Assembly (NCBI RefSeq): GCF_000181795.1
Contig: NW_003526944.1
Span: forward strand, 4,076,934-4,124,586
Direction: 5' to 3'
Source of the DNA: Trichinella spiralis
Taxonomy: Eukaryota
DNA: 47,653 nt
The translations under genes were made by a program, and so were the position numbers. Below, in pieces: positions 1 through 47,653 of this stretch. The notes under the pieces were generated by a model. That model did no database searches and was not told where the DNA came from. It saw only the letters and a program-made list of their open reading frames with translations. Within the stretch, counting starts at the first letter, position 1; the number at the start of each line of letters is the position of its first letter.

Positions 1-220
1 CTTGAGTGTCAGCGATCCACCGTAGGAGGAAGTGTTGGTGTGCGCGTGACCCCGGATTGGTCGGGTGTGAATCGATCGGCTTTGTATTGCGTGTGCGCGT
101 GTTGTATTCTGTCGATAGTGTTATTGTTTGCGAATATTAGTCTTGAACGGGTAAAACGTTTCCCGGAAACTTGGCACCAAACTTTGATTTTGTTCTCGCC
201 GAGCATTAAAATTAATTACA
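1..220 (+). repeat. 5' LTR (partial)
   Basis: Reads identical to 3970-4189. Ends in CA and contains ATTAAA, a polyA-like signal. Confidence 0.95.
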
Positions 221-233
221 AGCTATCGCGGCC

Positions 234-1019
234 ATGGGTAGCGGAAATGGGGTTGACAAGTCGCTTGACTTGCGGTTGATCCCTGAGTTCGACGGATCGC
301 CCCAGCAATCAGTGGTGGAGTGGCTGGAGAAGCTGGAGCTGGTGTGCAAGCTCCGTGACATCAGTGATGTAGCCAGTGTGATCCCGCTACGTCTGACGGG
401 CGGTGCATTCGCCGTGTACCTGCAGCTGAACGCCAAGGAAAGGTCAAGCGTAGACAAGGTCAAGGAAGCGTTGCTGGCCGCCTTTGCGGCTGACCCATTC
501 GTGGCCTACGACCAGTTCGTCTCGAGAAAGCTGGGTCCCGACGAATCGCCTGATGTATTCCTGGCGGAGCTGAAAAGACTAGCGACGTTGTTTGGTGGGG
601 TTTCCGAGAAGGCCCTGGCGTGCGCCTTCGTCGCCGGCCTGCCAGAGAACGTCCGCCAGCTGCTCAGGGCGGGATCGCGAATGGAGGATCTCGGGCTGAG
701 CCAGATCCTTACCCGCGCCCGAGCCATAATCACCGATGAACGACCCGTGGACGCGCCGAACGCGTGCTTGAGTGCCCGGGGGCCCGGAGTGCGGAGTCCG
801 ACGGTGCCGACCGGACAAAGGTGCTTCGAGTGCGGCGGACCGAACCATTTCGCCAGAGATTGTCTGGCCCGACGACAGGGCGGCGACCCGGGTACGCAGA
901 ACCCGCTGACTCGCAACCGACGTGGACGCCGCCGGGGCGTCGCCAGCGCCGCTTCCCATCAGGGAAACGAGCTCGGGACAGAGGCATCAGCGCCAGCCTT
1001 TTGTCCCCGCGACCACTGA
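234..1019 (+). CDS. gag: Gag (capsid-like region plus CCHC zinc knuckle)
   Basis: 261-aa ORF with LIPEFDG near the N-terminus and the zinc knuckle CFECGGPNHFARDC. Confidence 0.93.
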   Translation: MGSGNGVDKSLDLRLIPEFDGSPQQSVVEWLEKLELVCKLRDISDVASVIPLRLTGGAFAVYLQLNAKERSSVDKVKEALLAAFAADPFVAYDQFVSRKLGPDESPDVFLAELKRLATLFGGVSEKALACAFVAGLPENVRQLLRAGSRMEDLGLSQILTRARAIITDERPVDAPNACLSARGPGVRSPTVPTGQRCFECGGPNHFARDCLARRQGGDPGTQNPLTRNRRGRRRGVASAASHQGNELGTEASAPAFCPRDH

Positions 1020-1030
1020 CCGAGGCGCTG
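962..1030 (+). promoter_or_regulatory. -1 ribosomal frameshift signal: slippery heptamer plus H-type pseudoknot
   Basis: G GGA AAC at 962-968 in the gag frame, then a 6-nt spacer. Stem 1 pairs 975-985 with 996-1007. Stem 2 pairs CAGCGCC 988-994 with GGCGCTG 1024-1030. Pol lies in the -1 frame. Confidence 0.88.
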
Positions 1031-3886
1031 CCCGCCGTCTATATGAACGTCGGCGGCGTACGACGCCGCGTGCTGGTGGACACGGGGTGCTCAGTGTGTG
1101 TGGCCCATGCCTCGTGTTGCCGAAGCTGGCGAAAAGAGGACGTCGCCATCACCACGATGTGTGGTCGGGCAATGGGGTGCGAGGGCACCGGCGTCGTGCA
1201 GCTAAAGCCCCGTGGGAGAGGTCCAATTGAGGTTGAAGTGATAGTGGTCCGATCGAAGCCGCTCGGCTACGACCTCATACTCGGCATGAACGGCATAGCG
1301 GCGCTCGGCGGCGTGACGGTCACCGGCAGACGATGCGTGCAGTTTGGACTGGACGACCCGGGAGTCTGCGCAGCCGCCGAAGCCGGGATCAGTATCCGTG
1401 AAAAAGATTTCACAGCGACATACTGTCCCTCCACGCGCTCATGGACCGCCGCGTGGAAATGGTCAGACGCCGGGGAGCCCGGCGTCCTGCGAAATACAGT
1501 GGAAGAGTACCCGCCGGCGAACGTTGCACGTGGCGCGTATGAAGACGAGCTCAGGAAGTGGATCAAAGACGGGTGGCTCGTGCCGTACGACGAGAGCAAA
1601 CACGGCCCTCCCAAAGGGTTGCTGCCACTGATGGCAGTGATCCAGCGAAACAAGAAGAAGGTCAGGCCCGTGATGGACTTCCGGGAGCTGAACGCCCACA
1701 TTGAGAGCCACACTGCCGACGCGGACGTGTGCAGCCAAAAGCTACGCGAGTGGCGCAGACAGGGGGTCAACGTGGCCCTGATCGACCTGAAAAAGGCCTA
1801 CCTGCAGATCCGCATCGACAAATCCCTGTGGCCATATCAGACGGTGGTCTTCAAAGGCAAGCGTTACTGCCTGACCCGACTGGGATTCGGCCTGAATGTC
1901 GCACCATTGGTGATGAAAGCCGTGCTGAACTGCGTGCTCTCCCGGGATCCGGATGTCAGGAAAGGAACCTCGGCGTACATCGACGACATCCTGGTGAACG
2001 AAAGCGTCGTCGCTGTGGACCGCGTGAAGCGACACCTGGCGCACTATGGACTGACGTGCAAAACCCACGAGCGTGCCGCTGACGGAGCCCGCCTCCTTGG
2101 ACTGAAGGTCTGGGGGGAGCGAGGGAAGCTGATGTGGAGGCGAGACAACGACGTGGGCGAGGTGCCAGACGTGTTGACCCGTCGCTCTGTGTTTTCGTAC
2201 TGCGGAAAGCTGGTTAGCCACTTCCCGGTTTGCGGATGGCTGAGGATAGCGGCGGCGTACATCAAAAGAAAGGCCAACGACGCCACAACGAGCTGGGATG
2301 AGGTGATCGACGGAGACGAGCTGAGAGAGCTGATCCAGGAGACCGCGTTGGCGGTGAAGAAGCGTGACCCTGCGCGCGGGAGATGGGATGTTTCGGCGGA
2401 GGAAGCCAAAATTTGGGTAGACGCCAGCTCGCTGGCGATCGGCGTAGCGCTGGAAGTCGGCGGCTCGATCGTGGAAGACGCGGCGTGGCTGCGCCCGGAT
2501 GACGCCCAACACATAAACATGGCTGAGCTGGATGCCGTCATCAAAGGCCTCAATCTGGCCCTTAGCTGGCAGATGAGGAGGATTCGACTGATGACAGACT
2601 CCGCGACGGTGCATCGATGGGTGTCAGACGGCCTCTCCGGAAAAGCCAGGCTGAAGACGAAAGCGTCAGGTGAGATGTTGATCCGAAGAAGGGTGGGCAT
2701 GATTCTATCGCTGGTGGAGGAGTTTGGATTAGAGCTGGAAGTCGACCTGGTGAAGTCCGCGTGCAACAAGGCAGACGAATTAACCCGCGTGCCGCGGCGT
2801 TGGCTGAAGCCACCCGCAGCTGGACCGGCGCTCGTCTGTGCAGCGACCGCGGATCAGGGCGTGGAGCGAATGATCGCGGATGTCCATCATGCCATGGGCC
2901 ACCCGGGAATAAGACGAACGCTGTACTTCGCGAGGCGGACGGATCCGACAGTATCCAAGCGCCAGGTGCGACAGGTGATCAGCGGCTGCGAGCCATGCAA
3001 GTCGCTGGATCCGGCGCCTGGAAAGTGGAAACGAGGAAGTCTCGAGGTTGCGGAGGTATGGCAAAGGGTTGGAATGGACGTCACCCATGTCAGAGGCCGA
3101 CCGTACCTGACCCTCATCGACTGCGGACCGTCGCGGTTTGCTGTCTGGCGACGCTTGAGAGTTCAGTGCAGTGCGAACGTCACTGAGCAGCTGGAGGCGG
3201 TGTTCTACGAACGGGGGGCCCCGGAAGAGTTGCTGACGGACAACGACACCGCTTTCCGAGGAAGAATCTTTACGGAGTTCGTCGCCCGGTGGGGAGTTCG
3301 AGTGCGGTACCGATGTGCCTACGCGCCGTCCGGCAATGGCATAGCGGAGAGATGCCATCGAAGCGTGAAGGTCATCGCTGCGAGAAAGAATTGCTCGGTG
3401 GAAGAGGCGGTGTACTTGTATAACGTTACGCCACGAGACGGCCGCAACCCGTGGACAGCCCCGGCCAACGTCGTGCATGCATACGCCGTTAGGGTGCGGG
3501 GTGTGGACCGGGCAACAGAAGAACCTGAAGAAAAGAACGGACGGTTCGCTGTCGGCGACTCGGTATGGGTGAGGCCGCCCGGAGCCAGATGTGACACCCG
3601 ACACCAGAAAGGCACCGTGACTGGCGTTGTCTCTGACCAGGCAGTGGAGGTCGACGGGATGCCGCGACACGTCAGAGACCTTCGGCGCAGAACGCCGTCC
3701 GTGAGCGCTGCAAGCGACTTCTCTGAGCAGACCGCCGGCGAAGAAGAAGAGATGATCATCCACCTTCGCCCGCGAGACGCCGCGGATGTGGATCAGTCTG
3801 CGGAACCAGCACCGGAGCCCGCCTCTGCCGGACCCAGGCGCTCGACGAGAATTCGCAAGCCCACCGCGCGCCTGTGTTGTGATTAG
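962..3886 (+). CDS. pol: Pol polyprotein (protease, reverse transcriptase, RNase H, integrase), entered by -1 frameshift
   Basis: Protease LVDTGCS; RT LKKAYLQ, LGFGL and YIDD; RNase H WVDASS, AEL, TDS and NKAD; integrase HHCC (HHAMGHPG...CEPC) and D,D(35)E-type residues GMDVT, LLTDND, NGIAER. No internal stops. Confidence 0.96.
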   Translation, partial: GKRARDRGISASLLSPRPLTEALPAVYMNVGGVRRRVLVDTGCSVCVAHASCCRSWRKEDVAITTMCGRAMGCEGTGVVQLKPRGRGPIEVEVIVVRSKPLGYDLILGMNGIAALGGVTVTGRRCVQFGLDDPGVCAAAEAGISIREKDFTATYCPSTRSWTAAWKWSDAGEPGVLRNTVEEYPPANVARGAYEDELRKWIKDGWLVPYDESKHGPPKGLLPLMAVIQRNKKKVRPVMDFRELNAHIESHTADADVCSQKLREWRRQGVNVALIDLKKAYLQIRIDKSLWPYQTVVFKGKRYCLTRLGFGLNVAPLVMKAVLNCVLSRDPDVRKGTSAYIDDILVNESVVAVDRVKRHLAHYGLTCKTHERAADGARLLGLKVWGERGKLMWRRDNDVGEVPDVLTRRSVFSYCGKLVSHFPVCGWLRIAAAYIKRKANDATTSWDEVIDGDELRELIQETALAVKKRDPARGRWDVSAEEAKIWVDASSLAIGVALEVGGSIVEDAAWLRPDDAQHINMAELDAVIKGLNLALSWQMRRIRLMTDSATVHRWVSDGLSGKARLKTKASGEMLIRRRVGMILSLVEEFGLELEVDLVKSACNKADELTRVPRRWLKPPAAGPALVCAATADQGVERMIADVHHAMGHPGIRRTLYFARRTDPTVSKRQVRQVISGCEPCKSLDPAPGKWKRGSLEVAEVWQRVGMDVTHVRGRPYLTLIDCGPSRFAVWRRLRVQCSANVTEQLEAVFYERGAPEELLTDNDTAFRGRIFTEFVARWGVRVRYRCAYAPSGNGIAERCHRSVKVIAARKNCSVEEAVYLYNVTPRDGRNPWTAPANVVHAYAVRVRGVDRATEEPEEKNGRFAVGDSVWVRPPGARCDTRHQKGTVTGVVSDQAVEVDGMPRHVRDLRRRTPSVSAASDFSEQTAGEEEEMIIHLRPRDAADVDQSAEPAPEPASAGPRRSTRIRKPTARLCCD

Positions 3887-3901
3887 GATATCAGGGGGGA
3901 G

Positions 3902-4189
3902 TGTGTTGTGATGGCCGTTTTGGGGATGACGCAAGAATGCGTCATGGCGACGTCACCGGAGCGCTAGAACTTGAGTGTCAGCGATCCACCGTAGGAGGAA
4001 GTGTTGGTGTGCGCGTGACCCCGGATTGGTCGGGTGTGAATCGATCGGCTTTGTATTGCGTGTGCGCGTGTTGTATTCTGTCGATAGTGTTATTGTTTGC
4101 GAATATTAGTCTTGAACGGGTAAAACGTTTCCCGGAAACTTGGCACCAAACTTTGATTTTGTTCTCGCCGAGCATTAAAATTAATTACA
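3902..4189 (+). repeat. 3' LTR (~287 bp, TG...CA)
   Basis: Follows the PPT. Starts TGT at 3902 or 3904 and ends ACA at 4189, after which the sequence turns abruptly AT-rich. Confidence 0.93.
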
Positions 4190-4645
4190 AATTGCAGCAA
4201 TTAATTTGAATAGTTTCACTTATATTTTATTTCTAAATGATTCACTGATTAAAAAAATAGAAAGTATAAAAAATAAATAATAATTCTACTTCGGAAGAGA
4301 TATTATACTTTTTAGGTTCATTTTCACCTGTTTTTTATTCACATTTATATAATACAGTACATATATTTATTTGAACTTGCATATTATTAATTGGATGCGT
4401 GCATTCTGTTGCGAACACCTGGAAATATTAACTGATTTTTTCAGCCGCTTTGAGTGAAGTAAGTTTTTATCAATATAAGTTGTTAAATCACGAAATGTAA
4501 TCCTTAAATTGCGCAGTTTCAAAGTTCAGTCATTGTGATAATAATGATTTTTTGTCAATAATAACTTTAAAGCATTGAAAATTTCCTTTAAATATTACAG
4601 TTTCATCATAAATGCTTATGTGATTGTGTTGATTTCTGTTTCAGA

Positions 4646-4799
4646 ATGCCGTTTAAAGCAATTTGTGTAATTCGTGGTGAAAATGTTACTGGTACTGTGA
4701 CCTTCAAACAGGTAATTTTTTCTCAGTTTATAATTTGATATATCTTGGTTTTCTGAATGCAGAACACGGAAGATGATAAAACATTCATCACTGGAGAAA
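4646..4799 (+). CDS. sod1: Cu/Zn superoxide dismutase, 5' part (exon 4646-4711, intron 4712-4762, exon 4763-4799 cut by an N-gap)
   Basis: Spliced translation MPFKAICVIRGENVTGTVTFKQ|NTEDDKTFITGE matches the typical SOD1 N-terminus (KAVCVL.G...V.G.V.F.Q...V.G.I). GT-AG phase-0 intron, TTTCAG just before the ATG. Absent from the ORF track. Confidence 0.88.
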
Positions 4800-4809
4800 N
4801 NNNNNNNNN

Positions 4810-5466
4810 AAAGAACGGCCGTTCGCCGTCGGCGACTCGGTATGGGTGAGGCCGCCCGGACCCAGATGTGACACCCGACACCAGAAAGGCACCGTGACTG
4901 GCGTTGTCTCTGACCAGGCAGTGGAGGTCGACGGGATGCCGCGACACGTCAGAGACCTTCGGCGCAGAACGCCGTCCGTGAGCGCTGCAAGCGACTTCTC
5001 TGAGCAGACCGCCGGCGAAGAAGAAGAGATGATCATCCACCTTCGCCCGCGAGACGCCGCGGATGTGGATCAGTCTGCGGAACCAGCACCGGAGCCCGCC
5101 TCTGCCGGACCCAGGCGCTCGACGAGAATTCGCAAGCCCACCGCGCGCCTGTGTTGTGATTAGGATATCAGGGGGGAGTGTGTTGTGATGGCCGTTTTGG
5201 GGATGACGCAAGAATGCGTCATGGCGACGTCACCGGAGCGCTAGAACTTGAGTGTGAGCGATCCACCGTAGGAGGCAGTGTTGGTGTGCGCGTGACCCCG
5301 GATTGGTCGGGTGTGAATCGATCGGCTTTGTATTGCGTGTGCGCGTGTTGTATTCTGTCGATAGTGTTATTGTTTGCGAATATTAGTCTTGAACGAGCAA
5401 AACGTTTCCCGGAAACTTGGCACCAAACTTTGATTTTGTTCTCGCCGAGCATTAAAATTAATTACA
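4810..5466 (+). mobile_element. Second copy of the same Gypsy element: pol 3' end, PPT and 3' LTR (5179-5466)
   Basis: Near-identical to ~3531-4189, with a few substitutions (about 4 in the LTR, e.g. GTGTGAGCG vs GTGTCAGCG and GAACGAGCAA vs GAACGGGTAA). Different downstream flank (CTATT vs AATTG). Confidence 0.93.
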
Positions 5467-5626
5467 CTATTCTAGCAAATTTATAGTAATTAATTAAAAT
5501 ATTCAGTATACCTGTGTATTTTCAAACAAAGCAATCAATGTATTTTTAGGAATACAGAATTGCACAAGAAATACACTTATCCTTCTTGCGATAGTAGTTA
5601 CGAACTATACGCAATAATGCAGCAGA

Positions 5627-5707
5627 TGATTGACATGCTATGGGTGCAACTCTAGTCATGAATTACCATCTATTAGTACCAGATATGCACCCACAGCCCA
5701 GCAATCA
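5627..5707 (-). ncRNA. miR-279/miR-44-family microRNA precursor; predicted 3p mature UGACUAGAGUUGCACCCAUAGC (5637-5658)
   Basis: Inverted repeat GCTATGGGTGCAACTCTAGT / TACCAGATATGCACCCACAGC with lower stem TGATTG/CAATCA. The minus-strand 3' arm begins with the family signature UGACUAGA. Confidence 0.8.
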
Positions 5708-5716
5708 CTTTTTGAT

Positions 5717-7710
5717 GTGCAGAATGCATCCTCACACTGAGTAGATAAAATGGTAGGGTGCTTTCTCAAACTGAATGACCGTTCCACTTTATCTTGCCAG
5801 AGTAAAGAGCTGAGGGTGGTTCATCGTGCGAAAGTGCAGAAAGGATCCCCACACTGAGTAGATAAAATGGTCTGGTACTTTCTCAAACTGAATGACCGTT
5901 CCACTTTATCTTGCCAGGGTGAAGAGCTGAGGGTGGTTCTTCGTGGGAAAGTGCAGAAAGGATCTTCACACTGAGTAGATAAAATGGTCTGGTACTTTCT
6001 CAAACTGAATGACCGTTCCACTTTATCTCGCCAGGGTGAAGAGTTGAGGGTGGTTCTTCGTGCGAAAGTGCAGAAAGGATCTCCACACTGAGTAGATAAA
6101 ATGGTGTGGTACTTTCTCAAACTGAACGACCGCTCCACTTTATCTTGCCAGGGTGAAGAGCTGAAGGTGGTTCTTCGTGGGAAAGTGCAGAAAGGATCTC
6201 CACACTGAGTAGATAAAATGGTGTGGTACTTTCTCAAACTGAATGACCGTTCCACTTTATCTCGCCAGGGTGAAGAGTTGAGGGTGGTTCATCGTGCGAA
6301 AGTGCAGAAAGGATCTCCACACTGAGTAGATAAAATGGTGTGTACTTTTCTCAAACTGAATGACCGTTCCACTTTTATCTGGTCAGGGTGAAGAGCTGAG
6401 GGGTTTTCGTGCGCCGTGCAGAAAGAATCTCCACACTGAGTAGATAAAATGGTGTGGGACTTTCTCAAACTGAGTGAGCGCTCCACTTTATCTTGCCAGA
6501 GAGAAGAAGTGGGTTGTTCTTCATGTAGGAATGCAGAAAGGCATCCCCATACTGAGAACATGAAATGGACCGGTGGTTTTCTTATATCTGTATGACCGTT
6601 ACAATTTTATCTTGGCAGGGATGAANNNNNNNNNNNNNNNNNNNNNNNNNNNNNNNNNNNNNNNNNNNNNNNNNNNNNNNNNNNNNNNNNNNNNNNNNNN
6701 NNNNNNNNNNNNNNNNNNNNNNNNNNNNNNNNNNNNNNNNNNNNNNNNNNNNNNNNNNNNNNNNNNNNNNNNNNNNNNNNNNNNNNNNNNNNNNNNNNNN
6801 NNNNNNNNNNNNNNNNNNNNNNNNNNNNNNNNNNNNNNNNNNNNNNNNNNNNNNNNNNNNNNNNNNNNNNNNNNNNNNNNNNNNNNNNNNNNNNNNNNNN
6901 NNNNNNNGAATGACCGTTTCATTTTATCCTATCAGGGTGAAGAGCTGAGGGTGGTTGTGTGGCAGTGTAGAAAGCATCCTCACACTGATAAGATAAAATG
7001 ATCCGGTGATTTCTCAAACTGAATGACCGTTCCATTTTATCCTACCAGGGTGCAGGGTCCAGGATGTGTAGAAAGCATCCTCACACTGAGAAGATAAAAT
7101 GATCCGGTGATTTCTCAAACTGAATGACCGTTTCATTTTATCCTATCAGGGTGAAGAGCTGAGGGTGGTTGTGTGGCAGTGTAGAAAGCATCCTCACACT
7201 GATAAGATAAAATGGACCGGTGATTTCTCAAACTGAATGACCGTTCCACTTTATCCTACCAGGGTGAAGGGTCTAGGTGTGTAGAAAGCATCCTCACACT
7301 GAGAAGATGAAATGATCCGGTGATTTCTCAAACTGAATAACCGTTCCACTTCATCTTGCCAGGGTGAAGAGCTGAGGGTGGTTCTTCGTAGAGCAGTGTA
7401 GAAAGCATCCTCACACTGAGAAGATAAAATGATCCGGTGATTTCTCAAACTGAATGACCGTTCCATTTTATCTTACCAGGGTGAAGAGCTGAGGTTGGTA
7501 CTGTGTGGCAGTGTAGAAAGCATCCCCACACTGAGAAGATAAAATGATCCGGTGATTTCTCAAACTGAATGACCGTTCCATTTTATCTTGCCAGGGTGAA
7601 GGGTCTAGGATGTGTAGAAAGCATCCCCACACTGAGAAGATAAAATGGACCGGTGATTTCTCAAACTGAATAACCGTTCCATTTCATCTTGGCAGGGTGA
7701 AGAGCTGAGG
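5717..7710 (-). ncRNA. Tandem array of at least 15 pre-miRNA-like hairpins derived from the miR-35/36 family (units 100-117 bp; N-gap 6626-6907)
   Basis: Each unit has a ~32-bp imperfect stem, e.g. CACACTGAGAAGATAAAATGGACCGGTGATTT / GAATGACCGTTCCATTTTATCTTGCCAGGGTG, with a ~9-nt loop. The minus-strand 3' arms of the seven complete right-hand copies start UCACCGG (5' ends at 7009, 7110, 7223, 7323, 7440, 7555, 7656). Confidence 0.75.
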
Positions 7711-7716
7711 AGCACG

Positions 7717-7775
7717 CAGGTTTAATATGGACCAGTGATTCTTCGTACTCGGAACCACTAGGCTATATTAACCTG
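7717..7775 (-). ncRNA. miRNA precursor, miR-36/miR-3-like seed variant; predicted mature UCACUGGUCCAUAUUAAACCUG (7717-7738)
   Basis: Hairpin CAGGTTTAATATGGACCAGTGATTC / GAACCACTAGGCTATATTAACCTG. Intermediate in sequence between the array unit and the UCACCGGG hairpin. Confidence 0.68.
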
Positions 7776-7799
7776 GATGTTACGTCGAGACTGGGGAGG

Positions 7800-7886
7800 A
7801 GTCCTCAGTCAGATAAGCTTAATATGGCCCGGTGATTTTCCAATAACAAAATGACCAAGTCACATTAAGCCTTCTGAGAGAGGACT
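7800..7886 (-). ncRNA. miR-35/36-family precursor; predicted mature UCACCGGGCCAUAUUAAGCUUA (7814-7835)
   Basis: Hairpin GCTTAATATGGCCCGGTGATTTT / AAAATGACCAAGTCACATTAAGC with basal stem AGTCCTC/GAGGACT. Canonical UCACCGGG 5' end on the 3p arm, as in miR-35-42. Confidence 0.82.
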
Positions 7887-8841
7887 GAGTTTTCTTCGAA
7901 AATGACCGTTTATATAGAAGTGGAAAACAATGAACGTGAATTGTATTGGTCCACTAGAACAATGGAAACTCGGGATATTCGAATTAAGGGTCACAAATAA
8001 ATGGACATTATTGGACAATATTAGGTCATTGGCAATACCATAATAGCTAATTTGTGCACTGGGTTAGGTCAAGGGTCAACCCTCAGACTAAAAAAATTTT
8101 TTGTAAATGTCAATATCTGCATGCACTGTGTTTTTTTGGAATATATTTTTCATGAAAAAAACGGTGTGGAATATTAATTTAATTTTTAAATGTGCAAAAC
8201 AAATCTATTATGGCATGTGTATTTCATAATTATTGCAATTCCTATGCAGTGACGTAATTGTACATTTTTACAGAACAAAAATATTGCAAAATTCGAAGTG
8301 CGGGTGAAGTAATCTCAACATAAAATTAAAAATTTTAATAAGTTTTTGAAGCATGTACATCGCCAATGGTTGCAGTTGCAACGAATACGTTTAAATTCAT
8401 CTCTTGTAAAAAAATAATTCTCTTTTCGTTAAGGATTTTTGTATTATGGAAAGATGTTGGAATGTGAGAATAAATTAGTATGAAGATTGTTTTAATCCCG
8501 TGAGTTGCAACACTTTTTGCTTTTAATTCTTTCGTATAATAATCAATTCTTGGTGTTATACAGATACATTGCAATTTTCCTGAAATTGTCGTCATTTAGC
8601 CGCGTGTAAATTCTCATTTCTGCACAGTTGGGCAAATATTGCTTTTCTTCGATTTTTATGAAAGTTTAATTTTTTTGCTACCTGAAACTTTCTTTCACAT
8701 TTGCATAACTTATTAGTTTGTTTTTATTGTTGTTGTTTTTGTTATTATTTATGTAAACGTACGATTTTTTACAACAGAACCCGCATATATATTTATTTCA
8801 TTCTTATGCTACACATATTCACATGCACATACAGAAAAATA

Positions 8842-9297
8842 TTATCTTTGAAGAATTAAATGCCTTGTTCTGCTGTCGATCATATTTTCAATAGGATCCC
8901 AAACACCATAAGCTTGCACCAACGCGTTTTGATTATTCACTGCTCCCATGTAATTTCTCTGGGCGTTTGCATATCCAAAATTGCTGTCTGAAATTGCAAG
9001 ACGACGAACGGCTAAAATAACATTATTATTATTATTATTTAAAAAAATACAATCAAATGTTGTACTATCTTTCATACCACTTTCAACCATCTGTTCTACC
9101 ATGGTGTTTAAAGCAGCATTACGTCCAATAGCACTGAATGCATTGTCAGTTGGATTTTGACCGTAGGAAGAATATTGACCAGGATTATACAACGGATTGG
9201 CAATTACAGGTCTCGGCATAAGCCGAGCATCAACATTAAAAACATAAAATAACACCATAACAAATATACATAGTTTATCAGTTCTGACTGCTCGCAT
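8842..9297 (-). CDS. Small secreted protein of unknown function (2 exons; intron 9012-9077)
   Basis: Hydrophobic N-terminus MRAVRTDKLCIFVMVLFYVFNVDA. 66-nt GTATGA...TTTTAG intron. TATAAAA about 45 nt upstream (9339-9345). Confidence 0.75.
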   Translation of the reverse strand: MRAVRTDKLCIFVMVLFYVFNVDARLMPRPVIANPLYNPGQYSSYGQNPTDNAFSAIGRNAALNTMVEQMVESGMKDSTTFDCIFLNNNNNNVILAVRRLAISDSNFGYANAQRNYMGAVNNQNALVQAYGVWDPIENMIDSRTRHLILQR

Positions 9298-11992
9298 CTG
9301 CAAATCTTTGGGTGTACTATTTTTCTACAGCAATATACTTTTATAGATAAATTTTGTGGGACAAGTCCAATTTATTTACTATTTCAGCAGAAAAAGTTTC
9401 CTTGTCTTCGTTGCTGTTATTCTTCATTACATTTGAAATATATCAGCTGTATATCGTGCACATTGCACCGGCTCATTTGCTATCCGGTCTTGTCGGCATG
9501 CCACAAGTTACTAATGACTGACTTCTTTGTCACTGTCACGTGTCCACAAATACGTGCAAATTTTTGTAAGCAATTCACATATTGTCAGCAATAAAAAGAA
9601 ATATTTTCAAAAATACATTTCTAGTTAAAAACTGTTTGCATAGCAGATATTGAACTTAATTTTTTATTTTATTCTTTTAATATGCATATGTTCGGCAATC
9701 AATTCTGCAAAATCGTAATTAGAATCTATATTCTGTTGATTGAGTTGAGTATTTGCAAATGCACGACATCTGTCAAAATTTGTATGAGTAATTGTTATTA
9801 TAATCAAAGGAATCTTTCTTATTAGGAAACAATTCTTAGCAAAATTTAACTTCAGCAACATTTGTAATTTATATATAGGTGTATATGAGTTGTCAAAAAA
9901 TTTTCAATTTGCACGTGCAATCAGTATATTGTTTTAATTCAATATGTTCACCTCTTTGATAGGTGATAAGGAAGATTTATTGTTCATGAATGCGTTAATA
10001 ATTTATGTATCACCCACAAAAGCTTGTTTGCTGCAACAATATTTCATGAAGTTGACCTCCTGATTTATGATAAAACCATATTTTAAAACTAGCTGGTTTT
10101 ACAAATAAAATTTCCTTGATGATATTTATTTATATGGACTAATCGATTTTATGTTAACAATTCTAATTAGTAAAATTTTTTAAATTGGTCATTCCAAATT
10201 TTACAAATGCGAACTTTTTTCAAGTAATTGTGGTAGTACTATTTTAATTGAATTTCTTAAAATTGCATTATCATTATATTTTCATATATATATATATATA
10301 TAATTAAAAATTAGTTTAAAGTTAATACAACTCAATAATTAATATATAATCTTATTTCTCATAAATGATAATCATCAGTAAAAAGATGTTTTACGTTTTA
10401 TGTAATTTGATGTAATATTACACGTTTAGATTTAGCATATGAGTAATAGGTAAGAGAGGTAACTTTATACTACATATTTTGAAATGCTTTTAATATTAAT
10501 GAATCTAATACACATTGCATTATTAAAGCAGTAGCTGTTTTCATTAAAAATAATTTTAATATCTAAAAAGCTAAAAATTTCAGGTTAAGGAAAAAGATTT
10601 TCTGGAAAAAGTTTTACGCAAGGCAATTAAAGTTAGCTGGATGATATTTGCCCAAACGTAGCTAATATGTGCATAACCTAATTTCATCACTGTCAGCTAA
10701 CATTTGATTATCTCAGCAGGGGTTATGGTGCTCGCCTATTTTTTTTATATTCCTTTAGTTATTACTATCAGCATTTGAGGCCAGGATATGTCAATCAGTT
10801 TCTTTGTATTAAAGCCGCATGATTCAGATAACCGATTGTTGACCCAATCACATGACTGTGTAATGACATATTATTTTTCTTACTTCTTTAATGGACGTAA
10901 AGGTCAGCTTCAGTCTGATTAAAGACAATGTAAAGATTTGAACTGAATATAATAATCTTTTCATCATGAATGATGCGTCTTTTTATCATCGGTTTTTCAT
11001 CTTCTTGATAACCTGGCTTGTTTACTACACCTTACAAATACACTTAATACACAATAATAGTAAAATTTTTTTTTTAATTTGCTTGAATTTCAATTTTCTG
11101 TAAATTACACTGCATTATGTCCAAAGTCCAATAATAAAGCATAGATAAAATGTTACAAAAACTAACAGTTTATTTTATTATGCAATAAATTTGCAGCAAC
11201 TGTTAAATAAACTGTTTATTAGTTTTGATTGACCGTCTTGACGGAAAAGTTCTAAGCATTTGCTTGAATCTAAATAACCCTGCATTGCATCAGAAATCAG
11301 TCTTACTGGTACAGTGAATGCTATTTTTTGAAACAAATGCAAAAACAATGTTCGATTTAATTTAAGCAGTTTTTGTGAATAGTTGAATCTACATATAAAG
11401 CATAATTATGAACATTATTGTATATCGTAATGATGCGTGAGTGAAAATGCAACCAGTATTATTAAATTGCCAAAGTTTTGTTACAAAATATCTCAACATT
11501 AACATAAATTAACATTTTAAGAGGAATGACTTTCTCTCTTGCAAACATTTGAAGTTTAATGTATGATTTCAAAATTATTCAAAATTTTTTCAGTTATAGC
11601 AAAACATTTGTTTAAATTTTAAATGAACTGAAATACGTTGTTTGCGCATAAAGTAGTAAGGTTTGTGCTTTCAAATATTAATTATCGGAATTTATCAATG
11701 TTCTGCCTTTATTTGATGCATGTTATATAACTTAAAACAAAATTTTTAAAGATACTTCAACATGAAACAACTCTGAGAACATTTCTCCATCAGAAAAGCT
11801 CCATAAGAAATATTGCGTACTGTACTTGAATTAAATAATAGCATTACTACTTGAAAATTATAATTCTACCGAAGTATAAAAAAATAAATTCTTGATATAA
11901 AATTAGCTTCATTACTTCTGTTCCAATGTATTTAATATTATTCTAATTCAGATAATATAAATAAATATAAATTTTCAATCGTTGGTGAAACA

Positions 11993-14900
11993 ATGCAGAA
12001 TACAGAGTGTTCCAATGAAGATACGATGGACGCCTTTGATGAGGAAGATTATTTAGAATTTCTGAGTACTGAAACTTCAGATATGGTTTCAGATTTAATT
12101 AATGAATATAGTCGGGTAAAAGTATCTGACAATAGTGCAGAAAGAATGTCGGATATTGATGAGGACGTTAACGACACAAGCAGCGAAGGTAACTTTTTAG
12201 TTTTATGAAAAAGAATTTTGTATAAATAAAACATAATTATCTTGAAGCATTAAAGTATGTTTTAATAGTTTATTTTTTTGAGATGATGTAACTCCTGATG
12301 ATGATTCAGATGAAGATTACATGTCAGAAACTGCATATCAATCAAAAAGGCGCAAAAAGAAGAAAACTGTTCGTCGCAGAAAATTAAAAGTTAGTATTTT
12401 TATAAGATTCTGTAAAGATGTATAAAATGTTGCTCTCTGAGTTTTATACGTACAAAAGTTCTTTTCATTTATATGTTACTTCATGTATTTCCAGTGTGAT
12501 TTATCTGTTTATGATTGAATTTAGAATACCAGAGGGAAAAAGACATCGAAATCAACAACAGTTCAACAGCCGAAAGCAAAATACTATAGGCGGCATCTTC
12601 CTGAACAATTGCAGTCTATTTTGGGTCATGCTTCTCTTTGTTTTGCAAACGGAGAGGTTAAAAAAGCTATAACTCTTTGCAAAGATGTGATTCGAGAAAG
12701 TGAATAATAAAAATTTAATTTTTATAAACAATTGTATGGAATTTGAATTGAGCATAATTTAGGACCTAAGCTGCACGATGCTTATGAATTGCTATCTGTT
12801 TTTTATGGCGATCTTGGGAACCGCACGAAGTGTTTTCATCATGCAATGGCTGCTGCTATGTTGAATAGGGCAACTGATGCTTCTCGGTGGAAAGAATTAG
12901 CCGAAACTGCTACTGATCTTGGATTTTATTCTCAGGCTGTACTTTGTCTTAAAAATGGTAAATGGATTTGTTATCAAATGAAAGAAAATTTTAAATTGAT
13001 TTGACATTTTGTTTGCGTAGCTATAAATTTGGAACCAATGAATTGGGCATTGTACGATGCGAAGAACAAAGTACATGCTTTATTGCAAGAACCGAGAAAA
13101 GTTTTGGAAACTGAATTAGCTGCTGTAAAAGGGATGCTAAATTCCGAAGAAATGACATACGATCACTATTTGCAGTATACGGAAAGCATTTATAGGGTTG
13201 TTAATTCGAATCTTCTATGGATGGCAGTCAATATTATTTAATTTTAAATAATATTTTCTAATTTCTTTTTAGAAATGTAAAGCAGAAAATGATCAGAAAG
13301 GAGCTCAATTATGTTTGAAGTATTATCTCCTCAGGTTGAAATCTGCCGGCAAAATTTGCTACGAGAAGCTGAACAATTACATTGTAATGTTGATAGCTGC
13401 AAAGGAATTTGAAAATATAATAAACGTAAGATTTTGTTTTGCTAGTTTTTAAATTCTCAAGTATTTTAATTGTGTATTCTTTTATAATTGGTGAATATTA
13501 GCCTTTTTGAGTACATGTTTGAATAGCAGCTATTTTTATAGTTAAAATTGTTACTTTATACTATTTTTCACTTTTATTTAATATGAAATATATTATCCTT
13601 GAAGAATAGTGTGATGTGCTTTTAATTTCATGATAAAATCTGTTGGATCGAATTGTCCGTATGCTCTGAGTAGAGATGTCGCTTCTGGATGGAGCAGCAA
13701 CTGATTTGGAAATTGCGGATTTGTATGAAACATGTGCTGCAAACCTAAAACAAAAAAAAGAACAAATATATAATCAGTTTTTCATTTGGAGGATAGGAAA
13801 GCTCACCGTTCATAGACACTGTTTGCAATGAGGCTTCATATGCGGGATTGTGCATCGAAGCAGGCAAAACGTTCGTGGGTAAGACAAATGAAGGGAATGT
13901 GGGGTTGATCTGGTAATAATCTGCCGACATTAATTGACGTATTCTTCGAATTGGAGTTGCTAAAATGTTGAATTGAACAAAACTTATTCTTTTGCATTAT
14001 TCATTGTTCATTCATTCACCTTACCCAAGCATGGATATGTGTACAGAAACAATATGCTGAAGAAAAAATGTAGTAACATTGAAGAAGGCAGCGTTTGGAA
14101 AATTGCAAAATGTTTGTTAGCATAATGCACTTTTCTATACATATATTATTTCTTAGACTGGTAAATAGGCATTGTTGTTAAATTGGTTGACAGTTATTCA
14201 TTTATCAGATTTGCAAAGCTACTTTTGAGATGAAATTTGAAAATACATTTTGACATGATATGTTGAAACGTTACAATTTTGCTGACTAAATTCAAGGATA
14301 AATAAATTTATGAATTTTTAATGAAAATAATAAATAAATATATATATATATATTTCGTTGATGATTTATTAAATTAAATTCATATAGTTTGTTTTTTATT
14401 CAAAGGCAGTGCATGAATTTAGTCCTTTGAAAATGTTTCTACGGAAATGCGAAGTGAAAAATTTCGAAATTGGTAAAGTGAAATCGATAACAGTTGACAG
14501 GTTTGTAGAAGATGGGATTTTGAACAGGCTTAAAAATTTTATTTAATTTTTGTATTTCATTATAGAGTTGACATCCCTGATGACTTTTCCCCTGAAATAC
14601 TCGCCAGAGTAATTTTGGCCTGGCTGAATCTCAAACATTACAACAATGCTTTGGTTGAACTTAACAATAATATTTTGAGTGGTTTTTATTCATCTGAAAA
14701 TGTTGTTTTTCCAGGTTTTCCTCCAGTGCTTGGAAGATCATTATCCTATGTCGATGAAATACCGCGATGCTTACCTGCTTGTAATGGACACGTATTTTTT
14801 TGTGCATCATTACTCGCAAGCTGTAGAAATTGCCGAACGTTTAGTTCAAGTTTGTGGTCCAGTATGCGAAACAAACAGCACATACGCGTGGCAATTTTAA

Positions 14901-16618
14901 TAATTTCATTTTCCTTTCAGGATGATGTAGAAGTTCAGTTGAAATATGCTGATTTTTTGATAGCGATCAATGAAACAAACCAAGCTTTAGAAATTTACGA
15001 GCGTACAATGGAAAAGCAACCGACACAGCCTTTGGCTAGGCTCAAATTGGCCACGTTGCTGCAAAAGCTTGGCCGAGTGGAAGAAGCTATGGAAGTGTTG
15101 GAATTGTTCGACAAGAGAGGCGTGGATGAGCTGGGTGCTTTGGTAATTTAAAAATTTTTCCATTGTCGGCATTTATGTATGTATTAATTTGATATTTATT
15201 TAGGATGCAGAGTTGCTTTATGAACAGTGTCAAATTTTGGGAAGAAAGCAGCTCTGGTCACAATATTTCATTTCCGGTAAACATCTCATGGCCATGTATT
15301 TCAAAGAGATACAAAGTCAGAAATGTTTCGCGCGTATGCATAATCAATTTATTGTTTGCTGATAAGCTTATTTGTTTGTCATGAAATGTACAACTGTGCT
15401 TGTTTAGAAATACGCAATTCGTATATATCTCGTTCGGCAAATTTTCGCACGTGTGTACTGAATACAGTTGCTAATTCACCATTGAAGAAATTAGTTAATC
15501 GAGTTCCTGAGGTGGGAAAGTTTGCAAAAAAATTAATAACTGGAAAACAACTTTGGGGTGTATTCGACAAGGTAAGCTGTTTTGAATGGAGCGAGTGTTT
15601 TTTTTTTTGGTTTCCATATTATGTGCAATTTCCAGCTTTGTGATATTTGCATTGAAAATGAACAGTATGAGGAATTGTTGCATTTGACTGCATTTGCCTC
15701 GCAAAGCATGATGTTGCTCAAAGCTGGTTACTTGAAAAAAATTGATAGCCGGCTTTTATTGGCTGCTGTGCAGTGTCGAAATGTTAATGTAATATGGAAT
15801 GTATTTCGTTATTGTGTGGCAGTTGTTGATGAAAATTATTATTGGAATCTTCTTGGTATTTTTTTAATTGTATATATTAAATAATTGATTAATTTTATTT
15901 TGTACAATGTGCAGGTATGATTTTTACTATGACGCAGGATGTGTGCTCTAATCGATACATTTTGCGTCAGATTGCTTTATCCCCAGATTGTGTACCCTTA
16001 GCTTGGATAAACGGCAACAATTCATTAGTAGCTGGCTCGCATCAGCATGCATTAGGTATAAAGTAAAAGGCAATTTATTTTCAACTGCTGACTAATAGTA
16101 TTTATTTTCTTTTTATTAGTGGAGTATTTTTACGTTCAACTTTCTCATCCAGACATTCCGTTGATTAATTTACTCGAGGGTCTTTCACTGCTTCATATGG
16201 GTAGTCGTCGGTTGATGTTACGTGCCCAAGATTGTTCAATTCAAGTAAGTTTATTATAAAAAAATTATTCTCTTTTTATTTTCACCATTATTAGCATTAA
16301 CTGTATTCTGAATTCTAGGCTTTAGCTGTACTTTCAAGATATAAATGCTTGCGTGGAGATTGTCAAGAAGTTTATTATAATTTCGGTCGTGCCATGCAAC
16401 AGCTGGGCATAATTCACCTGGCTATTTGTTATTACCGCAAAGTTTTGCAAATGGAACCAGAAGTGAAAATGACCAACAATACAAATGAAGGGGAATACTT
16501 TTTGTCGAATCCATTTGATCTGAGACCTCTGGCAGCTTTCAACTTGTCCGTAATTTACTTCCAAAGTGGAAATGAAATGGCCGCTTTATCGCTTTACAAT
16601 AAATATCTAGTCATTTAA
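11993..16618 (+). CDS. GTF3C3: General transcription factor IIIC subunit 3 (TFIIIC102/Tfc4), multi-exon TPR protein
   Basis: Acidic N-terminus; exons LPEQLQSILGHASLCFANGEVKKAITLCKDVIRE and DASRWKELAE; C-terminal RGDCQEVYYNFGRAMQQLGIIHLAICYYRKVL...DLRPLAAFNLSVIYFQSGN, which is characteristic of this family. Confidence 0.92.
13593..14079 (-). CDS. Nested antisense gene in a GTF3C3 intron: 119-aa secreted prepropeptide-like protein (exons 14079-14025, 13959-13807, 13744-13593)
   Basis: Spliced ORF MLLHFFFSILFLYTYPCLA-TPIRRIRQ-LMSADYYQINP...HHTILQG*. Two phase-1 introns (GTAAGG..TTTTAG, 65 nt; GTGAGC..TTTTAG, 62 nt) keep the frame. Total 360 nt. Confidence 0.8.
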
Positions 16619-17464
16619 TTTGAATTTATAGAATTTTTTCTTCACATATGCATGCTCACTTGTGAAAATATGAACGAAGATGAAGAAATTATTTTTCTCC
16701 ACTAACTTGTACAATGTATAAAAGGACTTTTACAGAGGATGTTTCAATTGCAATTTACGATGATCGCGTTCAAGTTTTCAATGTTGTTTTATATGGCAAG
16801 AAATAAAAATAAAATTTGATTATTTTAGCAAAATTGATATTTTTTGCATGCATGTGTTAAAGCAACGATTACTGATGTGAAGTTTTATGCAAAAATGGCA
16901 TTGTTTAATTAAGAGGCAACTTATTTTTCAGCTGTTCGTATAAAAATAAAGTAAATTCTCTTTTTACATTGAATGAGCAGTAAATACTGCTGAAAAATAT
17001 ATAAGTGTTCAAAAATTTTCATAAAGTAAAATAACAAACGGAATTAATTATGTTGCAAAATATACTGAGAAAATAAAATTATACAGTATGAAATTGAATT
17101 GATGATGAATTTAATCATTTGATTTGTAACTTCATGAAGAACAATAACTGGATTTTTTCAATAATTTACTTGTTTGTTTTCTGTTCTTGTGATGTGCAGT
17201 ATAATTATTAATCAATGTTTTGAATGTTGATTAGTGGTTTTAAATCTTCAATCAGACAGGTAAATTGAAAAATTAATCGTTCCAGCCAGAAATGAAGAAC
17301 CTGTTGTGGTAACTTTGAGTCTGGTAATTTTCAAAATGATCTTATCTTTATGATTTATTTGTAAACTGTTTTAATACATTTAAATTTCGATTAAATACTC
17401 CTGAAATAAATGGAAAAATTTTGGTCTGCTGAAATTGAAGAAATTTGTTGAAAACGTTGCAATC

Positions 17465-17779
17465 ATGCGAACACTTTCTATCCTGTTCTTATTGCTGTTC
17501 ATCACGGTGGAAGGTAGAATTTGATTTCATTTTATTTTACCAAATATTTGCATTAAATATTTAGCTTTCCCCCGAACAAAGCGCCAGATGCCATTCGAAG
17601 GAATTGGACCTGAGATACCTCCTCCCCCTCCCCCACCAAATGAAGGATTCAATAATCCTCAAATGCAATTTGGAGGCGGTCCAGGTCCTGTGATACCGAA
17701 TCAGTTCAACGAGGGTTTTCAGCAACCATTTGTGAATCCTAATTTCGACAATCCTGTGATTGGAGGTGGTCTGATATAG
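17465..17779 (+). CDS. 87-aa secreted Pro/Gly/Asn/Phe-rich prepropeptide (exons 17465-17513, 17565-17779)
   Basis: MRTLSILFLLLFITVEA-FPRTKRQ-MPFEGIGPEIPPPPPPPNEGF...; phase-1 intron after the signal peptide. Confidence 0.85.
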
Positions 17780-18700
17780 CAATTGCCGATTCAATTTCTA
17801 TCTACACTTGCATTTAAAAACCCTGTGTGAAGCAAATTTCCATTAATACTGTAAAATGGATTTTTAAAATCAATGCAATTTTCATTTGTACTGTGGAAAT
17901 TTTTTCAGTAAAATTGACCGATGAATAAACTTTTAAACTGTAAATAAAAAATAGCTGCTTTACAATTTGTGTTTCTTGTGACAATTCTACAGTAAGCAAC
18001 TTTTCAAGTGTTGTATTATTTTTGTAAATCAGCAGCTTGTTCCAAAGTTTCAACAAATGTGCGGAAATTAATTGCATGAATTTCTATCGTTAAATGAATA
18101 GAATTTATTGATGTTTTACGTTTGCATTTTTATTATAACTGAATTAACTTTACATGTTTCAAAATTATTCCAATTTGTGCTGCAAAAGATACATTATAAA
18201 AGGCAACCCAAAAAAATAGATGAAATCAATGAATGAATGAATAAGTTAATGTAACATATTGTTTCATGATTTGCGTAACTTTATTCGTATTTATTTAATA
18301 CTTGAGTGAATTTTAATTTTCTTTCATTACAGTATACTTTTATAAATCAGTATTTTAAGTATTGAAGAGAAAGAAGTAAATTTGAAGTGGTTTTATAAAA
18401 CGCTCAGACGAAGTTCCATAATAGACTGATGTAACACAGTTTATATTTTGCATAAATGAATTTTGGTTGGTTTTTTCTGTTATTATGAACACTTTTCATC
18501 ATTGCGTAGTGCTGCTACAAACGGTTACCAAAAGATGTATTTTAATCAATGTGCCACTGCGAAAATCATCGACTCCATCAATTATATCGTTGAAGAAATT
18601 AACTGCCGGCCTGTTTTTAATCGACATTTTTATTATGAAATATTATTTATAAAAGCGAAGCAAAATTTTTCATAGAACTGGCTCTTTTTCAATCAGCATA

Positions 18701-19021
18701 ATGTCCCTTCTCATCTGCATGCTAGTGATATCATTAATTGTTAATGTCACAGGTAAAATTATTTTTTTAAATAATTAATTTTTAAAAAGGTGAATTATTT
18801 CTTAGCTTCTCCACGTCATAAACGTCAAATTATTGATACAGCAGCCATTGATACGATGCCATTAGCTGGCGACGCTGCCGTTGTTGTGGAAGATACTGTC
18901 GTCGAAGATCCACCTGTTATTCCCGCATATGGAATGATTCAACAGCCACTTAGGTAAGATACATTGAAAGCAATTTTACATCTACAATTGCTAAGATGTT
19001 TTTCATTTTAGAATGATATAG
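18701..19021 (+). CDS. 69-aa secreted acidic, Val-rich prepropeptide (exons 18701-18752, 18806-18953, 19012-19021)
   Basis: MSLLICMLVISLIVNVTA-SPRHKRQ-IIDTAAIDTMPLAGDAAVVVEDTVVEDPPVIPAYGMIQQPLRMI*; canonical splice sites. Absent from the ORF track. Confidence 0.8.
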
Positions 19022-20195
19022 GATAACTATGCAGTTTCTTTTTGCAAAAAATAAATTTTATACGTACAATGGGTATTTCAAGGTAGAATTCGGTGCAATT
19101 ATTTTAATAGAAAAAGTTTTAATCTTTCTTTAATTATAAAAGCATATATTGATGATGTTTGGAGGAAATTTTCTTAGCTGATTATTTTTCATTTTAATAT
19201 ATGAAAAAGTTACAATTTCAATTAAAGGTGAATTTATATTAATAATATTTCGTGAAGTCACAATGATCGAATAAAGCTTTTTCAGTTGACGCTTTTCTTA
19301 ACTGAATTTGAACAAGATATTTTGAAATATTGCCCACAGTCAACAAATATTGAACATGTAATACATTTGCATATGATTTGCAATTTTAATTTTGATGCAT
19401 AAGTACAGTTTTGATCAGAATAAGCTGAATTAGACTTCTTAATAAAATACGATTTTTTATTTCATCATCACATAACTATGATAACAAATGACATTTTTAT
19501 TAAAATGAAAATTAACTAGTCATAAATTGAAAAAATATGAGTAATATTGTTTACCCTTCAAAATTTCACATCCTTTTCGCATTTTTTTCATTTTTATAAA
19601 TTATACATATTTGTTTTTAAAATTTTGAAATGCAAATGCATCTCAATTTCTAAAGCTGAAAGTTTCTTATTCATATTTATGCTATTTTGTTAGAAATGTT
19701 GAAAATAAAATGCCTTTCAGAACTTTTATTAATAATTTACAGTAAAATTAATCACTGCACATGAGATTATTATTTTCTGTTATCGATCGTGTTTGCTTAT
19801 ATTCGTATTACGTCAAATAATATGTTCATCAGTTATTAAAGCACTGTGAAGCTTTATTGTTTTGCTTGAAATGAAAAGCAAATCATATATATGTTAGAAT
19901 AATATTTTCGTCTTACTTTTAAATGTATTATTTCATTAGTGCTTTAAAAATTAGCATCATTTTTTGTGAATATGTTTGTTATCAAGTAGAATTAACATTT
20001 TAAAACTTGTGAGAATTATATTTTTAAAATATAAATAACAGTTTATTATATATTTATATTTATACTGCCAATGTAACATTTATGGAATAAATAAAATCTG
20101 CAGATGAAGATGAAAATCGATGACTATTATCATCCTTGCCAGTTATTAGCTACAGGAAAAAAGAATTATAATTCGAAATATTCGACATTTGTAAT

Positions 20196-20927
20196 TTAAC
20201 ATTTCTTACTTGGAACCCAGCACTGACCATGCTTACAGCCGCTATATACACCTCCAGAGCATTCCAAATTTGAATAACACGTATCGGCAGTTTTGACTCC
20301 TTTAACACAAGCATTCATTAAGCAAATGAAATCATTATCACAAGCGTAATGGTCGACGCATTGTTTTCCTTTTGGTCGCTGAAAGCCTTGTGGACTTGGT
20401 GCACCCATTGGCATCATTGGCATTGAAGTCATCGGATGCATCATAGGCATTTGTGGCATCCAATACTGATTCATGTAATTAGGAAAGCCCCATCCATAAT
20501 TTGAAGGATAACCGGAATACATTGGCCTGGGATAATAGCCAACCATATCTACCTGTATATCGGGCACTGGAATTGACTGCATAGATTAAATAACGGATAA
20601 AAGTCGTTTATTCAATTATCACTAACTTATAATCATCCAACATTCTTCATATTTGCAGCCGAATATACCATAACCACAGTCGTCGTTCATTGTACATTTC
20701 CGCCCAGTTTTTGTGGCCGGGTAACATCTGGATTCATAGCACAGTGCACCGGGAAGCATGCAACTGTAGTGATCAACACAGGTTTGAGGATTTTCATTTT
20801 CAACAGCTAATTTTGAATGTAAATTAGAAATTAAATTGAAAATTAAAAAGCAATTCCTACTTTGAAAAATGCTATTCAGAAATAAAAGTTGAAGATATAA
20901 AATGCTGTTTGCATATTTTATATTCAT
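20196..20927 (-). CDS. Probably secreted Cys-rich protein: two 8-Cys modules separated by a Pro/Met/Tyr-rich linker
   Basis: Modules CVDHYSC...GCKYEECW and CVDHYAC...GCKHGQCW lie in adjacent ORFs joined by a likely intron; its acceptor is uncertain. Moderately hydrophobic first exon. Confidence 0.78.
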
Positions 20928-23900
20928 TATTTTATGAAAGATAAAAACTGATGCGCGTTTGAAATCAGTCTATAAGAAACTACAACGTCATGGTAATTGT
21001 AAATTGAATCTGTGAAAACGAATCGACAGTTTGTTTTGACGTTCAGATTTTAGCAGATTTAATTTCAAATTCAGCTTGGCCGTTATGTAATAATAAACAA
21101 TACAGGGATAGTAGCTGAATAAATACAGGCAGTTTAAATTTTCGACCACAGATAGTGTTTCATATTGTGTATTGAAATTTAAATGCAGTTCTATTGCAAT
21201 TGTTTAAAAAAAAACTTCAAACAGATTTTCTTTTGCATTCAGAACTACTTTTTTATAAAGTAATTTGAATGAAAATTTTGCATATATTTAAAAAATCAAT
21301 TATTATTTTATAATCGCTTTGTAGAATGATGTTTTATCAATAAAATAAAATTTTACCGATTGAAAAATCATTTCTTATTTAATATTTAAAGTAAAATTTA
21401 ATCAAACAATTTCAAAACGTTCAATTTATCAATTGAAAGTTTAATTTTAATAAAACTTGATTTTTTAAGTCTTACTGTATTAATTGCAAGATGAATATTT
21501 TAGTTTGAAATGAAATATGGTAAAACGGTTCTAAATGGAAAAGAAAATGAATTAGTAACTAACAAGGTAAGTTCATATTTGTTAGTATATTCAGTATGTA
21601 TCAAAGCTTAAAATTTTGATATGTGTTTATTTAACTTTATTTGAGTTTTTACGAAAATTAAAAAATGTAATTATATGTTTCATTAATATTATTTAAATTT
21701 TCTTGTTTGATTGCATCATTTTATATTATTATTGAAATTGAAATATTTTTTGGTTGCTTTGTGCAATTTTTTTGATAATTTTAATGCATTTTCATATGTG
21801 GTGTATGAAATAAAATTAAGAAAAACTAACATTTCATCAACATAAATTGCGTTAAATATCACTGACATATGTAAACGTAGAGGTTATTTGAATTGCTATT
21901 ATTGTGAATAAGGTAATGCACGTTATGATAGAGATGTTCAATTATTGATTTTATTCGAAAGTTGTTTACATTTGTAACGTTGAGCTTTTGGTTATTAGCT
22001 GTGAGTGTTGTGTTTTAATTGCATTTTTCGTAAAACAAATTTTCAACATGTTTGGTCAAACATATTAAAACAGCATCGGAAGAATATTTTTTTATATAAT
22101 TCGAATTTTTTTGTTGATTGGCTATTTATTCCATTGTCAGGCTTTGAATTTGACGTAATCCAGACACGACACCCTAGATAACGTTCAAGTTAGCAGTCAA
22201 CTGATAATTAATTGTATAAAATGAGATTTAGTCAGTGTACAATAATAATAATAATAATTCTTGATGAGCTTCAGTGAATTTTTCTGCTGTTATTTGTATT
22301 TCATTTTACAGTAACGTTTCAGTAATAATAATACATTTTTTTGAATAATTTTTATCTTTGCTTGGTTGATTTGAGAACGCTCCGATAATGATGAGCATGT
22401 TTGAAATGAATGATTACTTTTGTTTCATCTCATCATCTTGGTTTGTCTAGTTTGCATGTGCTAAATGAATATGCGTGACCTTTGCTTGTCATTTTTGAGA
22501 AGAAGACGACAATTCGTGTATGTGTGTTTGTAAAACTTGAAGGTCACAGTTTTAATATGTTGACGGCAAGTTTCGTTTGTCTAAAAGCCGGATCAGCTCT
22601 AGTTGATAAGCGGAAATTGACGTTGAAACTTTTCATTTTCAAAATTCCCCAAACAAGATCAAACAGTAAATCAATTTGCATTTGCATAATTTAACTTCAG
22701 TATGCTGACCGTTGAAGCATAGAAATTGAGAAAAACAAAAGAGCTGCTTATTTATCATTATTATTATATATATTGGCTCATGTTTTAGCATTTTTCGAGT
22801 GCCGCCCTGTGCCAATTTTGTGTCAGTTCTACATCGGCATTGTTGCACACGGTCATGTCAAGCAAGATGTGCATTTTCCTGTAGAAAGTAAGGTAATTAT
22901 TAAAAAAATAAATAATTAATATTTTTAAATGTTATGAATAGTTAGTTGGTGGTTCAGTTCATAAAGAAAAGTCACTAATTGGATTATTGATCGTCGCTCG
23001 ATTTGCGCTATTCACACTGGCTAGACGTGCAAAGTTCCATGTCAGATATTTGTCGACGTCGACGAACTGCAATTTTCAAGATGGAAAAGTAAGTTGTTAT
23101 GAATTTAATCAAATTTTTTTTAAATATGCATGCATATTTCTTAAAAAGTAATATGTGGTGAAACATGCGTGTGAATTTCCTTTCTGAAATTTCATATCAT
23201 TACGTGAGTATATTCGATACATTTTCATAATTTGCCTGTTGCAGATCAATTTTCCCCAATTTCTTTCATGGCTCATTTTAATGCTTCTGTTTTATATGCG
23301 TTCTTTCAAACGTGACAAATTTTTTTGCACCTATAATGAGAAAGTTATTAAACAGGAAAATTTGTGTTGCGCTTGGTTGTTCGAATTCAAATTATTTCAA
23401 ATGTTCAAATTGAACTGTTTGAAATATTGAACTTCTTTTCTTTAATTTATTGCAGAGAAATGATGTGAAATACGCCATGTTTTTTCACAACAGTTTCGTT
23501 ACAGTTTTCAAAGTTTGCATAAATGAAATTTAGGTCATTAACCAAATTTTCTTTTGAACTTTTCCAATGTTCATCTTGTAGTAGCTTTGATTTGTTTTAT
23601 TTTTTGCAATATCATAAATGTTAGAGAAAGTTATTTGTTTAATTTAAAATTTTTAAATACATATTTTGATATTCAGATTTAATAGTTGTTTGTTTTGGCT
23701 TTTTCAAAGTTTTATTTTCCATTGATTTTGTTGCACTTCACTGTTTCTGGAGGAAAATGAATAGGTGGACAGATTTTTTAAATCTAATTTTAGAATAGAA
23801 TAAATTTTCACTAACTCAATTGTACTATTCGAAGAGAATAATAATTATAATTGATGCTGATTTGAAAAGAAAAGAATGAAATGAAAGTGACGTTTCTGCT

Positions 23901-24379
23901 AATTGTATAAACAGTTATGCATATATATACATGTGCGTATATCTTTCAATATACCGAATATGTAAATAGGTATGTTTACCATATTAACGCAATTGAACTA
24001 AATTAGAATGTCACAACTGTCTTTTGTATAAGCAGCTGACGTCAATTTGTTGCTTTAAGCTTATCTCATGTGTCGTATTGGTGTAAATTTTAAATTTTAT
24101 TTGTTATTACATGTGAATTTCTTGTTTTTAAAGTAATTTCATTGTATAGCAGTTTAATAAACTGATAGGTTATGGATGAAATTTCCACTTGCATTGTGCG
24201 AATGAATTTTAATTTCAATATTTTTCTATTTTTAATGGTTATCAATAAGTATAGGATGCATTCGATTGAACTGTATGCATATTGTTTTTTCATCTTCCAT
24301 TTTCTGTTATTTCATTTAACGCAAATAAGAATTTGAGCTAATGAAATTGGTTATTCACTTTTTTAAATTAAAGCTATTC

Positions 24380-24560
24380 TTTTTTAGTACCTGTGTTTTC
24401 CATTTGAATATAAGAATAGAATAGAAGCATAGCCAATTCTGCGTAAGATACTTTTTTCCATACAATAAAATCTCTTTCTGATAGGCGCACGAATAATCTA
24501 AAAATAAGTTGAAAAAAAAGAAAAATATATTAATAATAATGTCACAAAAAATAATTATAT
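24380..24560 (-). pseudogene. Inverted, degenerate copy of one GRAM-domain exon plus flanking intron of the downstream GRAMD1 gene
   Basis: DYSCAYQKEILLYGKKYLTQNWLCFYSILIFKWKTQ vs DYSCAYQKEILLHGRMYLSQNWLCFYSNIFKWETQ at 26416-26520. The upstream intron sequence is also shared. Confidence 0.85.
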
Positions 24561-25411
24561 TCAATTGTGATATATTTTAATAAGGAAGTTGAGCATGTTG
24601 AAATTTTGAAAGTTTGTAGGCGCGTGCTTGTTCTCTTTGCTTTATTATAAATTTTTTAAATTTTTTCTAAGACTAACAGGAAGAAGACGACAACAAAATT
24701 TGTGCTATTAATAAGCTAATTTAAGACGTAATCGTCGTTCGCGTGATTTTTGTTTTCACATTTTACACGAACGTGTTCTCTCATCAGAATGACAACAGAT
24801 TTAACAATTCGGTTTGTTTGTTTGTTTGTTTTTTTATTTTAATGAAATTAAATTGTTCATTCTTATGAGGGAAGCAAGAGAGAAGTTTTTGAATTTTCCA
24901 AATTCGACCCTTCATCCTTTTTGTACTTTTTCATTCATTGCGTGTGATCTATTTTTAATTTCAAATTTGTATATTGTTTCACTGAAGGAAAATTTAATTT
25001 ATTCAATTTTTCAGAAAAATTTTTCCCAAATTTTGTGTCACAATCACAGATTTGTAATATATTGAGAAGATCTGCTCAATATTCAAGGATTTTTATTTTG
25101 ATGGCAGAAAGGAGGGAGGGAAGAGGTGGGGGGGGGGAGTGTAAAATGTTTAAATTAATTAATTATTAATTGCTTTTTCGTTTTTTTTCTCATATCTGTG
25201 CGTAGGTGTAAGTAGAATAATGATATTATTATTATTATTATTTTTGTCGCTAGGTCGAAGTGATATTGATTCGGTTTATTTTTATATGTGTGTGTGTGTG
25301 CATGTATGCAGAAGGGCAAGAAGGGGGGGAGGGGGAGGGGGTTACATAAAAGTAAATATTGCATCGCTATTTGATTGCTTGTTCGACGACGGTGCTGATA
25401 GGTGTTAGCCT

Positions 25412-28400
25412 ATGGGCAATTTAGCCGTTCGTTGTTCGACAAATGGTGAGTGCAATTTTGCAACGAGTCGATTTTGCTAAGCTTCTCTTCTTCAACATTG
25501 TTGTTCACAGCAGACCGACTCCGTGTAGATTCATGCTTTTCAAGTCAGCTGTTCACGGCTGCATTCATTCTTTAGCTAACTTTTAGTTTTCAGCCTTTTA
25601 TTATTTATTTTTTCTTTCACTCGATATTATATCCAACACGCTGAAGAGAGCTGCGAGTGAAAATGAATAATTTTTGAAATTTATTACATTTTTACAAATT
25701 CATTCATTCATTTATCCTAGTAGGTCGAAGTTATTTATATTATATTTTATTTTATTTTATTTATAGCAAAACAGCAACTGACAGTAGTGATCAAGCTTGT
25801 TCAACTTTTGCAATGGCTCGCACTGGACAGTTTCCTGCAATCGCCTGTGCATGCCAGTCGGTTTCTTCGACAAATTTAGATGCCACGATCAAAGACAGGT
25901 AGATGCAGTGTTTTTTTTGTTTTGTTGCTAATTTCATTTTAATATTTCGTTTGCTTGTCTTCCATTTCAGGAGATTTTTCTCGGGCACGTTTCTTTCTTC
26001 TTCTGACACGATGGAGAAGAGCTCGAAAAGCAGCTCCACACCGTCTGCTGGCAGACGTTCCAGGCAGCGCAGGACGGCGGAGAAGAAGAATTCCGTTGGC
26101 GGCAGTGTTGGTCAGTTGTCATTGTTAGCATCCACGGCCGATGGCCGCAAACGCAAATCCAAAGCTGGCACGCAACTGAAAAATGTAAGTGATTATGCAA
26201 ATGTGCATATCAATGTTGTTGTTGTTTATCAATTTTTTTTGCAGCTTCTGGCACCAACATACAAAACGAGATGCGAAGAATTCAGGAGAGTATTCAAAGA
26301 ACCTGCAGAAAATGAAAAACTTGTAATCGGTATTCTTTCAAGCAAACTTAAATTGTTAATTATTTTTTGTGAAATTATTATTAATATGTTTTTCTTTTTT
26401 TTCAACTTATTTTAAGATTATTCGTGCGCCTACCAGAAAGAGATTTTATTGCATGGAAGAATGTATCTTTCGCAGAATTGGCTATGCTTCTATTCGAACA
26501 TATTCAAATGGGAAACACAGGTACAGACGGTGGAAATTATTTTTTTTCTCTCTTTGATTCACTCTTCTCAGTGAATATTATTTTTTCTGTGGTTTAAGGT
26601 AACTATCCGGTACAAAGACATTGTCGCCGTAACCAAAGAGAGAACTGCGAAAATAATTCCCAACGCTATTTATGTAAGTTTTTTGTTTTCTTTTCAAACG
26701 CTTTAATTAAACATTTCAAATTATGAAGTTATGATTATTGCAGTTTATTTTTCTGGAAGGGTTTGAAAGAATTTTTTTTCTGAAAGAGGGAAACAAGTAT
26801 GATCATTTTGCATTATAATTGATTATTATTTATTATTATTAGTGTTGCATCCATCATTACATTATTTATTACATGCGAAAATGTTCAATTTGAATGGCAA
26901 ATTCAGAATATTCTTTACGCAAGAGAAAATTGTTTTAAAAAGTCCATAAATGTGCAATATCTTTAAGTATATTTTGAAAAAAATTTTTGTTTTTGATAGA
27001 TAACTTTGTTCAGTTTGAGAATTAGTTTATTTATGGTAAAAATTGTTATTTATAAATTTGAATTTTTTTTGTTCATTTTATTCTTCATTTATACATTTGC
27101 AGTACTTCTTGTAGTTGTAATGATTTCGAGCAGATTTTAATGTTGTTTGTCAGAATGTTGGGCTGGTGTGCAAGTAAACGCACTGTTGAATAATTAATCA
27201 TTTTCAAATGTGGTGTGATGTGTAGTTGTGTTTGTGTATGATTTGGAAATTCGCAAACAAGCAGCGGCGGCTTGCTATTCGCTTTCAACTTCACTTATAT
27301 AAATAAGCCTATTCATTTTCCAATGCCGTAAAATGCAACAACCAATTCATTATTATTATTATTATTTTTATTACTGTTATCATTTTCCCATATCGGACCA
27401 TTTTGAAATTATTTACTTACACCTAATAGACGATGCGCAACGCTTTTTCGATTGATTGAATATAGCGTCGCTTAATTTGATTTAAATATGAGCAAAAATT
27501 AATTTTCAATATTCTTTCCTCATCTTTTCCTCATTTCAGTGAAGGTTTTTATTCTTTTGTTTTTCAGGTAGTTACGAATACAAATGAAAAACTGTTTTTT
27601 ACCTCTTTTTCTGCTCGAGATAAAACATTCATGATGCTGTTTCGACTTTGGCAGTACGCTCTGCTTGATCAAGTGAGTAATTGAAACAATCTAATAATAA
27701 TAATAATAATAATAATTGTTATTAATATTTGCATTCTTCGAAATAAAAAAAACGATATATAATTATTCTTTGTTGCTTACCTTTCATTTTTTTGCTTTGG
27801 TATTATTGCACAAAATTCCCTTTGCTTGTGCATTGCTTTTTGCTTTTTGGATGGACGAGATGATATTTCATTTAGGTTGTTTATCCTGGTGATATGTGGT
27901 CATGGGCACAACATGGATACGACGAGGCGGACCTCAGTGAATCAGAAGTAGAAGAAGAAGCGGCAGTGGCCTACGAAGAGCTCGGAGCAACTTACGGCGC
28001 AGAGATGGTGGTGAGTAGTAGCTTCTAAAACAATGATAGTAATAAGCGTGCTTTAATTATTTTTACGTATTTACTTTCCCATTGCTTGCTTTTTCAACGC
28101 TTGCCGGTGTGTTGTTGAATTATAATAAAAATATTGTTGCAATTTGCTGATGTGGTGATGGTTGTAATTTGTTCACAATTAGGATTCGAATGTTGGAGTC
28201 GAAATAGCCTCTTCTGAACAGATACGATTTCGTAATTGTCGACAGAAAGGTTCCGGATCGACGATTCGCTCACAACCACCACCACCATCGTCACATCTGA
28301 GCTTGACCAACAAGCCGGCGTTGGCGGTCGGCGACGGTGGTGAAAAGCCGCTGCGAACCGTGAAAAGCAACGGTGCAACCGGTGCCACAACTGCTACTGG

Positions 28401-30122
28401 GATTAGCAGCGGCAACATCAGCAGCAGCAGTAGCAGCAGCAGCAGCAACAGCAGCGGCAGAAACGGTGGCCCTGGTCTGGCACCGAAAGGAACCAAGGAC
28501 CGTCTGCATGGCAAATGTCGATCGTTGGTCGATTTCCACGGCTTGACCATGGCCGCCGCGGTGCCGGACTCGTCGTCGCCGGCGCCGGCGCGGTTCACTT
28601 CCAACGATTTGTCGGAAAACGACAACGACGACTTAGACGACGACGACGACGAAGAAGAAGCTTGCTGCCCCTGCACCACGCACAGGGGCCGAGAATTGTT
28701 GAACACGGTCTGTCCGTTGTCGGTTGACCAGCTATTTCTGTGGCTGTTCACCGATTCGGAATTTTTCCGACAGCTTCACCACGTGCGCAAAAGCAAAAGT
28801 GAGCAATTAATTATTAAAATAATAGACGACCGTGGTAAGTAGTGGATTTCAGATATGATTTTGAGCGATTGGAAAATCGATCGAACTACAAAAGCCAAAC
28901 TCAGGCAAATCAGCTATTCAGTGGCGGTGAATCATGCGCTGGCGCCGAAATCTTGCGAAGTGGTCGAAAAGCAGGTTTGACCAATTGGCAATTTTTTATA
29001 TGTAAATTTTCAATGTCATCTTCGAAACTACCAGGAATGCACGGAAGTCAGTAGAGCGGGAAAAGTGTACGTGATCAAAGTGGAAGTGCAGAATTTCGGC
29101 ATCCCCTACAGTGACGCATTCCAAGTCGATTTGACTTACTGTTTAACCAAAGTGGCGGAAAATCAGTGCCGGTTGCGTGTCAATGCTCAGGTTGTCTATC
29201 GTAAAAGTTGTTGGGGAATTGTCAAAAGTGAGAAGAAGTAACTTTTCTTTTTTTAAATTCAATTTTTCAACCCCCATCTTCATTTGTCAGGTATTATTGA
29301 AAAAAATGCCATGGTCAATATGCTTATTCATTTTTCTGAAATGGGTAAATTTGATCGATTGTGTGTTGTTTATTGTTAATATTAATATTATTTATTGCTT
29401 ATTTGCAGGGAAACTTTTGAAATTGGAATGCCATCGCCTTGGTCTCACTAGCGCTCTGCCTTCGGATCATTCAGTTGAATCAAATTCGGAAAATAAATTG
29501 CACATCCTCTCTGAAGAAGTTGAAGCTCAAGGTGGGACAGATTTTAATTGTACAAATATGATGATGATGATTTTGTGATTTTTCGCCTGTTTCAGATCAA
29601 GAATCTGAAAAATCATCTCGAGCCAAACTTGAGCATTATGCCGTGATAATAATTGCACTGTTAGTCGTAATATTTGACATTTCTGTTCTTTCATTTAAAA
29701 AGGGAAATTTTTTTTCATTTCATTTCAGATTGTGCATTCTAATACTGTTATGCTTGTGGATGCTGTTTCGGCAGAGAACTGAATATGCAGAAACATTCCA
29801 CGAACAACAACGAGCTGAGTGCAGTTTTGAGAAAATGATTTCCGAGTTTCGTCATCTTGTGATGCAAGAGTAAATAATATATATTAATCATAATTAATAA
29901 TTTCAAATCATTTTCTGATTTCGCCCTTTCAGATCGCTCATACTGCAAACAATAGTCAATTCTTCTTCTGTTCAACAGCAACTTTTGCGAAACTTGCACC
30001 AGTGGAATGAAGCTTTGCAACTGGCTGTGTCGATGCTGCAAAGTGCAAAATTGACCAATGCCGAAAACATAATATCATCGTTAACAGTTGACAAATTCAA
30101 CGCAACAACATTGTTCACGTGA
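25412..30122 (+). CDS. GRAMD1: GRAM and VASt domain protein (GRAMD1/Aster-type sterol transporter), multi-exon; both ends approximate
   Basis: PTYKTRCEEFRRVFK; GRAM domain DYSCAYQKEILLHGRMYLSQNWLCFYSNIFKWET...TKERTAKIIPNAI...FFTSFSARDKTFMMLFRLWQ; VASt domain LSVDQLFLWLFTDSEF...GIPYSDAF...CWGIVKSIIEKN; C-terminal TM segment and helical tail. Confidence 0.93.
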
Positions 30123-31356
30123 GGAACTGATTTGATGACAACTGGAGTTAAAAATCATCATCATCATCATCATCATCATATTAATTTGCTGCTTTGCTCT
30201 TTTTTGCCTTTGCAAAGTTGCTGAATGGGTAAACGTTTTTTTACAATTTATTTTTATCCACCCGTGCTTATTATTATCGATGAAAGCCGTCGCTGTTGCC
30301 ATATTTTCTTTTTCAGCATCTATATTTACATTGTGGTCTTACAGTTGAAATTTTGGAAGTAAAAAACAAATTTTTTCTCCCCTTTAACCGAAATAATATT
30401 TTCCCATTTTTCGTCATTTGCCTCCCAACTGAACTGACACACCGAATGCAAAACAACAACGCACAAAAAAAGATTGAATTTAATTAATTTAAAAAGAAGA
30501 AAACTAATAATAAAATTCGAATATGAAAATCTGCCTGCCAATGCTGTTGCTACTGCTTGATTTTATTTAAACTCGCTTTTTAGGAGATTTACAAGTTTGT
30601 GGAGGCGTGTGCCAAAGGGTTAAATCATTGGTGCACCAACAGCTTGCAATAGGTCCACCTCGTTTTTCGCAAATTCCTCTTTTATAACCGTTGCAGTGGC
30701 ACTGACGTTCACAACATTTCGCACTCGAACACAAATCGGCTGAACAGAGAAATTTTGAACAAACTGTTGAAACGAATCTTCACACAAATACGCGTAAAAT
30801 AAGAATGGCAAATGCATCATTACTACTGGTGGATACGTTTCAAGTTGAAAGGAAAAAAGTTTCATCAAAAACTGTCAAACTTACGTCCACAAGAATCGAC
30901 CGCGGCTGCTGCTGCTACTCGGACAAAATTGTGATACTTGCTGACGAGGAGAAGACAAAAAGCAGCGATAAAAATGCAAAGATTCAGTCGAACAGTCATG
31001 GCTGTTTTGCTTGGAAGCGAGAAACAGCTAGCGTGTACAGCTCGTTTGCACAATTTTGTTGTGAAATAATCAAGTTAACAATTTCAAGCTACACGGGCTT
31101 GCTCAGAGTGCGCTGTCGTCAAATTTAGAAACAACTACGTCAATAACACCTACTGTAACTCACCAAGTTGTACTTGAAAATCAATCAAGTAAGAAAGTAT
31201 GACAGTGAAGCATTTGCACAACAGTAATTTAAAAAGATATTGAATTACAATATCTTTAATTTCAAGTAAAGGAAAAGTTTTTTTTCAACCAATAATTCTT
31301 TGCTTTGCTATTCTTCAATAATAATATGAAAGAACTGCGATGAAAGTTGCGGCATA

Positions 31357-32066
31357 TGTAACAGTTGCCCTGGCCTGACCTGTCTGACTTGTTTGTTTTA
31401 TTCCAGTTTCGGCCGGAGAATATGCGAAGCCGCGGACGTGATATCCTTACGGGACCACCGTTGCATTGATTTTACCGTAAGAAGCACGTTTGCACCTGCT
31501 CATCAACATGGGGTTACGGTAGGAAGGATAAACGTGGATACCATTAATGTTGTTGGTGGCTGTACGCTGGTGGTCGGCCTTGGTGTGGTTTATAAATTGT
31601 AAAAATGTCTTGATTGCAAGAGAATGGCGATTACTATGCGCCTACGTTAACAAAGGCAGTCTGCTGATCTCTGTGGACAGCGACTACAGTGAAGTGATGC
31701 AATCATTTTTATTCGGCAGTGGAATTGTTAACGATCCAGCATGTACTACACAGCCAGTTCGGCAGTCCAGATTCGGCTAGCAGTCGGCGGTCCGCGGATC
31801 CACTACTTCGGGCGTGTTCGTCTGAAGTCGTCCTATACCGTATATATCAAGCGAGTCTTGCGTCCAAACTCAGCCACTTCCTGGATGTACAACTTAATCG
31901 ACTGGTTGCAGCCACGTTGGCGCAGACTACGCTGTCGGCGACGGGAAGTTTTTCTGGGAGAATAATCAAAGGACAGCGAAGTCAGACTGCACATTGATAC
32001 GAACTGCACCCTATCATCACCAAGGCAGCCACTAAGAAGAGCGCTTCGGCTGTACCCTGCTCAACA
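31357..32066 (-). mobile_element. Possible adjacent or nested solo-LTR fragments
   Basis: GC-richer island. On the minus strand two segments each show a TATA-like motif, AATAAA and an ACA end (plus-strand TGT at 31357 and 31606). No TSD seen. Confidence 0.3.
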
Positions 32067-32309
32067 CTCTGTAAATGTACCCTGTATATACATATATATG
32101 TATATATATATGTATGTATATATCTGTGTGTTTATATATTGTTCTTGTCTTTTTCTTGTCTTGAGTAATAAACACCGAACCTATCACGATGGTGCGATGT
32201 AACCCTGCGCTCAAAGGCGCTACACAAGTAATGAACTGTCTGTAAATGCATATCTGAAGAAGGAAGAAGAAAGGAAGGAATTGCGGAAGATGCTACTATT
32301 CCGAAGATT

Positions 32310-32920
32310 GGTTTGATCATTAATGTAGATCAGCGTTTCCACACGTCCGGACAAAGCATTTCCAGTGAGCTTATTGATTTAGTTCATTGATAACTATGGA
32401 AAACAACAGCGAATAGCATCAACGAGAGCACTCCGCTATCTGAAAAGGACCACAAATTATGGATTCCATTTTGACAAGATTGAACACACCATCAGTGGAT
32501 TTTTCCTGTGATCGCAGATCATACACGGGTTATGTTTTGATACTTTGGAACTCAACAATCAGTTGAAAGTGGAAGGAATTAAGGGCTGTGTCACCGTCAA
32601 GTACAGAAGCAGAGTACCTGGTGTTATCAGAGTTTTCTAAAGAGACAATGCACCTCAAGTGAGAATCATCGAGGAAATTATTAGGTATAAGCAAGATGAT
32701 GATATGGCACAACGACAATCAAATCGCTCTTAAATTCGCAAACAACTCGGTATATCATGTGGGAATGAGTTATTCGACGCCATTTTATGGTACTTAAACC
32801 GCACAAAGCAACGATGTTGAATTGCGATATATGACAGCAGAACAAATGGCCGCGGATATTTTAACGAAAAGCTGGTTCAAAATGGAACGTGCAATTTATC
32901 TCTCAGAAATAATAGGTATT
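32310..32920 (+). mobile_element. Degenerate Ty1/Copia RT-RNase H remnant
   Basis: Translations SVSTRPDKAFPVSLL, RALRYLKRTTNYG, DRRSYTGYV, SSTEAEYL, NDNQIAL and EQMAADILTKS, interrupted by stops and frameshifts. Confidence 0.9.
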
Positions 32921-34815
32921 GAAAATAGCTTACACAAAAACACACAGAGACAACAATGTAGGGAATTGTCTGTCAAGTATTGGAATATGTACTGCAAGTC
33001 AAGTATTGTGCAAGTATTGGAATATGTTGTCGACCTTTTGTTAGGATTAGAGTGTTGAACATTGTTAAGCCAAAATTTAAGCTTACAAGGCACTAGAAAA
33101 GCACATCCTTTAGCGTGTATATAAATAATCTATTCAGCTCGTGCGCTGGCTAGTTTCCACTGACTATCCCTCTGCGCTTGTGCTGTCTTGAGCTATGTGT
33201 TCGCTAATTTACGAAACATTAACCTTGCAATATTTCAGATCAAAAGCATATTCAGCGTTCAGCTGCCACTAACATTCAGGTGAGCAAGTGCAGTTCAACA
33301 AAAGGCGGCAATTCGGCTTGTAACAAAATTAATAACAAATCCATAAACAGTTATACATAAACATTCATTAAAATCATAATAACCCAACAGAAATGGAAAG
33401 GTATTTAGATTAACGAAGAACCATAATTTCCTGTTAAGCATTAATGACTCAAAAGGGAATTGTTCTACATTCTACATACAATACTTTATTGAATTTCAGT
33501 GAAATCGTAATAACTTTTAGCAGGTAGTAGAGTTTACCATAATGTTTCTATACCATTACGCTATAACGGAGCAAAAACGAATTTACATCATAAAAGGCAA
33601 GGTCATATTATTGTATTTCCTTGAACTTGACCTACTTTTCAAAATGCCATCTTCATAGTTATGCATACTCTTCATAGTAATATGTGTGAAGAACATCAGT
33701 CAAGAAGTGCGATAAAGCCTCCTCTTCAATATCATCGATAGTTAAAAGGTAAGTCATTTTTACAGTTGTATACTAACGATGTTTCTATGTATTACTGCAA
33801 ACGACATGTTAATTGCAAATTAATGTATTTCAGTTTCGCGCTGACTAACCTTCAGATCAGCTTTACTGCCTGCATATATAATAATTTTTGTATGATCAAC
33901 TATCCATACTAAAGAACGACTTGTTGCGTTACGTAGGAACTTAGTAGAATCTCATTTTAGAAAAAAGGATTTATGTAAGAAATATGACGTTGCAATAAAT
34001 GTTAAATAAATGAAATTGTAAATTTCATTGTACGCTAATTCTAAATCATTATCACTGACTGCAGTAGCTCAAATAAAACGCCTGAAATTCATGCAGCTTG
34101 TATTATGTAAATAGCAATCAAGTATAAATTCCATGTTCTCCATGTACTTCTGTTACTACAAAGAGCATCCTTATTGCGGAAACCACTGACAGCGTCAAAG
34201 TACATTTTAATTAAATACACTTCTATGCGAGACTATCAATCGCATACATTTTTTTGTCATTACCATCAACATCCAAATTTAGTTGATCATTTACAGCAAA
34301 ATGTCGAGAACTACACTACTAAGAATTGTGTGACGAATGTGGGGATGGATTTTGCTTTTCCTTTGATTCATCAAGGCAGTTGTTTGAAACATTTTCGTAC
34401 AGAAATCAAAATTTCATGGATTCAATAGGCTTTGCAGTATTGGGAGGAGGGGGGGGGGTAAAAAATGTTGTTTCGCAATATTTGCATTCTCCTCCCAACG
34501 TCGATACATATAAATAGATTTAATTGTTTTGCAACGCTCATGGAATACAATCTTGAGCTTGTGGAATAAACAGTTTCTAAAGTTAGAGCATTGCCTAAGT
34601 TAATGCACAGTGAAATATTTGGCTAGCAAATTTTACATTTATAGAAGAGAGAAAGTAAATATTGAGTCAGAATTGTATTCTTTTTTCATTATATTATCTA
34701 ATTCTCATTTGCGAAGCGTAATGAAGCGAAGGAATAAAGTTGGAAAAAATTTGAAATTTTAAGCATGCTATAACGGATAAATGAAAGTCAGAAACGAATT
34801 TTACATCAATAGGCG

Positions 34816-36593
34816 ATGGGCTATTCTGAACTCATCCGCGTCCCATTTTCCCCAAACTCGTCTTCTTTTCCTGATTGGCTGTACGCTGATAGGTTGCACA
34901 CGATTGATCGGTAATTTGCTAATGAATTCTACTATTTTATTAGCTAATCATCATGATAAGTGATTGGGTGAATAAATTTGCCATTTGATTAGCTATTAAG
35001 CTTTGATCAAGGATTGGGTGATTGTTGTTTATCAACTCTTTTCCAAATATGGGTTCATTACCATTAAAATACCTTATATGGACATAGAGAAACATTTACT
35101 ATTTTTTAAAACAGCTTTTTAAGATATGGTGTTAGCCATCTTTTATTGCATTAAAGAAATTATAACAACAACAAAGTTAATATGCTTAAAACTAATGTTT
35201 AACTTCTATACATTTGCATATTCTTTGTGTACATTGTTAAGAACAGCATTCAAATAGGTGTCTTGCAATATTTGAATAGGGCTTTAAATAAGTGGTTATC
35301 TTAGTCAATAACATTAATCATTCTTCAGTTTTACATTTCATTGTTCACATAATAAAATAGCATTTGCAGTCTTGAATTTTCTATTAATTTCTGTTAATTG
35401 CACCGTTCCGGTTGATTTGTCTAGCTCAGTTAGCTTTATGCCCAGCAGCATTTTACTTCCTGCTTCATAGTGTATTTTTCGCTTACTCCAGTATTAGTAA
35501 TAATGGAATCCATTTCCGCGTCTATTTTCTGTTCATTGCCGTTCAGTCCAGAAAGCCGTATTCATCACAATTTCAGCAGGCAAATTTCGGATGATGATAT
35601 CTGATGTTGTTTCGCTGCCATTACACACAAATGTTGCACAAATGCTGACAGCAAACAATGGGATGTCCACTGCAGAGTGTATTTGAAGCAGCTTTAAGCG
35701 ATTTTATGCTTGGTGCTGTTCATCGCTTTCTTTCTGCTTTCGAGGTGCTTCACTTTTACTTATCCATCTGACTTTAAAAATACTGTTCAAAAGAAATGTC
35801 AGCCAACGGTTGCTTTCACCCATTATATAAATTACCTTCGTAGCTAACAATTAAATAAGATTTATGCCTAAGGTTCTTTTTTGTTTGATAGATATTGTTC
35901 TGATGAAGGCTAGCTGGGAGCTATTCAAGTACAAAGAAGAAATGTAAAATTGATAAACTGTCTACAGCTGCAGTTTCAGCTAAAACTAGGAGTGGTAATT
36001 TCTGAAATATTTTGTCATTTCATCTGTAGCGTTGTCTGAAAATACTTCTGGTTCGTAAAAAGGCGATTATATCGAATAGCAGAAAAGTTTCTGTGAAAAC
36101 AGTCTGTTGATCAGCATAGATGTGAAGAAGTAAAATGCAAAAGCAAACTTACAAGAATAAAATTAAGTAATAAGATTATCTTTTGTTAACAGTGAAATGT
36201 AAAACGCAAAAGCTTTTTAAAAGCATCATTTGCAAAGTCTAAAAGCAAATATACATAATTCCACGTCATAACTAAAAGCTTTTTCTTTATAAAATGGTAA
36301 ATGATTTTTTTTATGTCCATATAAGGTAATTTAATGGTAATGCACCCCATATTTGGAAAATCGTTGATAAGCAACAGTTACCCAATCCTCGATCACATCT
36401 AAATAGCTAATCAAATGGCACAGTTATTCACCCAATCACTTATCATGATGATTAGCTAATACAATAGCAGAAGTCATTAGCCAATTACCGATCAATCGTG
36501 TGCAACCTATCAGAGTACAGCCAATCACAACAATGAAGTCGAATTTTCGAGTGCGCCTACCTTAATGCATGGGAAGGTTACCCACCTAAAACT
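34816..36593. mobile_element. Non-autonomous DNA-transposon-like element with ~215-bp imperfect subterminal inverted repeats
   Basis: 34872-35084 is the imperfect reverse complement of 36313-36527. Starts GGGCTATT; the putative right end is ...GGTTACCC. No intact ORF. Confidence 0.65.
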
Positions 36594-39484
36594 TCCTCAA
36601 AGCGAATCTAGGATGCGTGATATTCAGCAAACGCACTATTCTTAGCATTTGAGAAATGTATGCATTCAAGCTGAGTTGCCTTGTGCAATATATTGCTTTC
36701 TTGTACAATCCATTTTCATCATTTTCAGCGTGTTTTGATGAATTTGTTGAATGTTGTTTCAGAAGAAGCTGAAATGGAAATAATTCGTTCAACGTACTTA
36801 GTTTCTGTTGATTTATCTTTTTGTAATGCTTAACTGTGTTGAATTTTCAACGTTATTTATATTCAACATTTATTAATACCTGAAGGTCATAACGTACGCT
36901 TTGCATACTTAAATTTGTTAATAAAACAATTTTTTATGGAATACGATGCTGTTCTTGACTTTTTCTATAGAATTAGCTTCTGATTGATACTACACTTGCC
37001 AGTCTTTGAATTCATTTTCGGTTTTCAACTGTAGCTGAATTCCACATGTAAAAATGTGCTTTTAATGCAGTCGATTGCGATAAGAATTGTATAAAATAGT
37101 AATGAAAGTAAAGAAATTAACAATAATTGACCGCAAATAAATGTCCCCATCAATGGTATTGTTCCCAGTCAATTGAGATATTCACTATAAAGCTCAGTAA
37201 AAGGAATGGAATGTTGGCAGCAAAGTGCAGCGAATTAATTATTCAGTGCATTTGCAATAATTGCATGCGGTACGTCGTAGGATAAATATCCATCAATTTA
37301 TAATAATACGCAATCGTTGACTTTTTGAGAAATTTGATGAAACAACTAATTTCCAAATTTGACATTTATAGACGGTACAAATGGAATATTGCATCAAAAT
37401 TATTACATTCCTGACTATTCATTTTGACTAATTCCCATTTGAGAAGGAAAATGAATCAAAGAAATTACGTCTAAAAATTTTAAGTTTTAAGGATGCTGTA
37501 CGCGATAATAAAATTTCAGGAACAAATTTTATTTGAATGAGATTATTTTTTTTGCTGAAATATTTATACATTTTTTAGAAAATTTTCATTCTGTGGCTTT
37601 TCTGGCATATTTATTTCTTCTGTATATTTCATTTCACTTTTCATTTCACAGAGGATAGTTGCCCATCTGCAACTTCGTCGAAACGGAACTAGGGTGCGTG
37701 ATTTTCAATATGCTTAACATTTTTGACATATTAGTAAAGTAAAGTATTCAAAATGAGTAGCGTGATGCAATATTTTACATGTTTTATTAATCTAATTTTC
37801 TCTCTTTTACATTCCTGAAGGGCAACAGGTGTTCAAATCAGCACTCAAAAATAAATAGATCTGCACTGTGTAATATTACATAAAGGTTAAATCCGAAGTT
37901 AATAACTTTTATAATTAGTAAATTTTTCGATTGCAATGACGTCATTACGCTGTTAGTGCTAAAAGTGCAGTGATTTCACCAAAGGCAATGTCATATTCTA
38001 ATTCTTTGGAATTGTCCTTGAACAAATTTAAAGAATCTCATACTCATGTATATTTAGTTTATTAATGTGTAGTGCAAGAGTCAAGTAGCGCGTTCAGCTC
38101 TTCTCCTCAGTACCATCTTCAGCTAAAAAGTAAGTGATGCTTCATTCCTGAGCTTCTGTTATGTTCATATATCACTGACATCAAACAACCTGTTAATCAC
38201 AAGTGGAGTGTGAACAATATAGTTCAAGATGAATGTACTGAGTAATCCATGAGAAAATACCTGAATAATTGGTGAACCCTGCCAGTGTTTAATACATTAT
38301 CCAACATTTTGTCCAATAGTTTATCCACGTTACCAGTAACAATACTCTGCAGCCTCATTAAACTCCCCAACTCATCTTCTTTCTCATTGTGAGTTTCTGT
38401 GACAGTATTAGTAATGGTCAAGTAATTTGTGGAGCTCTTTCTCCGGTTTCCAACGTAGCTGATGCTTATTTTGTATCGTCGAACTTTAATTTTTTGACTT
38501 TAAATTTATTTTATCTTAGCGTACCGTGCAACATTTAAACAAATGTTGCCCCCTCAATTTCTGAATAAATGGCCTATAACGTCTAGGTTTTGATATTTTT
38601 TTAAAATTTAACTGTGATGAAGGATGTTATGTAAGTTAAACATTTTCCATATTAAAACATGATATTCCCCAAAACTGACCACTTTTGTACAATATTTCCT
38701 GGCTTTTGGAAATGCAAGTTTCCTTCATTTCTGGTCAATTCCAATTGTTGTCAAAATTATTGCTTCAAAATGGATCGCAATGCCAATGAGGTGTGGTACA
38801 TTCTTTCATTTTTAATTACATTATTATTTTCCTTTCAATAAAAGTAAATAAATTCATGAAACTGTTGTTAATATACTTGATTGTTTTAATGGTATGCATT
38901 TTAAGTGTCTCTTGCGTTTGCTAAGCAATCAATTCGTATCGTGGAATGCCGATTATCGTCATTTTTACTTTTAATCTTCATTAATGCCTAACATGTGTCT
39001 ATGTAAAGTTAGATATCTTTTATTGAATGTTTCAGTGCTCGTGTTGCGGATGGACTTTTAATGTTCATAGATGGACATTCTATGACAAAATGCATAGAAT
39101 TCACTTGAACAGTTTTAGAAATTCCCTGAGAACAGTCTTCCTCTAAAAGGTAGGCATTAGAGAAACGGTCCAGAATAATTAAAATGCCTTTTGCCTCGGG
39201 TCCTTACGCTCTTACTACACCAAAGACAATGTGATATGCTATTTAGATTGCAGACTTACTCTTGGACAACTTTTGAGAATGTGTTCTCTATGCATTATAT
39301 TAATGTGATAGCCATCAGTCAAGCAGCGTTTTAAATTCTACTTGTTTAAGGCATTTGTGATTCAAAAATTACTTATGCTTCATATTTGAGCTCCCGTTCC
39401 ATGCGATTATGTCATATAAAAGCTTTTAGTTATAACCTGGAAATGTGTATATTTGTTTTCAGACTCTGCAAATGGGGTGGTTTT

Positions 39485-41445
39485 ACTCTCGTAAGTTTTC
39501 TTTTGCATTTTATTTCTTCACATCTATGCTAATCAACAGACTGTTTTCACAGAAACTTTTCTGCTATTCGATATAAGCGCTTCAGAACTAAGCAAATGCA
39601 TAGTATAGAAATTTCCATTTTACAACAACAACAAAATAGAATTTACGGTTTTGTTTTTTTACAAATTAAATATTTTTATTATTCAATTGTATTATTCTAC
39701 AAAAATATAGAAGTAACAAATGATGAGCCTAAAGAAGAGATTACTGAACAAAGAGATGTTAAACGTGTTTATCTAAGTCATTCTTTCTTTTCATAATTTA
39801 ACATGTAATGATTTTTTACGATGGCAACAGAGCAAAAAAATAATTTTCTTTGCTTTCATTTTTGTTTGGTAAAATCATTTCGAAATGCAACAGATTTTTT
39901 TTGACCTGGAATGTTCAACATGTGGTTGTCATCGTAATACAACAATTGCAACTTGAATGTTTAATCAACCCTGTAGTCGGTTTTACTTTAGATATTGAAA
40001 AACAAATTTAATACAGTATACACAAAATGTATAATCACAAATTTCTATTTTAAACAAAATTCCAGATTTTATTTTTTATTTAAATGATACATAAGAAGAA
40101 AAACAATAACTCTTGTGAACAGGAACGAAAGAAACATTGAAGAGAATGAAGATAAAATTCCCATCCAAACTTGAAATATTTTCAGAGAACAGAAAATCAA
40201 AAAATATGTCGATGCTAACATTCAGCAATCACCACTCCTAGTTTTAGCTGAAAACTGCAGTTGTAGACAATTTATCAATTGTGGATTTTCCCATTGTACT
40301 TGAATAGCCTTTAGCTGCTGCTCAGAAGAATTTCTGATAAACGGAAAAGCATCTTATGCATAAATCTCATATAATTAATTAAAGTTGATTAGTATGATTA
40401 ATAAATTAATCATGCCAGTTAAAACGTAATTTATCTGATGAGCGAAACAACTGTTGGCTGACATTTCTTTTTAACCGTATTTTTAAACTCGGATGGATAA
40501 ATAAAAGTGAAGCACTTCGAAAGCAGAAAGAAAGCGATGAACAGCACCAAGCATAAAATCGCTTAAAGCTGCTTCAAATACACTCTGCAGTGGACATCGC
40601 ATTGTTTGCTGTCAGCATTTGTGCAACATTTGTGTGTAATGGCAGCGAAACAACATCAGATATCATCATCCGAAATTTCCCTGCTGAAATTGTGATGGAT
40701 ACGGCTTTGTGGACTGGACGGCAATGAACAGAAAATAGACGCGGAAATGGATTCCATTATTACTAATACTGGAGTAAGCGAAAAGTACACTATGAAGCAG
40801 GAAGTAAAATGCTGCTGGGCATAAAGCTAACTGAGCTAGACAAATCAACCGGAACGGTGCAATTAATAGAAATTAATAGAAAATTCAAGTCTGCAAATGC
40901 TATTTTATTATGTGAACAATGAAATGTAAAACTGAAGAATGATTAATGTTATTGACTAAGATAACCACTTATTTAAAGCCCTATTCAAATATTGCAAGAC
41001 ATCTACTTAAATGCTGCTCTTAACAACATACACAAAAAATATGCAAATGTAAAGAAGTTAAACATTAGATTTAAGCATATTAACTTTGTTATTGTTATAA
41101 TTCCTTTAACGCAACAAAAGATAGCTAACAATATATCTTAAAAAGCTGTTTTAAAAAATAGTAAATGCTTCTCTATGTCCATATGAGGTATTTTAATGGT
41201 AATGAACCCATATTTGGAAAAGGGTTGGTAAACAACAATCACCCAATCCTTGATCAAAGCTTAATAGCTAATCAAATGGCAAAATTATTCACCCAATCAC
41301 TTATCATGATGATTAGCTAATAAAATAGTAGAATTCATTAGCAAATTACCGATCAATCGTGTGCAACCTATCAGCGTACAGCCAATCACAAAAAGGGGGC
41401 GGAATTTGGGGAAAATGGGACGCGGATGAGTTCAGAATAGCCCAT
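39485..41445 (-). mobile_element. Second, inverted copy of the 34816 element
   Basis: 40221-41445 is the reverse complement of ~34816-36006 (the same 60-aa ORF MICLAQLALC appears in both). 39485-39590 matches ~36060-36160. About 630 bp extra lies between these blocks. Confidence 0.85.
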
Positions 41446-42059
41446 TATTAGATAAGCAAATATGCGATAGCCATGTTACGAAGAGTAATCGTAAACGAAT
41501 AGCAGTGCATGATAATAATATCACATTCATGCGATTTGTCTTTGAATTTCTAATTTATAATTACTTTTCCAGAGTAGGAAGTGTTGGAAATGCATACATT
41601 GGTCTGACAGAAGAAGAAAGACAACATGAAAGTAGAAGACATTGTTTTCGATGTATTTCACTGATTTTGAAATTTTGGAAGTTTATACTAATACGTAACA
41701 TTCAAGGTGAAAAATTCAGAATCAGAAATAAATAATGGTATATATGCAGTAGCGTTGACAGGGGGAACGACTTCTCACGAACCCTCCCCCATTCGGAAAA
41801 TGTTATGCAACTCTCACCAATGCGAAAAGCCTCTTTCATTGACACCGTGTCACAGTGGTGTATGGTTGTGCTATTCAGAAATAATGGATAATTTGTCGTT
41901 CACCAAAAACTTAAATGTTGCCAGATTTCTGCGATCGATGACACTACAAGACATGGATGTCGTCCAAACGAAGCAGTCATATTCGCGTATTCATTCTTAT
42001 ATGAACACCATGGCAATACATTACAACACCATGGTCAAGTAGGAGCACTGCAATCAATG

Positions 42060-43175
42060 CGTTCTCAAGCACACCATGAAGGTGGCCGGTTTAATGTTGT
42101 CATTTTGTCTCAGTAGTTGAAGTTACAAAAAGGGCCTACAAAAAGTTACTGTTTGAGCTTGACAATTACTAAGTCTTCTTGTTCAAAGTCAAGTACTAAG
42201 TTCTGGCCATTCGCAGTGGCGCGAAAAGTCGGTTTTGTTTTCAGGTGCTCCTTTGAAAAGAGCTACAGCTTTTATAACATTCACAGAGAAGCTGATTGCG
42301 GAAGGTAGACTCAAGAACCAAAAATATGGCCACCTTGACATGCTTTGTAGAACGAGATGGGTCGAGCAGCAAAATGCGATTTTGACGTTTTTCAGTCTTT
42401 ACTGGCTTTTGGTGGAGGGTTTGCAGCATATGGTTGCGTGGAAAGACCGCAGCGCTGCCTTTAAAGCAGAGCAATTACGAGTTTCAGTATGTCGAGGCAT
42501 TTTTGTTATTTCGTTGGCGGTTCTTAAAAAAGGGCTTTCTTTAACTTTGCTGCTTCCAAAAATTCTTCAGGCTTCTTGCTTTGATCTGTTGCAATGTTGT
42601 GATAAGTTGAATTCTGGAAGTGGCGGACTAAATTCGGGGAGTGTTTTTGTGAGATTTGGAATTCAGCGAAAACGCTGTATGGTGATTTAATACCCCCTTC
42701 TCGAAATATATTCAAGCAGATGAACAGATCGAACATTCGAAATAAAAACTCGTCGACTGACGGTGTGGACACCTTTATGCAGAACGTTATTCAGTACTTC
42801 TACTAGTAATTTATTGAACACTTCAATAATGCTATGCGATTAAGTGCCCTCATACCTCAATTTTGATCAGTATGATAAGTCCATTAAAAAATTCCATGGT
42901 CACCTATTAAAAATATATCGACGACTAAAGTAAGGTACTTAAGTGTGAAATTACACTCTGGAGGTAAAAATGGGAAAGCGTACTTCTTTAAGATTGCCAA
43001 TCAGTGCGCTTGATGCTCTAGCATTGTACCCAAAAGTTATTACTTGAACGTGTCCTTACCCCTACAGATTTTCGACCAGCGACCGCAGAACGAAGCTATA
43101 CTGCACAGATAAGTCTTGAAAATTATTTCCTGACTACCATGACAGACGAACGACTGAGCGAACTAATGCGTACCT
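42060..43175 (+). mobile_element. Degenerate hAT transposase (PRKRIR/THAP12-like)
   Basis: LCRTRWVEQ, FVISLAVL and LPKILQASCFDL; the C-terminal dimerisation motif reads ATAERSYTAQISLENYFLTTMTDERLSEL. Multiple stops and frameshifts. Confidence 0.85.
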
Positions 43176-46100
43176 ACTTTTCTACTAACTTCTAACTTTT
43201 TCATTCAAATAGACCGCGTAATATTCAAATTCAGTTTCATTTGGGATCGAAACCTGTCGTTCATTTGAAATGAAATTGAAATAATAAATTTTCAAGTTAT
43301 TCTATCACATGATTGAGATTATAATTTTGTTTAAATGAAAAAACGGTACTATTTTGTTCATCGAAGACTGTCGTGTAAAATAACGCGTAAATGATAAATC
43401 TCGTGTATAAATAGGGAAGCGATGGAAGGAAGGTGCACTGGTGGGGGCTACTGAAAATTGTATCTGCTAATCAAGTTGACCTTCTTGTTGGGTTGACGCG
43501 GGAAAGTGAAGCTTGGCAGAAAATCATCGAACGTCTCCTTGTGCTCAAACCAGCACAAAAGGCAAAAAAACACAGACAGTATTAAAATCCGGAATTCAGG
43601 CATGAATTATAAAGCTGTAAATTAAAAGTATATGTGAATCTGCAGCTATTAATCTTACTGTTGGCAGCCGGTACAGGCTGCGCCACAGCTTCAATGTTGT
43701 CAGTGAAATAAAGACAAGTCTCATTTAATGACGTAATTCTTACAGATAATTTTATCTTACATGAGGACAGAATACAAAGAATAGAAAGAAATTAAAGTAG
43801 AGAAAATAAAGAAAAGTAAAAAATTCTTTTACTATAAAAATAATAAATATTAAAAATACAAATATTAAATAAAAATAAAAACAAACTTCAAAAATAAAAT
43901 CAGGAAAAATAATTAATAAAGAAAATACAGTACTATACATTATTTACCAAATTATTGATAAGAAGGTTAACAAGTAATACACAAATGAGAGAAAAGCAAA
44001 CCTTGTATCCCTAGTTATTATTTCATTTCATTGATGTTCGATTAATGGTGGCAGTGCGTAGCGAAGGTGCTAGTGCAATCTGCATTCAGGTGAAAATTTA
44101 TTAATGAAACTTATTTTCCTGATATTTTTCCATTAATGCATGTATATTTAAGTATATTAGCATTTTTCATTTTGAAGATGCGTAAAACTTAAAATATTTT
44201 TAGAGAATAATTCTCAATTACATACAGTTAAACGATGAAGTTCTTGAAAAAATCCACATTTCAATACACTATTTTCCTTATTCATCTAAATTTAACTACA
44301 CAAGACGATAAAGTTTTCAATTTTCAGTTGTTCATGGCTTTTAATTTCATTTTGAACTGAGCAGGTCGAATACCACTAAGCGCATAGTGCTTTCTATTAT
44401 GCAGGACAGAAAAATACCGTTTTCATACAGAAATTATTCATTTTTATTATCAATCTACATTGTTTTTGAAGCTTTACATCATGAAAACATTAGATAAATC
44501 AAACTTTTTATCTAGTGAATTTTGCTTCTCAAGGGGCGCAACCAGCGTGCAAACTCATTGTTTATATTATGTTGAGATTCTGTTCTTATTCATCTCTGTG
44601 TAGCATATCCAACTTACCTAAGCCGACTTATACGGCTGAGTGCGCAGTGTCTGACTTTTATGCAAATACGTTCTGTTTTGAAAACTGCCTTCATATTAGC
44701 AGTGCGCCACTTAAATTAACACTGTTGACTAACAGCATCGTTGAGCGGCATCTGCACAATTTACTTTTGCGTTAAGTACAGAGTAAGATATGCTTTTAGA
44801 TATTGAAGAATGTTATCTTTTCAAACATAGGCCTTGTCTAGTTTGAATGCAAATTTGAGTACAATTTAAATTTGTTTGCTTTTGAGCTTATGCGTGGCCT
44901 GAATAATGTTTGTTCAACGAAATGAAAAATACGTTTTATACTTGTTAATCAATAGAAATGAACTTTATGTAAATTTTCCTGAGGCTACTATTAGTTGCTC
45001 TAGAAATTCATTTCAAATGATTGTAGGCGAACGAGGTGCGGCGAATGAACAATGGCGCTTTCAATGCAATGACAGACGAAGAAGACCACTAAAAACGGCT
45101 TTGTTTTTTATTTATTATAACATTATTTCATTAAATTAATTCTTCTACATTTAGATACAGAAGAATAGAAGATAAAAGAAGACATCCCAAAGACAAGGGT
45201 AAGTTTGGTAAGTATAATTTGATGAGTTAGACTAATTAGTTAAAGTTCACTGAGAAGTTCTTGAGTCTGTAATCTATATAAACTCGAGCTGTAAGTTATC
45301 GAGCATGATTGTTTGTTAATTAGAGTAATTGGATGTAGATCATGAGTATTATTATAATTAATTTGAGTGGCTTTCCGCATTTGAACGTTTTCATGTCCCA
45401 TGCCTTTCGAGTTGAGTTTAGGGTTCATTTGCGGAAAGAGAAATGATTGAATAATTTGTCGATCATTTCAAAGGACATTTTTGAGCATAGTGAGTTTGCA
45501 GCACTGCTATAGTTTGAGTATTAGAATAAGTAAATGCTTGAGAATAGCAGTGCAAGGATAGGAGGAATGTGAGATAGGGTGGTGTGCAGGAGTTCGACGG
45601 GTTACACTGCACGACGCGACCATAACCGTATCAATGATCAAAGTCCATATTTTCAAAGCTCACCTCTTCCTCTCCCGGTTGCGGTACCAGAGGCCTGCCG
45701 CCTTGCTCGGATCCCAGCAATGGGATCTCAAGCCAGGTTTTNNNNNNNNNNNNNNNNNNNNNNNNNNNNNNNNNNNNNNNNNNNNNNNNNNNNNNNNNNN
45801 NNNNNNNNNNNNNNNNNNNNNNNNNNNNNNNNNNNNNNNNNNNNNNNNNNNNNNNNNNNNNNNNNNNNNNNNNNNNNNNNNNNNNNNNNNNNNNNNNNNN
45901 NNNNNNNNNNNNNNNNNNNNNNNNNNNNNNNNNNNNNNNNNNNNNNNNNNNNNNNNNNNNNNNNNNNNNNNNNNNNNNNNNNNNNNNNNNNNNNNNNNNN
46001 NNNNNNNNNNNNNNNNNNNNNNNNNNNNNNNNNNNNNNNNNNNNNNNNNNNNNNNNNNNNNNNNNNNNNNNNNNNNNNNNNNNNNNNNNNNNNNNNNNNN

Positions 46101-46499
46101 NNNNNNNNNNNNNNNNNNNNNNNNNNTTTTGTGTGGGGTAAATGGGACCGTTGGTTTGAAATTCCTGGTGCAAATGGGATTTCCAACACCTATGTGAATT
46201 CATAAGACGTATCTGTCCCTAGAGGCAGTTATGCAAATTCGCAATTGACGTAGTGCTGAGACTCTGTTTCAGTGCCAATCTAGTGGTGATCGTTACTCCC
46301 CCAAGAGGAACGGTAAGCGTCGCTATGCGTTTGTGTTATTGTCTCGCTGGCTCTGACACTTGGCCAATGATTGACATCAGATTTGCCGTCACACCTTTAA
46401 CTAGTTCATTTGGCGTTGCACCTTTCATCAGTTTAGGCATCAAGCATTTGAAATTAATCTCCATCGAGAGTTTCCCCTTATAATCATGCTAAATAGTTT

Positions 46500-46870
46500 A
46501 AATTTGTTAACATTTTATACATTAATTTTTTAATTTAGGAACTTAAATGATAAATAAAATATAATGTTCATTCATTTAATAATTGGACAAATTCAGTTTT
46601 TGTTTACATTACACTGTTTTAAAGTAGAAAAGTTAACCAGTTTTTCATTTACATTTCATCATATAAAAAATTTCAATTATTCATTAATTTCATACTGATA
46701 ATAATATATTTTTAGTGTAAAGCAGTTTTTTACATTAAAGAATGTAATGTCAAAGAAGATTTATAGTTTAAAACAGTGTAATGCAAACAGTTAAAATTGG
46801 TGTAATATAGTGTAAAACATTAAATTAACAATAATATATTTATTTATCATTGAAGAATTAGCTATTGTTT
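46500..46870. repeat. AT-rich palindromic (MITE-like) segment
   Basis: GTTTACATTACACTGTTTTAAA (~46602) pairs with TTTAAAACAGTGTAATGCAAAC (~46767). AATGATAAATAAA (~46546) pairs with TTTATTTATCATT (~46839). Confidence 0.45.
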
Positions 46871-47481
46871 GAATATAAATTTTTTACTTATAAAAATGTT
46901 AATCGGGGTCTCCTTTAATTAGGTACTGGGAAAAGTAAACTTGGTATAAATGAAATAAACAATTAGTTTAGACAAGGTGCAACAACTTTAATCTCTCTTT
47001 AAATAGGAATTAATTTTCCAAAAATAGACTTGTTATTAATCCGTAACATGTAGGAAAACAAAGTATTAAATATGAGATTAATTTTAATATGCTAATTAGA
47101 AATTTTAAAATGCAAAGTAAATACAACACTGAGTATTTTAATTTTTAATTAGCTTAAATAACGTCCCTCGTAACAACATATTTCAGCAGTGAGAGTTTTT
47201 TAATAAATGATTAACATACAATGTAAACACAAAAGTGGGTCATAATATTTTATAATTAGGTATAATAACGTCACTCGTAACTACATATTTCAGCAGGGAT
47301 ATTTAGTAGTTAATTAGGGGGTTTTAATTGCAAGCAAAAAACAGCAACTTACAGTAGTCAGATTTATTCGAAAAGATAAGTAGGCATAATACATTAAATC
47401 AATAATGATGAGTTGTAAATCATACGGTAAGTATGCAAACATGAGTTGGTTCTGCAGGACAGTACATTAATATTGAGTATC

Positions 47482-47653
47482 AGGTGTGACGGCAATTTGA
47501 TGTGCATGAGGCGGCAAGGCTTTGTAGGCGTAACGGTTCACATCTGCCTAGCAACGCACGCCATCTGGTGCGGAAGCTACGTCTTCGGCGGATCAGAATG
47601 GCCATCTGGTCCGTCGAGGGTGGATCAGATGGATCCACCCAAGGTCATCTCGG
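47482..47653 (+). mobile_element. Start of a GC-rich repeat, probably an LTR or other transposon end, running off the window
   Basis: Abrupt AT-to-GC transition at AGGTGTGACGGCAATTTGATGT. A near-perfect inverted copy of this motif sits at 46374-46396. Confidence 0.4.

Follow-up and report, generated by a model that had tools for sequence, protein, structure and literature searches.

What is the tandem repeat of roughly 100-bp units that runs along the minus strand of a 47,653-nucleotide stretch of Trichinella spiralis DNA (RefSeq assembly GCF_000181795.1, contig NW_003526944.1, positions 4,076,934 to 4,124,586; the whole stretch is referred to below as the window)? A first-pass annotation, made from the sequence alone, had proposed a tandemly amplified cluster of microRNA hairpins with miR-36 and miR-279 seeds. 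The analysis described here favours, with a probability of about 0.7, a T. spiralis microRNA cluster in which the middle hairpin has been tandemly amplified and from which at least three small RNAs have been sequenced, and which likely forms one transcript supplying miR-36-seed microRNAs to the germline or to the embryos carried in the female.

Layout and folding of the array

Read 5' to 3' on the minus strand, the array comprises 18 hairpin-type units in the order H1, H2, U1-U7, assembly gap, D1-D8 and H279 (Table 1); the order and the count proposed in the first-pass annotation are borne out by the sequence and the seed positions. The UCACCGG(A/U) seeds of U1-U7 start at 7656, 7555, 7440, 7323, 7223, 7110 and 7009. 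In the folds, every seed of the array lies on the 3p arm, again as had been claimed, and the plus strand of positions 5550-7950 contains no match to the three seed patterns searched. Tandem Repeats Finder reported periods of 101 and 117. The spacing of 100-117 bp that had been stated for the units holds for U1-U7 (101, 115, 117, 100, 113 and 101) but not for H1-H2 (97) or H2-U1 (82). Some 160 bases downstream of the array lies the end of an LTR retroelement. Elsewhere in the window, an exon at 20199-20585 matched one protein cluster, from Trichinella; of 15 cluster members aligned to the window, the two from T. spiralis showed 1 and 2 differing residues, full-length proteins of other species 5-13 and a T. 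nativa fragment of 167 residues 3, which identifies the DNA as T. spiralis.

Table 1. Array units and flanking elements, with positions counted from the first base of the window.
Feature	Position	Strand	Remarks
TATA-box-like TATATAA	7910..7916	-	30 bases upstream of initiator-like TCAGTC; predicted core promoter
Initiator-like TCAGTC	7883..7888	-	predicted start at 7886, base of H1
H1 hairpin	7800..7886	-	predicted 3p mature 7835-7814, full miR-36 seed UCACCGGG; -43.5 kcal/mol, z -8.3
H2 hairpin	7713..7779	-	predicted 3p mature 7738-7717, seed UCACUGG; z -2.8
U1-U7, tandem pri-miRNA units	6969..7708	-	period 100-117; UCACCGG(A/U) 3p matures; GHG at +3..+5; CNNC at +18
Partial U-type unit	6908..6948	-	from sequence; 5' arm only, interrupted by the gap
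Assembly gap, 282 N	6626..6907	.	more units likely inside, as hinted by depth
D1, degenerate unit	6536..6625	-	CACCGG present; no single-hairpin fold
D2-D8, seven 117-bp units	5721..6512	-	stem, GHG and CNNC retained; miR-36 seed lost; first 5p base unpaired by a fixed change
H279 hairpin	5626..5708	-	predicted 3p mature 5658-5637, miR-279/miR-44 seed UGACUAGA; z -4.2

Fold z-scores, computed for each unit against 200 dinucleotide shuffles, ranged from -3.4 to -6.7 in U1-U7 and from -2.7 to -3.9 in D4-D8; those of H1, H2 and H279 are listed in Table 1. The folds of D2 (-2.2) and D3 (-1.7) were weak, and D1 (-0.3) formed no single hairpin. A single-hairpin test requiring at least 26 bp and at most -28 kcal/mol was passed by 14 of the 18 units and by 8 of 3135 background windows beyond position 7900, with cut-offs that were chosen after the units had been seen and with centred unit windows set against background windows stepped by 25. 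Inclusion of the GC-rich retroelement brings the background passes to 39 of 3568. H2 fails the energy cut-off of this test. The claim that every unit is a pri-miRNA hairpin was therefore upheld, on folding unit by unit, for the 14 strong single hairpins, and it did not hold for D1, the weakly folding D2 and D3, or H2. All seven U units are predicted to yield a 56-nt precursor, with 29-33 bp in all, in keeping with the single hairpin of some 55-65 nt on a basal stem that is typical of canonical animal microRNA genes.

The stem is also visible in the alignment of 16 units (H2 and H279 omitted), in which 95.0% of 416 cells are paired as compared with 45-56% for slid partners. Changes on both sides of a pair occur at 6 of 26 pairs, as compared with 1.7 in shuffles, and none of 500 shuffles reached 6, a result that is inflated by the relatedness of the copies. 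Of the 18 units, 14 have a GHG motif with mismatched centre at +3 to +5 and 16 have CNNC at +18, both being counts over copies that are not independent. The positions of the two motifs are those scanned in PMC9976908, according to which C. elegans lacks an enrichment of CNNC; in this respect the present clade I locus resembles other animals more. No Rfam family reached its gathering score anywhere in the window, and no mir-35/36 model was among the weak matches. Weak matches to mir-308, mir-127 and plant families were judged to be generic hairpin matches.

Small RNAs and transcription

Three published small RNAs tie the array to sequenced products. Tables S10 and S6 of PMC10660789, a study whose microRNA annotation derives from Sarkies et al. 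2015, list Tsp miR 45 (UCACCGGAUCAUUUUAUCUUCU), Tsp miR 72 (UCACCGGUCCAUUUUAUCUUCU) and Tsp miR 77 (AGGAUAAAGUGGAACGGUCAU), each with the homologue given as 'None'. The three matures are identical to array products, and the tables give no genomic arrangement for them. Tsp miR 45 matches exactly the 3p arms of U2 (7555-7534), U3 (7440-7419) and U6 (7110-7089), Tsp miR 72 that of U1 (7656-7635) and Tsp miR 77 the 5p arm of U5 (7257-7237), which gives five exact sites, all of them on the minus strand. Both 3p products begin at the seed U. The 5p start in U5 deduced from fold geometry (a 22-nt 3p strand with a 2-nt overhang) is 7257, the very start of the published miR 77, which as a 21-nt 5p strand leaves 1 nt rather than 2 at the loop end. 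Both arms are represented among the three products, in a manner that fits the register of a 2-nt 3' overhang; the 3p and 5p products match different copies exactly, the 3p strand of U5 being one base off miR 72.

These exact matches bear out the proposal that tandem duplication has amplified a microRNA cluster here. Predicted and published matures coincide for the 3p arms of U1, U2, U3 and U6 and for the 5p arm of U5. No product of H1, H2, H279 or the D units occurs in the 11 supplementary files of PMC10660789, in which sequences are given for enriched microRNAs only. None of six motifs was found in the supplement of PMC7300183. No description of the array arrangement itself was found in the literature outside subscription papers and some supplements, among them the list of 213 novel microRNAs of PMC3212509. 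The three published matures have been annotated since 2015, and their tandem arrangement is unreported as far as the literature search reaches. With it, three 'orphan' T. spiralis microRNAs gain a family and a locus.

Their abundance in muscle larvae is low. In the RNA pull-downs of Table S5 of PMC10660789, normalised counts were 0-2.7 for miR 45, 0-1.3 for miR 72 and 0-2.7 for miR 77, and those of the UCACCGG microRNAs 18, 21, 23, 27 and 39, which have the array seed in common and otherwise differ in sequence, were 4.5-995. The 20 novel microRNAs given as most abundant in adults, newborn larvae and muscle larvae in Table 2 of PMC3212509 include no array product; five other T. spiralis UCACCGG microRNAs in that table are adult-enriched. 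This absence argues against a high adult dose, unless multi-mapping reads were discarded. A preprint (bioRxiv 10.1101/2023.08.02.551739) describes tsp-miR-36 as high in adults in a text that carries no sequence, so that the statement is not attributable to this locus.

A start of RNA polymerase II is predicted near 7886, where the TATATAA at 7916 stands 30 bases before the A of TCAGTC, a sequence like the initiator consensus, at the foot of H1. The window contains five pairings of this kind, both strands counted, and the one at the array is therefore only suggestive of a promoter. A sigma-70 promoter scan was set aside as inapplicable to a nematode. Upstream of the array lies another gene, with a minus-strand mRNA of its own; reads from it stop near 8779. 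In RNA run X12, a GT-AG intron of the neighbouring gene is spliced out, which indicates that spliced RNA is present; the same run gave four contigs on U-type units at depths of 2-4, one of which, 231 bases long, crosses two spacers. These contigs suggest that neighbouring U units are transcribed together, but the support is weak, because a multi-copy repeat is where contaminating DNA assembles easily and first. No RNA piece connects H1, H2 or H279 with the array; X12 had no coverage over these three hairpins, RNA run X21, of which 18% was read, had no reads on 7605-8756, and X16 and X17 had no contigs there, blanks that carry no evidential weight. The suggestion that the cluster is polycistronic was accordingly retained for neighbouring U units, where adjacent units on one RNA are partly shown, and this support does not extend beyond them.

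That Microprocessor and Dicer release a 56-nt precursor and a 22-nt duplex with 2-nt overhangs from U units is shown by the published products, whose positions agree with the fold. By analogy with C. elegans miR-35-42, the 3p strands would repress mRNAs bearing CCGGUG sites in early development and would then be cleared, which would fit the near-zero counts in muscle larvae. Expression of the array in the germline or early embryo would be expected from the same comparison.

Families, history and copy number

H1 and U1-U7 carry CACCGG on the 3p arm with U at position 1, the seed of the miR-36 (miR-35-42) family. In the first-pass annotation, the family had been defined by UCACCGGG, with G at position 8, and this full motif occurs only in H1; position 8 is A or U in the U units, as it is in other T. 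spiralis paralogues paired with cel-miR-41 in the tables of PMC10660789. The first eight bases of H1 are those of Tsp miR 23, which is paired with cel-miR-36-3p in the same tables. Positions 1-7 (UCACCGG) are invariant across U1-U7, while 17 of 93 unit columns vary. The seed is absent from all seven of D2-D8, whose 3p strands start with GUCCCAC, AGUACAC, GUACCAC, GUACCAG or GCACCCU, a loss that the first-pass annotation does not mention; D1 retains CACCGG, but its first base is C. An intact miR-36 seed on a good hairpin is thus confined to H1 and U1-U7, and the description of the locus as a miR-36 cluster stands for these eight units of the present assembly rather than for about 18, D2-D8 being seedless, D1 misfolded and H2 changed in its seed.

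H279 carries GACUAGA on its 3p arm, the miR-279/miR-44 seed as given in the available text of PMC4238352. It aligned over the full length of Rfam mir-279 (RF00754) and scored 37.2 bits (E 9.9e-05), short of the gathering score of 56. In the tables of PMC10660789, the canonical miR-279 of T. spiralis is Tsp miR 64, and because its sequence is unlike that of H279, the latter is a second copy of the family. Hairpins of the miR-36 and miR-279 families lie on one strand, at most 2.3 kb apart. The K-box (miR-2/6/43) motif TATCACA is absent from the resolved part of 5550-7950, the 282-N gap excepted.

H1, H2 and the array units can be aligned to each other, with identities of 60% between H1 and the U units, 83% between U and D units and 90-91% within groups. 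H1 is a diverged paralogue of the array units, and H2, in which the seed has changed, is a local paralogue of H1. The H2 seed, UCACUGG, is that of insect miR-3/309; convergence is the more likely cause, given the local origin of H2 beside H1. D2-D8 are descendants of miR-36 hairpins and not seed members themselves. The simplest path would be local duplication of a miR-36 hairpin and a change of seed in H2, followed by growth of the array, in which unequal crossing-over would have multiplied an H1/H2-like hairpin. The D sub-family would later have lost the seed, and its units may now be decaying or yielding other products.

A switch of the D units to a 5p product is a minor possibility. Among D2-D8, 5 of 7 columns vary in the 3p seed and 0 of 7 in the 5p seed (Fisher p 0.02, a comparison chosen post hoc), and a background in which 17 of 79 columns vary makes 0 of 7 unremarkable. 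In addition, the D-type translation reads GRIK in T. murrelli and GKIK or GEIK in T. spiralis, which suggests that the species do not all share one 5p seed. Seed-intact and seed-lost sub-families adjoin in this array, which makes it a convenient system for following how microRNAs arise and decay as repeats turn over.

The junction of D8, H279 and the flank is unchanged in DNA runs X1 and X4, which come from two studies; X15, from another species, had no coverage over H279, a blank that says nothing about its presence there. In five unit bins, the summed contig depth relative to single-copy flank was 38-74x in X1 and 15-48x in X4, values that overlapping contigs inflate and that do not equal copy number. 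At 5755-5756, seed-intact letters made up 80-86% of the contig depth in X1, 97% in X4 and 100% in X15. Together, the depth ratio and the seed-intact share hint that U copies exist beyond the seven resolved.

Two protein searches returned 15 public gene models on such repeat units (13 matches and two cluster members). Thirteen of the 15 have seed-intact translations (RNHR, EITG, KSPD), including models of T. spiralis, T. nativa, T. nelsoni, T. murrelli, T6 and T9. D-type translations were found in three, from T. spiralis and T. murrelli, so that the D sub-family is older than the split of these two species; one T. murrelli model has a D unit ahead of U units. Non-encapsulated Trichinella gave no match among 13 gene models, a weak negative, given its reliance on spurious gene calls. 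The array model and a DUF7107 gene, which lies 12 kb off in the window, have near accession numbers in T. nativa, T. nelsoni, T. murrelli and one T. spiralis assembly, and this suggests that the array locus is syntenic across them. Two records from a contig of different length may reflect a second array locus or simply another assembly of this one.

Related clusters and competing readings

According to the available text of PMC11648932, C. elegans makes miR-35-41 from one transcript and mir-42, 43 and 44 from another, and miR-35-42 are high in early embryos and drop at the L1 transition. The miR-35/36 family is embryonic, and C. elegans embryos require it (PMC11648932; PMC2486268). The Trichinella locus resembles mir-35-41 in having several 3p hairpins with a common seed in one cluster (PMC11648932; PMC2486268). 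It differs in scale, with at least 15 near-identical satellite-like units as against seven members in 796 bp, as well as in the A or U at position 8 of its U units and in its seed-lost sub-family. In Haemonchus, a parasitic nematode, the miR-5352 cluster (miR-61, 5352, 43 and 5895) is female- and egg-enriched and includes miR-61, a name of the miR-44/279 family in C. elegans (PMC2486268); however, it consists of four single hairpins in 422 bp, and no tandem amplification of units is reported for it in the available text (PMC5709059).

Linkage of a miR-36/miR-3-type hairpin to an extra miR-279-family copy is common to the Trichinella locus, C. elegans mir-42-44 and insect mir-309/3/286. In the available text of PMC4238352, insect mir-309/3 are grouped with C. 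elegans mir-36-42 and mir-286 with mir-279, expression is egg-biased, and a mite cluster of miR-279 and several miR-3 genes is described. Unlike mir-42-44 and mir-309, the resolved part of the Trichinella locus has no hairpin with a K-box seed of the miR-43/miR-6 type. The common linkage could also have arisen independently.

Vertebrate miR-430/miR-427 arrays consist of many near-identical, same-seed hairpins, are satellite-like, collapse in assemblies and are expressed at very high levels at the maternal-to-zygotic transition. The Trichinella array is similar to them in architecture and unrelated in seed. A bolder account would derive the locus from an ancestral ecdysozoan early-embryo cluster (miR-36/miR-3 with a second miR-279, common to mir-309/3/286 and mir-42-44), have the middle hairpin multiply in encapsulated Trichinella to dozens of copies, as in miR-430 arrays, and have the D units arm-switched to a new 5p microRNA as the 3p seed decayed; as a whole this is unlikely. 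The amplified cluster remains the preferred reading. As a multi-copy source of miR-36 in a live-bearing clade I parasite, it would be a candidate regulator of reproduction, considering that miR-35/36 are essential in C. elegans embryos, and the locus adds a data point on the origin of early-embryo microRNA clusters.

Several facts would suit a genuine microRNA locus that is weakly expressed and largely redundant, with a copy number that results incidentally from repeat turnover and with most units drifting to pseudogenes. Seed or fold is lost in 8 of the 15 resolved array units, the three published products are near zero in muscle larvae and outside the top 20 in three stages (PMC3212509), and T. 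spiralis possesses several abundant microRNAs that carry the miR-36 seed but otherwise differ in sequence (PMC3212509; PMC10660789). Nevertheless, the seed is invariant in U1-U7 and is also kept in gene models of five other taxa, and 80-100% of the DNA-run contig depth at 5755-5756 is seed-intact, which leaves drift of this kind a rather improbable, if serious, description of the array. It is far less probable that the locus is a satellite with fold-back units whose repeat-derived siRNAs were mis-called as microRNAs. The units are indeed satellite-like in their identity within groups, a retroelement is close by, and Dicer-type siRNAs of 23-25 nt are made from T. spiralis repeats (PMC4323106, available text); yet the three published products are of 21-22 nt, come from one strand and fall at positions predicted by the fold, and the units are homologous to H1 and H2, single-copy hairpins whose seed is conserved in animals.

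The annotated protein with a 39-residue repeat (Tsp_08403 and relatives) is barely credible. A 155-codon open frame does exist at 5821-6288, and the 15 public gene models do cover such units. However, the models combine all three minus-strand frames and skip stops, and the U spacings disrupt the frame; on these grounds the protein reading was rejected. The models have no Pfam domain, and nothing visible in their translations accounts for the SecA and helicase names that some bear. The exons of Tsp_08403 correspond letter for letter to D units, a match that is possibly not independent of the window. The expectation that the array would be annotated as a spurious protein was confirmed by Tsp_08403 and by two further models, named SecA and helicase. 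No fewer than 15 public protein records, these two among them and six Trichinella taxa represented, are apparent annotation artefacts on the repeat.

Retroelement flanking the microRNA array

The microRNA array, a run of minus-strand miR-36-family hairpin units, lies beside a Ty3/Gypsy-like LTR retroelement, the two ends of which carry mutually matching LTR sequence. The 3' end and LTR of this element occur a second time, after a 10-N gap, either as a genuine tandem repeat or because the assembly duplicated them. Approximately 160 bases separate the end of its LTR from H279, the hairpin at the downstream end of the array, and the junction between the two was found in DNA runs from two studies (X1 and X4). 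In RNA run X12, contig depth reached 1000-4500 over the LTR end at 5380-5466 (a sum across related copies), which suggests that the element family is transcribed.

Features neighbouring the array
Feature	Position	Strand	Remarks
Ty3/Gypsy-like LTR retroelement	216-4189	+	Open gag-like and pol frames; LTR match at both ends
Its gag-like open frame	216-1019	+	
Its pol open frame	740-3886	+	RT, RNase H, integrase
Repeat of its 3' end and LTR	4811-5466	+	98.8% identity to 3533-4189
Four TGACC(T/C) words	7988-8078	-	Upstream of predicted array promoter
Expressed gene	8779-9500+	-	Hydrophobic N-terminal stretch; GT-AG intron
TPR-repeat gene exons	14534-16618	+	
DUF7107 gene	20199-20969	-	

Upstream region and other genes

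The TGACC(T/C) words, two of the four forming a direct repeat with 1-base spacing, are similar to nuclear-receptor half-sites. The expressed gene, which has a 66-base intron (9012-9077) and deep RNA coverage in runs X12 and X16, gave no match in a Pfam search. Farther off lie the TPR-repeat exons and the DUF7107 gene, the latter serving as a marker for species assignment and synteny.

Related database records

Identical counts for Tsp miR 46, 47, 48 and 85 in pull-downs from muscle-larva RNA (PMC10660789, Table S5) indicate that T. spiralis has a further four-copy microRNA besides the array; its sequence was not found in those tables of that paper that were examined. Two public T. spiralis proteins, KAL1228771.1 and KAL1228764.1, named SecA and ATP-dependent helicase/nuclease subunit in the database, are translations of the array repeat.
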